Shown here: piece by piece, positions 1 through 64,000 of the stretch | Position numbering within the stretch: position 1 is the stretch's first letter | Layout of the letters: every line of letters starts with the position of its first letter | NCBI GenBank assembly: GCA_963696385.1 | Contig: CAVOKF010000005.1 | Location: 1,465,290 to 1,529,289, forward strand | Length of the DNA stretch: 64,000 bases | Origin: an uncultured delta proteobacterium | GTDB lineage: Bacteria; Myxococcota_A; Polyangia; Polyangiales; Polyangiaceae | Direction of reading: 5' to 3' | Notes under the pieces: generated by a model | Database searches by the model: none | Seen by the model: only the letters and a program-made list of their open reading frames with translations | What the model was told of the DNA's origin: nothing | Made by a program: the position numbers and the translations under genes

Positions 1-1410
1 CGCGCCCAGCCGGAAGCCGTCACGGCGGAGTCCGAGGCTCGCAGTCATCTCATCCTCGCGCGTCGCGCCGCCGCCGCTTCCATGTGGACTGCGGCGCTCG
101 CCGAGTTTACGCGGTCGAGCGAGCTCGAGCCGTCGGAGGCCTCGGCCGAAGGGATTGCGAGGTCGTACGACGCGCTCCACGACGATGCGGCGGCGTATCG
201 GGCATTCCGAGGGCTTCTCGACGACTACCCCAAAGACTTGAGTCAGAGTGTGCGGGTCTACGTGGCGGCAAGACTCGGCATCTTGGCCGCCGCGACGGCG
301 ATGGTGGTCGTGCGCGTGAACCAAGCAGAGGCTCGGGTTGTGCTTGACGGCGCCGATCTCGGCGACTCTCCGTTGGTCGATCCGGTTCGCGTGAACGCGG
401 GTCTGCACCGAGTCCGCGTTACCAAGCGGGGTTTCAAGGACGTCGAGCAAGTGATTCACGCCGTTGCCGGAACGAACGACACGATCTCGATTCTCTTGGT
501 GGCGGCGAGCTCTCCCGCAGAAGGCGCCCAGAACGGGCTCGGCCCCGTGGAAACGCCCCCGCCGGTTGCGCCGGTCGAGCCTTCGGCCGTCGCCGTCATC
601 ACGTTCGACCGCAGGGGCACGATCGCGATCGACGGTCGAGTCGTGGGAGAGGGTGACTTCCGCGGTCCGATCTCGGTCGGTTTGCACGTCGTGCGGGTGA
701 CTCGCTCCGGCTACGAGCCATTCGAGAAAACGATCGTCGTTCGAGCCGGGGCGCCTGTCGAGCAACGCGTGAAGCTCATCCCCGTCGCCGTCGTCCCCAG
801 AGCGACCGACGCGCGACCGGACAGACGCGGCGTCTACGGTGGATGGATCGCGCATTTGACGTTGGAGCCTGGAGGCGAGAACGGAGACGTCTGCTCCGTC
901 CCAGGTGTCACCCATTGTTCAACCTCGTCGCCGTTGGGGGGTGGGTTGATTGGCTACCTGGGATACCTTGTCGACCCCGTCGGCATGGACGCCCTGTTGG
1001 GAATCCAAGCGGACGCATCGACCGTCAACGCAACCGTTCAAGGTCAAACGGCCAGCGTCCTCGTGCCGCGAGTCGGCGGCATCGTTGCGCTGCGAGCGCG
1101 TCTGGAGTGGCAAGCCGGCTCGTCCCGGCTCGTGATGGCAGCCGGCTTCGGCGCGGCCTTTCGCGAGGTCGGACTCGTGGCCGGAGGGTTCGAGTCTGCG
1201 GCGTACTGGGCGCCTGCGGTGACCGTCCAAGGGGCAGTGAACCTTCGCCTCGGCCACACGACGGCGCTTTCTCTCGGTTTGCTATTCTGGGCGGAGAATG
1301 CGGGCGACGGCGTATCGCTTCAGCTCAAGCCGCTCCCGACATCCGCGCCAGTGCTTCGCTCGACGCAAGCGTTCTTCCTCCCATTCGTCGGCTTGGAGTT
1401 CGGTCCGTGA
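1..1410 (+). CDS. TPR/PEGA-domain protein with C-terminal beta-rich domain (5' end outside window)
   Basis: Frame open from base 1; two PEGA-like repeats (ARVVLDGADLGDSPL..VNAGLHRVRVTKRGF; IAIDGRVVG..VGLHVVRVTRSGYEP); typical myxobacterial architecture. Confidence 0.8.
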   Translation, partial: RAQPEAVTAESEARSHLILARRAAAASMWTAALAEFTRSSELEPSEASAEGIARSYDALHDDAAAYRAFRGLLDDYPKDLSQSVRVYVAARLGILAAATAMVVVRVNQAEARVVLDGADLGDSPLVDPVRVNAGLHRVRVTKRGFKDVEQVIHAVAGTNDTISILLVAASSPAEGAQNGLGPVETPPPVAPVEPSAVAVITFDRRGTIAIDGRVVGEGDFRGPISVGLHVVRVTRSGYEPFEKTIVVRAGAPVEQRVKLIPVAVVPRATDARPDRRGVYGGWIAHLTLEPGGENGDVCSVPGVTHCSTSSPLGGGLIGYLGYLVDPVGMDALLGIQADASTVNATVQGQTASVLVPRVGGIVALRARLEWQAGSSRLVMAAGFGAAFREVGLVAGGFESAAYWAPAVTVQGAVNLRLGHTTALSLGLLFWAENAGDGVSLQLKPLPTSAPVLRSTQAFFLPFVGLEFGP

Positions 1411-2327
1411 CCCTCCGATCTCGCTCGACTGCAGCCGTCACCCTCGCCATCGCATGGCTGATGGTCTGTGTGTCGGCGCGTGCCCAATCGGAAACCGCCT
1501 CGCGGAGCATCCCGCCGCTCAGCGCGACGCTGCCGGCCGGCGCCGAGGTCGATTACGAAGCGGGACGGCAAAAGCTCGCAGAACACGACTTCGTGGGCGC
1601 GTTGTCCCGTTTCACGAACGCATACCGGCAGGTGCCCGATCCGCGCCTGCTTGCCAACATGGGCCTTTGCGAACAGCGCCTGCAACACTGCGCGCGTGCT
1701 ACCTCCTTGTTGGATCGAGCGCTGGCCACGGGCGAGGCGCTGTTCTCGCCGGGGCAGCGGAGCGAGATTCGTGGACTCGTGGACGCGTGTCGATCCCACG
1801 TGGGTCGGGTCGCGATCCGCGTCAGCGAATGGGGCGCAGCAATCTACGTCGATGACCTCGAGGCGGGCCAATCTCCGCTCGCGTCGGAGGTTCTCGTCGA
1901 TGAGGGAGCCCATCGTGTCCGCGTCGCGAAGCCCGGCTACGTCCCTCTCGTCGAAACGGTCTCGGTCCCGCAAGGGGCGCGCGTAGCGGTCGACGCTGTG
2001 CTGGAGCCAATGACGCGGCTCGGAGCCTTGTCGGTGCGGGTTGGGCCGAACGACGAGATTGCCATCGACGACCGGTTCATGGCCAAAGGGAGCGTTGAAA
2101 CTCGCGTAGTGTCCGGGATTCACACCGTCACCGTTACATCCGACGGCAAGCGTCCGTATCGCTCGATCGTTCGGATCGAGGAGGGCCAAACGCGTACGCT
2201 CGACGTAACCCTCGAACCGGACCGACGAGTCCCAACGTGGCTCTGGGCGACCGGCGGAGCGGTGCTCGCAGCCACTCTCGTCGTGGGGATTGCTTCGGTA
2301 TTCCACTCGTCCAATCCCGGGCCGTAG
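1407..2327 (+). CDS. PEGA-domain protein with N-terminal TPR-like helices and C-terminal TM segment
   Basis: GTG overlaps upstream stop (GTGA); signal-peptide-like N-terminus; AAIYVDD..GQSPL..VDEGAHRVRVAKPGY PEGA motif; hydrophobic tail. The ORF-track start at 843 is an upstream extension. Confidence 0.8.
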   Translation: MTLRSRSTAAVTLAIAWLMVCVSARAQSETASRSIPPLSATLPAGAEVDYEAGRQKLAEHDFVGALSRFTNAYRQVPDPRLLANMGLCEQRLQHCARATSLLDRALATGEALFSPGQRSEIRGLVDACRSHVGRVAIRVSEWGAAIYVDDLEAGQSPLASEVLVDEGAHRVRVAKPGYVPLVETVSVPQGARVAVDAVLEPMTRLGALSVRVGPNDEIAIDDRFMAKGSVETRVVSGIHTVTVTSDGKRPYRSIVRIEEGQTRTLDVTLEPDRRVPTWLWATGGAVLAATLVVGIASVFHSSNPGP

Positions 2328-2496
2328 CCGACGGCGATCAGCCCGGCGCCGCCGCCCGCCTGGCCGAGCTCCTCGAACATTTGAGTCGTCGGGTCGACGA
2401 CGCCCCGAATCGGCCGGCACCCGTCGCCGCTCTGGTCGGTTTACCTAGCTCATTCGCGGGTGTCCGCGGCGTCGGGCAAGGATGCTGCGCGACGGA

Positions 2497-4116
2497 CTAA
2501 TGACCCGCGGCGGCGCCCCCTGGTCTCGGCTTTTGCGCGAGCCAGACGACCGGGATCATGAGCGCGGTGGCGACCCCCAAGATGAAAAGCGCGTCCAAGT
2601 ACGCCAGCTGCGTCGCCTGCTGTACCAGTTGCCTGTACATCGATGCCGTGGCCTGTCGCACTGCGTCCAAAGAGCCAGCGCCCGCGTGCGCGAGTGCCCG
2701 CGAGATCGCATCGACTCGGTCACGATAGGCCGCATCGTAGCCCGTCGTGTGGGCCGCGAGGTACGCTTGGTGAGTTTGGGATCGCCGGGCGATGAGGGTC
2801 GTCACGAATGCGATCCCGATGTCGCCCCCCATGTTGCGCGAAAGGTTCATGATCCCGCTCACCTGGTTGTACTTCGTCACCGGAACACCGGAGTACGAGA
2901 TCGTCTGAATGGGAACGAAGAGAAACGCCAACCCGACCGATTGTATGGCGCGCAGCTCCACTGCGGTCGCAAAGTCCATGTGCAAGTCGATCTTGCGAGT
3001 CATATAGAACATCGATCCGCTGAGCACGAGGAACCCGAACGCCACCAGCAGGCGCGTATCCGTCTTGCCCACGAGTCGACCGACAAGCGGCAGGAGGGCA
3101 ATGACGACCAAGCCTCCGGGCGACAGCGCCATTCCGGCCTGCTGCGCCGTGTACCCCATGAGAACTTGCAAGTACTGTGGAAGAAGGACGGTCGTTCCGA
3201 AGAGCGCGATGCCGAGCATCAGCATCAACGCGTTCGCCACGGCGAAGCTGCGCCGCTTGAACATTCGGATATCCACGATGGGCGCATCGTGGGTCCATTC
3301 CCAGGCGATGAACGAAACGAGCGACACGGCGGCGACCAGCGAGAAGCCGGTGACGAACGACGAGTGAAACCAATCGTCCTCTTGCCCCTTGTCCAGCACG
3401 ACCTCGAGGCTGCCGAGTCCGATCGCGATGAGGGACAACCCCAACCAGTCGACGCCGCCGGCCCGCTCGCGACCCCATTTGAGGTGCGGCGGGTCCGACA
3501 CGACGCGGTTCGAGAGAATCAGCGACGCCAGGCCCACTGGGATATTAATGAAAAAGACCCAACGCCACGAGAAGTTATCCGTGATGAAGCCACCCAAGGT
3601 GGGTCCAATCGCCGGTGCCAGCACGACGGCCATTCCGTAAACGGCCATCGCCATTCCGCGCCTTGCGGGTGGAAAGGTGTCCGCCAGAATCGCCTGCTCG
3701 CTGGGTCCGAGGCCCCCGCCGCCAATGCCCTGGAGGATGCGAAAAAAAATGAGAGATGACAGGCTCGGCGCGATGCCACACAAGAACGACGAAGTCGTGA
3801 ACAGCGCCACGCAGGTCATATAGAAGCGCTTGCGCCCGATCTTGCTGGAGATCCAGCCGCTGATCGGCAGGACGATGGCGTTCGAAACGAGATAACTGGT
3901 AAGCACCCAAGTGCTTTCGTCTTGGCTCACGCTCAGGCTTCCAGCGATATGAGGAAGCGAGACGTTGGCAATGCTGGTATCGAGGACTTCCATGAAGGTC
4001 GCCATCGTGACGACCAGGGCGATGACCCAGGGGTTGCGACCTCCGGTCCAGCCGGTCGCGAAGTACGCGGGGGGTCGCCCCTGCTCGGGATCGGGCGCCG
4101 ACGCGCTTGGACTCAT
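2497..4116 (-). CDS. emrB: DHA2-family MFS multidrug efflux permease (EmrB/QacA type)
   Basis: MEVLDTSIANVSLPHIAG, WVLTSYL, GRKR, WRWVFFINIPVG, LDKGQEDDWF motifs; 14-TM profile. Confidence 0.93.
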   Translation of the reverse strand: MSPSASAPDPEQGRPPAYFATGWTGGRNPWVIALVVTMATFMEVLDTSIANVSLPHIAGSLSVSQDESTWVLTSYLVSNAIVLPISGWISSKIGRKRFYMTCVALFTTSSFLCGIAPSLSSLIFFRILQGIGGGGLGPSEQAILADTFPPARRGMAMAVYGMAVVLAPAIGPTLGGFITDNFSWRWVFFINIPVGLASLILSNRVVSDPPHLKWGRERAGGVDWLGLSLIAIGLGSLEVVLDKGQEDDWFHSSFVTGFSLVAAVSLVSFIAWEWTHDAPIVDIRMFKRRSFAVANALMLMLGIALFGTTVLLPQYLQVLMGYTAQQAGMALSPGGLVVIALLPLVGRLVGKTDTRLLVAFGFLVLSGSMFYMTRKIDLHMDFATAVELRAIQSVGLAFLFVPIQTISYSGVPVTKYNQVSGIMNLSRNMGGDIGIAFVTTLIARRSQTHQAYLAAHTTGYDAAYRDRVDAISRALAHAGAGSLDAVRQATASMYRQLVQQATQLAYLDALFILGVATALMIPVVWLAQKPRPGGAAAGH

Positions 4117-5348
4117 CGCACGCGCACTCGCGGTTCGACGCTCATGCCGATGCGAAGTCTCTCGACGCCCGCCTGATCCGGATCCAGCTTGATCCGGACC
4201 GGAATACGCTGAACGACCTTGACGTAGTTTCCCGATGCATTCTCCGGCGGAAGCACGCTCAGCCGTGAACCCGTCGCGCCGCCGATGCTCTCGACGGATC
4301 CATTCAGGTCGATGTCGAGAGCGTCCACGTGCACGCGCGCTCGCTGTCCCGGCGTCATTCTTTGGAGTTGGGTCTCGCGATAGTTGGCAGTGACCCAGAG
4401 CGAATCGGTCTGGGAGATTGCGATGACCTCTTGGCCCGGCGCGACGTGGTCACCGACGGCGATCGATTTCTTGGCGACGATCCCGGTCACGGGCGCGAGG
4501 ATTTTGGCGTACGAAAGATTCTTTTCGGCTTGTGCGAGTTGCGCGTTGGCGAGCTCGAGCGACGCCTTGCGCCACGTGACCGACGCCTTACGGGTCGCAA
4601 TCTGGCGTGGCCCGTTCGACTCGACCTCGACAAATCGGCTCTGCAAGCTGACGATCTGGGCCCGTTGTTGCGCGACGCGGTCTCTCGCCCCCGCGAGCGA
4701 CTCCTCGAGCGCATGGACATTGGCGGTGGAGGCAGCCGCTGCATTGGCCCGATTGTCGTAGTCGGATTGGGAGACGGCCCCCTGAGCGAGGAGTTTTTCG
4801 GACCGTTGCTTCTCGAGTTGTGCGGTTCGATCGTTGGCGGCCGCTTGAGCGAGCTGGGCCGTGAGCTGAGCCACTTCCTTGAGTGCGGCTCCGAGCGCCG
4901 CCTGCGCGGCGGCGAGATCCGATCGGGCGGAGGTCAGAGCGCTGGTGTTGGTCGCCACGGTGATCGGCACCGACGGGTCCTCGGCCTGGAGCTGGGCTTC
5001 GGCCTGCTCGACCTGAGCGTGCGCTTGGTCCACCGCGATTCGAAGATCCGTCGGATCGATTTCGGCCAGCACGTCGTCCGACCGAACCGCTTCATTCTCG
5101 ACCACGTATACGGCACTGACGACGCCGGATGTCCGGGGGCTCACGTTGCTGATGTTGCCATCGACTTCGGCGTCGTCGGTCTCTTCGTAGCGACTCTCGT
5201 GAAACCAGTACGCGACGGCCGCCGAGGCGACGAGCAGCGCGATCGCGACGGCAAGGACGGTCCGGCGGGCGACCGGGCGGCCCGGTGCGCCGATCGCTGT
5301 GCCGGGCGTGGGTGCGGGGTCTTGAGCCATGGGCGCGGATATCGCCAT
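4113..5348 (-). CDS. emrA: HlyD/EmrA-family membrane fusion protein
   Basis: YEETDDAEV, ANYRETQL, PPENASGNYVKVVQRIPVRI motifs; overlaps emrB start; start ATG 5348 or 5330. Confidence 0.92.
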   Translation of the reverse strand: MAISAPMAQDPAPTPGTAIGAPGRPVARRTVLAVAIALLVASAAVAYWFHESRYEETDDAEVDGNISNVSPRTSGVVSAVYVVENEAVRSDDVLAEIDPTDLRIAVDQAHAQVEQAEAQLQAEDPSVPITVATNTSALTSARSDLAAAQAALGAALKEVAQLTAQLAQAAANDRTAQLEKQRSEKLLAQGAVSQSDYDNRANAAAASTANVHALEESLAGARDRVAQQRAQIVSLQSRFVEVESNGPRQIATRKASVTWRKASLELANAQLAQAEKNLSYAKILAPVTGIVAKKSIAVGDHVAPGQEVIAISQTDSLWVTANYRETQLQRMTPGQRARVHVDALDIDLNGSVESIGGATGSRLSVLPPENASGNYVKVVQRIPVRIKLDPDQAGVERLRIGMSVEPRVRVR

Positions 5349-5864
5349 CTTATCCCTCGATCCAGGATCGGAGTTCCAGCCTCTGATGCCGCGGGCACGA
5401 GCCGGGTTACGCATCACCCGGACCGTGTGTCGCGCTTGCCAAGCCGCGTTTAGTGCACCGTGCGCGAGCTAGGGCCAAGCATACCCCGCGCAAGGATCCA
5501 CGCGCCGGTCAGGAATCGAGCTTGTTGAGTTTGGACGGCATCTTGCGCGGACGGTGCGCTAGAGCCCCGAACACGCTGGATCCCGTCGGCTTTCTGGGGC
5601 TTTCTCGCCTCTCGCGGCGTTGCCCCTCCTTACCCTCCCTGCTGCAGCACTCCTAGTCGCTCGCGCCTTGCGAGAGGCCAAAAGCCTTGAAATCTTCGGT
5701 CCGCCAACACGTTCGGCGCTCCAGCGGCAAGGGTTTGCCTGGCCCTCGCGGCGGCAGGGGGGTGCAAGCGGTTTTGACGGGTCGCCGTGTATCGCGGGCG
5801 AGAGCCGATGCAAGGTGCCGTGGTCGGGGTGATGCGCGGTCGCCCATGGGGTTATAGTGGCGTC

Positions 5865-7247
5865 GTGGACTCGGGCCGCGCGGATCTGACCGTCGTACCG
5901 CGCGATGTACTCGTCATCTGCGAGCGCTTGCGTGGCCACGGCAAGCGGGCTTGGATCGTCGGCGGCTGCGTGCGCGACCTGCTCATCGGACGTGCAGCGA
6001 ACGACTGGGACGTCGCGACCGACGCGCGCCCGGACGATCTGCTCCGCCTGTTCCCGCGTGCCATTCCGACGGGCTTCGAGCACGGCACGGTGACAGTCGT
6101 CGCCGCCAGCGGCCACTACGAATTGACGACCCTGCGGGGCGAGGGGACATACTCGGACGGCCGACGCCCCGATTGGGTGGAGTTCGTCGATGACATCACG
6201 GCGGATCTAGCCCGCCGCGACTTTACGGTAAACGCCATCGCCCTGGACCCCTTGAACGGCCGGATCATTGATCCGTTCGACGGACGGGGCGATTTGGAAC
6301 GGGGCATCCTCCGTGCCGTAGGCAACCCAAAGGAACGGTTTGCGGAGGACGGATTGCGCGTGCTGCGGGCTGCACGCTTCGTGGCGACCCTGGATCTGGC
6401 TCTCGACCCGGACACGGAAAAGGCGATTCAGCCGACGCTCGATACGTACCGTAAGGTAGCTCAGGAACGAGTGCGTGACGAGTGGGTGAAAACCATGATG
6501 GCGCGCTGCCCGTCACGTGCCTTCGAAGTGATGCGCCGAACCGGAATTCTTGAGGTCACTTGCCCCGAGCTTCTCGAGGGCGTCGGCATGGGGCAGAACC
6601 GCTGGCACGCGTTCGACGTGTGGCGACACGGGCTCGAGTGCATGGACGCGTGTTTGGCCGATCCCGCACTTCGAATCGCCGCTCTGCTGCACGACGTCGG
6701 GAAGCCAAGGACGCGCGCATGGTCCGACAAAACGATGGATTTCACATTCTTCGATCATGACCGGGTGGGGGCCGAGATCGCGGATCCCATTCTCGCGCGG
6801 CTGCGCTTTTCGAATGACGATCGGTCGCGCATCGTCGCGTTGGTGCGGCATCACGTCTTCCACTATTCGGACGAGTGGACCGACGCCGCCGTGCGCCGCT
6901 GGGTCCGTCGTGTCGGCCCCGATCGCGTCGCAGACTTGTACGTGCTGAACGAGGCGGACGTGCGTGCGAAGGGTCGCGATGTTGCCGACGACCTCGCCGC
7001 CCTCGCTCGGCTCAAGGTACACGTCGCACGTGTCCTCGCCGAAGGGGCGGCCCTTTCGACTCGCGATCTGAAGGTCAACGGGCACGACCTGATGCGCGAG
7101 CTAGGCATCCGACCCGGCCCGGTCGTGGGAGAAATCCTCGACGCGTTGCTCGACGTGGTGACGACGGATCCGAACGAGAACGACCGGAGCGCTCTTTTCG
7201 CCCGTGCGCGGGAATATTGCGACAGCAAGCGGGCTCGAACTCCGTGA
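5865..7247 (+). CDS. cca: CCA tRNA nucleotidyltransferase (class II) with HD domain
   Basis: VGGCVRD, DWDVAT (DxD), flexible loop RGEGTYSDGRRP, RRDFTVNA, EDGLRVLRAARF, LLHDVGKP; no poly(A)-polymerase GRRF signature; exact start uncertain (5787-5865). Confidence 0.88.
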   Translation: MDSGRADLTVVPRDVLVICERLRGHGKRAWIVGGCVRDLLIGRAANDWDVATDARPDDLLRLFPRAIPTGFEHGTVTVVAASGHYELTTLRGEGTYSDGRRPDWVEFVDDITADLARRDFTVNAIALDPLNGRIIDPFDGRGDLERGILRAVGNPKERFAEDGLRVLRAARFVATLDLALDPDTEKAIQPTLDTYRKVAQERVRDEWVKTMMARCPSRAFEVMRRTGILEVTCPELLEGVGMGQNRWHAFDVWRHGLECMDACLADPALRIAALLHDVGKPRTRAWSDKTMDFTFFDHDRVGAEIADPILARLRFSNDDRSRIVALVRHHVFHYSDEWTDAAVRRWVRRVGPDRVADLYVLNEADVRAKGRDVADDLAALARLKVHVARVLAEGAALSTRDLKVNGHDLMRELGIRPGPVVGEILDALLDVVTTDPNENDRSALFARAREYCDSKRARTP

Positions 7248-7391
7248 TTCGGCACGCCCGAGACGCCCTTCGGTTGGGCCAGGGGGCGGGCCCCTTCAGT
7301 AACGGCTCGTGCACGGCCCGCCTCGTGTCCCGTGCTCGATCGCCAGGCGAAGCGCGTTTCAAGCCGGCGACGGACGCGCTAGCTTCGCGGC

Positions 7392-8723
7392 GTGATCCAA
7401 GGCCTTTGGTTCGGCGCTGGGCTCGTGGTCATCGTCTGGGTGACGAACGTGTGTGCGCAGGCGGAGCCCGCCGCGCCGGTGACGCTTGCCGTGGGGGATT
7501 GGCGCTTCGATCCGGTCCTCGAGTTGCAGACCCGCGGTGAGTACCGTCATGACTTGGACGATCGGGATCGCCTCACTCTCATCGAACGCGCTCGGCTCGG
7601 CGTGGATGCCTCACGCGGCTCGTTCGAAACGCGGCTGGTTTTCCAGGATGCGCGGTCGGTCGAGCTTTCAGGCGGTTACTTCATCGCGGGACCTCCGCCC
7701 ATTGCCTCCACCGGGGCATACGAGGCCTGGGCCGAGGCTCATACGGATGCCGCTCGACCAAGCTACCTTCGGGTCGGCCGCCAAGCCGTGGTCTGGGGGG
7801 AAGGACGACTGCTCGGGTCCGCCGACAGGTCGCCGACGGGTCGATCCCTCGATGCCGTCAGGGGACGGCTGGTCGTGGACGACACCGCGGTCGAGATCCT
7901 AGGGGCTGTATTGCAGGACTGGCCATCCACGCCCGGGCTTTCGATCGATCCGTACGGCGAGCTGTTCGGGGCGAGGACCGAGTGGGCCTCCGATCCTCTT
8001 TTCGCCGTGGAGGTCTATGCGCTGGCTCGCTTGGCTCGGCGCGATCCGAGCTTGCAAACCGCAGTCGAGGGTCAGACTTACACGGCATCGGCGAGGCTGC
8101 ATGGAGACGATCGGCGTTGGACCTGGGGCGCCGAGGCCGCGTACCAATTCGGCCACGTCGATGGCGTGACCCGGTTCGGAGAACCTGAATTCACGGGTCG
8201 CCGCGCGGCCTGGGCGGTCGCGGGCCACCTGGCGCATACGTTCGATCGGGCGTATTGGGAACCGACGGTCCAAATCGCTGCCGCCTACGCGACGGGGGAT
8301 GAGGCGGGGGCGACCTATCGCGCCTTTGATCCTCTGCTGCCCGACGTTCGTACCTGGCACGGAGCCGCCGAAGCGTTCGCTTGGTCGAATGAGGCCGAGG
8401 GGAGCGCGCGCGGGGCCATCGTTGCCTGGACGGAAGGCGTCGTGGCCCTCGAATATCGATACGTCGTACTTGCGCAACCAGGCAGCGGCTGGCAGAGCGC
8501 CTACCTCCAGACGATCGGGCAAGCGTCGGCAAACACCCACGCTGGGCTGGGTCACGAGGTCGACGCAACCATTCGTTGGTCGCCCTGGGCCCCCGTTCTG
8601 CTGGAAATAGGCTACTCCGCGCTCGTGCTCGGCGATGGGGCGAAGGCCATCCTCGCGACACGCCCGACCGGTGTGGCCACCCTATCGCACTGCGCGTACG
8701 CCGAAACGAGAGTCGACTTCTGA
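7392..8723 (+). CDS. Alginate-export-family outer membrane beta-barrel protein
   Basis: Signal peptide, ERARLG, LRVGRQ..WGEGRLLG..GRSLDA, EAAYQFG, GHEVD, terminal Phe. Confidence 0.75.
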   Translation: MIQGLWFGAGLVVIVWVTNVCAQAEPAAPVTLAVGDWRFDPVLELQTRGEYRHDLDDRDRLTLIERARLGVDASRGSFETRLVFQDARSVELSGGYFIAGPPPIASTGAYEAWAEAHTDAARPSYLRVGRQAVVWGEGRLLGSADRSPTGRSLDAVRGRLVVDDTAVEILGAVLQDWPSTPGLSIDPYGELFGARTEWASDPLFAVEVYALARLARRDPSLQTAVEGQTYTASARLHGDDRRWTWGAEAAYQFGHVDGVTRFGEPEFTGRRAAWAVAGHLAHTFDRAYWEPTVQIAAAYATGDEAGATYRAFDPLLPDVRTWHGAAEAFAWSNEAEGSARGAIVAWTEGVVALEYRYVVLAQPGSGWQSAYLQTIGQASANTHAGLGHEVDATIRWSPWAPVLLEIGYSALVLGDGAKAILATRPTGVATLSHCAYAETRVDF

Positions 8724-8814
8724 ATCTGAGCCGAGACTCACGGGTTCGGAGCGATCGCGGTCTCCCGGGATGCGACGCCCGTCTCCTAACGACGGTGGAT
8801 CGAGTTGGATAGCG

Positions 8815-9420
8815 CTAATTGAGCCAGCGTCGTGTGGGTCCAACGTCCGCGTGGATGAACCAATCATCCTTCTCCGGGTATACACCGATACCTCCGGTCC
8901 ACCCAAGGCCGCGAATCTCCTGCTCCATGAGTCGTGGGTCGAGCCCTCGCTCGTCGCCGGGGGCCACGACGCGGAAATCGCACGCATGTCCGAGGGTGTG
9001 CTGACTGTGCGAAGCCACATGATGGCCCTTCTTGCGAAGCATCTCGTTCAGCTTTGGGCTGCGATACCCGCTGACGATCTCGATTCGGGACGCGGGGTGC
9101 CTCGCCGCGAGAGCACGAAGCAGTTGCAGCAAAGCGGGCTCGATGGGGTGCGTTGCTCCCGTGACGCGATCGCTTAGGAATGCGTCGAAGCGAGGCATCT
9201 CCGGCCGCAGCGAATCAAGGACGATGTGCTCGCCGGTGTGGACGTCGACGAGCGTTGCGAGCACGGGCGTGTCGGCCCCTTCGTCGACGGTCGGGCCCTT
9301 TTTGGTCCCGAGACCTGCGCCGTGGGGTACACGCGCTTCGGGGAACGCCGGATCGGTGACAAGCGTTACAGCCGCGATCGCCGCGAAGAGACAGGTAGCG
9401 ATCTTGATTCCCACGGTCAC
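8815..9420 (-). CDS. YcbK/DUF882 family peptidase M15-like protein
   Basis: IVSGYRSPKLN, SQHTLGHACD, GGIGVYP, FIHADVG zinc-peptidase motifs; GTG start at 9420 gives a signal-like N-terminus. Confidence 0.85.
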   Translation of the reverse strand: MTVGIKIATCLFAAIAAVTLVTDPAFPEARVPHGAGLGTKKGPTVDEGADTPVLATLVDVHTGEHIVLDSLRPEMPRFDAFLSDRVTGATHPIEPALLQLLRALAARHPASRIEIVSGYRSPKLNEMLRKKGHHVASHSQHTLGHACDFRVVAPGDERGLDPRLMEQEIRGLGWTGGIGVYPEKDDWFIHADVGPTRRWLN

Positions 9421-9514
9421 GAGCCGACCGTAACACCAGTTCGCCGGCCGGGCCGAGAGCGTCGGGCCGTTTCTTGACGCACCCCAGCCGGTGGCGGAGT
9501 ACCCTCCGGCAAGC

Positions 9515-10405
9515 ATGCTATCGAGCGCTCCCTCCATTCTGACGACCGAAGGGTCGGTTGGGGCCCGACACGACGAGAGTCGGCTCGTTCGTCGGGCAAC
9601 GCCCGGTCCGACGCTGTACTTCAATGCGACCTTCCCCGCCGAATCGGACCCGCGGGCGGTGGTCGGTCTCATTCATGGATTTGCGGATTACGGCGCGCGC
9701 TATGCGCACGTCGCGCGCGCTTGGGCCGGGCGCGGACTCGCCACGATCGCCGTGGACCTGCGCGGCCACGGCAGAGCCGAGGGGGCGCGGGGCTCCTGCT
9801 TACGATTTCGTGAGTACCACGACGACGTGACGGAGCTAAAGGAGCTGGTTCGCGAGCGAGCCGGTCAGCTTCCCGCGTTTCTCTTCGGTCACAGCTTTGG
9901 GGGACTCGTTGCGGCATGCGAAGTGCTCGAGTCACCGGCCCGGTGGAAGGGCCTTGTCCTCACCGCTCCGAATTTTCGCGTCGCGGTCAAGGTGGCTCCG
10001 CTCAAGCTATTGGCAGGGCACCTCGCGTCGCGCTTCGTCCCATGGTTCGGGTTTCCTGCAGGTCTCAGTGGATCGGACCTAACCCACGATTCGGCGATCG
10101 CTCGCGCGTACGACGAGGACCCGCTCGTCTTCAAGAGCGTGAGGGCCCGCTGGTACACGGAGATGCTCATCGCGCAGACTCGCGCGATGGCCAACGCGGC
10201 GTCGCTGAAAGTGCCGCTCTACATTGCGATGGGGACCGCGGACCGCGTCGCCGATTTCGCAACGGCGAGGGCCTTCTACGATGCTGCCGGCAGCACGGAC
10301 AAGACCTGGGATCCGCGCGAAGGGCTTTACCACGAAGTACTCAACGAGCCGGAGTGGTCGCAGACCGCGCAGCGCATGGCGGACTGGATGCTCGCGAGGG
10401 TTTAG
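9515..10405 (+). CDS. Alpha/beta hydrolase, lysophospholipase/monoglyceride lipase family
   Basis: HGFADY, DLRGHGRAEG, GHSFGG nucleophile elbow, GTADRV, LYHEVLNEP. Confidence 0.9.
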   Translation: MLSSAPSILTTEGSVGARHDESRLVRRATPGPTLYFNATFPAESDPRAVVGLIHGFADYGARYAHVARAWAGRGLATIAVDLRGHGRAEGARGSCLRFREYHDDVTELKELVRERAGQLPAFLFGHSFGGLVAACEVLESPARWKGLVLTAPNFRVAVKVAPLKLLAGHLASRFVPWFGFPAGLSGSDLTHDSAIARAYDEDPLVFKSVRARWYTEMLIAQTRAMANAASLKVPLYIAMGTADRVADFATARAFYDAAGSTDKTWDPREGLYHEVLNEPEWSQTAQRMADWMLARV

Positions 10406-10710
10406 GTCTCGGCCGACGCACGAACCCGAAGTTGTCCCGAACCTCGTCTCAGGCGCGCTTGACAGGCCAGCCGATGGCAGGCCGGAGTATCGCCCATGAG
10501 CCTCAGCAGATCCGCCTCGCTTTCTGCTGGCGGCTCGAGGAGATCGCCCCCTTCCAGGACATGGATCCGACAGGTACCACAGCTGGCGCTGCGGCAGCCG
10601 AACGGCACGGGTGCACTCCATTCGTCGCAGAGGTCAAGCAATCGGCCTCCGTCCGGGGCGTTCACCTCGAGCGGTGCATGGTGGGACGATTCGAACACGA
10701 CGATGGGCAC
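10402..10710 (-). CDS. [2Fe-2S] ferredoxin
   Basis: FGCRSASCGTC...RLACQ cysteine pattern. Confidence 0.88.
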   Translation of the reverse strand: MPIVVFESSHHAPLEVNAPDGGRLLDLCDEWSAPVPFGCRSASCGTCRIHVLEGGDLLEPPAESEADLLRLMGDTPACHRLACQARLRRGSGQLRVRASAET

Positions 10711-10721
10711 GTGGGGAATGA

Positions 10722-12029
10722 CTATCGCTTTTCCAGCAAGATCGCGTGCTCCGCCCGGTGGCCGTCGCGGAAGGCCGCAGAGCTGGGGCCGTGAAAATGA
10801 GGACGCGCCTGAGACGCGCGGGCGAGCACTTCGAATCCGGCGTCGGGCGCGATCGCCGCGAGGACCGCATCGGCGCGGATGGCTTGTTGGCCGACGGCGG
10901 AGTCGGCGAGTAAAAGGATCACCCGCCCTGCAGGGCGACAGACGCGACGCATGGCACGGAGCGCCCGCCCCAACTCCAGCGCCCAGGCCTCCCGAGCAGC
11001 CTGGGCGTCGAGCCGCTCGTAGTTTCGCCGCGCCCCGATTTCGCCGCTGCCTAGCTTGCCCGCGTCCAGACCGAGCCAGCGCAATCGGACCGCATGATGC
11101 GAGAGGTAGTCATACGTTCCGACATAGGGAGGCGACGTCACGATCACATCGACGGTACTTGCGGCCACGGTTTGCAAACGGGCCGCGTCGTCCAGGGCGG
11201 TCACCGTCGATGGGGCGTCCACCGGTGTGCGCCGAGCGAACTCGGCGAGGCGCAGCGACAGCTCGTCGGCCTTTCGCGCGAACAAGCGTGACGCAAACCC
11301 CGCCGCGATCCGTCGGACTTGGACAGAGGCCGACGTGTCGGAAGCCCGTCGGCTCACTTTGACGAGGATCGCGCTCAGGACCAACTCGAGCGCGTCGCGC
11401 AACGGCGGATCGCTCGAACACTGCTCGACGATGCCAGCGCGCAGCGAGTCGAGCTCGAGCAGCACGTGGGGATCGAAGAGCTCCACGTCTTCGCGTGGAT
11501 ACCGGCGGGTGGCGCCGGCGCGCCGGATTCTGCGCGCTTCGGCGAATGTGGCGATGGATCGGGCCGCCGAAACCATCGAGGCTAGAACCGAATCGGGGTA
11601 CCGCGTCGTTTTCAAACGAGCCAGGCGAACGGCCAGCGGATTCAAGTCCGTTCCAATAGCGCGTCGCGAATGGAGCGTGGCTTCGATCAAGACCGTGCCG
11701 GATCCACAGAACGGGTCGAGCACCGTTGCGCCCTCTGAGCTCAGCGTGCGCACCAGTCGGGAAGCCGTGGTCGGGTGCATCCGCGCCGGATACGTGTGAA
11801 ATCCGTGCACATGGGCCCGATCGGCATCCTCGGATGACCCCGAGGACGGGGTGACGTCCAATGTTTGCGCAAGCGCTGCGGCCAACTCGGGGTCGCCCCA
11901 GGTGGCAACGGCACCTCCGACGTGCGTGAGCGAGCGGCGCTGCTTCTCGGCGCGCGGGGGCTCGCCGTCACGGTCGTGGCGTCGACTCCCGGGGGCCGAC
12001 GCGCGACGATCGCCGTAGCGAGTCGTCAT
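10722..12029 (-). CDS. Orphan amino-DNA methyltransferase (probable N4-cytosine)
   Basis: HGFHTYPARM, motif I VLDPFCGSGT, DLNPLA, motif IV VTSPPY; no neighbouring endonuclease. Confidence 0.78.
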   Translation of the reverse strand: MTTRYGDRRASAPGSRRHDRDGEPPRAEKQRRSLTHVGGAVATWGDPELAAALAQTLDVTPSSGSSEDADRAHVHGFHTYPARMHPTTASRLVRTLSSEGATVLDPFCGSGTVLIEATLHSRRAIGTDLNPLAVRLARLKTTRYPDSVLASMVSAARSIATFAEARRIRRAGATRRYPREDVELFDPHVLLELDSLRAGIVEQCSSDPPLRDALELVLSAILVKVSRRASDTSASVQVRRIAAGFASRLFARKADELSLRLAEFARRTPVDAPSTVTALDDAARLQTVAASTVDVIVTSPPYVGTYDYLSHHAVRLRWLGLDAGKLGSGEIGARRNYERLDAQAAREAWALELGRALRAMRRVCRPAGRVILLLADSAVGQQAIRADAVLAAIAPDAGFEVLARASQARPHFHGPSSAAFRDGHRAEHAILLEKR

Positions 12030-12709
12030 GGCCGAATGATGGACGTCCCGACGGGCGGAACAAGATTGAATTGTGCTGCCGTGACGGGCTCGTTCACTTT
12101 CGGGTTGATGAAGTCGAACCGATTCCGGTTGCCCTGGCCATCGATCAGCATCACGCGCCGCACCTGCGACGTCGCGGCGTCCACGTAAAACAGAACTTTG
12201 GAGTACGAAGGCGTCGGCTGCTTCGGGGTCCCCACGAGAACATAGCCACCCGGGAACTTCATGGAGCTACCGGCAAGAATCTCGAAGTGGAACGCATCCG
12301 CCAGCTTTCCGGTGCCCGTCAGGAACGACAGCGCAGCCGGATATTGCGAGTTGTCGATCGGCTGCTCGTACATTTGCTTGTTGGCGGCTTCGTAGATCTT
12401 GATGAGCGTGCCGTCGGAGACGACTCGATTGTCTTTCGGGTCGTCGTAGACCCACTCCATTTTTCCCGGCTTGGCGAAAGTGACGTGTCCGCGCGAGGTC
12501 TTCTCTTGGTTGTACGCTTTCACCCAGAACTTCTGCTCGAAGTCGCTCGTGAAGGTGGTCGACTTATCGTAGAACGTCTGCACTTTTGCGACCGACTGCT
12601 CGGCATTGGCATGGGCGGCGGAATCCGCATGGTCCGCGCCGTTGTCGGCGTCAGCCCGCGCGGCGCAGGTGAGAAGTGCGAGGACGATAAACGCGATGGG
12701 GGTGCGCAT
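12026..12709 (-). CDS. lolA: Outer-membrane lipoprotein carrier protein LolA
   Basis: Signal peptide MRTPIAFIVLALL; FEQK..SRGHVTFAKPGKMEWVY..VVSDG; DGQGNRNRFDF. Confidence 0.85.
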   Translation of the reverse strand: MRTPIAFIVLALLTCAARADADNGADHADSAAHANAEQSVAKVQTFYDKSTTFTSDFEQKFWVKAYNQEKTSRGHVTFAKPGKMEWVYDDPKDNRVVSDGTLIKIYEAANKQMYEQPIDNSQYPAALSFLTGTGKLADAFHFEILAGSSMKFPGGYVLVGTPKQPTPSYSKVLFYVDAATSQVRRVMLIDGQGNRNRFDFINPKVNEPVTAAQFNLVPPVGTSIIRP

Positions 12710-13018
12710 GACGGTTGTGCAAATGTAGTGCACAAACAAGCGCACGCTCTGTCCCAATTGCAAGTGTTGCGCACGTTGATCGCGCGGTGCAGTTCGGTTC
12801 CCCGGGCTCTCGCGAACGCCGCCGGACGCTAGGGGTCGGTTTCTCGGAAGTCCCGCAGATCCATCCGCGGGCGCGCTGCAGCACCCGCGCAAACGGACCC
12901 CTAGCCTTGTTTTTCCAGGGCTCCGACCCGTCCCCAAAGCCGGGGGCGGCTGTGGGGGGTGGCCCATCCCGCAAGGACCCTTGCACGGATTCATTCGCGC
13001 GACTTGCGGGTTGGACCG

Positions 13019-13525
13019 CTAGGATCGTCCCCGCTGTCGCACGGCCGGCGCGATGGGGCGCGCACGTTGCAAGTGCGTGAGAGCCAGCGCGAGCGCGTCG
13101 GCGGCATCGGCGGGTGGCGCCCCGCTGAGCCGGAGCACCACGCGCACCATCTGCGCGACCTGACTTTTCTCCGCTCGGCCGCTGCCGACGACGGCCCTTT
13201 TTACGAGCGCCGGTGCGTACTCGTAAACGGGAAGTCCCGCGCGCGCACACACGAGAAGAGCCACTCCGCGTGCATGGCCGAGCTTGGCCGCCGCTTGCGG
13301 GTCCTTTGCAAAGAAGAGCGCCTCGACACTGGCTTCGTGCGGCGCGTGGGCGCCGAGAACGGACATCAACGCGCTCTCGATCGCGACGAGCCTCACGGCG
13401 ATTGCGGCTTTTTCGTCGGTGTGCACGATTCCGTGTGCGATGTGGAAGAGGCGTGTTCCGCGCTGCTCGACGACGCCCCACCCGAAGTGGCGCGTGCCCG
13501 GATCCAGCCCGAGCACGATCGGCAC
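13019..13525 (-). CDS. ruvC: Holliday junction resolvase RuvC
   Basis: VLGLDPG, VEALFF, LGHARG, GRAEKSQV, DAADALALA. Confidence 0.95.
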   Translation of the reverse strand: MPIVLGLDPGTRHFGWGVVEQRGTRLFHIAHGIVHTDEKAAIAVRLVAIESALMSVLGAHAPHEASVEALFFAKDPQAAAKLGHARGVALLVCARAGLPVYEYAPALVKRAVVGSGRAEKSQVAQMVRVVLRLSGAPPADAADALALALTHLQRARPIAPAVRQRGRS

Positions 13526-14277
13526 TACGCGGAACTCTCGAGTGTCGCGAGCTCCTCGTCGGAGATGTCGAAGTCCGCGTACACGTTCTGCACGTCGTCG
13601 TGGTCGTCCAGCACTTCCGCCAAATTGAGGGCGACTTGCGCGTCTCGACCGGTAAGGGGCTTCTTGATCTTCGGAACGAATGCGATGCCGCTCGATTTGG
13701 GCTTGATCCGGCCCTTATCGAGGGCGTCGAGCACATGTGCGAGATTGTCGGACGCCGTCGTTAGGTGCCACTCGTCGCCCGCGTTCTGGTAGTCGTCGGC
13801 GCCCGCGCCGACGGCGACGTCCATGAGCTGGTCTTCGGTAACCTCTTTGCCCACGGTGATGACGCCCTTCCGGTCGAAGGCCCAGCCGGCAGTTCCCGCG
13901 GCGCCGAGCACGCCGTTGTGCTTCTCGAAGATCTTTCGGACCTCGGCCACGGTCCGATTGCGATTGTCGGTCATCGCTTCGACCAAGAAAAGGGTGCCTG
14001 CCGGGCCCGTCCCCTCGTACATGATTTCTTCGTACGCGGCCCCCTCGATCTCGCCCGTTCCACGCTTGATGGCCCGATGAATCGTATCGTTGGGCATGGA
14101 CTGGCCCTTCGCGTCGCCGATGGCCTTGCGAAGCCGCGGATTGCCGCCCGGATCGCCGCCGCCCATGCGAGCGGCAACGGTGAGCTCCTTGATGAGCTTC
14201 GTGAAGAGCTTGCCGCGCTTTGCATCGAGCGCACCCTTCTTATGCTTGATCGTGGCCCACTTCGAATGGCCGCTCAT
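13525..14277 (-). CDS. yebC: YebC/PmpR family protein
   Basis: MSGHSKWATIKHKK, YEG, TDNRNRT, DDHDDVQNVY; conserved yebC-ruvC synteny. Confidence 0.95.
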   Translation of the reverse strand: MSGHSKWATIKHKKGALDAKRGKLFTKLIKELTVAARMGGGDPGGNPRLRKAIGDAKGQSMPNDTIHRAIKRGTGEIEGAAYEEIMYEGTGPAGTLFLVEAMTDNRNRTVAEVRKIFEKHNGVLGAAGTAGWAFDRKGVITVGKEVTEDQLMDVAVGAGADDYQNAGDEWHLTTASDNLAHVLDALDKGRIKPKSSGIAFVPKIKKPLTGRDAQVALNLAEVLDDHDDVQNVYADFDISDEELATLESSA

Positions 14278-14389
14278 GGTGAGTTACCGTTTTGGCTAGC
14301 CATGGCAAAGCCGAGCCCGGGAGAAGGCCGCAAGGGTAGTTAATGGATCGCGCGGCTTCAAGCGCGGCGCAGCATCCGCGATAGCAATT

Positions 14390-17300
14390 TCACGGCAACG
14401 AAATGCTCGTCCCCGCCATGAAGGCATCGTCGGTTCGATGGGCGCTTAGGACGAAGGAATCGTACTCTTCGGTCGGAACGGTGCCCGTGGCGACCCCCAG
14501 GATGAAATCATCCTCGAGGACTGGCCCGTTCACGCTCAGCTTTCGCGAAGCTTCGACGAGCTTAGCTTTGACGTCCAGAGGTCCCGGCATGCGCGCGACG
14601 ATCGCCCCTGGGGGGAGATCGAGGCGCCGGTGGACGTGGTATTGGACCGCGGCGCTTACGGCCAAAGGGCTTTCTCTGCCGGATCGGGTCGCGAACGTCG
14701 CGGCCAGACTCGATACGCGTGCCCGTGGCCAAACCCAATGGAGCGGGTCCAGGCCGGGGAGCAGCCATTGGTGCGCTCGGCTTCCCTTGCTTTCGAGTTG
14801 CTCCGATTGGGCGTAGCCGCTGACGCTGACGCTCGCGCGCAGGCTGACCTGCCAGCTGCCCTCGGTGGATGCGAGCTCGACGTCGTCGACGTTGGCCCAT
14901 GGAAGCCACCCGAGCACCACCTCGCGCAACGCCCGCTGGCGCTCCGCACCGACGATTCGAAATAATGCCTCGGCGAGCTCTTGGGCCTCGCGACCACGCA
15001 GTACGATCGCGAACGTTCCTTTGGCATTGCCCTCCCGATCGAGCACAAGCCGTACGTCCACTTCGTCGCGTTCCTGACCCCAGCCGGTCGACGGAAGGGC
15101 AGCTATAGTTCCGTCGGACCGAAGCGCGAGCCGGCCTCTGAGCTCGGGCGAGATGCGGCCGGCCGGCAACGGGGGACCCGCGACGTCCGCGTCGATCCAG
15201 ACGTCATCTACTCCCGACCCTCTGGGTACGTGGGCCACGACCAGTGGGTGAACGAATCGACCGTAGTGGGGAGGAAACGACGGGTCCGCGCTGTACGGGT
15301 CGTTTTCTGCCACTACCAGATCGCTCGCGATGCCGAACTCCCGGAGGCTTCGCAGTACGAGCCAAGCTCGGCTTCCCGCGTGGGACGCCAGGAACGTGCG
15401 GGCTGTTTGCGTCTGCACCGGGGCGATTCCGCCCCCGTAGTCGCTCAGGACGCCCGGGTCCGCCTCGCGCAACGACTGTCCTGCCGCTGCGACGATGGAG
15501 TCGACGATCGCGCGTGGATCGTCGCCGGCCCCAGCCACGGATCCTCGTGCCCAGGCGACAATCTCTGGATCGTGCTCGTCGAGGCTGGCGACGGTCTCAC
15601 GCAGTGCCCGCGCGATGCCGGCCCACAACGCAGTCGAAAAGCTCACGCTCACGTTGCGGTCCATCTTCGGCACGCCGTCCTCGATGCGCCGTGCGGGGCG
15701 GTCCACAAGTTGCCATGTCAAGATGCGTTGGGCTCCCTCGATTCGCTCGGTCGGTTTTCCCAACAGAACGTGACTCCAAAGCGCCCCGTGCAGATCGCGC
15801 GGTAAGGATAGCTCGATCGTCGCCGAGTGAACCGCAGTGCGCTCCGGCAGCAAGTCCGGAGTGTCGATGCCGATGTCGCCTGTGTCACCGGGGAGGGACC
15901 AGCCTTCGTAGAGGGCCTCGACGATGTCTCCCTGCTCGAGCTGGGACAGGTCGGCGTGAGCTTGGGCGGCCCGGGGCGCGCGGTCCGGTTCAAGAATGCG
16001 TCCATCCTTTTTGAGAATTCGGCGGCGCAAGGCGCGAAGCGCGCTACGCCCCCAGACGTCGGGGGCCGCTGCCTGAGCATTCTCTTCGACGTCCGTCGTG
16101 CCGCGGACCCGGCGCTCGTCGAACAGAATCCAGTGGACCAGACCGCTGCGCAAAACTTCGTAGCGCTCGGTGTGCACGAGAATGGCCGTCCCGGCATTGG
16201 GAAGAATGGGCTGCGCGCGATCTTCGGCAGCAACACGTTCGGAGATGGGGTCGAACTCACGGCTCGGGTCGCTTCCCCAGGCCCGCAGGAGCGGTGCGAT
16301 CGAAGCCGGCGCATCCGAAGCCGTCGTCGCGAGCGCGAGCAGCCGAGCCTGCGCGTCCTGCGATCCCGATCGGTTGGCGTCGCCGGTCAGCAGTGCGAAC
16401 GCGGACATCGTGCGCTCCGCCGGGAGCATCGCGTCGAACACGCGTACGGCGGTGGGGAGGTCTTTGGCGATGAGGGCCTCCTGCAACTCGAATGGCAAAA
16501 AGATGGAGGGCGCGCCCAGAAGCGCGCGAAGCCGCGCCAACTCTCCGGTCACGCGCGCGTGGTCGCCGACTTCGCGCAGTGCATCGAGGCAGTCGGTCGT
16601 ATCGTGCGCGATCGGACGGGCCAGATCGCATGCCGCGGCGACGAGCTCTGCTCCCACACGCGGTGAGGCGGCATCGTCGGCGTCGGACACGAGCGCGGAC
16701 CGAGCGAGCGTCCTCCGTGCTCGCTCAATCGCGGCTCGGGCACGGTCGAACAACCGTTCCCGTCCCGCAATCAGCGCTTCGAATGCGTCGAGGACCGGCG
16801 ACGGCGCGCTCTTCGAACGCGAGCGGGTCTCGTCCAGGTCGCGGAGCGTTTCGATCCCGGCCTCATCGTGGCCGCGGCGCACCCCCGCCAGCACAGCGTG
16901 GCCGATCGTCGCCTCCCAGCTGGTCGGCCATGTCTCCAAAACGCGTTGGTACGCGTTTCGAGCTCGTTCGGCTCGCGTGGCCGGCGAAAGGTCCCGAGCG
17001 CTTTCGACGGCACGCGCATAGAGCAACGCCAGGTCGGGTCGCGAGTCCGCGCGCGTTGCCGTCCTCGAAAGCTGCCGCTCCGCATCCCGCGGATCGCCCT
17101 CCGCGAGTGCCGCGGCGCCCGCCAGCAGCGCCTCGTCGTCGTCTCTCGCCTCCGGGGCAGCGAGGGGTTCGCTGCCGGTCACGCTCCCGCCCGACCTCGA
17201 GCCGACACTGGGGGCATCGATGTGCAGCGGCGAACCGCCCTCATCGAAGGCATCGATTTCGACGGCGTCTTCGCTTTTCGCTGTCCCGACGCGCACGACG

Positions 17301-18154
17301 AACCGGGCAGTCCCGTTCGACACGGCAACGCGAGCGAAGCGCGCCGCCTCGCCGTCGCCGAGTTCGAATGGACGCTCGAGAATCACCCTTCCCGAGGCAC
17401 GAATCTCGGCCGCTCCATGAGAGCGCAACACGACGCCGATCCTTTCGGATCGCGGGATGGCGACGTCCACGACGACCTCGCGGACGCCCGGGTGGGCGCT
17501 CTCGGCGTCGAGTTCGATTGCGCAGCCCCGGCCGCCAACGGCGATAGGGCGGACCTGCGACTCGAACGCGCCGCCGGTGTTGTACGAAGGCTCGATCCGC
17601 GCATCGACGCGATCGAGCGGCGAGGGGTCGTGGACGCCGGTCACCGGCGCCCAAGTGACCGGGCCGATGACGAGTGCCTCACGCGCGCAGCCGCTCTCCC
17701 TGCGGTCCAGGTCGGCCTCGTGCGTGTCACCCCTGCGCTGCGCGAGGGTCATGAGAGCACGCGCGATGAGCCCCTTGGCGAAGGGTCCGCGGGCGACGCT
17801 CTCGGCGTGAGAAAGCGCGTCGGCGATGGCGCGCGACTCTGGAGACCGTCGCTCGAGAGCCGCGTCGGGCGCCGCTCCGCCGAGCAACGGCATCTCTCGT
17901 TCGACCAGGGCGTCGAGGGCGGCCTCGATGGTTGGGACCTGCCATACATCCCCTTCGGCTCGGGCGGCGACGTTCACGATCTCGAGATAGGCCTGCACGG
18001 CCTCTGCGGGCTCGCTCGTCATATCCAAACGAAATGCGTTTGCGAATGCCGAGGGGAGATTCACTCGGCCGCTGGCCGGCGCGCGCGCCACGGGGGCACA
18101 GGCCGCAAGAGAAACCGCCAGAATGTTGACGAACGTGGCAACAAGCGGCCTCAA
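14390..18154 (-). CDS. Large lipoprotein with TPR-like region and degenerate DUF3857/transglutaminase-like domains
   Basis: TTG at 18154 overlaps upstream stop and yields lipoprotein signal MRPLVATFVNILAVSLAAC; LSQLEQGDIVE DUF3857-like motif; GSRAWL in place of catalytic GDC. Confidence 0.7.
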   Translation of the reverse strand: MRPLVATFVNILAVSLAACAPVARAPASGRVNLPSAFANAFRLDMTSEPAEAVQAYLEIVNVAARAEGDVWQVPTIEAALDALVEREMPLLGGAAPDAALERRSPESRAIADALSHAESVARGPFAKGLIARALMTLAQRRGDTHEADLDRRESGCAREALVIGPVTWAPVTGVHDPSPLDRVDARIEPSYNTGGAFESQVRPIAVGGRGCAIELDAESAHPGVREVVVDVAIPRSERIGVVLRSHGAAEIRASGRVILERPFELGDGEAARFARVAVSNGTARFVVRVGTAKSEDAVEIDAFDEGGSPLHIDAPSVGSRSGGSVTGSEPLAAPEARDDDEALLAGAAALAEGDPRDAERQLSRTATRADSRPDLALLYARAVESARDLSPATRAERARNAYQRVLETWPTSWEATIGHAVLAGVRRGHDEAGIETLRDLDETRSRSKSAPSPVLDAFEALIAGRERLFDRARAAIERARRTLARSALVSDADDAASPRVGAELVAAACDLARPIAHDTTDCLDALREVGDHARVTGELARLRALLGAPSIFLPFELQEALIAKDLPTAVRVFDAMLPAERTMSAFALLTGDANRSGSQDAQARLLALATTASDAPASIAPLLRAWGSDPSREFDPISERVAAEDRAQPILPNAGTAILVHTERYEVLRSGLVHWILFDERRVRGTTDVEENAQAAAPDVWGRSALRALRRRILKKDGRILEPDRAPRAAQAHADLSQLEQGDIVEALYEGWSLPGDTGDIGIDTPDLLPERTAVHSATIELSLPRDLHGALWSHVLLGKPTERIEGAQRILTWQLVDRPARRIEDGVPKMDRNVSVSFSTALWAGIARALRETVASLDEHDPEIVAWARGSVAGAGDDPRAIVDSIVAAAGQSLREADPGVLSDYGGGIAPVQTQTARTFLASHAGSRAWLVLRSLREFGIASDLVVAENDPYSADPSFPPHYGRFVHPLVVAHVPRGSGVDDVWIDADVAGPPLPAGRISPELRGRLALRSDGTIAALPSTGWGQERDEVDVRLVLDREGNAKGTFAIVLRGREAQELAEALFRIVGAERQRALREVVLGWLPWANVDDVELASTEGSWQVSLRASVSVSGYAQSEQLESKGSRAHQWLLPGLDPLHWVWPRARVSSLAATFATRSGRESPLAVSAAVQYHVHRRLDLPPGAIVARMPGPLDVKAKLVEASRKLSVNGPVLEDDFILGVATGTVPTEEYDSFVLSAHRTDDAFMAGTSISLP

Positions 18155-21100
18155 CGGGCACCGCCCGTGGCTGCGACCAGCCGTACGCTGCGGTGCATCA
18201 GCGCGTCGACGCGTTGAATCCATTGCCGCCAGGATGGGTATTGCTCCACGGCGATCGCGCTTTGATCGAACACGACGGTTCGGTGGATCAAAATGGCGTT
18301 CGGTTGACGCGGATCGCGTGTCACGTCGAGGTGGGCGCGGCCGAACGGCCCGCCGTTTTCGTCGCCTCCTGCGGGAAGCGCGGCGAACGTCCAGTTCTTG
18401 GGAGCAACCACGCGAATCGTCCGCGCTTCGCTTCGGGGGGCGACGGAAGGCGGAAGCCAGACAGGCAGCGTGCGCTTGACCAGCGGCGCGAGCTGCGACG
18501 CGATGGTTTGCGACGGTGAGAGGGCAACCACGAGTTCATTGCCTTCGTGACGAGCCAAACCACTCGACGTCGCGCGCCATTGCACGACCGCCTTGCCGTG
18601 CGGCAATTCACCGTGGAAGTCGACCTTCTTGTCGATCTCGACTGTCGGAAACCAGGGGCCCACGAGATGCTCTTCGACCCATGGCGCCCGGGCGCCTTGT
18701 TCGGTGAGGTAGGTGCGGAGCCAAAACGCATCGTCGCCACTCGCGCGCTCTTCACCGTCGAGGTCTGCGCTTCCGTCCGGCCTCAACGCAATGGTCCACG
18801 TCGAGTCGACCCCGTGGTCGCTCGGTGAGCTCGAAGGAAGAAGCACGACCTCGGCGGGTCCGTCCATGCGCAGCGCCGAGGCGCGCGCGTCCATCGAGGG
18901 CAGCGGCCCCAGGCGCGACTGAGGACTCGTGGCGTCGAGAAACATCCCGCCCTCGGGCCCTGGCAAGTAGGCGATTCCATGATCGAAGAGGGGGACGGCG
19001 GCCCCGCCCGCGCGCAACAGGGACGGCTCCGCGGTAAGCCTCGTTTGGACGAGGACCTCTTGCGCGACAATTCCGACGGCTCTTAAAAGCGTGATGAGCA
19101 ACAGAGCCTTGTCGTCGCAGTCACCCTCGCGCCGCGCGAGCAGCTGTTGTGGACGGTTGGGCAGCCACCATTCACCACTCACGTAGTTTACGTATCGAAT
19201 ATCGTCGGCGACGAAGTCGAACAGGGCACGCAGTTTTTCGTCGCGACTCGACTTGCCTCGAGTGAGCTTCGCTGCGAGCTCTCGAACCTGGGCGTCGGGA
19301 TCGGTAAAACCACGCACCGCCTCGCCGTACCAATCGCGGAACGCGCGCCAGTCCTTGAACGTGGAGAGGACCGCAGTCGGGATGATCTCGCTCAGCGGTG
19401 GGGCGAGCGGCTCATCCGGCACGTTGACGGGTCGGTCCCACACCAGCCGAACGACGTGATGGCTTCCTTCGTCCGTGTCCTCGCGGTGATCCGGACTGCC
19501 GTTGACCACGTCGACGTAAATCGGGCGATCGGCAGGTGATTCGACGATCACTTCATTATGAAGAACGGGGTGGGTAGATTGGCTACCCGCATAGTCGAGG
19601 CGATAAAATGGCGGGTCGCCGCGTCCGCCAACGGGGCCCGCCGTCCAGGACCGGAAAGCGACTTCGACGACATCGCCCGGCCCCAGATCCGGCCATCGAA
19701 TCCGGGGCTTCGCATTGTCGCTGGCCTCCTCGATGGGAAACGCGATCTCGCCGTTCCTGCGGTAGACCCGCGCACGTACGATCTCGGTCAGATCGCCTTC
19801 GGCCGGTACGTCCTCGTAGAGTTCGTCCTCGGTGCGTGGTGAAATTTCGATTTCCCGCGCGTATTGGACGAGCTCCGAAACACGTCGGTCGGCATGCATC
19901 ACGACCGCCCGCATCCAGTGCAACTCGCGATCGGCGACATCGGGCGGCGCGGCTTCCCTGCCGCGTGGCAGTGCATGGTCGCTCCCGACCCTCGGAGCGG
20001 TCGCCGCTGCGGTTGCGAAAGGTTCGTGCCCGGTGGCCACTCCGATCGCGCCGACCAGCTCCCCGCTCTGTCCTCCCCGCCGGCGCGCGAGGAATGCTTG
20101 CGGTGAGACGAGGTATTTCTCGTCGTCGTGAGGCTTGCCGCTCGGCGGCGTGCGCGTGCGCAGGGAGAGTTCCGCTCTGTAGCGAACCTCGCCCGGGTCG
20201 AGTTCGCGCGCGCGTCGCAACGCGGCGGAGATCGCTTCGTCGCGCGTGCCATCGCCTTGAGCCGCGCCAATCTCCTGCGCCAGCCCTGCCCAGACGCCGG
20301 CGTGATTCGGCGCCCAGCGAGCGAGCTTTCCGTAGAGTGCGCGCGCCTCCTCGTGCGCGCCCGCATGGGCCACGGTTTGGGCGACCGACAGCGCTTCGTC
20401 CGCGTTGTCGACGCCACCGGCGAACGCCCGGCGCGCTGCACCGACGAGCGCGTCGCGTCCGCGCGATTGAAGCGACAGGACGCGGGCCGCGCCATTCTCG
20501 CCCCGCTCGGCGAGGCGCTCGCGCGTCTCGGAGGCGAGCGCGGGATCATAGGCGATCGCAAGGTCGGCGAGGCTGTCGAGCAGCGCATCTGGTGCATCCG
20601 TCGCCGCCCGCGCGAATTCTGCCAACCTGCGTTCCGCGCGCACGCGGAGCGCATCGGTGCCCAACGCGCTGTCCACCCGCGACGCAAGGAGCGCCGCTTC
20701 GGCGTCGTGCGCCGAGTCGATCTTGGCGGCGAGAAGAGTCGCCATCGCCCAATCGGGCAGGCCGGCTTCCAGGTGCCTCTCGACCAGGCGGCGTTCGACG
20801 AAGGCGCGGGTTCGGGCATCGGCCGACGGGCTCGAACGAACGCGATTCAGCCAAGCGCTGCGGTTCGCGCCGCTGGGGGTGATCCAGGCCGCCATGGCCA
20901 AGGCGTCGGCGTCGACGTCCCCGTCTGTGAACGCCGCGAGCAGGCCGGGGGCGCGCGGGCTTCGCAAATCGTCGGCGCCACCCAGGGTCCTTAACAAGGC
21001 CGCTCCGATCGAAGCGTCCCGTCCGGCCCCGGGCTGCTTGAGCGCTCGCCCGAGTGGCGTGGCGACAAGGTCGAACGCGGGCGCGGGACCGCGCCCGGGC

Positions 21101-22032
21101 CGCGCCCCCTGACCCGATAGATCGGCGCTGGCAGTCACGTCGCGCGGGGCCGATCCATTCTGATCGGTGACCCGCAGCCGAACACGCCCGTCGTCGTCGA
21201 GAGCCCCGGAACAGACCTTCGCTGCGAGCAGGTGCGTTCCGGCCTCCGCGTGTACGCGCGCTGCGATTCGATCGAAGCGGAGCCCTTCATGGACCGCATC
21301 GTCTCGTCCGACGTTGGCGCCATCGAATACGAGGCGCGCCTGTCCGGTCGCAGCCAGCCTGAGAAACAGGCTCTGCTTGGACGCGACCGTCAGCTTCGTC
21401 GCGACCCAACTGCAGCTCTCCTTGCGCGGAAAGACGAAGAGGTCCAAAGCCACCCCTCGAGCCGGCGCGAACGCACGTGGCACCGAGCGCCAAGCCACCT
21501 CGTAGCTGCCCCATGAGTAGCGGGCTCGCATGTCGCCGAAGGCCGCATCCGGTGCTTCCGGGCCGTCGTGTGCGTCCAGACCCCCACCGGTGTCACGGAA
21601 GGGGCCGAGTATCGACAAAGCGTCGATGATGCCGATCCTCTCGTCTTGCTCGGCGCCCGACTCGGTTCCATCGTCGTTGGCAAGCATGCGACCCAGCAGT
21701 GCGGCCTCGCCGCGTACGTCATCCGGCTTGCCGCTTGAGTCTGCCGCGATGCGGGCAAGCGCCTTGGACGCGTATCCTTCGGTCGCTCGGCTGGCGAGCG
21801 CCGCGATGGTCGAGAGTGCGGCCAGCTCGTCGCGCACCGTGGCGGTGGGCCCAAGCGCTCGAGCCGTGGCATCGTCGACCATGGCGTCCGGCGTTTCGTC
21901 GGTCCAGCGTAGCGCCGTCGCCGACGGATCCGGCGATGCCAGGTCGTTCGGTGCCGTCCGGGCACTTGGGGTCCAAGCGAGTACGATGGTGAGGGCGAGC
22001 GCGGATGGGGCGTACGGCAAACGGCCGACCAA
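18151..22032 (-). CDS. Secreted DUF3857 + transglutaminase-like domain protein
   Basis: Signal peptide; WPDLGPGDVVE; IRYVNY; EGDCDDKALL (Cys), FDHGI (His), FLDATS (Asp) triad. Confidence 0.82.
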   Translation of the reverse strand: MVGRLPYAPSALALTIVLAWTPSARTAPNDLASPDPSATALRWTDETPDAMVDDATARALGPTATVRDELAALSTIAALASRATEGYASKALARIAADSSGKPDDVRGEAALLGRMLANDDGTESGAEQDERIGIIDALSILGPFRDTGGGLDAHDGPEAPDAAFGDMRARYSWGSYEVAWRSVPRAFAPARGVALDLFVFPRKESCSWVATKLTVASKQSLFLRLAATGQARLVFDGANVGRDDAVHEGLRFDRIAARVHAEAGTHLLAAKVCSGALDDDGRVRLRVTDQNGSAPRDVTASADLSGQGARPGRGPAPAFDLVATPLGRALKQPGAGRDASIGAALLRTLGGADDLRSPRAPGLLAAFTDGDVDADALAMAAWITPSGANRSAWLNRVRSSPSADARTRAFVERRLVERHLEAGLPDWAMATLLAAKIDSAHDAEAALLASRVDSALGTDALRVRAERRLAEFARAATDAPDALLDSLADLAIAYDPALASETRERLAERGENGAARVLSLQSRGRDALVGAARRAFAGGVDNADEALSVAQTVAHAGAHEEARALYGKLARWAPNHAGVWAGLAQEIGAAQGDGTRDEAISAALRRARELDPGEVRYRAELSLRTRTPPSGKPHDDEKYLVSPQAFLARRRGGQSGELVGAIGVATGHEPFATAAATAPRVGSDHALPRGREAAPPDVADRELHWMRAVVMHADRRVSELVQYAREIEISPRTEDELYEDVPAEGDLTEIVRARVYRRNGEIAFPIEEASDNAKPRIRWPDLGPGDVVEVAFRSWTAGPVGGRGDPPFYRLDYAGSQSTHPVLHNEVIVESPADRPIYVDVVNGSPDHREDTDEGSHHVVRLVWDRPVNVPDEPLAPPLSEIIPTAVLSTFKDWRAFRDWYGEAVRGFTDPDAQVRELAAKLTRGKSSRDEKLRALFDFVADDIRYVNYVSGEWWLPNRPQQLLARREGDCDDKALLLITLLRAVGIVAQEVLVQTRLTAEPSLLRAGGAAVPLFDHGIAYLPGPEGGMFLDATSPQSRLGPLPSMDARASALRMDGPAEVVLLPSSSPSDHGVDSTWTIALRPDGSADLDGEERASGDDAFWLRTYLTEQGARAPWVEEHLVGPWFPTVEIDKKVDFHGELPHGKAVVQWRATSSGLARHEGNELVVALSPSQTIASQLAPLVKRTLPVWLPPSVAPRSEARTIRVVAPKNWTFAALPAGGDENGGPFGRAHLDVTRDPRQPNAILIHRTVVFDQSAIAVEQYPSWRQWIQRVDALMHRSVRLVAATGGAR

Positions 22033-22161
22033 GGTGTGGGGACTCTAGCCAGGAGTACCCGCTGACGCGAACGCTGACGGGCTTCGATGTGGGCTCCTCT
22101 GCGCCTCGAGGCTATTTGGAGCTCGACGGGGCACGGCCGTTGTCACGCGACGCACGCGGCG

Positions 22162-23970
22162 TTACCCGAGGATCGGGAGCCGAACCGTACCCGTTGGCTT
22201 CGGGAGCGCGAGCTTTTGATTCTTTGCGTAGACGGAGTGCCGGCCTTTCGTGCGGTACCACTCGGCTACCGTCGCCGTCGAATGCATTTTTTCGACGATC
22301 TGCCGCCAGCCGACACCTGTATTGTAGGCGCAGAAACTGATCTCGCCTTCCTGAGTGCCATACGGAATGATGCACATCTCCGTACGCCGAAAGTCGTAAT
22401 TGAACAAATCCTGAAACCACATCCCCGCGACAAAGAGAACGCGCCACTCGAACTCGCCGGCGTCGCCTGGGTGATCGCCGACCTTGGCTCCACGAGCCCC
22501 GGTTTGGCTCAGGAACTGACGAAGCAACGTATAGAGCCCGAACCCCTGCGGAGCACGGCGTGCGTCGAAGCGACGGCACAGCGCGACGGCGAGCTGCGCC
22601 AGCGTAATGGCTTTGGGCTGCGCGGAGTCGGTGATCTCCTGAATGTCCTCGAGCAGGCCCTCAAGGTCGAGCACTTGCGCGAGCGGCACCATCTCGCGCG
22701 TCCGCTTGTGGACCAATAGAGCCGTTCCGATGCCACAATTCGGGTGGCAGCCACACTTGAGGGCACCCCAATCCGCCCGGTCGGCCAACAGGAGGTCGGT
22801 CAGATCTCCGAAGGCGCCCAGCGCCGAAAGCGGAAACCAGTCACGCATGGGCTCGGTCGAACCGAGCTGGTCGTGAACATCGTGCGCAAGATGAGAGAGC
22901 GTGTACCGCTGCGCTCGCCGTCGCTCGTCCGAGATGTCTTCGTCGCGGCCGGTGAAACTGACGGGCTGGAACGACACGACGGTGACCTTGTCGGCATTCT
23001 CGATGGCGAACCGAAGCACCTGGCCCACTTGGTCGTCGTTCACGCCTCGCACGACCGTGACGACGAGGACGACGTCGATGCCGGCCGCGTGCAAGTTTTC
23101 AATGGCCCGTAGCTTCACGTCGAACAAATTGCCGACTTTGCGGTGCGCGTTCGCTTCCTCGCCTAGCCCGTCGAACTGCAAATACGCGATTCGCAGACCC
23201 GCCTCTTTTGCCTGCCGCGCGAACATGGAATCTTGGGCGAACCGGATGCCGTTCGTCGCGCATTGGACGCAGAAGTAGCCGACATCGGCGGCGTACTTCA
23301 GAGCGCGAAGAAAATGGGGAGACAAGGTCGGTTCGCCGCCCGAAAACTGCACGCTCATCTGACGGTGCGGCTTGACGGTAAGCGAGTCGTCGAGAATGCG
23401 CTGGACCTCGCTCCATTCGAGTTCGTGCACGAACCCGACTTGATTGGCATCCATGAAACATGGATCGCACATCATGTTGCAGCGGTTGGTCAGATCCACG
23501 GTCAACACGGAGCCCCGGCCGTACTTGATGCTCGACGTCCCGTGGTTCCGGAGCTTCGTCGGAGGAGACGCAAAGTCGCGTCCGGGGAACAGGCGTTCGA
23601 TTCGAGCGCTGAACGCCGCGTCGATCGAAATGACGTCGTCGATTTCGCCGTGAGAAGGGCAAGTTTTCGTCATCACGATATGGCCCTCCCGCTCTTCGAT
23701 ACGAGCCCGGACCTCGCCGGGTCTGCCCTCGATCAACGTGCGCACCTCGGCACGTCCTTCGAGGATCGCCGCGCGCGCCTCCTTGACGCAACGTGGGCAA
23801 AGCGAGTCGGTTTCCCTCGGCCATCCGAGCTCAGGAAACGTGCGCTCGCGGCGCTTCAGCAGCGGAGCAGGGGCCCACTTGGGTTGAGGGGAACGCCGCT
23901 CAAACCTCTTGTTGTAAGCGCGCAACAACCGCCAGAGAGCATTCGCAGCCGACCGGAGACTTTGACTCAT
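22162..23970 (-). CDS. Radical SAM protein, tetraether lipid synthase (Tes/GDGT-MAS, MJ0619-like) homolog
   Basis: N-terminal SLCPRC..KTCPSHG metal site; DLTNRCNMMCDPCF (CxxxCxxC); QFSGGEPT; YLQFDG; FQPVSFTGR; CHPNCG; C-terminal MCIIPY..ISFCAYN auxiliary-cluster cysteines. Confidence 0.8.
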   Translation of the reverse strand: MSQSLRSAANALWRLLRAYNKRFERRSPQPKWAPAPLLKRRERTFPELGWPRETDSLCPRCVKEARAAILEGRAEVRTLIEGRPGEVRARIEEREGHIVMTKTCPSHGEIDDVISIDAAFSARIERLFPGRDFASPPTKLRNHGTSSIKYGRGSVLTVDLTNRCNMMCDPCFMDANQVGFVHELEWSEVQRILDDSLTVKPHRQMSVQFSGGEPTLSPHFLRALKYAADVGYFCVQCATNGIRFAQDSMFARQAKEAGLRIAYLQFDGLGEEANAHRKVGNLFDVKLRAIENLHAAGIDVVLVVTVVRGVNDDQVGQVLRFAIENADKVTVVSFQPVSFTGRDEDISDERRRAQRYTLSHLAHDVHDQLGSTEPMRDWFPLSALGAFGDLTDLLLADRADWGALKCGCHPNCGIGTALLVHKRTREMVPLAQVLDLEGLLEDIQEITDSAQPKAITLAQLAVALCRRFDARRAPQGFGLYTLLRQFLSQTGARGAKVGDHPGDAGEFEWRVLFVAGMWFQDLFNYDFRRTEMCIIPYGTQEGEISFCAYNTGVGWRQIVEKMHSTATVAEWYRTKGRHSVYAKNQKLALPKPTGTVRLPILG

Positions 23971-24204
23971 ACGGAGCGGAGTCTAACGTCACAAGCGCTA
24001 AGACGAGGGAGCAAATCGAACCGCGGGACCGCGAAACCGGCACCGGCGGTCGTCGCCTCGCCCCAAGGGTCGAGACACCGCCCCGCCTGGGCTTCGCGCC
24101 CTACGTTCGCGCACGACCCGAGGCGCGCTCCGCGAGACGTCTCGACGACCGAGTTCGGACCGCGTGCAGGTCGGAGAGGCATTGGATCGCGATGCGTGGC
24201 CAGA

Positions 24205-24250
24205 GGCTCATCGATTCGTCCGGGATGCGCGGCTCATCGATTCGTCCGGG
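24205..24250. repeat. Perfect 20-bp tandem direct repeat GGCTCATCGATTCGTCCGGG
   Basis: Copies at 24205-24224 and 24231-24250. Confidence 0.9.
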
Positions 24251-25105
24251 CATGGCCACACGCGACCGTTGGCGAGCGCGTGGCCTCTTGCCGCGGCCCA
24301 TGAACAGGGCAAGGCCGATCCTTCGGTGACGAACGCGACACGAGACGGTGACATGGCATCGGACGCCACCGAATGTCCATGACACGACGACCGCTGACTG
24401 AGCGAGCGATGCTAAGCATGCTCGGACTCATCGCAATGAAGAAAGCGCCTTTGCCACCGAAGCTGATGTGTCCACTTGCCATGGCACTGCTCTCCATGGC
24501 CATTGCGCGACGCGCAGAGGGTCAGAATCTTTTCCTGTGCTGTGACGTGGCGATTCGTCCGGATGGCTCGTGCATTTCTCAGAGTACGCCCTGTGCGGAA
24601 TCGACGCAGTACGGTATCGGACTTTCCAATGTGTCGGCCAGTGCCGCTCAAGCGTACCCTCTTGAACCCGGCTACGCCGGCGCGGTCTTCCGGCCTGGCG
24701 TGGACGGCTAGGAGCCAGATCACGCCGTGGGTCGGATTTTGCCTTGACGCCCCATCGACGAAAGACCCCACGCACTCCGTCGCCTTCGGCCGCGTACTCG
24801 ATCGACGCAGCCACGGTGAAGGCGATGAGCCACGCGCTGCTCGATGCCTACGACCGCGCCGATGAGGACATTGTCGCGGCGGCGCTCGGACCGGCCTTCG
24901 TTCTGTTCGATGAGCGTCGACAGCACGTCGACTTCGCCTGCGAACCCCCGTTCGAACGTGGCACTCTGGGCGACCGCCGGATGCAGGACCTTCATGGCGG
25001 CGCGCATGTGGTGACCCTTGCGCACCTCGAGGACGATCCCCCGCGCGCGCGCTTGAATCGATCGGCACCGAGCTACTACGACGACAGCCGCATCAAGGAG
25101 CCACC

Positions 25106-25366
25106 ATGACCACCCATTCGAAGAAAAACGCGCTCACCCGAGAGGCCCTCCTCGCCCTGCTCACCGACGCCGAGGTGGCGAAGGTCAGTGTGGCCGAGGA
25201 TGCACCGCGTCTCATTGAGGGCGACGAGTACGTCGACCTGGCGGACCCCGCCGCGGGTGTGCAGCAGATGCAGGCGACGCCGCGAACTCCGCCGGGCGAC
25301 GCCCTTCCGCGGAGCGCCGTATCGGACGCGACCTGGGCGAAGATCGTTCGAGTCGTGGCGAGCTGA
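25106..25366 (+). CDS. Conserved small hypothetical protein (paralog of 57452-57712)
   Basis: AAGGAG RBS; protein almost identical to 57452-57712. Confidence 0.75.
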   Translation: MTTHSKKNALTREALLALLTDAEVAKVSVAEDAPRLIEGDEYVDLADPAAGVQQMQATPRTPPGDALPRSAVSDATWAKIVRVVAS

Positions 25367-25539
25367 AGGTCAGCGCCCTCCCGACCGCGTCATCTGCACG
25401 GAGCTCGTGACGTCACGGCGACGCGCCGCGTGCACCGTTCACAGCGGCATCCTTCGATGCGTCCGAAGGTCTGCGCTTGAGTGCTCCGGCGTGTCCGGAC
25501 GGACGGCGAACGAGCCCCGCGGAAACGCGCTCCGCGGGG

Positions 25540-25905
25540 CGTGGCTAGGAGGTGGACGATGTCGGCGCGCGGATGGCGCTCAGGGTCGACAACGCGGGCG
25601 TGTGTGGGAATGCGACGCGCTTGCGCACGCGACGGATGCATCACGACCCGGTGCATCACGAACAGACGGCGCGGTCGTGCTGTCCGACGCGACGTTCACG
25701 GGGCTTTGCACGTTCGCGTGGGCGGGCTCGACCCGCCGGCGTCTGCCGCGTGAGGCCTTGGCGGCGACGCTCTTGAAGTGACTGAGATGGTTGCGCAGCG
25801 TCGACGGAGTCACGTGCAGTCCCTTCTCCGCGAGCATCGCCGCGATGTCGCTCCACTCGTACCCTTCGATCGCATCGCGTGGAGTTCGGACGCCATCATC
25901 TCAAT
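25540..25905 (-). pseudogene. 5'-truncated copy of the MobC-like gene (57903-58367)
   Basis: MLAEKGLHVTPSTLRNHLSHFKS identical to 57903-58367 product; N-terminal part missing, 3' part diverged; boundaries approximate. Confidence 0.7.
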
Positions 25906-25959
25906 CGCTCGAATGCGGCTCCGGTGGCTCCGCAAGCTGTAATCGTCTGAAATCGGCGC

Positions 25960-27453
25960 ATGTTTTGGAAGCGGCTAGTTATAGGTTCAATGGTTCGGAA
26001 CCCAGCGCGGGCGGTGCGCTCCGCAGTCTCCGGCCGGTCACCGGTTGGGGAAGAATGCGCGCGTCGGAGGCGTGGCTGGCGCTCGGGAGCTCGGTCGGCG
26101 TGCGCGATCGCGGTCGCCTTCATCCCGCTTCTTGCGTCGCTTGGCGCGTGCGACGTAACGCTTTCCGCCACGGCCTCGATCGGTCAGCCGTGCCAGATCG
26201 ACGAAGATTGTCCGCCGGGCCAGCGCTGCCTTGGCACTCCGAAAGGTACGCTGTGCGAGCTCGCAGACGCGGATGCTACCGTCGCGAACGACGGCGCACC
26301 GCAACCAGGAAGCGGATTCGCTGAGGGGGAGCCCCCGCTTGAAGTCGATGCGAGCGACGCAGACGTAACCGACCTCGGCGCTCAGGACGATGGCGAAGCC
26401 GATGCGAGTGGGGATGCGGCGAGTGACGCAGACGCAAGCGACGTCGAGGCTCAGGGCGAAGCCGATGCGAGTGGGGATGCGGCGAGTGACGCAGACGCAA
26501 GCGACATCGGCGCTCAGCACGATGGCGAAGCCGAGGCGAGTTGTATGACCCCGTTCCCCCCTTCCACCCTCGTCCTCTTCGGGGGACAGGGCAATCAATT
26601 CTTCGGCGACACGTGGTCGTGGAACGGCGCGTCTTGGTCCCAAGTCGACGCGGGTGATGCGGTGAATCCGCCTCCGCGCCAAGCGGCGGCCATGGCGACG
26701 GCGTGCGGCTACGCGGTTCTCGTGGGTGGAACGGGGCCTTTGCCGAACGACGGCGGCTCCCCCATCAAAGGTGACGCATGGCTGTGGAACGGCAGCCTAT
26801 GGCAGCCGGCGGCGCCTCCTCCCACGGCTCGTTCCGCGGGCGCCGCCGCGACGCTCGGGTTCACGTTGTACCTCTTCGGCGGCGAGGGCCCAGGCGGGAT
26901 CGACCCCACGGAGTCGGGACTCCTCACCTGGGACGGGATAGCCTGGTCGACCCCGCCCCAATCGAGCCCGTTGGGGCCGGCCCCGCGCGTATTCCCTGTC
27001 GTCGTTAGCGTCGAAGGCGGCCTGCTCGTTTTCGGCGGACAGGATGCTTATGGCGACGCCTTTCCCGACACTTGGCTGCTGAACGCCACGTCGTGGCAGG
27101 AGCTCGACGACGGGGGCGCCGACTCTGGCCCGGCCTTGGGAGCGGCGGGCGCCACGAGCGTCGGAGGATCATCCGTCGTGATGTTCGGCGGGCTGGACGA
27201 GAACTACGATACGCTGGGGGACACCTGGCTCTGGAATGGGGGGGCTTGGTCGAAGGTCCCGGCAGACGGCGGCCCTCCACCGCGCGCCTATCCCGCGATG
27301 GGAACCCTCAACGGCCAGGTCGTCATGTTCGGCGGGCAGGACGAGAACTCCCATCCGCTGGGGGACACCTGGCTCTGGGACGGTGGAAGCTGGGTGCGCG
27401 GACCGGATGCGGGGCCGCTTCCCCGCACAGCCGCAGCGATGACGGCTTACTGA
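25960..27453 (+). CDS. Kelch-repeat lipoprotein with acidic low-complexity linker
   Basis: LASLGAC lipobox; Cys-rich motif CQIDEDCPPGQRC; repeated (V/L)(L/M)FGG..GDTWxWxG blades; start uncertain. Confidence 0.8.
   Translation: MFWKRLVIGSMVRNPARAVRSAVSGRSPVGEECARRRRGWRSGARSACAIAVAFIPLLASLGACDVTLSATASIGQPCQIDEDCPPGQRCLGTPKGTLCELADADATVANDGAPQPGSGFAEGEPPLEVDASDADVTDLGAQDDGEADASGDAASDADASDVEAQGEADASGDAASDADASDIGAQHDGEAEASCMTPFPPSTLVLFGGQGNQFFGDTWSWNGASWSQVDAGDAVNPPPRQAAAMATACGYAVLVGGTGPLPNDGGSPIKGDAWLWNGSLWQPAAPPPTARSAGAAATLGFTLYLFGGEGPGGIDPTESGLLTWDGIAWSTPPQSSPLGPAPRVFPVVVSVEGGLLVFGGQDAYGDAFPDTWLLNATSWQELDDGGADSGPALGAAGATSVGGSSVVMFGGLDENYDTLGDTWLWNGGAWSKVPADGGPPPRAYPAMGTLNGQVVMFGGQDENSHPLGDTWLWDGGSWVRGPDAGPLPRTAAAMTAY
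26392..26505. repeat. Intragenic 51-bp perfect repeat, 63-bp period (GEADASGDAASDADASD)
   Basis: Copies at 26392-26442 and 26455-26505. Confidence 0.9.
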
Positions 27454-27498
27454 CGTTCGAATCGACTAACACATACCGCAAAAAAAAAGGAAACGACA

Positions 27499-27888
27499 AT
27501 GCAAAATTACTCCGGTTCCGTAGCTGTTGGCACGAGATTGTATGTCGGCGACACTGTGACCTCACTAGACGGCCACTATGTCATGGAGATCGTGCCGACG
27601 GGTATCGTCCTTAACCTTAACGGACAAATCATCCAGTGGCTCCTATCTGGCTTCGTCACTCTAACGAGCGCAAGGCTCACGGCCGAGGCCTTGGTCATCT
27701 ACGCTTCGGGCGGCCCCTACGCCATTTCTTTCAACGGATTTATGGCGGTCCAGCTCTGCGTCGAGGACACCGGGCAGGTCGATGTTTTCGACGTGAGCGG
27801 CAACGCTTACTGTCCGTTCAACAGCGACCAAGCGCTGCAGCAGAGCGGCTTTCCAGGCCCGAACGACTCGGGCGAAAAGGTCGCGTGA
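27499..27888 (+). CDS. Small protein resembling a degenerate bulb-type (B-) lectin domain
   Basis: A-rich RBS; LYVGDTVTSLDGHYVM.. and LCVEDTGQVDVFD resemble B-lectin strands; lower GC than flanks. Confidence 0.5.
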   Translation: MQNYSGSVAVGTRLYVGDTVTSLDGHYVMEIVPTGIVLNLNGQIIQWLLSGFVTLTSARLTAEALVIYASGGPYAISFNGFMAVQLCVEDTGQVDVFDVSGNAYCPFNSDQALQQSGFPGPNDSGEKVA

Positions 27889-27921
27889 CAAGGCCAGGGC
27901 AGGACCCGTCCGCGCAGGGTC

Positions 27922-29037
27922 TCACCAGTCGTGGTCCAGCCCTACGGCGGCTCCGCCTCCGAGCACCGGTCCAGCTGTCGGGATCCAGGCAGTCACGGCC
28001 TTGCGACTCGGGCGGAAAAAGACGGCGGTCACCGCGCCGGCAATTAGCGCCGCGCCGGCTACCGTAAACATCGTGTTCGCGACCCACCCGTCGGTCTTTG
28101 CCCTTGCAATCTCGGCGAGACCGGCAGCGTTGTATCCCGCGCGGGCGGAGTTCCGACTCGCGGCATTTCTATTGGACTGATACGCAAGGCCGAACCCTCC
28201 CCCAACGGATGCCGCGCCGATGGCGGTTGCGCCAGCTGCCCATAAGGCGACCGTCCACGAGGAGCCCTCGCTGCTATTCAACGGAGCTTTTCCGGTCGCG
28301 GTGGACGTCGTCGCGACGCTGAAGAGCGGCGGCGAAGAGGAGCCCCTGCTGCTATTCAAGGGAGCTCCTCCGGTCGCGGTCGGTTCGAGCTCCGGAACGA
28401 GCAGGTTCGGCTCCACTCCGGCGGCCACCACGAATTCGTGGCTCCAGGTCTGGTATCCGTCGGCTACCGCCATGAGCTCGTGCGTCCCCGGGTCGAGGGG
28501 AACTGGTAGCCCCCACACAGTTCGCGGCAGCGGCGTGCGATCGATCGCTACCATGACAAGGTCGCGTGCTGCTTGCGGCGCTACAGTGACGGTCGCGTGG
28601 ACGAGATCTCTCTGCAGTGCGTTGGCCCGGGCGATGGCGGCCTCCTGCCGTGCGTGCTGACCCTTCGCCGCGGCGGCGGCGGCCGCTTCGATCCACATGG
28701 ACCACGCGGTCGCGGTGCGTCCCATGCGCTCGTAGCAGTAAGCCAAATTCAATACAGTGCCGACCTGTGGATTGAGGATCTCGCTTTCGCTGAGCTCGGC
28801 CGAGGCGGTTAGGAAGTCACCGTCGGTCATGTGCTGCTTAGCCGATGTGAAGAGAGCGGCTGACCGCTCACGATCGGAAGGGGTAACGGCCCACGCCGCG
28901 TGCGCTTGCGCAACCGATCCGATGGCGACCAGGTACATCGCGAGCTTTGTCACCGGGATGATCCGCTCCTTTCTCGGCGGAGCATATCCGAACGTGGTGA
29001 CGGGCGGCGCGGCGTCCTCGACGCGAATGGATCTCAT
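27922..29037 (-). CDS. TPR/PEGA-like myxobacterial protein with C-terminal TM segments
   Basis: GTVLNLAYCYERMGRTATAW; PVPLDPGTHEL; internal 78-bp-period repeat at 28261-28302/28339-28380. Confidence 0.75.
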   Translation of the reverse strand: MRSIRVEDAAPPVTTFGYAPPRKERIIPVTKLAMYLVAIGSVAQAHAAWAVTPSDRERSAALFTSAKQHMTDGDFLTASAELSESEILNPQVGTVLNLAYCYERMGRTATAWSMWIEAAAAAAAKGQHARQEAAIARANALQRDLVHATVTVAPQAARDLVMVAIDRTPLPRTVWGLPVPLDPGTHELMAVADGYQTWSHEFVVAAGVEPNLLVPELEPTATGGAPLNSSRGSSSPPLFSVATTSTATGKAPLNSSEGSSWTVALWAAGATAIGAASVGGGFGLAYQSNRNAASRNSARAGYNAAGLAEIARAKTDGWVANTMFTVAGAALIAGAVTAVFFRPSRKAVTAWIPTAGPVLGGGAAVGLDHDW

Positions 29038-29046
29038 AGGCTGAAA

Positions 29047-29970
29047 TCAACGCCGCGAGACTGTCACGCGGCCATTGCCGATCCGCAGCTGACCAGGCCT
29101 GCGCTCGACGATGTTTGGGCCATCGACGACGCCGCTGTCGATGAACTGCTGGCGAATCCGAAACACCTCCACGTTGACCTGACTGCGCGTGACGCTCGAG
29201 TTTCGGCAAAGGGTTTCGAGATCGACCCAGCCGGCGGCGGTCTCCGGGACCGCGTTGCGGTCATCGGCAAGGCGCCTCCGCGCCAGGGTGAGGAGTAGAT
29301 AGTGGTGGGCGCGCTCGCCCAGATCGAAGACACAACGGTCGCCGCGGGCGCGAATTTCGACGTGCTCCTCGTCGAGCGACACGCTGAACTCGAGAGTAAG
29401 GTTCCGAAGCGAAACCTTGTTCGGAACTGAGTCGGCACGGGTCGTGGCCCGAACGCTCGTGGGACAGGAGAATCGCCACGCGCGGCCACCGCAGCGAAAC
29501 ACACGAAGGTTGCTCAACGGGAGGGGGAGCGCGTCCCCCTCCTCGAGCATCCACGAATTCCCGGGGCCGCGGTAGATCATCGCCTTGGGGTCCTCGGCTG
29601 ACGGAAGAGCCAAGAGGTCGCCCTCGATAAGCACGGGCGGGTCGCTCTCGTCGATGGGGACAACCATGACGGCCGGCGGGGAGTCCTCGAACAACTCCCA
29701 CGCCGAGCCTTGGCTACCGAAGGCGATCCGCGCCCCCTTTCCCAGTCGCTGCTCGAGGCCTGCGGGGATGCGGCGGTCGTTCAGCCAGGTGCCGTTCAAG
29801 CTCGCCAGGTCGCGAAGCAACCACGCTTCCCCGTCGTACCGTAGGAGCGCGTGTTGGGCGGACACGTAATCGCTCTCGAGATGCAGTGAACAGGTCTGCG
29901 CCCGACCGATGCTGTGCTCGGGTTCGAGGGGGACCGTTCGCTCCGTCGTAATCTCCCGTAAGAAGGCCAT
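29047..29970 (-). CDS. FHA-domain protein with C-terminal HTH-like region
   Basis: IGRAQTC..VSAQHA..RDLASLNGTWLN FHA signature; true start MAFLRE at 29970. Confidence 0.85.
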   Translation of the reverse strand: MAFLREITTERTVPLEPEHSIGRAQTCSLHLESDYVSAQHALLRYDGEAWLLRDLASLNGTWLNDRRIPAGLEQRLGKGARIAFGSQGSAWELFEDSPPAVMVVPIDESDPPVLIEGDLLALPSAEDPKAMIYRGPGNSWMLEEGDALPLPLSNLRVFRCGGRAWRFSCPTSVRATTRADSVPNKVSLRNLTLEFSVSLDEEHVEIRARGDRCVFDLGERAHHYLLLTLARRRLADDRNAVPETAAGWVDLETLCRNSSVTRSQVNVEVFRIRQQFIDSGVVDGPNIVERRPGQLRIGNGRVTVSRR

Positions 29971-30007
29971 TCGCAAATCCCGGTCAATAGGTTGGTCGTG
30001 CGCTCGG

Positions 30008-31444
30008 TTACTCCTGGGTTTGAAGGAGGGACTCCAGCGAAGACTCCGCCGCAGAAGTGGATGGCGCGGGGACCGAGTCAACCGTTGGAGATGCGGCAAG
30101 CGTGAAGCGGCTCCTGAGCGGACGCGTTGTGGGATCAGCCTCGCGTCCGGCTCTAGATGCCACCGGGGCTCGCTTGTCCACGTCGATAGTTCGTACCGCC
30201 GGGCCCGCTTCGTCCGCCGACGATCGGTCGCTGGAGCCGGCACCGCCATCGGCACTCGCGGGAGGGACTCGCTGCGCGAAGACCTGCGGTGCGGCGGACG
30301 CCTGGATCGCGGGAGCGGCGACTGCAGTTGCGACCGCGCCGCTTGTTGGCGCCGGCCAGTGCGCTCTTGCTCGGTGAGTCCCGACCCAGACTGCCAGCGC
30401 GAGGACGGCAGCGCCGGCGAGCACCATCCGACTGGCGTGCGCCATGTGATGCGGTACGGATGCACTGACCGTCAAGGGCCCGGGCGCACCGGAGACGCGC
30501 GTCGACCCCATTCGATTCGAAGCGAATGGCATCAGCGCTCGCACGAGTTCGGAAACGCTGGCGAAACGGAGCTGCCTTTCGAACTGCAGGCACCTGGAGA
30601 GAACGGCCTCCAGCCCCGCAGGCAGGTCCGGCCAACGGTCTCGCACGCAGAGTGCCTGCTGGGATTTCATCTCGGAGTAAAGCTCCACGATCGACTGGCC
30701 ACGGAACGGAAGCTCTCCGGTCACGAGCTCATAGAGCGTCACCCCCAGCGACCAGATGTCGGTGCGGACGTCGATGTCGTGTGCCATCTGCATCTGCTCC
30801 GGCGACATGTAACAAGGAGAGCCGATGGGACCGCCGGACGTGCTCATGCCGGCCGGCCTTTCGGTACCGATGGGCAGCGTCGAGGACAAGGCCGCTTTGG
30901 CCTTCGAGACCCCGAAATCGAGCACCTTGATCGTTTCCGTTCCGGTAGAGCCGCGGACGACGAAGAGGTTCGCGGGTTTCAGATCGCGGTGGATGATCCC
31001 CTGCCCGTGCGCCTCGGCGAGGCCGTCGCAGGCCTGAAGGACGAAATCCACCGCGAGATTGAAAGGAAGGCGTCCCCCGGCGCGCAATCGCGCTGCCAAA
31101 TCGGCCCCCTCGAGGTACTCAAGCTCGATGTAGGCCGTGCCGCTCGATAGGCAAGCAACGTCGTAAACCCGCACGACGTGTGGATGAGCTAACTTGGCGG
31201 GTACGCGCGCCTCCAGCTTGAACCGCGCCAGTGCATCGGGATGGCCGAGCGCCGAGGCCACGAGAAATTTCAGAGCGACCGTCCGGTCCAGATTGAGGTG
31301 GCGTGCGGCCACCACGACGCCCATCGCACCGGCCCCGATCACCCGCAGGATCTCGTACTTGCCGGCGACAACGTCGCCTATCTGCAGTCCATTAGGTAAC
31401 GCGACCACGACTTGCACCACACAGCGAGAGAACGCCGATGTCAA
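30008..31444 (-). CDS. Hanks-type Ser/Thr protein kinase with TM segment
   Basis: IGAGAMGVV, VALK, HRDLKPAN, DFG, GSPCYMSPEQ, DIWSLG; start uncertain (~31410-31444). Confidence 0.92.
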   Translation of the reverse strand: MTSAFSRCVVQVVVALPNGLQIGDVVAGKYEILRVIGAGAMGVVVAARHLNLDRTVALKFLVASALGHPDALARFKLEARVPAKLAHPHVVRVYDVACLSSGTAYIELEYLEGADLAARLRAGGRLPFNLAVDFVLQACDGLAEAHGQGIIHRDLKPANLFVVRGSTGTETIKVLDFGVSKAKAALSSTLPIGTERPAGMSTSGGPIGSPCYMSPEQMQMAHDIDVRTDIWSLGVTLYELVTGELPFRGQSIVELYSEMKSQQALCVRDRWPDLPAGLEAVLSRCLQFERQLRFASVSELVRALMPFASNRMGSTRVSGAPGPLTVSASVPHHMAHASRMVLAGAAVLALAVWVGTHRARAHWPAPTSGAVATAVAAPAIQASAAPQVFAQRVPPASADGGAGSSDRSSADEAGPAVRTIDVDKRAPVASRAGREADPTTRPLRSRFTLAASPTVDSVPAPSTSAAESSLESLLQTQE

Positions 31445-31829
31445 GGTGTGGGGTTACTCCCCAAGGTGGGCGCATCTCGATTGGCGATTCCAGCGCAAAG
31501 GACAGCGAAGGTCGTGGAGCCGCCGGTTGGCCCGTCCGCTTTGGCGGCAAGGCTTTCGCCCGGCTTTCGGTCGTCGTTCAGGCCGTCGACGAGCGATTCG
31601 CGCGCGCACGCGCCCGAGGGGCGCGACTAATAGTCTGAAAAACCGCCGGTTTCTCATGGCGTCGTGGACAGCGGCGGGAGTCGGAACGAGGTGCTGGACA
31701 CGGGGATTCACACGCACAAGCTCGCGGAAGGACTCGAGCAGGCCTTCGGTATCTTCGAGCCGGAGATCGCGAATCTCGAGCGACATACTATCGAGGCCGC
31801 TCGGGTTGGACTTGTCGCTCGAGGGCATC

Positions 31830-32090
31830 CTACGCGACACGCGTGCGCGGCGGGAACGCTCGCCCGTCATTCCCTGACGCATGCCGAAGTTCGACCTGTC
31901 GCGACGCGCGCCAGGCCGCCTCATTGGCTTGCGCGGCAAGCGCACCCGGGTTGGCCTCGAGGATCCGACGCGTCGCTTCGTCAGGATTGAAAAAGTCCGC
32001 GCCCGCGGCAATGGCCATTTCGCCGAGCACGCTGCTCTTGCCCGCTCCGTTGGTTCCTGCGAGGACGTAGATGCAGGCCCTTTCAGGCAT
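31830..32090 (-). pseudogene. Truncated zeta-toxin-like P-loop ATPase/kinase
   Basis: YVLAGTNGAGKSS Walker A and FFNPDE; family-like sequence ends after ~60 aa. Confidence 0.7.
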
Positions 32091-32094
32091 GCTT

Positions 32095-32289
32095 CTATCG
32101 TGCGGCTACGCCCGCCACAGCCGCGGCTCCGAATTCCTCGGGCGTGGCCTCAAACGCCTTCTTCATTCCCGCCCGCGCCCGGGGGGTCTGCATCCGGACG
32201 AACATGGTGTCGAAATCGGCGCTCAACGTGTCGAGCGTGCGCGTGCGTCGAGCAAAAAACGCTCGGAAATCGTCAAACGAGATCAGGAC
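32095..32289 (-). pseudogene. Phd/YefM-family antitoxin, 3' half (split by IS21-like element)
   Basis: Joins in frame to 36777-36951 after removing the IS and one TCAGGAC copy: ..NKQNTPKAVL/ISFDDF.. Confidence 0.85.
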
Positions 32290-32524
32290 CTTCAGCGGCG
32301 CCTTTAGAGTGATCCACTTCTGGCGACCGAAGTGATCCACCCGTCGCCGGGGTCGGGGTGGCGGCAGCGGCGGGATCGTGACCCACCCCTTGCTATCGGA
32401 AAGGGCGCGCGTCAGGGCCAGTGGCTCACCCCGAGGTGCTCGGCCGGGCGAAGGGGGGAACCGCCAAGACGCCGGTAGGACTCGCGAGCGCTCGGGCTCG
32501 CGGCTCAGCGTGGGAGTCCGGCTA

Positions 32525-32839
32525 TCAGAAGGAGTTGTCGTCCGTGGGATCGTGCGCGGGTGGCATTGCCGCTTCGCGGACGGCGTGGCGGTAGCGCCAG
32601 AGCGTTTCGCGCAAGGTGGCGGCCCTGCGGCAGATCGTGTGGGCGAGGAAGACGACAGGGCCTTGGTCGCGTGGCCTATGGAAGTCGTCGATGAGCGTCT
32701 GGTGCTCGGCCAAGAGCGCGTCGGCAGCGAGGTCGAGCGCGTGTTCGAGCAGAATGATGGAGGCGAGCTCCGGCGCGACGACGAGGTCCGGGACGCGGGG
32801 CGGAGGCGGAGCGGGTGGAACGCGGCGCGGGCGCCTCAC
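32525..32839 (-). CDS. Small hypothetical protein downstream of istB (IS passenger)
   Basis: GTG overlaps istB stop; 104 aa; conserved in copy 2. Confidence 0.65.
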   Translation of the reverse strand: MRRPRRVPPAPPPPRVPDLVVAPELASIILLEHALDLAADALLAEHQTLIDDFHRPRDQGPVVFLAHTICRRAATLRETLWRYRHAVREAAMPPAHDPTDDNSF

Positions 32840-33693
32840 GGCGCCGTCGCCCGAGTGGGTGCGACCGGCTTGCCGGCACGCTCGGCAGCGACGTGCTGGC
32901 GGTAGCTCGGTCCGTCGATGTCGATACGAATGGCATGCATGGCGAGCCGATCGAGAATGGCGGCGGCGACGGTCGCGTCTCCCAGGTAGCGTCCCCACTG
33001 GCGCAAATCGATATTGGAGGTGACCGCGGTCGAGAGCTTGCCGTGCCTGCGATCGACGAGGTTGAACAGAGTATGGGCGGCGGTGGGCTCGTCGTCGCGC
33101 TGGCGCCCCAGGCCGACGTCGTCGATGACGAGCAGGTCGGGTCGTGCCCAGGCCTTCAGGCGTCGGGGGTAGGTGCCGTCGGCGAGGCCGGCGTGCAGGT
33201 CGGCGAGCAGGTCGACGCACCGCGCGTAGCGCAGGGAGATGCCCTGCACGCAGGCGCGCAGGGAGAGAGCCTTGAGGATGTGACTCTTGCCGGTGCCGCT
33301 CTTTCCCGTGATGACCAGGTCGTCGTGGCGCCTGACGAAGTCGAGGCGGGCGAGCTCCAGCACGAGGCTCTTGTCGATCGAGGGTTGGAAGTCCCAGTCG
33401 AAGGCCTCGAGTGTCTTTCGCTCGACCAGGCCGCTGACCCGGATACGCCGGTCCAGGCGTGCGGCCGACTTGTGATCGACCTCAGCGGCCAGGACGTGCT
33501 CGAGCAGGGCGGTGTGTCCGGGTCGCTCGCGGGTGGCCCACGCGAGCCAGTCGTCGAGCGTGGAGAGCGTATGGGAGAGGCCCAAGTAGCCGAGGTGCCG
33601 GCGCAGGCGATCGATCACCACGACGGCCTCGTCAGAGGCCGGGCCGGTCACCCGGTCATTGGAGTCTGGTTTATCCGTTTTGGTCTTGGCCAT
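32836..33693 (-). CDS. istB: IstB AAA+ ATPase (IS21 helper)
   Basis: LEAFDWDFQP, GKSGTGKSH Walker A, LLVIDDVG Walker B, VTSN, AAILDRL, GPSYR. Confidence 0.93.
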   Translation of the reverse strand: MAKTKTDKPDSNDRVTGPASDEAVVVIDRLRRHLGYLGLSHTLSTLDDWLAWATRERPGHTALLEHVLAAEVDHKSAARLDRRIRVSGLVERKTLEAFDWDFQPSIDKSLVLELARLDFVRRHDDLVITGKSGTGKSHILKALSLRACVQGISLRYARCVDLLADLHAGLADGTYPRRLKAWARPDLLVIDDVGLGRQRDDEPTAAHTLFNLVDRRHGKLSTAVTSNIDLRQWGRYLGDATVAAAILDRLAMHAIRIDIDGPSYRQHVAAERAGKPVAPTRATAP

Positions 33694-35246
33694 CGGCGGT
33701 CTCCACGGGGCGGCGGGTGGCGAGCGGCAGAGCGTCGTACTCGGCCAGATCGCGGGGGCGTGTGACGACGGGACCGAGCGCGTCATCGATGCGCTTGGCG
33801 GTGTCTTCGGCGACGTACTCGTCGAGGGTCCGGGGCGGAGCGCGTCGGGCGAGGATGCGCTCGACCGAGGCCGCGTCGAGCGCGCCGAACCGAACGGCGT
33901 GCGCGAGGGCGGCGTCGACGTCGGCGCTGTCGTAGCGGGCACGCAAGAGCAGGATCTGCCGGGCGTGGTGGGTCCAGACACGGGTCACGTGGGCGCCCGA
34001 GAGCTGGAGCAGGAACGCGGCGGCCCCGTCGCCCATCTGCTCGAAGGTGGCGCGCAGCTTGTCGACGTCGATGGGCGACCGGCTCTCTGGGCGAGGATGC
34101 AGCCCGAGCGGATCGATCTTGTCGCCGCGTCCGCGCGGTCGCAGCTCATAGCGCGCCAGGCAAGCGAGATTCGGCCCGTAGACGAACAGCTCCGTCTGCG
34201 TGATGCGCAGCGGCAGGAAGTCGGTCACATGGTCGTACGGCACGGCGTAGCGGTTACCGAGCCATTCGACGTACCCGTCGATGCTGCAGAGTCGATACGT
34301 GACCCGGGCGGTGTCGTACGGATGCTTGGGCAGCGGCCGCAGATGAGGCGCCTCGTCGCGAAACCGATCGAGGGCGGACAGCCCGTGACGCTTGCGCGGG
34401 TCGACGACGCGAACGAGCCAGTCGGCGAGCTGCGCGGCGAAGTCGTCGCGATCGCGGAAATGAGCGGCCGTTGAGAAACGATCGCTCGTGCTCCCAGAAG
34501 CTGCGTTCGACGCGCGGCTTGGCGTTGGGTTTTCCTCGCACGGCGGCGGGCTGAATGCCGTAGTGCGCGGCAAAGGCGAGATACCGAGGATTGTAGATGG
34601 GCTGGTGGCCTTCCCACCGGAGCACGACGGGCTTTTGGCTGTCGTACTTGCAGCCCGCGGCGCAGCCGCCGAAGCGCGCGAAGGCGCGCTCGTGGCCGTC
34701 CATGAGCGCGAACAAGTCCGGCGAGCCGAAGACGTCGAAGGACTTGCGCTTCGAATAGACCAGGACATACGAGAACAGCTGCACAGTCTCGGAGAGGCCG
34801 GTCGTGTACGTGAGCGTGTAGGGCGACCAATCGTTTTCGGCCATCTCACCCGGTCCGAACACCGGAGCTTCGAGGCTCGGCGTCGGCTTGGCCGCTGGCC
34901 GCACGCGCCGCATCTGCTTCTTGACGGCGGTGTAGCCGCCTTGGAATCCCTCGTCCTTGAGGATCTCCAGCACGCGCTGCGCGGTGATGTCCGGGTAGCG
35001 CGCGAGCAACTCGCTCACGCGACCCTGGTAGGCGTCGATCTTGCGGGAACGCGGCGCGCGCACGGGCGCAGCGGCCAGCGCGGCGTGCCCGTCGTCGCGC
35101 TCGCGACCGTGGGTCCGAAGGATCTTCTTGATCGTGTTCCGACTGACCCCCAGCGCCCGCGTGATGGCGCGCCGGCTCATCCCCTGGGCCGTCAACACGA
35201 CGACCTGGTGGATCAATTCCTCGCGAGAGCGCCAGTGCACCGTCAT
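33671..35246 (-). pseudogene. istA: IstA DDE transposase with +1 frameshift near 34457
   Basis: N-terminal HTH, PGEMAENDW, YDSQK, KPRVER; one extra G (ATCGCGGAAATG vs ATCGCGAAATG in copy 2). Confidence 0.88.
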
Positions 35247-36133
35247 GCCCTGCTCGCTCTCTCGGTCACGGCGGTGATCGTTTTCATCAGGCCGCCCAAC
35301 ACGCCATGGAGGTTGCTGAGATCGGGGCCCACGACGTCGGCGGCGGGTCCCAACGCGGCGAGCGGCATCCCGGCCAAACAGGCCTGAAGTCGCCCCGCGC
35401 TCCGTCGAATGGTCGTCACGTCGAGCGCGATCGTCTCGGCGATGCTCCTTGCCATGCGTGGGCGGCCGCGGCGCGCAGGCCGACCCCCGTCGCGCCAGCG
35501 CGCCAGCACCGCCTCATGCCCCGGCCCCGAGTCGTCCGCGAGCTCGCGCACCAAGAGGGCCGTCTGCCGCACGGTGAGCCCGCGACGGATGACGACCGCG
35601 GAGACCGCCGGCTGGTTGCCACGTGGCAACGCGCCGACGAGGATCGCTGCCCGCGGCGCGAGCAGCCCGAGTCGAACGTCGGCTTGGACCGACGAATCGA
35701 GCGCTTCGACCAGCATCAGGCGGCGACAGACCCAGCTCTTGTGGCAACGAAGCAGCGCAGCGATCGCCCCTTGCGTCACGTGATGCTCTCGATGCAGGGC
35801 GCGCACGATCCACGCCTCCTCGAGCGCGGTGAGCCCGCGGCCAGCGTGCAGCTCGCGCATCTGCACGGTGGCATCGACGGCGCCAAGGTCGGTGACGACG
35901 GCGCGCAGATCGCGAAGGCCCAGCCCTCGCGCGGCGCGTAGCCGCTTGAAGCCGTCGAAGATCTCGACGGCGCCATCCCGCTCGAACGCGCGCACGGCGG
36001 AGAGCTGGCCGTGCTGCTTGAGCGACGCGCGCATGGCGGCCAGCGCGCAGGCGTCGGCGAGGCGCAGCCGCGACAGGCCCTCGCCGAGATCGGCGACGGC
36101 GACGAGGCGCTCGGCTTGAGCAGCGGCGGTCAC
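35243..36133 (-). CDS. ParB/Srx N-terminal domain + HTH protein (IS passenger)
   Basis: SLKQHGQL box I, IFDGFKRLRAA (GxxRxxA) box II, LTALEEA, HTH VTQGAIAALLRCHKSWVCRRL; stop overlaps istA ATG; GTG start inferred. Confidence 0.85.
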   Translation of the reverse strand: MTAAAQAERLVAVADLGEGLSRLRLADACALAAMRASLKQHGQLSAVRAFERDGAVEIFDGFKRLRAARGLGLRDLRAVVTDLGAVDATVQMRELHAGRGLTALEEAWIVRALHREHHVTQGAIAALLRCHKSWVCRRLMLVEALDSSVQADVRLGLLAPRAAILVGALPRGNQPAVSAVVIRRGLTVRQTALLVRELADDSGPGHEAVLARWRDGGRPARRGRPRMARSIAETIALDVTTIRRSAGRLQACLAGMPLAALGPAADVVGPDLSNLHGVLGGLMKTITAVTERASRA

Positions 36134-36156
36134 GGCCGCGAATCCACCACGACTCG

Positions 36157-36627
36157 TTACCCGGCACGAGACCGGCCCGTGACGCTGTCCAGGTCCAGGC
36201 CCGATCGGCAGCCGTTTTCCCCAGCTTCCAGCGCGCAGGGTAGCTCGTGACATGGGCCCACTCTGTCCACTTTGGCGGGCCCAAAAGGGCCGATTTTCCG
36301 CAGAATTCGCCCCAGATCGCGGCGGAGGGTAGCTCGTGACAGGCTCGCGGCCTTGTCCACGATCTGCTGTGCTTTACGCAATAAATCCGCGCTGTTGCCG
36401 TCCGAGGGTAGCTCGTGACATCCGGCCGCCTCGGCGCCGTCCCGGCGCCTTTGCTGGCGTGCGCGCTCGTCGGCCCGCTGCTCGTCCAGGTCGTTGCGCC
36501 GCCTCCGGCGCGCCTGACGGTTGCGGCGCTGGCCGCGGCACCCCTCTCCGCACACAACTTGGTGATCGAGCGCGCTCACGGCAGGTGTGAACCACTTCCG
36601 GCACTCGCTGCATCGACGCCTGGACAT
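36157..36627 (-). CDS. Cys4 Zn-finger-like, Arg-rich hypothetical protein (IS passenger)
   Basis: C-x2-C-x16-C-x3-C then basic helix; frame intact in both copies. Confidence 0.65.
   Translation of the reverse strand: MSRRRCSECRKWFTPAVSALDHQVVCGEGCRGQRRNRQARRRRRNDLDEQRADERARQQRRRDGAEAAGCHELPSDGNSADLLRKAQQIVDKAASLSRATLRRDLGRILRKIGPFGPAKVDRVGPCHELPCALEAGENGCRSGLDLDSVTGRSRAG
36237..36420. repeat. Three perfect 16-bp direct repeats AGGGTAGCTCGTGACA
   Basis: 36237-36252, 36326-36341, 36405-36420. Confidence 0.93.
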
Positions 36628-36776
36628 CGACGCCAGCGTCCGGCGAGACGCCCTCGATCGCGCGTTCCACGGCGCCCCCCTGGATCACGATCCCGCCGCC
36701 CGCGGCCGCCCCTTCAGGCCGTGCCGTGGATCACGATCCCGCCGTGCAGTGGATCACGACGAGGGCGCCGCTGAAG

Positions 36777-36951
36777 TCAGGACGGCCTTGGGCGTGTTCT
36801 GCTTGTTGATGACGACGAAGCCGCGGCGCGCGGTCGTGTCGAGCAGGTCTGCGAAGGCATTGCGCGCGTCGGTCGCGGACACCTCCGTGAACTCCACCTG
36901 CCTCGAGGAGACGTTTCGCGACGTGGCGACCGCCTGGCGCACCTCGGACAT
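36777..36951 (-). pseudogene. Phd/YefM-family antitoxin, 5' half
   Basis: VSATDARNAFADLLD..VVINKQNTPKAVL Phd signature; cut at IS end; start uncertain. Confidence 0.85.
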
Positions 36952-37162
36952 CTGACGGTACAACGCGATGGCACGAGCGACCGTCTCCTCAAGAAGGGCG
37001 GGCTCCGGCGAGCGTTTCAGTTCGAAGAGCATCCAGTCCTGCTTGCCGCGTCGGCGCGTCCGGCATGCCGCTGCCCCAGCGGGGGGTGGCACAAGTCATT
37101 GGGCTACGGTCCCAGCCCGAACATGCGCTTCAGGCCCTTGCGGCGTCCCGCACGGCTGGCGC

Positions 37163-37516
37163 CTAACCGAACGTCTTCCCGTCGAAGCCCCAGAACGACG
37201 CCGGCACGTCCGCGAACACGACGTATGTGCGGTTCGTCGGCACTCCGAGCGCGTCGTGCACGAGCTTGCAGACGGCCTCGGTCAACCGCTTGGCGCGGTC
37301 ACCGCCCAGTCCGCCGATGCTTTTGACCTCGACGAGGCAAGAGGCCTCGGGCGAGCCCGCGAACGTCATTCGGCTGCGCGGTACGAGGCACGTCATCACG
37401 TAGCTCTCGGGCTTCCCGAGGAGGCGTGCGGTTGTCGAAGACAAATCCCGCAAGAGCGCCGTCGCCTTCTCGTCGGCAAGCGGCTCGGCGGACGCGTACA
37501 CGGTAACGAGCGGCAT
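37163..37516 (-). CDS. MIF-like phenylpyruvate tautomerase family protein
   Basis: Catalytic Pro1 (MPLV), LGKPESYVM, KSIGG, FWGFDGKTFG. Confidence 0.88.
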   Translation of the reverse strand: MPLVTVYASAEPLADEKATALLRDLSSTTARLLGKPESYVMTCLVPRSRMTFAGSPEASCLVEVKSIGGLGGDRAKRLTEAVCKLVHDALGVPTNRTYVVFADVPASFWGFDGKTFG

Positions 37517-37750
37517 GTCGCCAGGGTGCTCCCGGCGCGGCGGATTCTCAACCCCCCATTGCGGCGCGGCCTATCTCCGACGCGACCGCCTGGAGCCGAT
37601 GCTCGGCGGAGCGGCTGTTCGCTCCGTCAGTCGCCGCTCGGGCTCTGACCGGCACGTGCGTCGGCGTTCATCCTTTCGCGGCCATTTTCTTCGCAGCAGC
37701 CAAGGGCGCGGATTCGGGGTCGTTCAGAGCAGCAAAGTTACACGGGTGAG

Positions 37751-37885
37751 CCCACGCAGAACTGGCTCGGGGCGTCGCAATACGCGAGCGATTCGTACCT
37801 GTTCGGAAAGATCGACCAGTTCCGGATTTACGACCGCGCGCTCAGTGCGGCCGAGGTGCCGCAGCTCTTCACGCAACAGGAGTGA
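37751..37885 (+). pseudogene. Orphan C-terminal fragment of a LamG/concanavalin-like domain
   Basis: Translates NWLGASQYASDSYLFGKIDQFRIYDRALSAAEV; no start or N-terminal part. Confidence 0.7.
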
Positions 37886-38115
37886 AGAAGAGACCGCGGC
37901 GATCGACCGAACTATGTCGACGGTTCGGCGCCTGCACCAAAAATTCGACGGGCGAGCGCATCTTTTCGCCTCTGTCGTTCGTGGTTCGGGGGAGGCTCGT
38001 CGATGACCCCGTACTCTCCTTTCGCTCGGAAGAATGAAACGGTCTTTCGCCAGGACTGCTCGGTCCAGTGCGACATTCGCCCGCGATCTGAAGCGAGCCG
38101 CCGAGGAGGTTCGAG

Positions 38116-38541
38116 ATGAGTAAAGCGACGGGGAACGGGACCCCAGCCACCCCGTGGAAGTTGACCACGCCCCCCGGCACGGCCGAATACGAAGCCTATC
38201 GCGACTCCGCCGCCACACCGCCGGCGCTCGTCGTGCGGGTGGGAAAGACGGAGCTTCGGTACCAGCTCCGATGCATCGAGGATCTCGTCGAGATGCTCGC
38301 GCGCCACGGGGACTGGATGCCGCTCGGTGCCGCCGACGAGCAAAAGCCGGCCTCTGAAGGATCGGTGGAAGCGTGGGGCCGCGCGCAAGACAACCCCGTA
38401 AAGGGTTGGTACGGCCTGAAGAAGGGGCTGCGGGGCCGCTTCGCCATGTACGTGCCGCCGGTGCTCGAGGCGCTCGGCCTGGCCGAGTTGGAGCACAATC
38501 CGAAAAACAATCGCATTCGCGCCATCGTCAAGGCGAAATGA
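38116..38541 (+). CDS. Conserved hypothetical protein (DUF6855-like)
   Basis: GAGGAGG RBS; PWKLTTPPG, GWYGLKKGLRGRF motifs; family name from recall only. Confidence 0.7.
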   Translation: MSKATGNGTPATPWKLTTPPGTAEYEAYRDSAATPPALVVRVGKTELRYQLRCIEDLVEMLARHGDWMPLGAADEQKPASEGSVEAWGRAQDNPVKGWYGLKKGLRGRFAMYVPPVLEALGLAELEHNPKNNRIRAIVKAK

Positions 38542-38612
38542 GAGACGGGATCGGCCATGGGGGCGCGAGTTTCAAGGTCGCCACGGCTCACGAACCCGTA
38601 GCATCGTCGCCC

Positions 38613-39491
38613 ATGACGGATCCCCTTCACGACAGTGTCGCGAAAGCGCGAGAGGAGTTCTTGGCGACCGTCGAGGGGATTCGCGCCGAATTGCACAGGT
38701 ACTGCGCACGCGTTACGGGCTCTGTCATCGAGGGCGAGGACATCGTCCAGGAGACCCTGGCTCGAGCGTTTTATACGCTGAGTCTGAACTCGAGCCGCCT
38801 GCCTCTCCGGCCGTGGCTGTTTCGGATTGCGCACCATGCCGCGCTGGATTTTCTGAAGAGCCACGGTCGCCGGTACACCGAAACGCGCGCCGAGATGTCC
38901 GAGATCGCGGCCGCCGACGACGCCCCCGACCCGGAGGCGGTGCGTGCAGCGCTGATCCGTTTCGTCGCGATCCCTCTCAGCCAGCGGAGCGCTGTGATTC
39001 TAAAAGACGTGCTCGGCCATTCGCTCGAAGAAACCGCTGAAACGATGGGGACAACCGTCATGGCCGTCAAAGCCGCACTCGTCCGAGGCCGCAGGAATCT
39101 TCGCGACACGGAGGCGAGACCCGCCGTCGCGGACGCGACCCTTCGCGCCGAGCTCGCACGCTATGCGCGCCTGTTCAACGCGCGCGATTGGGACGGACTT
39201 CGGTCCATGGTGAGCGAGGACTGTCGGCTCGATCTCGTCTCCAAGGCCCAACGCCGCGGAAAAGAAGTGGGCATGTATTTCTCGCGCTATGCGAATGAAG
39301 ACATCTCGCTTCGAGTCGTGCGTTTGGAAGGACACCTCGTTCTCGGCGCCCACGCCGCCGGTTCGCCCGAAGCGACGTATTTCATTCTACTCGAGTGGGA
39401 GGAAGGTCGGGTGAAGTCGATACGCGACTACCGCTATGTACCGTACATCGCGCGCGATGCGGACGTTGTCCCTGCGGCGCCTTCCGAATGA
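38613..39491 (+). CDS. ECF sigma-70 factor with C-terminal SnoaL-like domain
   Basis: LHRYCARVTGS..EDIVQET, WLFRIAH, QRSAVILKDVLG..EETA, FNARDWD. Confidence 0.88.
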   Translation: MTDPLHDSVAKAREEFLATVEGIRAELHRYCARVTGSVIEGEDIVQETLARAFYTLSLNSSRLPLRPWLFRIAHHAALDFLKSHGRRYTETRAEMSEIAAADDAPDPEAVRAALIRFVAIPLSQRSAVILKDVLGHSLEETAETMGTTVMAVKAALVRGRRNLRDTEARPAVADATLRAELARYARLFNARDWDGLRSMVSEDCRLDLVSKAQRRGKEVGMYFSRYANEDISLRVVRLEGHLVLGAHAAGSPEATYFILLEWEEGRVKSIRDYRYVPYIARDADVVPAAPSE

Positions 39492-39567
39492 GGGTGAGGC
39501 GGCGAGGAGACGACCCCTTTGACATGGAGAGCGCGCCATGGAAAGCGAGCGCGCCGGAAGGAACACC

Positions 39568-39975
39568 GTGACCACCGAACTGCACTACCTTTTGCTCACC
39601 GCCATTCTCACGGGTGCGCTGTGGATCCCCGTCGTGAGCGGCTACGTATCGGCCCGTGGTCCATTGAAGCCCGCAGACTACAAGGTCGCCCCGACCTCGC
39701 CTCTGCCCCCGTGGGTGCATCGCGCCAACCGAGCTCACTTGAACGGGGTGGAGAGTTTCGCCCCGTTCGCCTCGGCGGTGCTGATTGGACACGCCGCGGG
39801 TATATCCAACTCGGTGACCGTGGTCTCGACGATCGTCTTTTTTTGGGCAAGACTGTCGCACGCGGTGATCCATGTCACGGGCTTTTCGATGTTCCGTGCG
39901 CGCACTCTCGTGTTCACCGTAGGCTGGTCCGCGTTCATGACGTTCGCCGTCGATCTTCTTTGGAGCGGCGTCTGA
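39568..39975 (+). CDS. MAPEG family membrane protein
   Basis: RANRAHLNGVESFAPF, FFWARLSH; start 39538 or 39568. Confidence 0.82.
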   Translation: MTTELHYLLLTAILTGALWIPVVSGYVSARGPLKPADYKVAPTSPLPPWVHRANRAHLNGVESFAPFASAVLIGHAAGISNSVTVVSTIVFFWARLSHAVIHVTGFSMFRARTLVFTVGWSAFMTFAVDLLWSGV

Positions 39976-40175
39976 GGTTGCCCGGTCCCGATGCCCGAAC
40001 GAGTGCCAAGCGAGAGGCGAAAAAAGGCATCGCGCGAGCCGACGGGACGGACGTGACGCACGCTCGCGTCGGACACCAGGTCGCCGGCCGGACTGCTCTG
40101 GTCCAGGCCGCTCCTCATCGCGCCCATGATCTCGGGTTGACTGCGGCGAGCGTGTGTCTTAGTTAACCAACTCAG

Positions 40176-40790
40176 ATGCGGCCCGCTCCGTACGCCTCCG
40201 CGGACAAGCGCGCCGAGCTCGTTGCCGCAGCCACGCGTCTCCTTCACGCGCAGGGCTTCCACCGTACGACACTGGCCCACGTCGCCGAATCGGCGAAGGT
40301 TCCCCTCGGAAACGTCTACTACTACTTCAAGACGAAGGACGCGCTCGCCGAAACGGTCATCACGGCACAAGAGCAGGCGCTCCGAGTACGCGTCGCGTCG
40401 TGGACGGGCGCCCACCGCGAGCCTCGGGCTCGCCTCCACTGCTTCGTCAGGGCACCTCTCGACTTCGCAGATGGCATCATCCAGTTCGGTTGCCCGCACG
40501 GCAGCCTTTGCCAGGAGCTCGAGAAGCTCGGCCCCGACGCGCCCCTCTCCCGCGCCGCGCAGCGCCTTTTGGCCGTCTACATCGATTGGGCCGAGGAGCA
40601 GTTCCGGGCCCACGGCGTCGCGCGACGCGAGGCGCGTGCCCTGGCTGCCGACCTCGTGGGCGCGGTCCAGGGGGCCATGCTGCTCGCCCACACCCTGCGT
40701 TCGAAAGAGTTGCTCACGCACCAGCTCCGCCGGATCGAGAAATGGCTCGACGGCGCGCTGGCCTCCAAACCCGCAAGGAGTCGTTCATGA
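40176..40790 (+). CDS. TetR/AcrR family regulator
   Basis: GFHRTTLAHVA..GNVYYYFKTK HTH; GCP motif. Confidence 0.92.
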   Translation: MRPAPYASADKRAELVAAATRLLHAQGFHRTTLAHVAESAKVPLGNVYYYFKTKDALAETVITAQEQALRVRVASWTGAHREPRARLHCFVRAPLDFADGIIQFGCPHGSLCQELEKLGPDAPLSRAAQRLLAVYIDWAEEQFRAHGVARREARALAADLVGAVQGAMLLAHTLRSKELLTHQLRRIEKWLDGALASKPARSRS

Positions 40791-41458
40791 CCCAGGACCT
40801 TCACGCCACGCTTCTCAAGGACAGCATCGATACCTTCATGCAGGGCGTGGCCAAGCACGCTCCGCCCGAGGTCCTCGCGGGTCTCGGCGCCGAGATCAAG
40901 AAGCTCGCCGAGTCGGGGATCGCGCGCCAGGCGTTGCAGGTGGGCTCCAAGGCGCCGGACTTCACTCTGCCCGACGCGCACGGCAAGCCCGTGACCCTCT
41001 CGACGCTGCTCGCAAAGGGGCCGGCGGTCGTCACGTTCTACCGTGGCGGCTGGTGCCCGTTCTGCGATCTGCAGCTGCGCGCCTACCAGGGCGCGCTCGG
41101 CGCGATCCACGACCTGGGCGCGGAGCTCGTCGCCATCTCGCCTCAGACGCCCGATTACGCGCTCACCGACGTCGAAAAGAAGCAACTCACCTTTCCGGTC
41201 CTCACCGACAAGGGCAACCGCGTCGCGCGGGAGTTCAAGCTCGTCTTTGCCTTGAGCGACGAGCTCAAGAAGCTGCAGACCCACTTCGGCAGCGTTCTAC
41301 CGAAGTTCAACGGCGACGAGTCATGGGAGCTGCCGATGCCTGGAACGTTCGTGCTCGATCGACAGGGCGTCGTGGAGTTCGCGTCGGTCGACCCCAACTG
41401 GATGGTCCGGGTCGAGCCGGCCGCCATCCTGGAGGCCCTTCGGGCTGCACGCGCGTGA
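40787..41458 (+). CDS. Peroxiredoxin-like AhpC/TSA protein
   Basis: APDFTLPD, FYRGGWCPFC, LPMPGTFVLD; ATG overlaps TetR stop. Confidence 0.9.
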   Translation: MTQDLHATLLKDSIDTFMQGVAKHAPPEVLAGLGAEIKKLAESGIARQALQVGSKAPDFTLPDAHGKPVTLSTLLAKGPAVVTFYRGGWCPFCDLQLRAYQGALGAIHDLGAELVAISPQTPDYALTDVEKKQLTFPVLTDKGNRVAREFKLVFALSDELKKLQTHFGSVLPKFNGDESWELPMPGTFVLDRQGVVEFASVDPNWMVRVEPAAILEALRAARA

Positions 41459-42222
41459 GCGCGGGATTGCACCGCGGATCCGCGCTGTTCGCCGTCGTCG
41501 CCCTGGTCGCCGGTTGCTCGAAGCCGGACGTGGACTCGAAGGCTCCAGCCACGAGCGACGCCTCGTTCGGGCCGAGCGCGGCAACGTCCGCATCGACTGG
41601 CCCGTCTGCGGCCGCCGCGGCGCCTCATCTGAAGGATTATGCGGACCCCCCGTCCGACCGGGTCGGGACGCTCGCACCGGGCACCGGAATACCGGTCGGC
41701 CAGAAGGTGCCCGACGCCCACGCGCGCGACCTCAACGGCGACGACGTGTCCCTGTCGTCGCTCTACGGAAAGGGCCCCATCCTCCTCGCGTTCTACCGTG
41801 GCGGCTGGTGCCCGTATTGCAGCTCCGAAAACCACGCGTTGGCGACGGCATACCCCGAGTATCAGAAGCGAAACGTCACGCCTGTCACGGTCAGCGTCGA
41901 CACACCCGACGCCGAGGCGAAGACGAAGGCGACGTACGCCATCCCGTTCCCGGTGCTGAGCGACAGCGACGCGACGATGATCGCGGCGTTCCACGTCGTG
42001 AACAGAGTGGACGACGCCACGCTTGCGAAAATGAAGGGGTTCGGCGTGGATCTCGAGAGCTACTCAGGCAAGCCGCACCACGAGATCGCTATCCCCTCGC
42101 TCTTCCTGATCGATCGCAGCGGCGTCGTGCGCTGGGCGCACTCCGATCCCGACTACAAGGTCAGGCCAAGCACGGCGCAGATTCTCGCGGCGATCGACGC
42201 GGCGAAACTCGCGGAGAAATAA
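41455..42222 (+). CDS. Peroxiredoxin-like AhpC/TSA lipoprotein
   Basis: LVAGC lipobox; FYRGGWCPYC; GTG overlaps upstream stop. Confidence 0.85.
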   Translation: MSAGLHRGSALFAVVALVAGCSKPDVDSKAPATSDASFGPSAATSASTGPSAAAAAPHLKDYADPPSDRVGTLAPGTGIPVGQKVPDAHARDLNGDDVSLSSLYGKGPILLAFYRGGWCPYCSSENHALATAYPEYQKRNVTPVTVSVDTPDAEAKTKATYAIPFPVLSDSDATMIAAFHVVNRVDDATLAKMKGFGVDLESYSGKPHHEIAIPSLFLIDRSGVVRWAHSDPDYKVRPSTAQILAAIDAAKLAEK

Positions 42223-42408
42223 CCTGCCGCGTGTCGCGGCGATCAGAGCTTGGAACCTTTCGAGCTCGTCGCCTCGCAGCTCCTCGGACAGGCGCGCGCC
42301 CTCTCGGCGAAGTGAGCGCCGTGCGAGAGTAGCCCGACAGCCCCCGACGCAACGAGATCGCGGGGCTCGCGCCGGCCCTGCTGGCTCCTCGGCCAAGGGT
42401 TGCCACTC

Positions 42409-43446
42409 CTATCGGCGCCGCGACGCTGCGGCTAGCGCCGTCGTGCCGAACTCCCACATGTTGTCGGCGACGTTGATCGTGACCCCAGGCGGGACGATCT
42501 CGTCGATGCGGTCGAGCACCTCGCCGGACAGGGCGATCCCGTCGGCGGCAAGGTAGCCCTCGAGGTGGTCCATCGTGCGCGGACCGATGATCGCGGAGGT
42601 GACGGCCGGGTGGTGGATTGCGAACGCGACCGCCATCTGGACGAGCGTCAGCCCGGCCTCGTCCGCCAGCCCGCCGAGTGCGTCGGCGGCGTCGAGCTTC
42701 GCGGCGTTCGAGGGGTCGGTCGCGTCGTAGCGCGCTGGGAGGCGCTGCAAGCGTGCCGCGGAACCCGGCCCGCTGACCTTCCGGCCCTTGCGGTACTTGC
42801 CTGACAGCCACCCGCCGGCGAGCGGGCTGTAGGCCATGACACCCATTCCGTAGCGCTGGCAGGTCGGCAGCGTGTCGTATTCGATCGCCCGGGTGAGCAT
42901 GGAATAAGGGGGTTGTTCGGTTCGAACGCGGCCGTGGCCGCGGCGATCGGAAGCCCATTGAGCTTCGACGATCTGAGAGGCGGGGAGCTTCGACGTCCCG
43001 AAGTATCGGATCTTGCCGGCACGCACGAGGTCCGACAGGGCACCGAGGGTCTCGTCGATATCGGTGCTCGGATCGGGAACCCCCACCTGATAGAGGTCGA
43101 TCCAGTCGGTTCCGAGGCGGCGCAGCGAGCCCTCGACCCCTTCGACGATCCACCGCCGCGATGCTCCGCGGTGGTTGGGGTCCTTGTCGAACGGAGGGCC
43201 GAACTTGACGGCGAGGACCACGCTCGCGCGCCGTCCGCCCGTGAGAGCCTTGCCGATGATCTGTTCCGACTCGCCGGCGGAGTAGCCGTCGGCGGTGTCG
43301 ATGAAATTGATCCCAGCGTCCAGCGCTTTGTGGATGATCCGGACCGCGTCGTCGTGATCCGGGTTGCCGAACGCGCCGAACATCATCGCACCCAGGCACA
43401 TCTGGCTGACGGTGACGCCGGTGCGGCCGAGAGGTCGGTACTCCAC
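42409..43446 (-). CDS. Aldo/keto reductase
   Basis: LGRTG, IDTADGY, SLRRLGTDWIDLYQ, GKIRYFG, YSPLAGG. Confidence 0.93.
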   Translation of the reverse strand: MEYRPLGRTGVTVSQMCLGAMMFGAFGNPDHDDAVRIIHKALDAGINFIDTADGYSAGESEQIIGKALTGGRRASVVLAVKFGPPFDKDPNHRGASRRWIVEGVEGSLRRLGTDWIDLYQVGVPDPSTDIDETLGALSDLVRAGKIRYFGTSKLPASQIVEAQWASDRRGHGRVRTEQPPYSMLTRAIEYDTLPTCQRYGMGVMAYSPLAGGWLSGKYRKGRKVSGPGSAARLQRLPARYDATDPSNAAKLDAADALGGLADEAGLTLVQMAVAFAIHHPAVTSAIIGPRTMDHLEGYLAADGIALSGEVLDRIDEIVPPGVTINVADNMWEFGTTALAAASRRR

Positions 43447-43475
43447 GAAGGGTTCTCCTGGTTCTGAGGAAGTCG

Positions 43476-44216
43476 TCAGCTACGCGCCCATTGCAGCGCG
43501 TCCGCACCCGCCGGCAGGCGCATGGGGGACGACGGGTCGTTCACTGCGCGCCACACGGCCTCGGCGACGTCACTCGACCGAGTGATTGCGGTCGCCGTCT
43601 GCCAGCGTGCCATGATGCTCTGAGCGAGGTTCGCGTACGCCTCCGGAAAGCCATCCTTCATCCGCGCCCGCGCGTTGTTGCCGAACTGCGTGTCCGGAGC
43701 CCGCCCCGGGAGTACCAAACGCACGCGAATGCCGAAGGGCTCGAGCTCGAGCGCCAGCGACTCGGTGAAGGCGTTCACTGCGGCCTTGCTGGCCGTGTAG
43801 ACCGAGAGCAGCGGCAGCGAGCGCAGCGTCACGCTCGACGTGACGTTGACGATCACACCGGCCTTGCGTTGACGGAACTGAGGCAACACCGCCTGGGTCA
43901 CCGCCATCGTACCGAGGGTGTTGGTCTCGAACACCTCGCGCGCGTTGGCCATCGGTGTCCCTTCGAGTGCGTTCAGCCAGCCGATCCCAGCGTTGTTGAC
44001 CAACGCGTTGAGCGGCCCTGCAGCCTCCACGGCCTGACGGATACTGTTCGGATCGGTGACATCGAGCGCGAGTACGCGCAGCCGGTCGGAGCGGGGGAGC
44101 AACCCCTCTCGCGGCGTGCGCATCGTCGCAACGACGCTCCAGTCGTGCTTCAGGAAGTGCTGTGCGGTTTCGAGACCGAAACCGGACGAGCATCCGGTGA
44201 CCAAGATCGTTTTCAT
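43476..44216 (-). CDS. Short-chain dehydrogenase/reductase
   Basis: TGCSSGFG, NNAG, YTASK. Confidence 0.93.
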   Translation of the reverse strand: MKTILVTGCSSGFGLETAQHFLKHDWSVVATMRTPREGLLPRSDRLRVLALDVTDPNSIRQAVEAAGPLNALVNNAGIGWLNALEGTPMANAREVFETNTLGTMAVTQAVLPQFRQRKAGVIVNVTSSVTLRSLPLLSVYTASKAAVNAFTESLALELEPFGIRVRLVLPGRAPDTQFGNNARARMKDGFPEAYANLAQSIMARWQTATAITRSSDVAEAVWRAVNDPSSPMRLPAGADALQWARS

Positions 44217-44318
44217 GCGGAGCTCCTGTTGCCGGCGTTTCCAGCGCACCCAGACCGTAGGGCGCGCGAACCGGACGTGCTACCATCGGCAGTCCATATT
44301 TCATTGGCGTGAGTCCGA

Positions 44319-45251
44319 ATGGTCGACCCCCTCGCAGAAGTCGTCATGCTGCTCCAGCCGGGTGCTCCATTCTCGAAGCTCGTCAGCGCCCGAGGCCCGT
44401 GGCGCGTTCGCCGCTCGGAGGCCGGTGAGGTCTTCTACTGCCTGATCCTCGACGGTGTGTGCCGCCTCGCGGCCGCCGGACACAGGCCGATCGCGCTCCA
44501 GAAGGGGGACTTCGCGCTCGTGCCCTCGGCGTACGACTTCACGGCATCCAGCCTCGAGCTAGCTGCGGAGGACACCCCGCCCGTCGCGCGGCACAGCGGC
44601 GAATTCAGGCTCGGCGTTCAACGGGGTGAACCGGACGTTCGGATGCTGATCGGCCATTGCACCTTCGGTTCCCCGGACGCGGCCCTCCTGGTTTCGCTGC
44701 TCCCGCGACTCGTGCATCTTCGCGGCCAGCAAAGGCTCGGCACGCTGGTGGAGCTCCTACGAGAGGAGTCGCGGGAGCGGCGCCCCGCCCGTGACGTCAT
44801 CCTGGCCCGGCTGCTCGAGGTCCTCCTCATCGAAGCCCTGCGTTCGACCGCAGAGACCGGGGCTTCGTCGGGCCTCTTGGGAGGCCTGGCCGACGACCGG
44901 TTGGCCGTGGCCATACGACGAATGCACGAACGTCCGACCAAGCCGTGGACGGTCGCGCAGCTCGCGAAGGAGGCTGGGCTATCACGTTCCACCTTCTTCG
45001 AGCGCTTCAGCCGCGCCGTGGGCGTTGCCCCGATGGAGTACTTGCTCGGCTGGCGTATGGCCTTGGCGAAGGACCTATTGCGGCGCCGCGGCGTGACCGT
45101 CGGCGAAGTCGCCGAACACGTCGGCTACAGCTCAGCGAGCACCTTCAGCGTCGCATTCACGCGCCACGTCGGACTGCCGCCGAAGCACTACGCACGCAGC
45201 AAGCAGGCCGAATCGCCGAACCAGGCGCTATCAACGGGAAAAGGTGCCTAA
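44319..45251 (+). CDS. AraC family regulator (cupin + HTH), divergent from SDR/AKR
   Basis: WTVAQLAKEAGLSRS, VGYSSASTFSVAF. Confidence 0.92.
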   Translation: MVDPLAEVVMLLQPGAPFSKLVSARGPWRVRRSEAGEVFYCLILDGVCRLAAAGHRPIALQKGDFALVPSAYDFTASSLELAAEDTPPVARHSGEFRLGVQRGEPDVRMLIGHCTFGSPDAALLVSLLPRLVHLRGQQRLGTLVELLREESRERRPARDVILARLLEVLLIEALRSTAETGASSGLLGGLADDRLAVAIRRMHERPTKPWTVAQLAKEAGLSRSTFFERFSRAVGVAPMEYLLGWRMALAKDLLRRRGVTVGEVAEHVGYSSASTFSVAFTRHVGLPPKHYARSKQAESPNQALSTGKGA

Positions 45252-45375
45252 GACTGCAGGATGCGGCCTGGCTCGACCTCGAAGTGCGCTCGGACCAGTT
45301 CGCGCGCGACGGGCTGCCAAGGACCCAATATCCGGCGCGTTGGATCATGCCGCCAAGGCGCTCGCGTCAGCTTGC

Positions 45376-45500
45376 GTGCTCGTGCAGCGCGCCGGCCACG
45401 CGGATTTCGCGACGACGCAAATCTACTTAAGAGAGCCGGAAAACCTCACTCACGGCTTCGGCCAAGTGTTTCCGGAACTGCCAAAAAACCTGGACGAATC
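45376..45500 (+). pseudogene. C-terminal remnant of a tyrosine recombinase/integrase
   Basis: QRAGHADFATTQIYLRE matches box II xGHxxxxTTxxY; no upstream catalytic domain. Confidence 0.65.
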
Positions 45501-45565
45501 GTCCCGGGAATCGTCCCAAAGTGGGTCAATTTTGACGAAGTCGATGATATCATTCAACAAAGTAC

Positions 45566-45586
45566 GTGGCCCCTCCGGGGCTCGAA
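45566..45586 (-). other. tRNA 3'-end-like fragment, candidate att core
   Basis: Reverse complement TTCGAGCCCCGGAGGGGCCAC = T-loop, T-stem, acceptor 3' strand; lies just after integrase remnant. Confidence 0.6.
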
Positions 45587-45945
45587 ATCTCGTGGTCGCG
45601 CCCGATTTAGGCGATTCGCCGCGGATCGAACAGGTAGGCGTCGCGACCCCCGATCCGCCACCCCTACCTAACCCCGCGGATCCTGGTCGGCCCGACGGCC
45701 CGGACGATTGCGCAGACGATTGGATCGACGTCGTTCGGGTACGCGAGCTCGTCGCAGCCGCCGCCCGGTTGACGCCCACGGCAGGACCGGTGGCAGTGCT
45801 GCTCCGCGAGACGCTCAAGGCACTGGAACCGCGGGCTGGGGCACCAAGCCCATCGACCGCGGTTGCGCGTCAGGGGTAGCGACGGCGCGGTCTCGCCCCG
45901 GCCGCAGTCCCCCCCCCGATGAAAAATTCGCTACCCCAAATCGAT

Positions 45946-46076
45946 TGACGAAAATGACGAAACTCGACTTTCGCGCCTCTCACTGCGGCGACGTCGACAC
46001 CGCACTGCGAGCGGAGGGAGTCCCCCAAGGTGAAAATCGGGGCCCCCGTATCCCGTGACGAAAATGACGAAACTCG
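45946..46076. repeat. 21-bp perfect direct repeat TGACGAAAATGACGAAACTCG
   Basis: 45946-45966 and 46056-46076 (110-bp period). Confidence 0.9.
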
Positions 46077-46142
46077 GCGGGCCATCGTTGCTGCCGTTCC
46101 GCGTGTCGAACCAAGCAGTCCCGTCCTGCTCCGACTACTCAC

Positions 46143-46580
46143 CTACGCGTCGACAAGCCGTCGTTGGCGCCGCTTTGGGGCGCTCACGCTCGGCATCGTG
46201 TCCGGTCGTTCGAGTCCAACGCTGACCTCGAGTCCAAGCGCATGCGCCACCTTCGAAAGCGTCTCGAGACTCGGATTCTCGTCAGGGTTCTCGAGTTTAG
46301 CGATCTGTTGCTGGCTGACGCTGGCGAGCTTTCCGAGCTCAGTCTGCGACAGCCCTGAATCACGTCGCGCCCAACGGATCTGAAGCGCGGCGGCGAGACC
46401 GGGCCGGATGGTTACGTTCGCGACGGACACGCCCCGAGGCGCGCTGGTGTGCTCAACCGGCCGCGGCGGAACCTTCCCATCGACGAGATGAGCTTCAAGC
46501 CAGCCTTCGAGCGCCTCACGCGCCATCGCGGCGAGATCTTCGCCGTCCGAGAACGTCCGACACCCGTGTCGAGGAACCAC
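46143..46580 (-). pseudogene. HicB-like antitoxin with XRE HTH, 5'-truncated
   Basis: GCRTF..MAREALEGWL..PPRP and LSQTELGKLASVSQQQIAKLEN; N-terminus replaced by transposase fragment; no hicA. Confidence 0.72.
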
Positions 46581-46585
46581 CGGAA

Positions 46586-46850
46586 GACAGGTTGTAGTCG
46601 AGCTGCTCGCAGCGCTGCCGCTCGCGGCGCACCGTGTACAGCGCCATCAGCAGCATCGACTTGAGCAGCCGCTCCGGCGGGATCGAGGCCGGCTGAGCTC
46701 GGCGTACATGGCGTCGAATACCGGAGACAATCTCGCTAGCGCCTCGTCGGCCAGCTTCTTGATGGCCCGCAGCGGGTGGGTCTGTGGCACCCGCGTCTCC
46801 GGCGACATCAGCACCAACATCGACGATCGCTTCTTGTCTTCGCCTCGCAT
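46586..46850 (-). pseudogene. IS5-family transposase N-terminal fragment, frameshifted
   Basis: MRGED..SPETRVPQTHPLRAIK..FDAMYA + SIPPERLLKSMLLMALYTVR..LDYNL across two frames. Confidence 0.8.
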
Positions 46851-46916
46851 CGTGCGCAACAAGGTCGGTTTCATAGGGCATATGTCGATCCTCTCCAGCG
46901 CGCCTTCGGCAGCCCG

Positions 46917-47348
46917 CTAGATGTTCTCGTCTCGCATCGACGGCGTGAACGTGATCCCGAGGCGCAGTCCTTCCGGCGACAAGAACCGGCTGACGATCTG
47001 TCCCCACGGCTCCTTCTTGTTCTTCGCGAGCATCGATAGCCGCGCGCCGCGAGCGCCGTCGTCGCCCTCTCCACACGCTGTCGACGTCGAGCTCCAGCCA
47101 CCCTTGCGGCGCGGGAATCTCGGCGAGCCACGAGTCCTTGCCGAAGCAGGACTGCGCCGCTTGCGATAGCGGCCACAGGCGAACGTTTTCGCGCCCTCCA
47201 GCCCGTCCGTGTGAAGGTAGCCGCCGGTCTCCTCCTTGAAGCGGATACCGAGAGCCTCGCCGTAGAGCCGGCGACTCGCCACCGCATCACGAACGATCGG
47301 ACCGAACCCCGCGACGAACACAACTTTCACGTTTCCGAGCTCGTTCAT
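46917..47348 (-). pseudogene. VOC/glyoxalase-family protein with several small indels
   Basis: FVAGFGPIVRD..; alternative frame WPLSQAAQSCFG..WLELDVD; EPWGQIVSRFLSPEG. Confidence 0.72.
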
Positions 47349-47581
47349 GTCTTTCGTATTATGGAACGAGCCGGCTCCTGCGTCATGCGAGCTGGCGTTG
47401 GCTTGCCTCCGGCCTCATGACCGAAGGAGAAACCGAGCCAGACCGGTTTTTCAGCACCTGCTAGAAGCTACAAACGGCCCCTCCGATCTCGCGGCGGTCG
47501 GCATAGCCCCCATCCGGGCACATGCGTTCTGCTCGACGCCACGGCGTACCCTCATCGAGGGCTGTGGTACAGGTCCGAACG

Positions 47582-47776
47582 ATGGGTGAGCGACGGACCG
47601 CAGCCGAAATGTCTGGCGAGTTTCTGCGGGAGGCTGGCGTGCTTGTCGCGGTTCTCGGCATGCTCGAGAAGATCGTTTTGGGCGGCTGGCCCTCGCAGGG
47701 CTGGACGGCCGCCGTACTCGGTGCGGGCTTGTTTCTCGCAGTCCTTGGAGGCATCATTGAGCTGCGAAGGCGATGA
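47582..47776 (+). CDS. Small two-TM hypothetical protein
   Basis: Two hydrophobic segments; stop overlaps next ATG. Confidence 0.5.
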   Translation: MGERRTAAEMSGEFLREAGVLVAVLGMLEKIVLGGWPSQGWTAAVLGAGLFLAVLGGIIELRRR

Positions 47777-47913
47777 ACGTGGGCGAGTACACCTACCTCG
47801 TGGGTCTCATCATCATGGGATTGGTGGTCTTCGCCTTCGGCATGGCGGCGGCGGCACGCGAGCGCCGCGCCTATCGTCGCGATCATCGCGACCCGTCGGC
47901 GCGCGCGCTTTAA
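47773..47913 (+). CDS. 46-aa single-TM hypothetical protein
   Basis: MNVGEYTYLVGLIIMGLVVFAFGMAAAARERRAY..; ATGA overlap; below the ORF-track cutoff. Confidence 0.45.
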   Translation: MNVGEYTYLVGLIIMGLVVFAFGMAAAARERRAYRRDHRDPSARAL

Positions 47914-48472
47914 GTCATTGTCCAGAGCCACGCGCTCCGTCACTTGGGCAAGCGTCGAAGCCGGTGCCCGTCCGTCGTAACCCGGCAAGCCGACCTCTCG
48001 CGCCATTTGCTGTAAGGTCACAGAAAGCAAGCTCGCGCCCGGGAGATGCAGCTCGGCGGGCGAATCTCCGAGCTCGAAGCGCGTGCCGACGACCCTGAGT
48101 TTCAACGCGGTGCTTGACAACGTAGGGGTCAAACCCAACGCGCGGTAGCCTGCACCCGTCGCAGGCACTACCATCGCCGGCACGGGTGAGGGGGCCGGGG
48201 GAATGCGACCAGAGGGCGATCGATTACGAAGATCCATCGTAGGGCTCGCCATGGGCGAAACGCTCGGGATCCAACCGAACGCGCTTCAAGCGTCCGTTCC
48301 ATTCGGCCGCTCTGGGAAAGCGGTGTCACGATGTCGAGTCGTCCGCGAACTGCCTTCCGACAGCAACCGTAAGCCGATTCGCAGCGACGGCGTCCGCTCT
48401 GTCCGACACGTTCATGGGCGCAACTCCGACTCGGGCCGTCGGTTGGACCCTGAGCCCAAGACGACCGGAAGC

Positions 48473-49198
48473 ATGATCAAGAACGCCACGCTAACGCGAG
48501 TGCTCGGTTGCCTCGCAGTCGCCGGATGCGGAACAAGCGCCGGCTTCCTACGCGACGCCACCACGGTGAATCAGCACCAATACCGGCAAGAGGTCGGTGC
48601 CGTCCGCTTCATGCGAACCGCGGCTGGGTCCGCGTCGACGGGCGCGCTCCTTTGCGTGATTCCCGTGAGCGGCGGCCAGGCACCGTACAAAGAGGCCATG
48701 GACGTACTTCACAAGAACGCGTCACTCAATACGAACGAGGTACTTGAAAACCTGCGCGAAGACCACACGATTACTTCGTATCTGGGCTTCTACTGCACCT
48801 TCGTGCTCACGATCAGTGCGGACGTGATCGAGTTGATTCCGCCGGGGACCGCCAATGCGGCTTCCGATTCCCGCGCACTGCCGACTCAGCCACAGAAGGA
48901 GCTCAGCGACCTGCGCAAGCCGGCACCGACGTCGCCCGTGTGCGAGCTCGCGTATCAGCAGCTTGGCCCCTTCATCCGACCGTTTCGGTCTCTCTACCCC
49001 AATGTCACGTTCTTGGAGCCGCCTCCTCCCCGGGCCACGTTCGTCACGGCGTGCGCACAACAGCCGGAGGACGTCCAACGATGTCTCCAGGCGGCGTATC
49101 TGACTGCAAACACGGATGGGTGCAAAGACGCGTTCAGTCAGCTCGCATCCAAGGACCGGCAGCGATTGTTCTCGGTATTTCTCAGCGATTACGAATAG
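48473..49198 (+). CDS. Hypothetical lipoprotein
   Basis: MIKNATLTRVLGCLAVAGC lipobox; Cys-containing C-terminal helical domain. Confidence 0.65.
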   Translation: MIKNATLTRVLGCLAVAGCGTSAGFLRDATTVNQHQYRQEVGAVRFMRTAAGSASTGALLCVIPVSGGQAPYKEAMDVLHKNASLNTNEVLENLREDHTITSYLGFYCTFVLTISADVIELIPPGTANAASDSRALPTQPQKELSDLRKPAPTSPVCELAYQQLGPFIRPFRSLYPNVTFLEPPPPRATFVTACAQQPEDVQRCLQAAYLTANTDGCKDAFSQLASKDRQRLFSVFLSDYE

Positions 49199-49321
49199 GC
49201 TGCGATAGGTCGATGCCGACGGGCTTCGCGCACGCGCGGCGACCCTCGGAAGGGTGCACTTGTTCGAGCGGCGATTTGAACGCAGTGCGACCGAGTCTGC
49301 CGCGCACCCAAGCGTCGGACT

Positions 49322-50089
49322 TCAGCCGCCCTCCGCTCGCGTCAAGCCCCCCTGAATCTCGTACATGCAACCCAAGCGATCGGTAAACGTCTCTACGATT
49401 CCGAGCAATCCCATCGAAGGCGAAACGCGCACCGACGTGAACGTCCAGTCGATGCCCGTGTTGCCACCCAGAGCACAAGTCTGGGGCTCGAACACGAGAG
49501 TCGCGACACCCGCATCGACGACCAAGGCGAGCGAGCACCCCTCGCCGGCGTCGAACAAGAGGTCCACTTCACCCGCGTCCGTCGGCCCAGGCCCGGCGCG
49601 GAACGTGACCGTCACCGACGGCGGATTCGCCGAAGCATCACCAGAGAGTCCGGCCGCGTCGGGACAGTCGAACGTCTCCATTTCCATGAGCGTCCACGTC
49701 CCGAGAAACGAACCAGCGCCACTGGCATCGGACGCGATCGGACCGCCATCACCCGAATCCCCAGCGTCCGCCGCACCATCGGCAGCCGAGGTCTCCACGA
49801 AACCATCGGCGGCATCGGCGATCCCGCAGCCTGCCCCGCACGAATCCGCGGTCGCATCGCCCGCGGCCACGTCGAAGCCGCCGTCCCCATTCGCCGCATC
49901 AGCCAGGGTCAAACACGTCCCGCCTTCTGCGCAGCCGTCCATCGCCGCCGCGTCGGTGCTCCCACCGAAGCCGTCTCCCAGGCACGTGGCGCTATCGTGG
50001 CACGAGTCGTCGACCACGCAGCTCGACGCGAAGGCGACCGCGGAGCATGCGGCCACGCCCGCCACGATCCAAGGGACCCCGCGATTCAT
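49322..50089 (-). CDS. Hypothetical Cys/acidic low-complexity lipoprotein
   Basis: Hydrophobic N-terminus with ASSC; D/A/G-rich linker. Confidence 0.65.
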   Translation of the reverse strand: MNRGVPWIVAGVAACSAVAFASSCVVDDSCHDSATCLGDGFGGSTDAAAMDGCAEGGTCLTLADAANGDGGFDVAAGDATADSCGAGCGIADAADGFVETSAADGAADAGDSGDGGPIASDASGAGSFLGTWTLMEMETFDCPDAAGLSGDASANPPSVTVTFRAGPGPTDAGEVDLLFDAGEGCSLALVVDAGVATLVFEPQTCALGGNTGIDWTFTSVRVSPSMGLLGIVETFTDRLGCMYEIQGGLTRAEGG

Positions 50090-50315
50090 GTCCCAACCGC
50101 GGCGAGCTCTCGCGTAGCGCGCAGCCCCAGGCGGCGCCGCTCGACGTCACCGGTCCGGTACCCGGCGCAACGCGGCGGCCCGCGCCCCATCGTGGACCCC
50201 GCCGCGACCCGCGGGCGCGCCCGAGTCCCTGCGCCGGGCCGCGGTCGCGAGACGCACCCCGCCAACGCATCGCTCGCGTCGGGGTCCTCCCCGAAGCAAC
50301 GGTAAGGCCCGGACG

Positions 50316-51661
50316 TCACTGCGACTCCGATCCCTCTCGGCCGCCCGTGACGTCCTCGTCGTCCTCGGCGACCAAGCCGTAAGCGCGCACGGCCGCACGC
50401 ACCGTGGGCCGTTGGCGGCCGCTCGCTTTGGCCATCTTCTTCAGGCTCCCGCGGCACGCGGCGTAGAGTGCCGTGTAGTAGCGCCGCTCGAAATCCTGCT
50501 TGGCGGCCTCGTACGATCCGGCTCCGCCATCCACGGGCTCCTTCAGGCGACCGGCAGGCACGGCAGGACCGAACACGAGCGGACCGTCCGTCCATCCCAC
50601 GAGCGCGACCTCGACCAGATTGCGGAGCTCCCGCACGTTGCCGGGCCATTCGCGGGTCCGGAGCATCTCCAGACTCGCGTCGTCGACGGGGGCGTCGGGG
50701 CGTCCGAGGTCTTTGAGAATGTCTTGGATCAGGAGGCCGAGGTCATCCAACCGATTGCGGAGCGGGGGCAGTTCCACGGTCGTTTTGACGAATCGAAAGT
50801 ACAGATCTTCGCGGAACCGCCCCTGGTTCAGGGCGCGACTCAGGTCGGTGTGCGACGCGAAGAGGCTGCGGACGTCCACTTTGCGCGGTTGATCGCTTCC
50901 GACCGGCCGCACCTCTCGGTTGTCGAGCGCGCGCAGGAGCTTGACCTGCATGGCCAGACTCATCTCGGCCACTTCGTCGAAGAAAAGCGTTCCGCCGTGG
51001 GCCTCGACAAAGAGCCCTTTGCGATCGGTTTCGGCTCCGGTGAACGCCCCGCGGACGTGACCGAAGAGCTCCGATTCGAGGAGCTGCTCGGCCATGGCGG
51101 CGCAGTTGATGGCCAGAAAGGGCTTGGATCGGCGGGGGCTTGCGTCGTGGATCGCTTGGCGACGCGCTCCTTGCCCGTGCCGGTCTCGCCCCGGATCACG
51201 ATCGACACGGAGCTCGGAGCGAGGCGGCGCAAGGTGGCGAAGAGGTGGAGCATTTCGGGAGTCGTGCCGATGAGGTCCCCGAAGCGGTGATCCGGGTCGA
51301 GCACGATTTGCTGGGGCGTTTCGGGCACGAAGCGAAGCCGCTGGGCGCCGCATCGAAAGTCGCAGGGGGCGGTCAGATGCATGTCGGTGACCGCGAGATT
51401 GCCGATGAACGTGCCGTTGCGTGACGACAGGTCGACCAGTCGCACGCCCTTGGGGGTCGCCTGCACCTCGGCGTGCACGGTGCTGACGGTCTTGTCCTCG
51501 AGCACGAGCGCGCAGGAGCGGGCGCGCCCGATCGTGAGCCGTTCGATGCCGACCTGCAGGCGGGTGTCCTGGCCCACCACCTCGATGCGGCCGCCGCGGA
51601 TCGCAACGGACTTCGTGCCCTCGGTGAACGTGGTGCTCTCGTGGTCCTGGGTGCGGGTCAT
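50316..51661 (-). pseudogene. FHA-domain sigma-54 enhancer-binding protein, single frameshift near 51159
   Basis: FHA (IGRARSC..VSTVHA..SRNGTF), GETGTGKE, ESELFGHVRGAFTGA, FFDEV, GRFREDLY, WPGNVREL; one base missing after KERVA. Confidence 0.88.
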
Positions 51662-51746
51662 TGCTCTTTCCACCTTTCCACTTCGCCGGGGTGTCGACCG
51701 TGGCCTCCCACCGTGTTGCTGTTCAGCGTTTTCCGGGTCGAGCGCG

Positions 51747-53207
51747 TTACCAGACTCCCTGGATCGCGGCGCCGGCGGTCCGATCGCCGACGAGCGGCAC
51801 GGGGCGCACGGCGTCCGCCGCGCGTCCTTGGATCGCCGGCCCCACGAACCAACTGACCACTCCGAGTACCGCAAGACCGCCGGCCGCTGCGAAAAGGGTA
51901 TTGGCGACGGCCCCGTTCAAGCGCTCGGCGTTGCGGTTCGCATCGAGCGCCCCACACTGGGCGGCGGGCATGGGCGGCAGACATCCCGACGGGCCCACGT
52001 CCCGGGCCAGGCCTTGGGCGTCCGACTTGTGGTGCTCGAACCCCACACCGAAGCCGATCGCCACGGCGGTGGCCGTCGCCGCGGCGGCTTCGAGCCAGAC
52101 AACCGGGATCCAACGGCCGCGCGATCGTCCGGTTCCGGTCGCATCGGCCCGGGCTCGTGGGGTGCCGTTCAGGCGTGCGATCTCGGCCTCGGCACGAGGC
52201 AACCATTCGTTCCGAACGATGTCGACCGTGTCCGGCGACGCGTCGCTTCGGCTCAGGTATTGCCGGAAGTGCTGGGCCGCTTCCACGGGATGACCGGCGT
52301 TGCTCTCGGCACCAGCGAGGTGCAGCAGTGTCTTGGTTTGCGGATCGATTTCAAACGCCTGCGCCAAGACTTGGCGGGCCGACTCGTAGTGCCCCTGCTC
52401 GAACAGGGCGGCGCCGTCCGCGGCCAAGGCCGCCGCGCAATCCGCGGGCGTCTCGTTGGCGGGGGAGGCCGCCGCCGGCGGATCGGCCCACGCCCGCGAC
52501 GGGCCGGCCAGGGGCCCGATGAGGATCGCCCCCGTCGCCAACAACCGTCGCATGAGGATCCGTCGCAGCACCCGCCCTGCTCCCTCCGAAGATGAATTCG
52601 CGTTGCCTCGGTCTCTCCGGACCATCCGTGAGAATCGGGGTCGATCGCCCTGCGCGCCGACCCCAGTCGGACCCTCGCGCAGGGCGTGATTCTGGGAATC
52701 CGCGATCACGACACTGGGCAGCTCGGGCTCGGGCTCACGGGCGGGCACGGGGAATGCGGTGCCGCTGTACCGCACGAAGTTGCCGCCGTCCGAGCACCTT
52801 CGGACGGGCAGGGGGTGCGAGGGGCGATCTCGGCCGACACTCTGCAGGAGGCGACGGATCTCCTCGCCGATCGGACCCTTCGTGCCGTCACGCACCGCGT
52901 GAGGTCCGACCGAGCGTTGTCCCTCCGGCGTCGGATGCGACTGCAGCTTCCGCGCGGCGAGGGCGACGCCAGCGCGGTTGTCGTGCTCGCGGCGCTCCGC
53001 GGGCTGCACCCGCCGCGGCCCCTCTTCGACGGGAGGGCCGCACGGCTCGGTGTCGTCGCTCGCTGGGGAGCGACGGGGTCTCCGCGCGGCGTCCGCGGCC
53101 CATATGCGGTCGTCGTCCTCGCGACGATCCATAGGCCGCACCGCCCACGGCTCCTGCTCGACAGGAGGTCCGCACGGCTCGGTGTCGTTCGGTCCACGGG
53201 CGATCAT
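51747..53207 (-). CDS. TPR-containing membrane protein with repeated disordered N-terminal extension
   Basis: TPR helices GAALFEQGHYESAR..; ATG overlaps kinase stop; alternative start 52553 (MRRLLATG); DTEPCGPPVE occurs twice. Confidence 0.7.
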   Translation of the reverse strand: MIARGPNDTEPCGPPVEQEPWAVRPMDRREDDDRIWAADAARRPRRSPASDDTEPCGPPVEEGPRRVQPAERREHDNRAGVALAARKLQSHPTPEGQRSVGPHAVRDGTKGPIGEEIRRLLQSVGRDRPSHPLPVRRCSDGGNFVRYSGTAFPVPAREPEPELPSVVIADSQNHALREGPTGVGAQGDRPRFSRMVRRDRGNANSSSEGAGRVLRRILMRRLLATGAILIGPLAGPSRAWADPPAAASPANETPADCAAALAADGAALFEQGHYESARQVLAQAFEIDPQTKTLLHLAGAESNAGHPVEAAQHFRQYLSRSDASPDTVDIVRNEWLPRAEAEIARLNGTPRARADATGTGRSRGRWIPVVWLEAAAATATAVAIGFGVGFEHHKSDAQGLARDVGPSGCLPPMPAAQCGALDANRNAERLNGAVANTLFAAAGGLAVLGVVSWFVGPAIQGRAADAVRPVPLVGDRTAGAAIQGVW

Positions 53208-55267
53208 GGCGCTTTCGTTCCGGCGGGGGATTCGGGCACCGGCTTCGGCAACTCTTTGATGCCAAAGAAGTAGTCGTCCAAGTTGGCGGGCGCGGGCAGG
53301 GAAGCCGTGGGTTTGGGACGCGGCGGAACGGCCGGTCGAGCCGAGGCGATCGCGCGGGGGGGCCCGGGGCGGACGCGCGTTCCCCCGGCCGCGCGGGCGT
53401 CTGCCGATGCGTTTTGTGGAGGGGGGCCGGCAAGGATGATTTCGTCGATCGTGGGTCGTAAGGCCGGCGTTCGACCGGCTCGGAGATCCGCGATCACCGT
53501 GGGGCGAGGGGCAGCGCCGTTCTCGCGTTCCACGGCAAAGGCGACCCCCGGCGGGGCGATCGCACTCCCGGTCGCGGTTTCCGGAGGGGGTCCGGCCAAT
53601 ATGAGCTCGTCGATGGTCGGTCGTGCGGAGGTCGATCGAGCGGCAGTCGGTTCCGGAGGCGGCGCGGGTGGCGGCATGGAGTCCGGCACCGCCATGGAAA
53701 CATCGTCGCGGTGAGAGGGCTTGGCTGGCGGTGCGCTGGCTTGGCTCGCCTGGACGGACGGTCGCGGCGCGGGGATCGCACGGGCTGGCCCAGACGCGAG
53801 GGCGGGCGTCGTCGAACTCCGTGCCCCCGTATCCACCGTATCCGCGGCCGCCGTTTCCGCTGGCTTTGGGTCAGGCGGAGCTTGGGAAGCCGCCGCGCGA
53901 TCCACCGCGGCAGCCCACGCCATCACGAGAGCCGACGGCGGTGCGGCGGCCGATGCGGGTTCGAAAACCGGGGCGGCATGCCGGGCTTTCCACCCGCCCC
54001 AGGTGGTGGCGATCGCAATCGCGCCGGTGCCGATCAGGACGGCAGCTGGCCCGATGCGGCCCCGCCGATAGCCCCGATGTGCCGGCACGCCCGTCCTCGG
54101 GAGATCGACCCGCACAACGGCGGGCTCGGACGGGGGCGAATCACCGGCGGGCACGGCAACGCCGTCCTCGGCATGTTCGGGGCTCGGTTCCTCGGGACCG
54201 GCGGCGGAGCCGGGCTCGGGGCCGGGCAGGGTGACCGTCGTGCTCGTGGCTTCGAACGGACGCACAACGTCGGTGAGACCGATGCGCGCAACGTCCATCC
54301 ATTCTTGGGGCAAGGAGTCCGCGGGCTTCCCTGCCAAGGGCTGCGCGATCGGTGGGGTCGGCAGATCCATTCGGATCTTCGGCGAGGCCTCTTCGAGGGC
54401 CGCGAGCTCGAAGAGCCCTTCGTAAAAGTCGCCCATGCTCCGCTGCCGGTCCTGGGGGTTCTTCGAGAGCGCTCGGAGTAGACACGCATCGACGCGTTGG
54501 GGGATCCAGCGCTTCCAGCAGGACGGCGCCATGGGTTCCTTGTGCCGATGCGCTTCGATCACCGCGTCCTCGCACTCCTCGTCGACCGGCCACGGCAAGT
54601 GTTGCGTCAGAATTTCGTAGACCAGGACGGCGACGGCGTAGAGATCGACCTGGGGGGTGACCGGCTCGTGACGCCACACCTCGGGCGCCATGTAGCGCGG
54701 CGTTCCGGCGATTTCGTGAGGGGTGCGGGCGGTGTCGATCACCTTGGCCACGCCGAAGTCGAGCAATTTGACTTGGGCATCGGCGTGGGAAGGGCCGTGC
54801 AGAAACACGTTTTCCGGTTTGACGTCCCGATGCACCACAGGCGGATCGTCGCGATGGGCATGGCCTAGGCCGGCGCAGATCTGGCCGGCGATCTTCCAGA
54901 CGACCTGCGCCGTCAGGGGGGTGTGCCGGTCGCGGATCACGGCTCGAAGGGTCCGGCCGGCGAGCAGTTCCATCACGAAGAACGGGGACCCGTTCGCGAG
55001 CACGCCGCAGTCGCGGACCTCCACGATGTTCGGGTGGCGCAGGCGCGACAGCACGTCGACTTCGCCTGCGAACCCCCGTTCGAACGTGGCACTCTGCGCG
55101 ACCGCCGGGTGCAGGACCTTCATGGCGGCGCGCATGTGGTAACCCTTGCGCACCTCGAGGACGATCCCCATGCCGCCCTCGCCCAGGACGCCATGCATCA
55201 CCCAGTCGGTGCCCGGCACCCGCTCGCCCACGCGAAAATCGGTCGAATGTGCCGACTTCATGACCAC
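53204..55267 (-). CDS. Hanks-type Ser/Thr protein kinase with TM and Pro/Ala-rich tail
   Basis: LGEGGMG, AAMK, HRDVKPEN, DFG, GTPRYMAPE; RPTIDE(L/I)ILAGPPP twice. Confidence 0.92.
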   Translation of the reverse strand: MVMKSAHSTDFRVGERVPGTDWVMHGVLGEGGMGIVLEVRKGYHMRAAMKVLHPAVAQSATFERGFAGEVDVLSRLRHPNIVEVRDCGVLANGSPFFVMELLAGRTLRAVIRDRHTPLTAQVVWKIAGQICAGLGHAHRDDPPVVHRDVKPENVFLHGPSHADAQVKLLDFGVAKVIDTARTPHEIAGTPRYMAPEVWRHEPVTPQVDLYAVAVLVYEILTQHLPWPVDEECEDAVIEAHRHKEPMAPSCWKRWIPQRVDACLLRALSKNPQDRQRSMGDFYEGLFELAALEEASPKIRMDLPTPPIAQPLAGKPADSLPQEWMDVARIGLTDVVRPFEATSTTVTLPGPEPGSAAGPEEPSPEHAEDGVAVPAGDSPPSEPAVVRVDLPRTGVPAHRGYRRGRIGPAAVLIGTGAIAIATTWGGWKARHAAPVFEPASAAAPPSALVMAWAAAVDRAAASQAPPDPKPAETAAADTVDTGARSSTTPALASGPARAIPAPRPSVQASQASAPPAKPSHRDDVSMAVPDSMPPPAPPPEPTAARSTSARPTIDELILAGPPPETATGSAIAPPGVAFAVERENGAAPRPTVIADLRAGRTPALRPTIDEIILAGPPPQNASADARAAGGTRVRPGPPRAIASARPAVPPRPKPTASLPAPANLDDYFFGIKELPKPVPESPAGTKAP

Positions 55268-55475
55268 TCCCTCGAAACCGGCTGGGTCACCGTCTCCCGT
55301 TGGTCAGGAACGGTGCCGACATGCTCTCACATTGCTTCCCGGGTGGGGGAGCGATTTCGTCGGGGGGGACGCTCATCCCATGGTTATGGACGAGGTCGTT
55401 TGCAAAGCCCTCTCGTCCTGCTCGCACCCGCGAGTGCGTGGCGGGTCGCGCTGTACCTCGGAGCGGGCGGGCCGA

Positions 55476-56183
55476 TCAGGGAGGGAGGCATATCGAAGAG
55501 ACATCGTTGGTGACGCAGCATTCCCAAACGCCATTGAGTGACTCGCAGATCTCCGGGCCGTTGCACCAACGGCTATGCCCAGGCACTGCCGCTGCGTCTG
55601 TGGAGCCGGAGTCGAGGAAACCCGCATCGGCGATGCAGAGAACGGTGAAATCCGGCGGACCGGAGACCATCGTCTGGGGCGCGTCCGGGGCCGCGTCCGG
55701 CGCCGCAAGGCAAGCACTTCCCGCGACACATTGTCCCTGCCGGCAGCACGGCGCGAACTCCGCCGGGCAGTTGCAGGGCAACTCCTGCACGGCGCCTGAG
55801 CCAAGGGGCGTTTTGGCGACATCCGCATTGAACTGCGCGAGGGCCGTCGCGCTAATGGCGGACCCGCCGCACAAGCATCCGGCAACGCAATAGTCACCCG
55901 CAGAAATCATGCTGCAGTCGGTGTCGACCCCACAGGATTGATCGTAGTTGGACGCGACGATCGTGCAGGCCGAAGCGTCGAACCCCGCGCCGACCCCGGC
56001 ATCGACTGCGGAGCTTCCGGAAGCGGTCTCGGTGCCTGTGCTTTGGGAGCTGCTCGTGCTGAGGGACGTTGAGGCAGACTCCGTTGAGCGTGCGGTGCTC
56101 CCGGTGGTGTTGCCGCCGCACGCCACGAACGCCACAACCATCGAGAGCGCTCTGACCCGTCCTTCGATGCGCCACGACGGCAT
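55476..56183 (-). CDS. Cys-rich hypothetical lipoprotein
   Basis: FVACGG lipobox; Ser/Thr linker; many cysteines; start uncertain. Confidence 0.65.
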   Translation of the reverse strand: MPSWRIEGRVRALSMVVAFVACGGNTTGSTARSTESASTSLSTSSSQSTGTETASGSSAVDAGVGAGFDASACTIVASNYDQSCGVDTDCSMISAGDYCVAGCLCGGSAISATALAQFNADVAKTPLGSGAVQELPCNCPAEFAPCCRQGQCVAGSACLAAPDAAPDAPQTMVSGPPDFTVLCIADAGFLDSGSTDAAAVPGHSRWCNGPEICESLNGVWECCVTNDVSSICLPP

Positions 56184-56418
56184 CGGCCCGCTTGAAGTAT
56201 CGGCCGCGTCTGTCCAGATCCTGAGGATCATCAGCACGGCACGGGACCGCTGACGGCAAACGCCATGCGGATCCAGCCCCTGAGTCTCGCAGGCCTTCAT
56301 ACGACTAATGTGCGGCATTGGGGCTGATCGCGTTCGGACTTTCCACGTTTCAACGTGCCGCAACTTCATCGGCGAAGCGATCGGTGGCCGCGGGGCCCGC
56401 GAATCGAGGAGACTCGAT

Positions 56419-56592
56419 CTCCGTGGCGTCACGGAGACCTTCTTCGCCGTCGAGGTCGAGGACATGCAGCGGGCCATCGCGTTTTACGTCAGCGCGCTCG
56501 GCGCCACGGTGATGTTCTCGTCGGCGGGTTGGTCATCGCTGCGTATCGCGGGCGTGCGCGTCGGCCTCGCTCTGAGTTCCGAGCCGTCGTAA
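56419..56592 (+). pseudogene. Truncated VOC/glyoxalase fragment
   Basis: VEVEDMQRAIAFYVSALG motif; stops after about half a domain. Confidence 0.6.
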
Positions 56593-56602
56593 CGCGTCCA
56601 CA

Positions 56603-57166
56603 GTGGTGCGGGAGCAGGGTGCTACCGTGTCGCACGTGGGCGGCGTCGTCGTCAGAAGAATCCGGCCCGACGATGCGCTGGCAGTGCGCGACATCCGACT
56701 CCGGGCCCTCGCTTCCGATCCACTCGCGTTTGGCTCGACGTTCGCCGCTGAGGTTCTGCGCTCCGAGGCGGTCTGGATCGAGCGAGCAGAACGACAGGCG
56801 GCTGGGTCCGATCGCACCATGCTGCTCGCACTTCGCGACGACGTTATCGTCGGCGTCATTAGAGCCGACCGCGACACGGATCGCGAAGACGTCTTCGGGG
56901 TCTACGGGGTGTGGGTTGCACCGGAAGAACGGCGAGCCGGCATTGGTGCGCGTCTCCTCACGGCGATTGAGAAATGGATACTCGGCAGCGGCGGGCGGAT
57001 GGCGCAGCTCTTCGTCTCGGATCAAGCGCCGAGCGCACGCCGTCTCTACGAGCGTGCCGGCTATCTCCCCGATGGTCGCACCGAACCCTCACCGCACGCG
57101 GGCGTGACCGAACACGGAATGAGCAAAGCGCTCGCAGTTGCCCAGGGCCATGTCCCGACTTCATGA
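56603..57166 (+). CDS. GNAT N-acetyltransferase
   Basis: VWVAPEERRAGIG, ARRLYERAGY. Confidence 0.88.
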   Translation: MVREQGATVSHVGGVVVRRIRPDDALAVRDIRLRALASDPLAFGSTFAAEVLRSEAVWIERAERQAAGSDRTMLLALRDDVIVGVIRADRDTDREDVFGVYGVWVAPEERRAGIGARLLTAIEKWILGSGGRMAQLFVSDQAPSARRLYERAGYLPDGRTEPSPHAGVTEHGMSKALAVAQGHVPTS

Positions 57167-57451
57167 CCACTCCCTCGAAACCGGTGGGGCCACCGTCTCC
57201 CGTTTGGCGGGAACGCTCCCAGTGATGGGGCGCGATTTCGTGGGTGGATGCTCGTCACATAGTTTTATGGACGAGGTTCAAAAGGGCCGTTGGCGGTCCT
57301 CAGCGAAGCTTCATGCGACGTCAGCGACCTCGTAAAGCATTAACAGGCCCGAGACAGCCCGCACACCATTTCTTCATTATTCGCGCGGGCCGCGCGCGCG
57401 CTTGAATCGATCGGCACCGAGCTACTACGACAGCCGCATCAAGGAGCCGCC

Positions 57452-57712
57452 ATGACCACCCATTCGAAGAAAAACGCACTCACTCGAGAGACCCTCCTCG
57501 CGCTCCTCACCGACGCCGAGGTGGCGAAAGTCAGTATGGCCGAGGATGCACCGCGTCTCATCGAGGGCGACGAGTACGTCGACCTGGCGGACCCCGCCGC
57601 GGGTGTGCAGCAGGTGCAGGCGACGCCGCGAACTCCGCCGGGCGACGCCCTTCCGCGGAGCGCCGTATCGGACGCGACCTGGACGAAGATCGTTCGGGCC
57701 GTGGCGAGCTGA
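57452..57712 (+). CDS. Conserved small hypothetical protein
   Basis: AAGGAG RBS; paralog at 25106-25366. Confidence 0.75.
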   Translation: MTTHSKKNALTRETLLALLTDAEVAKVSMAEDAPRLIEGDEYVDLADPAAGVQQVQATPRTPPGDALPRSAVSDATWTKIVRAVAS

Positions 57713-57902
57713 AGGTCGGGCGCCCTCCCGACCGCGTCACCGTGCATGCAGTTCGTGACGTCACCGGGACACGCCATGTGCACCGTTTGCAAATGCCCAT
57801 CGGCATCCGCGATGCGTCCCGAAGGTCTGCGCTTCAGCGCTCCGCCGTGTCGGGACCGGACGGACGAACGACTCCGGCAGAAACGCGCTCCGCGTGAAGT
57901 GG

Positions 57903-58367
57903 TTAGGGGGTAGACGACGTCGGCGCGCGGATGGCGCTCACAGTCGACAACGCGGGCGCTCGTGGCGAATGCGATGCGCTTGCGGACGGAATGGATGCAT
58001 CACGACCCGGTGCCTCACGACCCGACGACCCGGACGTGCTGTCCGGCGCGACGTTCACGGGGCTTTGCACGTTCGCGTGGACGGGCTCGACCCGCCGGCG
58101 TCTGCCGCGTGAGGCCTTGGCCGCGTCGCTCTTGAAGTGACTGAGATGGTTACGCAGCGTTGACGGAGTCACGTGCAGTCCCTTCTCGGCGAGCATCGCC
58201 GCGATGTCGCTCCACTCGTAACCCTTCGATCGCATCGCATAGAGATCGGACGCCATCATCTCGATGGCTTTCCCGTATCGGACTCTCGTCTCCGCTCGGG
58301 GTAGGGCTTTTCGGAAACGCTCTTGCAGCTCGGCGACATCCGATACGTCGATAGTCTTGGCATCCAT
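57903..58367 (-). CDS. MobC/StbA-like mobilisation accessory protein
   Basis: MRSKGYEWSDIAAMLAEKGLHVTPSTLRNHL HTH-like pattern; AAAGGAG RBS; divergent from relaxase. Confidence 0.55.
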   Translation of the reverse strand: MDAKTIDVSDVAELQERFRKALPRAETRVRYGKAIEMMASDLYAMRSKGYEWSDIAAMLAEKGLHVTPSTLRNHLSHFKSDAAKASRGRRRRVEPVHANVQSPVNVAPDSTSGSSGREAPGRDASIPSASASHSPRAPALSTVSAIRAPTSSTP

Positions 58368-58759
58368 GCGGTGACCGTCTCCTTTCTCGTGGCGCGGACG
58401 TTCACGCGTCACCCGTTCGCGCGCAGTCGCGCGGCCAGGGACACGATGGCTCAGGCGTGTGCGTCGACGGAGAGTGCGATGCGCGCGAGGAGCGCGCCGC
58501 TCTGTCCCTACTGGTAATATGCGCAGGTCATGTCGTCAATGGCGTCCACGTCATCTGCGATGATCGCACCCATCGATCGCGCGAGGCATCAACCGAATGC
58601 TGCTTGTTCCTACCGATTGTGTTCGAGCGCTTTGCATGACGCATGGGTGATGCGCACGGTGAATCCACGGCGCATGCATCGGTGATGGGGATGAGCGCGC
58701 ACCACCAACGCAGCGATGACGAGAGTCGTGAAAATGCCGAACAGGGGTGAGGCGAAACC

Positions 58760-58911
58760 CGGAGCAAAGCGGAGGGCAAGATAAAGGATTGGATCCACGC
58801 GTGAGTTAAGATGGCAGAATTATTTAGGAAAGTATGGATCCACGGGCATAGGGCGTGGATCCACGACATCGATAACCTATTGACCGCATTAGCGAAAACG
58901 TAGATCCACTC
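58760..58911. promoter_or_regulatory. Candidate oriT/operator region with four (T/A)GATCCAC-core boxes
   Basis: TGGATCCACG at 58790 and 58835, palindrome CGTGGATCCACG at 58854-58865, TAGATCCAC at 58901; AT-richer; between MobC-like and relaxase genes. Confidence 0.5.
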
Positions 58912-59512
58912 GTGAGCGACCTGGACGATCTCCCTATTTTCAGGCCTCGGATGGGCCGAGGGCCAAAACGGGCGCCTCGCGGCGAAAGAAGCTCGTTTCG
59001 CGGCGCCCTTTTGTCGAAGATTGCGCGGAGCGCCCGCACGGCGCAGCGGCGAGTCGCGCGCTCGCGCGTCGCCGTGCCGCGACCGGATGCGAGTGCGCGC
59101 CGGGCGGTCGTCAAGGTGCACGTCGCGCGCCTGGGGGCCGGCGGCGCGAAGGCAGCGGCGTTGCACCTGCGGTACATCGAGCGCGACGGTGTTGAGAAGG
59201 ACGGCTCCAAGGGCGTGGCGTACACGGCCGACGGGCCGGCTCGGGTCGAGACCTTCGAGCAGCCGCGTGCCGGGGAGCGCCACCAATTTCGGTTCATCCT
59301 GTCCCCGGAAGACGCCGCGGAGCTCGATCTCACCGCGTACGTCCGGCGCTTCATGGCTCGGATCGAGCGCGATCTCGATCGCAAGCTCGAATGGTTGGCC
59401 GTCAATCACTTCGACACCGACCACCCCCACGCGCACCTCGTGATCCGCGGCGTCGACCGAAGCGGTCGCGAGCTCCGGCTCGACCGCGGGTACATCTCGA
59501 ACGGCTTACGCC
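58912..59512 (+). pseudogene. VirD2-like/DUF3363 (RlxS-type) relaxase, interrupted by IS copy 2
   Basis: RRAVVK, HLRYIERDG (catalytic Tyr), FRFILSPED, AVNHFDTDHPHAHLVIRG (HUH); cut at 59512. Confidence 0.88.
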
Positions 59513-59748
59513 CTTCAGCGGCGCCTTTGGAGTGATCCACTTCGGGTCACCGAAGTGATCCACCCGTCGCGGGGATCGGGGTGTCAGCGGCGGCGGGATC
59601 GTGACCCACCCCTTGCTATCGGAAAGGGCGCGCGTCAGGGCCGGTGGCTCGCACCCGAGATGCTCGGCCGGGCGAAGGGGGGAACCGCCAAGACGCCGGT
59701 AGGACTCGCGAGCGCTCGGGCCCGCGGCTCAGTGCGGGAGTCCGGCTA

Positions 59749-60063
59749 TCAGAAGGTGTTGTCGTCGGTGGGATCGTGCGCGGGTGGCATCGCCGCTTCG
59801 CGGACGGCGTGGCGGTAGCGCCAGAGCGTTTCGCGCAAGGTGGCGGCCCTGCGGCAGATCGTGTGGGCGAGGAAGACGACAGGGCCTTGATCGCGTGGCC
59901 TATGGAAGTCGTCGATGAGCGTCTGGTGCTCGGCCAAGAGCGCGTCGGCAGCGAGGTCGAGCGCGTGTTCGAGCAGAATGATGGAGGCGAGCTCCGGCGC
60001 GACGACGAGGTCCGGGACGCGGGGCGGAGGCGGAGCGGGTGGAACGCGGCGCGTGCGCTTCAC
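59749..60063 (-). CDS. Small hypothetical protein downstream of istB (copy 2)
   Basis: Homolog of 32525-32839. Confidence 0.65.
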   Translation of the reverse strand: MKRTRRVPPAPPPPRVPDLVVAPELASIILLEHALDLAADALLAEHQTLIDDFHRPRDQGPVVFLAHTICRRAATLRETLWRYRHAVREAAMPPAHDPTDDNTF

Positions 60064-60923
60064 GGCGCCGTGGCCTGAGTGGGTGCGACCGGCTTGCCGG
60101 CACGCTCGGCGGCGACGTGCTGGCGGTAGCTCGGTCCGTCGATGTCGATGCGAATGGCATGCATGGCGAGCCGATCGAGAATGGCGGCGGCGACGGTCGC
60201 GTCTCCCAGGTAGCGTCCCCACTGGCGCAAATCGATATTGGAGGTGACCGCGGTCGAGAGCTTGCCGTGCCTGCGATCGACGAGGTTGAAGAGAGTATGG
60301 GCGGCGGTGGGCTCGTCGTCGCGCTGGCGCACCTGCCCCAGGCCGACGTCGTCGATGACGAGCAGGTCGGGTCGTGCCCAGGCCTTCAGGCGTCGGGGGT
60401 AGGTGCCGTCGGCGAGGCCGGCGTGCAGGTCGGCGAGCAGGTCGACGCACCGCGCGTAGCGCAGGGAGATGCCCTGCACGCAGGCGCGCAGGGAGAGGGC
60501 CTTGAGGATGTGACTCTTGCCGGTGCCGCTCTTTCCCGTGATGACCAGGTCGTCGTGGCGCCTGACGAAGTCGAGGCGGGCGAGCTCCAGCACGAGGCTC
60601 TTGTCGATCGAGGGTTGAAAGTCCCAGTCGAAGGCCTCGAGTGTCTTTTGCTCGACCAGGCCGCTGACCCGGATACGCCGGTCCAGGCGTGCGGCCGACT
60701 TGTGATCGACCTCAGCGGCCAGGACGTGCTCGAGCAGGGCGGTGTGTCCGGGTCGCTCGCGGGTGGCCCACGCGAGCCAGTCGTCGAGCGTGGAGAGCGT
60801 ATGGGAGAGGCCCAAGTAGCCGAGGTGCCGGCGCAGGCGCTCGATCACCACGACGGCCTCGTCGGAGGCCGGGCCGGTCACCCGGTCATTCGAGTCTGAT
60901 TTATCCGTTTTGGTCTTGGCCAT
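60060..60923 (-). CDS. istB: IstB AAA+ ATPase
   Basis: Walker A/B; two residues longer than copy 1 (GLGQVRQRD). Confidence 0.93.
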   Translation of the reverse strand: MAKTKTDKSDSNDRVTGPASDEAVVVIERLRRHLGYLGLSHTLSTLDDWLAWATRERPGHTALLEHVLAAEVDHKSAARLDRRIRVSGLVEQKTLEAFDWDFQPSIDKSLVLELARLDFVRRHDDLVITGKSGTGKSHILKALSLRACVQGISLRYARCVDLLADLHAGLADGTYPRRLKAWARPDLLVIDDVGLGQVRQRDDEPTAAHTLFNLVDRRHGKLSTAVTSNIDLRQWGRYLGDATVAAAILDRLAMHAIRIDIDGPSYRQHVAAERAGKPVAPTQATAP

Positions 60924-62475
60924 CGGCGGTCTCCACGGGGCGGTGGGTGGCGAGCGGCAGAGCGTCGTACTCGGCCAGATCGCGGGGGCGTGTGACGACG
61001 GGACCGAGCGCGTCATCGATGCGCTTGGCGGTGTCTTCGGCGACGTACTCGTCGAGGGTCCGGGGCGGAGCGCGTTGGGCAAGGATGCGTTCGACAGAGG
61101 CCGCGTCGAGCGCGCCGAACCGAACGGCGTGCGCGAGGGCGGCGTCGACGTCGGCGCTGTCGTAGCGGGCACGCAAGACCAGGATCTGCCGGGCGTGGTG
61201 GGTCCAGACACGGGTCACGTGGGCGCCCGAGAGCTGGAGCAGGAACGCGGCGGCCCCGTCGCCCATCTGCTCGAAGGTGGCGCGCAGCTTGTCGACGTCG
61301 ATGGGCGACCGGCTCTCTGGGCGAGGATGCAGCCCGAGCGGGTCGATCTTGTCGCCGCGTCCGCGCGGTCGCAGCTCATAGCGCGCCAGGCAAGCGAGAT
61401 TCGGCCCGTAGACGAACAGCTCCGTCTGCGTGATGCGCAGCGGCAGGAAGTCGGTCACATGGTCGTACGGCACGGCGTAGCGGTTACCGAGCCATTCGAC
61501 GTACCCGTCGATGCTGCAGAGTCGATACGTGACCCGGGCGGTGTCGTACGGATGCTTGGGCAGCGGCCGCAGGTGAGGCGCCTCGTCGCGAAACCGATCG
61601 AGGGCGGACAGCCCGTGACGCTTGCGCGGGTCGACGACGCGAACGAGCCAGTCGGCGAGCTGCGCGGCGAAGTCGTCGCGATCGCGAAATGAGCGGCCGT
61701 TGAGAAACGACCGCTCGTGCTCCCAGAAGCTGCGCTCGACGCGCGGCTTGGCGTTGGGTTTTCCTCGCACGGCGGCGGGCTGAATGCCGTAGTGCGCGGC
61801 AAAGGCGAGATACCGAGGATTGTAGATGGGCTGGTGGCCTTCCCACCGGAGCACGACGGGCTTCTGGCTGTCGTACTTGCAGCCCGCGGCGCAGCCGCCG
61901 AAACGCGCGAAGGCGCGCTCGTGGCCGTCCATGAGCGCGAACAAGTCCGGCGAGCCGAAGACGTCGAAGGACTTGCGCTTCGAATAGACCAGGACATACG
62001 AGAACAGCTGCACAGTCTCGGAGAGGCCGGTCGTATACGTGAGCGTGTAGGGCGACCAATCGTTTTCGGCCATCTCACCCGGTCCGAACACCGGAGCTTC
62101 GAGGCTCGGCGTCGGCTTGGCCGCTGGCCGCACGCGCCGCATCTGCTTCTTGACGGCGGTGTAGCCGCCTTGGAATCCCTCGTCCTTGAGGATCTCCAGC
62201 ACGCGCTGCGCGGTGATGTCCGGGTAGCGCGCGAGCAACTCGCTCACGCGACCCTGGTAGGCGTCGATCTTGCGGGAACGCGGCGCGCGCACGGGCGCAG
62301 CGGCCAGCGCGGCGTGCCCGTCGTCGCGCTCGCGACCGTGGGTCCGAAGGATCTTCTTGATCGTGTTCCGACTGACCCCCAGCGCCCGCGTGATGGCGCG
62401 CCGGCTCATCCCCTGGGCCGTCAACACGACGACCTGGTGGATCAATTCCTCGCGAGAGCGCCAGTGCACCGTCAT
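60901..62475 (-). CDS. istA: IstA DDE transposase, intact (524 aa)
   Basis: Uninterrupted frame from MTVHWRSREE; IS21 motifs incl. DGYVEWLGNRYAVP. Confidence 0.93.
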   Translation of the reverse strand: MTVHWRSREELIHQVVVLTAQGMSRRAITRALGVSRNTIKKILRTHGRERDDGHAALAAAPVRAPRSRKIDAYQGRVSELLARYPDITAQRVLEILKDEGFQGGYTAVKKQMRRVRPAAKPTPSLEAPVFGPGEMAENDWSPYTLTYTTGLSETVQLFSYVLVYSKRKSFDVFGSPDLFALMDGHERAFARFGGCAAGCKYDSQKPVVLRWEGHQPIYNPRYLAFAAHYGIQPAAVRGKPNAKPRVERSFWEHERSFLNGRSFRDRDDFAAQLADWLVRVVDPRKRHGLSALDRFRDEAPHLRPLPKHPYDTARVTYRLCSIDGYVEWLGNRYAVPYDHVTDFLPLRITQTELFVYGPNLACLARYELRPRGRGDKIDPLGLHPRPESRSPIDVDKLRATFEQMGDGAAAFLLQLSGAHVTRVWTHHARQILVLRARYDSADVDAALAHAVRFGALDAASVERILAQRAPPRTLDEYVAEDTAKRIDDALGPVVTRPRDLAEYDALPLATHRPVETADGQDQNG

Positions 62476-63362
62476 GCCCTGCTCGCTCTCTCGGTCACGG
62501 CGGTGATCGTTTTCATCAGGCCGCCCAGCACGCCATGGAGGTTGCTGAGATCGGGGCCCACGACGTCGGCGGCGGGTCCCAACGCGGCGAGCGGCATCCC
62601 GGCCAAACAGGCTTGAAGTCGCCCCGCGCTCCGTCGAAGGGTCGTCACGTCGAGCGCGATCGTCTCGGCGATGCTCCTTGCCGTGCGTGGGCGGCCGCGA
62701 CGCGCAGGCCGACCCCCGTCGCGCCAGCGCACCAGCACCGCCTCGTGCCCCGGCCCCGAGTCGTCCGCGAGCTCGCGCACCAAGAGGGCCGTCTGCCGCA
62801 CGGTGAGCCCGCGACGGATGACGACCGCGGAGACCGCCGGCTGGTTGCCACGTGGCAACGCGCCGACGAGGATCGCTGCCCGCGGTGCGAGCAGCCCGAG
62901 TCGAACGTCGGCTTGGACCGACGAATCGAGCGCTTCGACCAGCATCAGGCGGCGACAGACCCAGCTCTTGTGGCAACGAAGCAGCGCAGCGATCGCCCCT
63001 TGCGTCACGTGATGCTCTCGATGCAGGGCGCGCACGATCCACGCCTCCTCGAGCGCGGTGAGCCCGCGGCCAGCGTGCAGCTCGCGCATCTGCACGGTGG
63101 CATCGACGGCGCCAAGGTCGGTGACGACGGCGCGCAGATCGCGAAGGCCCAGCCCTCGCGCGGCGCGTAGCCGCTTGAAGCCGTCGAAGATCTCGACGGC
63201 GCCATCCCGCTCGAACGCGCGCACGGCGGAGAGCTGGCCGTGCTGCTTGAGCGACGCGCGCATGGCGGCCAGCGCGCAGGCGTCGGCGAGGCGCAGCCGC
63301 GACAGGCCCTCGCCGAGATCGGCGACGGCGACGAGGCGCTCGGCTTGAGCAGCGGCGGTCAC
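62472..63362 (-). CDS. ParB/Srx N-terminal domain + HTH protein (copy 2)
   Basis: Homolog of 35243-36133. Confidence 0.85.
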   Translation of the reverse strand: MTAAAQAERLVAVADLGEGLSRLRLADACALAAMRASLKQHGQLSAVRAFERDGAVEIFDGFKRLRAARGLGLRDLRAVVTDLGAVDATVQMRELHAGRGLTALEEAWIVRALHREHHVTQGAIAALLRCHKSWVCRRLMLVEALDSSVQADVRLGLLAPRAAILVGALPRGNQPAVSAVVIRRGLTVRQTALLVRELADDSGPGHEAVLVRWRDGGRPARRGRPRTARSIAETIALDVTTLRRSAGRLQACLAGMPLAALGPAADVVGPDLSNLHGVLGGLMKTITAVTERASRA

Positions 63363-63385
63363 GGCCGCGAATCCACCACGACTCG

Positions 63386-63856
63386 TCACCCGGCACGAGA
63401 CCGGCCCGTGACGCTGTCCAGGTCCAGGCCCGATCGGCAGCCGTTTTCCCCAGCCTCCAGCGCGCAGGGTAGCTCGTGACATGGGCCCACTCTGTCCACT
63501 TTGGCGGGCCCAAAAGGGCCGATTTTCCGCAGAATTCGCCCCAGATCGCGGCGGAGGGTAGCTCGTGACAGGCTCGCGGCCTTGTCCACGATCTGCTGTA
63601 CTTTACGCAATAAATCCACGCTGTTGCCGTCCGAGGGTAGCTCGTGACATCCGGCTGCCTTGCCGCCGTCCCGGCGCCTTTGCTGGCGTGCGCGCTCGTC
63701 GGCCCGCTGCTCGTCCAGGTCGTTGCGCCGCCTCCGGCGCGCCTGACGGTTGCGGCGCTGGCCGCGGCACCCCTCTCCGCACACAACTTGGTGATCGAGC
63801 GCGCTCACGGCAGGTGTGAACCACTTCCGGCACTCGCTGCATCGACGCCTGGACAT
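63386..63856 (-). CDS. Cys4 Zn-finger-like hypothetical protein (copy 2)
   Basis: Homolog of 36157-36627. Confidence 0.65.
   Translation of the reverse strand: MSRRRCSECRKWFTPAVSALDHQVVCGEGCRGQRRNRQARRRRRNDLDEQRADERARQQRRRDGGKAAGCHELPSDGNSVDLLRKVQQIVDKAASLSRATLRRDLGRILRKIGPFGPAKVDRVGPCHELPCALEAGENGCRSGLDLDSVTGRSRAG
63466..63649. repeat. Three perfect 16-bp direct repeats AGGGTAGCTCGTGACA (copy 2)
   Basis: 63466-63481, 63555-63570, 63634-63649. Confidence 0.93.
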
Positions 63857-64000
63857 CGACGCCAGCGTCCGGCGAGGCGCCCTCGATCGCGCATTCCACG
63901 GCGCCCCCCTGGATCACGATCCCGCCGCCCCCGGCCGCCCCTTCAGGCCGGGCCGTGGATCACGACCCCGCCGTGCGGTGGATCACGACGAGGGCGCCGC

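Follow-up and report, generated by a model that had tools for sequence, protein, structure and literature searches.

The window, a stretch of 64,000 nucleotides, carries a five-gene transposon of the IS21 family. On the minus strand a gene for a Zn-ribbon protein is followed by a ParB-like gene, istA, istB and a 104-aa frame, orf5 (Table 1), which is the order that an earlier note on this DNA had proposed. As it had also stated, all junctions from parB onward overlap: parB and istA by ATGA, istA and istB by 23 nt, and istB and orf5 by GTGA. A gap of 23 nt separates the Zn-ribbon gene from parB, whose open frame spans 35243-36253, with the GTG at 36133 being the real start according to homologues, which the note had overlooked. 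It had also been missed that a 1-nt insertion near 34457 shifts the frame of istA in copy 1 and so disrupts the gene; two other copies have the identical insertion. In copy 2, istA is intact (524 aa). In copy 1 istB, 6 nt are deleted relative to the other copies. A search of orf5 against protein families gave no match.

Table 1. Features of the two element copies in the window.
Feature	Position	Strand	Remarks
Target-site duplication, left, copy 1	32283..32289		TCAGGAC; the same 7 bp abuts both ends
IS21-family element, copy 1	32290-36776	genes on minus	4,487 bp
3' end in gene orientation, copy 1	32290..32386		terminal IR 32290-32302 and three subterminal repeats
Subterminal repeats, 3' end	32309-32317, 32332-32340; 32378-32386		GTGATCCAC at the first two; GTGACCCAC at the third
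orf5, copy 1	32525..32839	-	104 aa; GTG overlaps istB stop
istB, copy 1	32836..33693	-	285 aa from ATG at 33693
istA, copy 1	33671..35246	-	frames 34254-35246 and 33671-34849
ParB-like gene, copy 1	35243..36133	-	296 aa
Zn-ribbon gene, copy 1	36157..36627	-	156 aa
Iteron array	36236..36420	-	three direct repeats TGTCACGAGCTACCCT(C/G), 17 bp, gene strand
Iterons	36404-36420, 36325-36341, 36236-36252	-	spacing 79 and 89 bp
5' end in gene orientation, copy 1	36680..36776		terminal IR 36764-36776 and three subterminal repeats
Subterminal repeats, 5' end	36680-36688, 36726-36734, 36749-36757		(C/G)TGGATCAC
Target-site duplication, right, copy 1	36777..36783		TCAGGAC
IS21-family element, copy 2	59513-64000	-	98.3% identical to copy 1 (67 mismatches, 3 gaps)
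orf5, copy 2	~59749-60063	-	
istB, copy 2	~60060-60923	-	
istA, copy 2	60901-62475	-	
ParB-like gene, copy 2	62472-63362	-	
Zn-ribbon gene, copy 2	63386-63856	-	

The termini of copy 1 (CTTCAGCGGCGCC ... GGCGCCGCTGAAG) form a perfect 13-bp terminal inverted repeat (IR), and each end of the element holds three subterminal repeats of the GTGATCCAC type, which are IstA-type sites. Target duplications flank three copies (7 bp at copy 1, 8 bp at two others) and are absent at two genomic copies; the termini that they delimit read CT...AG. The proposed IR-bounded multi-gene transposon at 32290-36776 was confirmed. The second unit at 59513-64000 was likewise borne out, but it is cut by the end of the contig and stops 5 bp before the end of the element, which had escaped notice. 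The count of two copies proved too low, as the 6.9-Mb genome holds approximately eight that are 97-99.2% identical: six near full length, one with a deletion and one truncated where a contig begins. A fragment of 192 bp comes in addition. The deletion derivative has lost 1.3 kb comprising the Zn-ribbon and parB genes and retains intact ends, istA and istB; because it lacks a target duplication, it is uninformative on mobility. Compared with five related elements, dN/dS ranged from 0.08 to 0.61 over all five open reading frames (ParB, 0.27-0.54; Zn-ribbon protein, 0.37-0.61; orf5, 0.22-0.32). Chance is excluded for a unit that has IRs, target duplications and multiple copies and whose five frames are all under purifying selection. 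We regard both the boundaries of the element and its mobility as established.

Both transposition proteins were recognised by the NCBIfam curated models for IS21. IstA of copy 2 scored 203 bits against NF033546 (cut-off 160) and IstB scored 214.7 bits against NF038214 (cut-off 200), with a further 187 bits against PF01695. The element is therefore a clade within IS21, and the earlier label of a Mu/Tn7-like subfamily was wrong.

We surveyed gene neighbourhoods for the association of ParB with IstA. Among 60 related genomes, a ParB gene lay upstream of close IstA homologues (at least 45% identity) in 12 of the 12 assessable cases, that is, those whose upstream DNA is visible. Within this genome the gene preceded seven of eight close IstAs, the lone exception being the deletion derivative, so that the refuting case named by the earlier note, in which close IstAs mostly lack ParB, was not found. 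Conversely, IstA came next at 12/12 ParB-like loci in genome contigs with visible downstream DNA, and in 20 further genomes of the phylum at all 20 ParB-like loci, with IstB at 19 of them. At the one locus without IstB the contig is too short. The linkage persists down to ~28-30% IstA identity, and the ATGA coupling of parB to istA is retained in distant clades. In an IstA tree of 21 rows, six ParB-less IstAs grouped on one side of a branch with 98% SH-aLRT support. Pairwise identities were correlated between ParB and IstA (r = 0.96), IstA and IstB (0.97) and the Zn-ribbon protein and ParB (0.90); gene order is conserved and the four core genes have co-diverged. Constraint within the genome was weaker on the Zn-ribbon protein and ParB than on the N-terminal part of IstA, the counts of synonymous and replacement codons being 4/7, 8/10 and 10/2, respectively. 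Taken together, the ParB-like gene is more than a casual passenger, as had been supposed: it sits inside the IRs, moves with the element, is coupled to istA, is under purifying selection and has co-diverged with IstA.

The product of this gene has a ParB fold. It consists of a ParB N-domain with the motif DGFKRLRA, a ParB HTH and a C-terminal helical hairpin, so that both the GxxRxxA box and the HTH noted earlier are present. The HTH matched PF17762 (HTH_ParB) at 32.8 bits (cut-off 22.6), while the N-terminal ParB/Srx domain reached 17.2 bits against PF02195, below the cut-off of 26.3. A profile search matched M. xanthus ParB, Noc and Spo0J at E-values of 1e-11 to 3e-6, the alignment spanning residues 24-204 of M. 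xanthus ParB (E 1e-11). An AF2 model (pLDDT 87.8) was matched by Foldseek to ParB, Noc and KorB with probability 1.0 (7bnk, 6sdk, 7ng0, 8qa9), at ~25% identity to ParB and Noc over ~195 residues. Residues 231-295 are modelled as a two-helix hairpin in place of ParB_C (PF23552), which was not matched in this protein and is present in the host's own ParB (G000:C8).

Across 27 family members, down to 25% identity, D60, G61, K63, R64 and R66 are invariant, and with them the GxxRxxA arginine patch. In every one of the 27, Phe or Tyr stands where M. xanthus ParB has E93. The ENLQR box has no conserved counterpart, its place being taken by ELHAGRG in the window's clade and by other residues elsewhere. 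We take E93 (the Glu of GERR) and the ENLQR box to be the residues for CTP hydrolysis in ParB; the designation of the protein as a CTPase is accordingly not supported. Because the nucleotide pocket retains its arginine patch while the hydrolysis residues are missing, the protein, if it binds CTP at all, probably does so without turnover, judging from its residues. E93 is also the residue mutated in PDB 7o0n.

The Zn-ribbon protein contains a CxxC-x16-CxxxC motif, two helices, the first of them long and Arg-rich, and a tail that is disordered. Residues C6, C9, F13, Q23, C26 and C30 are invariant in 17 sequences, and AF2 modelled residues 1-60 with pLDDT 94-98. The 3' half of its gene contains three 17-bp direct repeats in two different reading frames, hereafter iterons, which the earlier note had missed. 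The motif is restricted to one strand and is not palindromic. All 18 exact iteron 13-mers in the 6.9-Mb genome fall in the six copies that retain the array region, and under a strict rule iteron arrays were found upstream of parB at 24 of 36 loci versus 0 of 106 control windows in istA/istB. The array, of three to four phased direct repeats, is thus a family-wide feature. Its sequence differs between subclades within the same genus, which implies that whatever reads the iterons is element-encoded; across clades, kindred iteron cores accompany an invariant SWVxRRL helix in the ParB-like protein. At five loci where the Zn-ribbon gene has been swapped for a different Cys-rich first gene, ParB was retained (5/5) and no array was found (0/5), which links the array with the Zn-ribbon gene and not with ParB.

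The repeats might not be protein-bound DNA sites at all, and could instead encode a repeated peptide of the Zn-ribbon protein or form an RNA signal read by its long Arg-rich helix. The presence of the motif on one strand only would agree with this, as would the spacing in clades B and C, which is often 69 bp, or 23 codons; at loci with two 69-bp steps all iterons share one frame, and a 23-aa protein repeat is possible there. However, the 79- and 89-bp spacings of the window's clade place the 17-mer in different frames, encoding CHELPS or LSRATL, and there are steps of 70 bp in clade B and 68 bp in clade C. Moreover, the three iterons have changed in concert at the DNA level between subclades, from GAGCTACC to GCGCCACC, which in one frame changes the peptide, and direct reading of the sequence revealed no common hairpin beside them. 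We therefore consider a peptide or RNA repeat very improbable.

Centromere-binding proteins are built in this way, with a ParB fold and an HTH that go with specific sites arrayed in cis. On a centromere-like array the ParB-like protein could in principle lend stability to the replicon in which the element resides, or hold or segregate an intermediate, whether excised or tandem. Against such a partition or retention device, neither the list of open reading frames nor a domain search revealed a ParA-like gene inside the element, and the protein has no ParB_C dimerisation domain, unlike the host's own ParB. Furthermore, the sites are direct repeats rather than palindromes, the catalytic CTPase residues are missing, and the copies examined are chromosomal, with a tblastn search of 72,556 plasmid records returning nothing. 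We judge this role unlikely.

A stronger competitor, though still one to which we give less credence than to control of expression, is that the front module (the iteron-bearing Zn-ribbon gene and the ParB-like gene) belongs structurally to the transposition machine. The bound iterons would then be an internal enhancer or organising centre, helping IstA to synapse the ends or acting on IstB for target immunity or choice. The overlap of the parB stop with the istA start, kept in distant clades, would be expected equally of a regulator and of a partner that works with the transposase in stoichiometric amounts. ParB and IstA have co-diverged as tightly as IstA and IstB, their linkage is long-lasting, and the fixed geometry of the array, with steps of 69, 79 or 89 bp that lie about one helical turn apart, suggests a phased, wrapped complex; the internal operator/enhancer of phage Mu provides a precedent. 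Yet the iterons are unlike the terminal IstA-type repeats, are confined to the array with none near the ends, and can be swapped or lost along with the front gene while ParB, IstA and IstB remain. The deletion derivative without both genes also keeps its ends, istA and istB, although it does not speak to mobility.

We favour, with a probability of roughly 45%, the reading that the front module acts as a control unit that binds DNA and is encoded by the element itself, this being the most likely of its possible functions. The locus is an active insertion sequence from a deep, widespread IS21 clade, in which the DDE transposase IstA and the AAA+ helper IstB have become permanently joined to an iteron-bearing Zn-ribbon gene and a ParB-like gene translationally coupled to istA. 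The Zn-ribbon protein, the ParB-like protein or both may bind the iterons, which immediately precede the coupled parB-istA-istB(-orf5) block, and the resulting nucleoprotein complex could set the dose of transposase and helper, either by autorepression or by blocking read-through, in the mode of ParB-family regulators such as KorB rather than of a partition system. We infer this regulatory role from the position of the module and from the behaviour of such regulators. A search for sigma-70-like promoters in a lower-GC relative (L013) found three versus 3.5 expected, and none stood out.

A bolder version, which we hold to be rather doubtful, is that both front-module proteins join with the phased iterons, inside the transposon, in a ParB-type complex that is gated by a nucleotide without hydrolysing it. 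This complex would physically govern IstA-IstB as a cis-acting assembly or immunity centre, beyond the action of a mere repressor. If true, transposition control would gain a new class, and the ParB fold a new job. The IS21 transposition machine is well studied, and here it is accompanied by an apparently undescribed control module: a search confined to the literature found no description of ParB-carrying IS21 elements of this kind.

Canonical IS21 elements have two genes only, istA and istB, in about 2-2.6 kb, and target duplications in the family range from 4 to 8 bp. Like IS21 and IS5376, the element described here has an istA that overlaps istB, IRs with several subterminal repeats and target duplications of 7-8 bp. 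Unlike these two-gene elements, it has five open reading frames in 4.49 kb, with a Zn-ribbon gene, iterons and a ParB-like gene before istA and orf5 after istB, and its CT...AG termini differ from the TG...CA that we take to be characteristic of the family (ISfinder's family table).

The ParB-like protein shares with ParB/Spo0J, Noc and KorB of RK2 the N-domain and HTH fold, the GxxRxxA patch and a cis array of sites, and a KorB-type regulatory role serves as our working analogy. It differs from them in lacking ParB_C, a ParA partner and a palindromic site, in the unconserved E93 and ENLQR residues, and in being transposon-borne, with its gene coupled to that of a transposase. The fold of the ParB/Srx-type N-domain also matched that of PadC from M. 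xanthus (PDB 6ryk), at rank 33, over only 126 columns and at 19% identity. PadC belongs to the ParB family and binds CTP but does not cycle through hydrolysis, the state that the ParB-like protein may also adopt, and is a chromosome-segregation adaptor without an HTH-plus-iteron arrangement.

The transposase of phage Mu is a relative of IstA, and Mu makes use of an internal operator/enhancer. The proteins that would act on the iterons have no sequence or fold relation to those of Mu, and contact of IstA with the iterons is hypothetical here. As a works-like analogy, Mu with its operator/enhancer and repressor resembles the present element in being a DDE transposon with an AAA+ helper and an internal array of protein-binding sites upstream of the transposase genes, an array that could serve both regulation and transpososome assembly.

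The window covers the final 64 kb of contig C5 in a genome of 6.9 Mb (65.5% G+C) whose close relatives are Polyangiaceae/Myxococcota MAGs. The earlier note had described two copies of the element; their recurrence was upheld (98.3% identity, with 67 mismatches and 3 gaps), but the count was too low, as the genome holds about eight copies at 97-99.2% identity. Six are near full length, one has a 1.3-kb internal deletion and one is cut by a contig start, and there is additionally a 192-bp fragment. Assemblies tend to break at repeats, and accordingly three of the copies are found at contig ends. Every copy starts with CTTCAGCGGCGCC and finishes with GGCGCCGCTGAAG, forming a 13-bp perfect inverted repeat, and each element end contains three subterminal repeats of the GTGATCCAC type. 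Target duplications of 7 bp (TCAGGAC at copy 1) or 8 bp flank three copies. The element is real and recently mobile.

Several observations concern individual copies (see table for coordinates). The deletion derivative has lost ~1.3 kb, and with it almost the whole of both the Zn-ribbon gene and the ParB-like gene; it retains both ends and open istA and istB, and has no target duplication. Copy C4b, at a contig end, shows 43 gap positions relative to the other copies, nearly all of them 1-2-nt indels that probably reflect assembly error or poor contig-end consensus rather than biology. Copy 1 lies within a Phd/YefM-type antitoxin gene; profile positions 3-42 of 74 are matched before its ORF reaches the IS end. 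The other flank carries a short P-loop ORF with a weak AAA_28/AAA_33-like match, and copy 1 appears to have disrupted a toxin-antitoxin-like pair. A MIF/tautomerase-family gene (PF01187, 71.7 bits) adjoins the insertion site.

Coordinates of the element, its parts and related loci in the source genome (G000; C numbers are contigs)
Feature	Location	Position	Strand
Copy 1 (4,487 bp)	window	32290-36776	minus
Copy 2	window	59513-64000	
Iteron	window	36404-36420	gene strand
Iteron	window	36325-36341	gene strand
Iteron	window	36236-36252	gene strand
Start of ParB-like gene (GTG)	window	36133	minus
Phd/YefM-type antitoxin ORF	window	36754-37092	minus
P-loop ORF	window	31830-32090	minus
MIF/tautomerase-family gene	window	37163-37516	minus
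Deletion derivative	C7	1349133-1352323	
Copy C4b	C4	1167237-1171704	
Remnant of second subclade (L030)	C4	98700-101000	
Remnant of second subclade	C5	730359-730438	
Ordinary IS21-type istA	C7	243803-244771	
Ordinary IS21-type istA	C7	1341777-1342745	
Ordinary IS21-type istA	C5	737937-738911	
Ordinary IS21-type istA	C4	90675-91643	

On the minus strand the element encodes a 156-aa Zn-ribbon ORF, the ParB-like ORF, istA, istB and a 104-aa ORF (orf5). IstA and IstB both pass the NCBIfam IS21 models (203 bits, cut-off 160, and 214.7 bits, cut-off 200). A gap of 23 nt separates the Zn-ribbon gene from parB, and from there on the junctions overlap: parB/istA (ATGA), istA/istB and istB/orf5 (GTGA). 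The start of the ParB-like gene was assigned from the lengths and starts of its homologues, 1,294 of which measure about 296-300 aa, many on contigs of 4.4-5 kb. In copy 1, as in copies C7b and C3, a 1-nt insertion (TTTC to TTTCC) interrupts istA; the gene is intact in four copies. Against five related elements, third-position change was in excess in all five ORFs and dN/dS was 0.08-0.26 for IstB, 0.17-0.38 for IstA, 0.22-0.32 for orf5, 0.27-0.54 for ParB and 0.37-0.61 for the Zn-ribbon protein. A comparison of seven genomic copies gave ratios of synonymous-only to replacement variable codons of 4:7 (Zn-ribbon), 8:10 (ParB), 15:6 (IstA), 11:6 (IstB) and 7:6 (orf5).

A protein cluster atlas search gave no usable match for orf5. 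The Zn-ribbon protein fell only into unnamed clusters of this atlas, the nearest being auto-named after NinG, and a Foldseek search of its model against the PDB turned up generic small zinc ribbons at best, with nothing at E <= 0.001. A NinG/Rap nuclease identity was rejected, as matches were weak and N-terminal (Pfam 24.9 bits, cut-off 25.4; PHROG 171, E 7e-5); we read them as common zinc-ribbon features and not as a sign of nuclease activity.

Linkage between the ParB-like gene and the transposition genes was surveyed from both directions. Starting from ParB, 13 loci were collected from genome contigs, and in all 12 with DNA visible downstream of parB the next gene was istA. Eight of the 13 are of the Myxococcota type (ParB identity 64-99%, order Zn-ribbon, ParB, IstA); IstB and orf5 follow in all seven that reach that far, and the contig of L006 stops within istA. 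The other five come from Geobacteraceae, Desulfuromonadaceae or Chlorobiaceae MAGs (ParB identity 36-39%, IstA about 38%) and encode the Zn-ribbon protein, ParB and, where the contig reaches, IstA/IstB; orf5 is absent. Within the phylum, 27 of 401 sampled genomes gave a ParB-like match at E <= 1e-30. One locus each was fetched from 20 of the 26 other genomes, leaving out 6, and IstA adjoined ParB at 20/20 and IstB was present at 19/20, the last contig being too short. Starting from IstA, matches of at least 45% identity in 61 related genomes gave 16 loci outside the source genome; contig ends truncate two of these upstream, and another two are C-terminal fragments. Contrary to what would have refuted the earlier note's reading, close IstA homologs do not mostly lack the ParB gene: parB lies directly upstream at all 12 assessable outside loci and at 7/8 assessable loci of the source genome, the exception being the deletion derivative.

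At 25-33% identity, IstA matches belong to ordinary istA-istB pairs, and each of the six fetched lacked a Zn-ribbon or ParB match. The exception in this identity range is G048:C8 (a contig of another genome), where all four genes are present. The source genome itself has ordinary IS21-type IstA genes (~28% identical; see table), and at one such locus, L028, IstB is present without a Zn-ribbon or ParB match. In a 21-row IstA tree, a branch supported at 98% has the six ParB-less rows on one side, this outgroup being a small sample of six rows from one genus. Resolution is poor in the ParB and Zn-ribbon trees; their supported pairs match the IstA tree, with no supported conflict. Pairwise identities across 11 elements correlated at 0.96 (ParB-IstA), 0.97 (IstA-IstB) and 0.90 (Zn-ribbon-ParB), values that are descriptive because pairs are non-independent.

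Three loci were considered as counter-examples to linkage and dismissed: the ParB-like match in L022 adjoins a relaxase, L031 is the host's own ParB with ParB_C, and L032 is a truncated front module (the first two genes plus iterons) beside host reductase genes. Two 476-aa proteins with a C-terminal ParB match (P0122 and P0128) were likewise rejected as Zn-ribbon-ParB fusions, as neither contains a zinc ribbon; P0122 is a ParB frame run-on through the iteron region. IstA and ParB are identical between L011 and L012, from MAGs labelled Geobacteraceae and Chlorobiaceae, which points to very recent transfer or to misbinning of a repeat contig.

The ParB-like ORF passes Pfam HTH_ParB (32.8 bits), with ParB_N below cut-off (17.2 versus 26.3). 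A profile of 16 family members matches Myxococcus xanthus ParB (E 1e-11), Noc and Spo0J across the N-domain and HTH. An AF2 model built from 27 sequences (pLDDT 87.8) shows a ParB N-domain, a helical DNA-binding domain and a C-terminal two-helix hairpin, and Foldseek matched it to ParB, Noc, KorB and PadC at probability 1.0. Across the 27 sequences, down to 25% identity, L23, R24, G42, Q43, D60, G61, K63, R64, R66, R69 and E105 are invariant, as are the SWVxRRL helix, Q150, G156 and N173. In ParB, CTP hydrolysis is driven by the Glu of the GERR motif and by residues of the ENLQR box. This Glu (E93, mutated in PDB 7o0n according to the chain sequences) aligns with F62 of the family, or with Tyr in one clade, and the ENLQR box lies opposite non-conserved residues, so the label "CTPase" used in the earlier note is not sustained. 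With these residues replaced, the protein may bind nucleotide at most and would not be expected to cycle.

Absent from the earlier description is an array of iterons: three copies of TGTCACGAGCTACCCT(C/G) on the gene strand in the 3' half of the Zn-ribbon ORF, spaced 79 and 89 bp apart in copy 1. Repeats arising at the peptide or RNA level are a very improbable explanation. The spacings are not multiples of three, so the motif is translated as CHELPS, LSRATL and CHELPC. Moreover, all copies of an array share a change from GAGCTACC to GCGCCACC that in one frame turns the peptide CHELPS into CHAPPS, so selection acts on the DNA. At the eight close loci, 2-3 iterons stay at unchanged offsets from the parB start, despite a Zn-ribbon protein only 52-69% identical in seven of them. 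Lineage-specific versions occupy matching positions: GTCACGCGCCACC in a sister subclade (spacing about 79, 78-90 and 61-70 bp), GTTCAAGAGGTGAT in the Chlorobiaceae/Geobacteraceae clade (69, 70 and 110 bp) and CGCAAGACGAGAT in a third clade (69 and 68-69 bp). Under a strict rule (at least 3 copies of an 11-mer, at most 1 mismatch, steps of 55-115 bp), arrays were detected upstream of parB in 24/36 loci with at least 300 nt examined, several of the misses holding more degenerate arrays, and in 0/106 control windows drawn from the istA/istB genes of these loci. Decayed remnants of the second subclade in the source genome carry GTCACGCGCCACC iterons at a spacing of 79, indicating that two iteron specificities have lived in one genome.

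Either protein of the front module is a candidate reader of the iterons. For the ParB-like protein, the iteron cores are related across clades and its putative recognition helix shows no variation. A Cys-to-Arg change immediately ahead of this helix tracks an iteron A-to-C change; with three lineages behind it, this is only a lead. The Zn-ribbon protein is suggested by five loci (L039, L041, L045, L047 and L050) in which the first gene encodes a Cys-rich protein of another type (motif CxxC-x6-CxxCDRGQxYC; 176 aa in L047): ParB, IstA and IstB are present and the array was not found, and two of the five belong by ParB/IstA to the third clade, the other members of which bear arrays. L042, a third-clade locus in a complete one-contig genome (G207:C1), has five identical copies with an array and a first ORF lacking a zinc ribbon; an AAA-type ATPase ORF directly upstream looks like part of another transposon. 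These replacements of the first gene indicate that the element front behaves as a swappable unit.

Taken together, the four-gene core is conserved and co-diverging, and a site array lies directly upstream of a coupled parB-istA-istB block. We consider it most likely, with a probability of roughly 0.45, that the front module serves as a DNA-binding control unit specific to the element and sets IstA/IstB output. One or both of its proteins would bind the iterons upstream of the block, and output would be set by autorepression or by a roadblock to read-through, as in KorB-type ParB regulators. A promoter scan of a lower-GC relative (L013) gave background level. An architectural role in the transpososome, or in target immunity, is the next most likely reading; the iterons are unlike the terminal repeats, and the six copies that hold this region account for all 18 exact 13-mer cores in the genome.

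These elements form a large natural clade, with 103 clusters at 50% identity (E <= 1e-30), that also occurs in Chlorobiaceae and Geobacteraceae MAGs. Over a very long time its IstA-IstB machine has retained the ParB-like and Zn-ribbon proteins together with a phased array of sites. We found no description of a ParB-like gene in an IS21 element in the literature, the IS catalogues ISfinder and TnCentral lying outside this scope. A term search of the IS21 structure papers PMC11208146 and PMC12486865 returned no mention of ParB or extra genes, and excerpts of PMC13139386 mention ParB-like domains solely among toxin-antitoxin genes. Provisionally, we regard the ParB-carrying type as undescribed. 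IS21 currently serves as a structural model of AAA+ ATPase control over a transposase (PMC11208146, PMC10122671), and a control unit at the element front would give this machine a directly testable additional layer. The ParB/CTP-switch field gains a family member with the arginine patch kept and the hydrolysis residues lost.

Source annotations call these genes "ParB/RepB/Spo0J family partition protein", a misleading label when replicons and plasmids are called in MAGs. A partition-like role in retention is improbable. The ParB-like protein had no tblastn match at E <= 1e-15 among 72,556 plasmid records. It has no ParB_C domain, in contrast to the host's own ParB, and, unlike partition ParB, its gene stands beside istA with no ParA neighbour.
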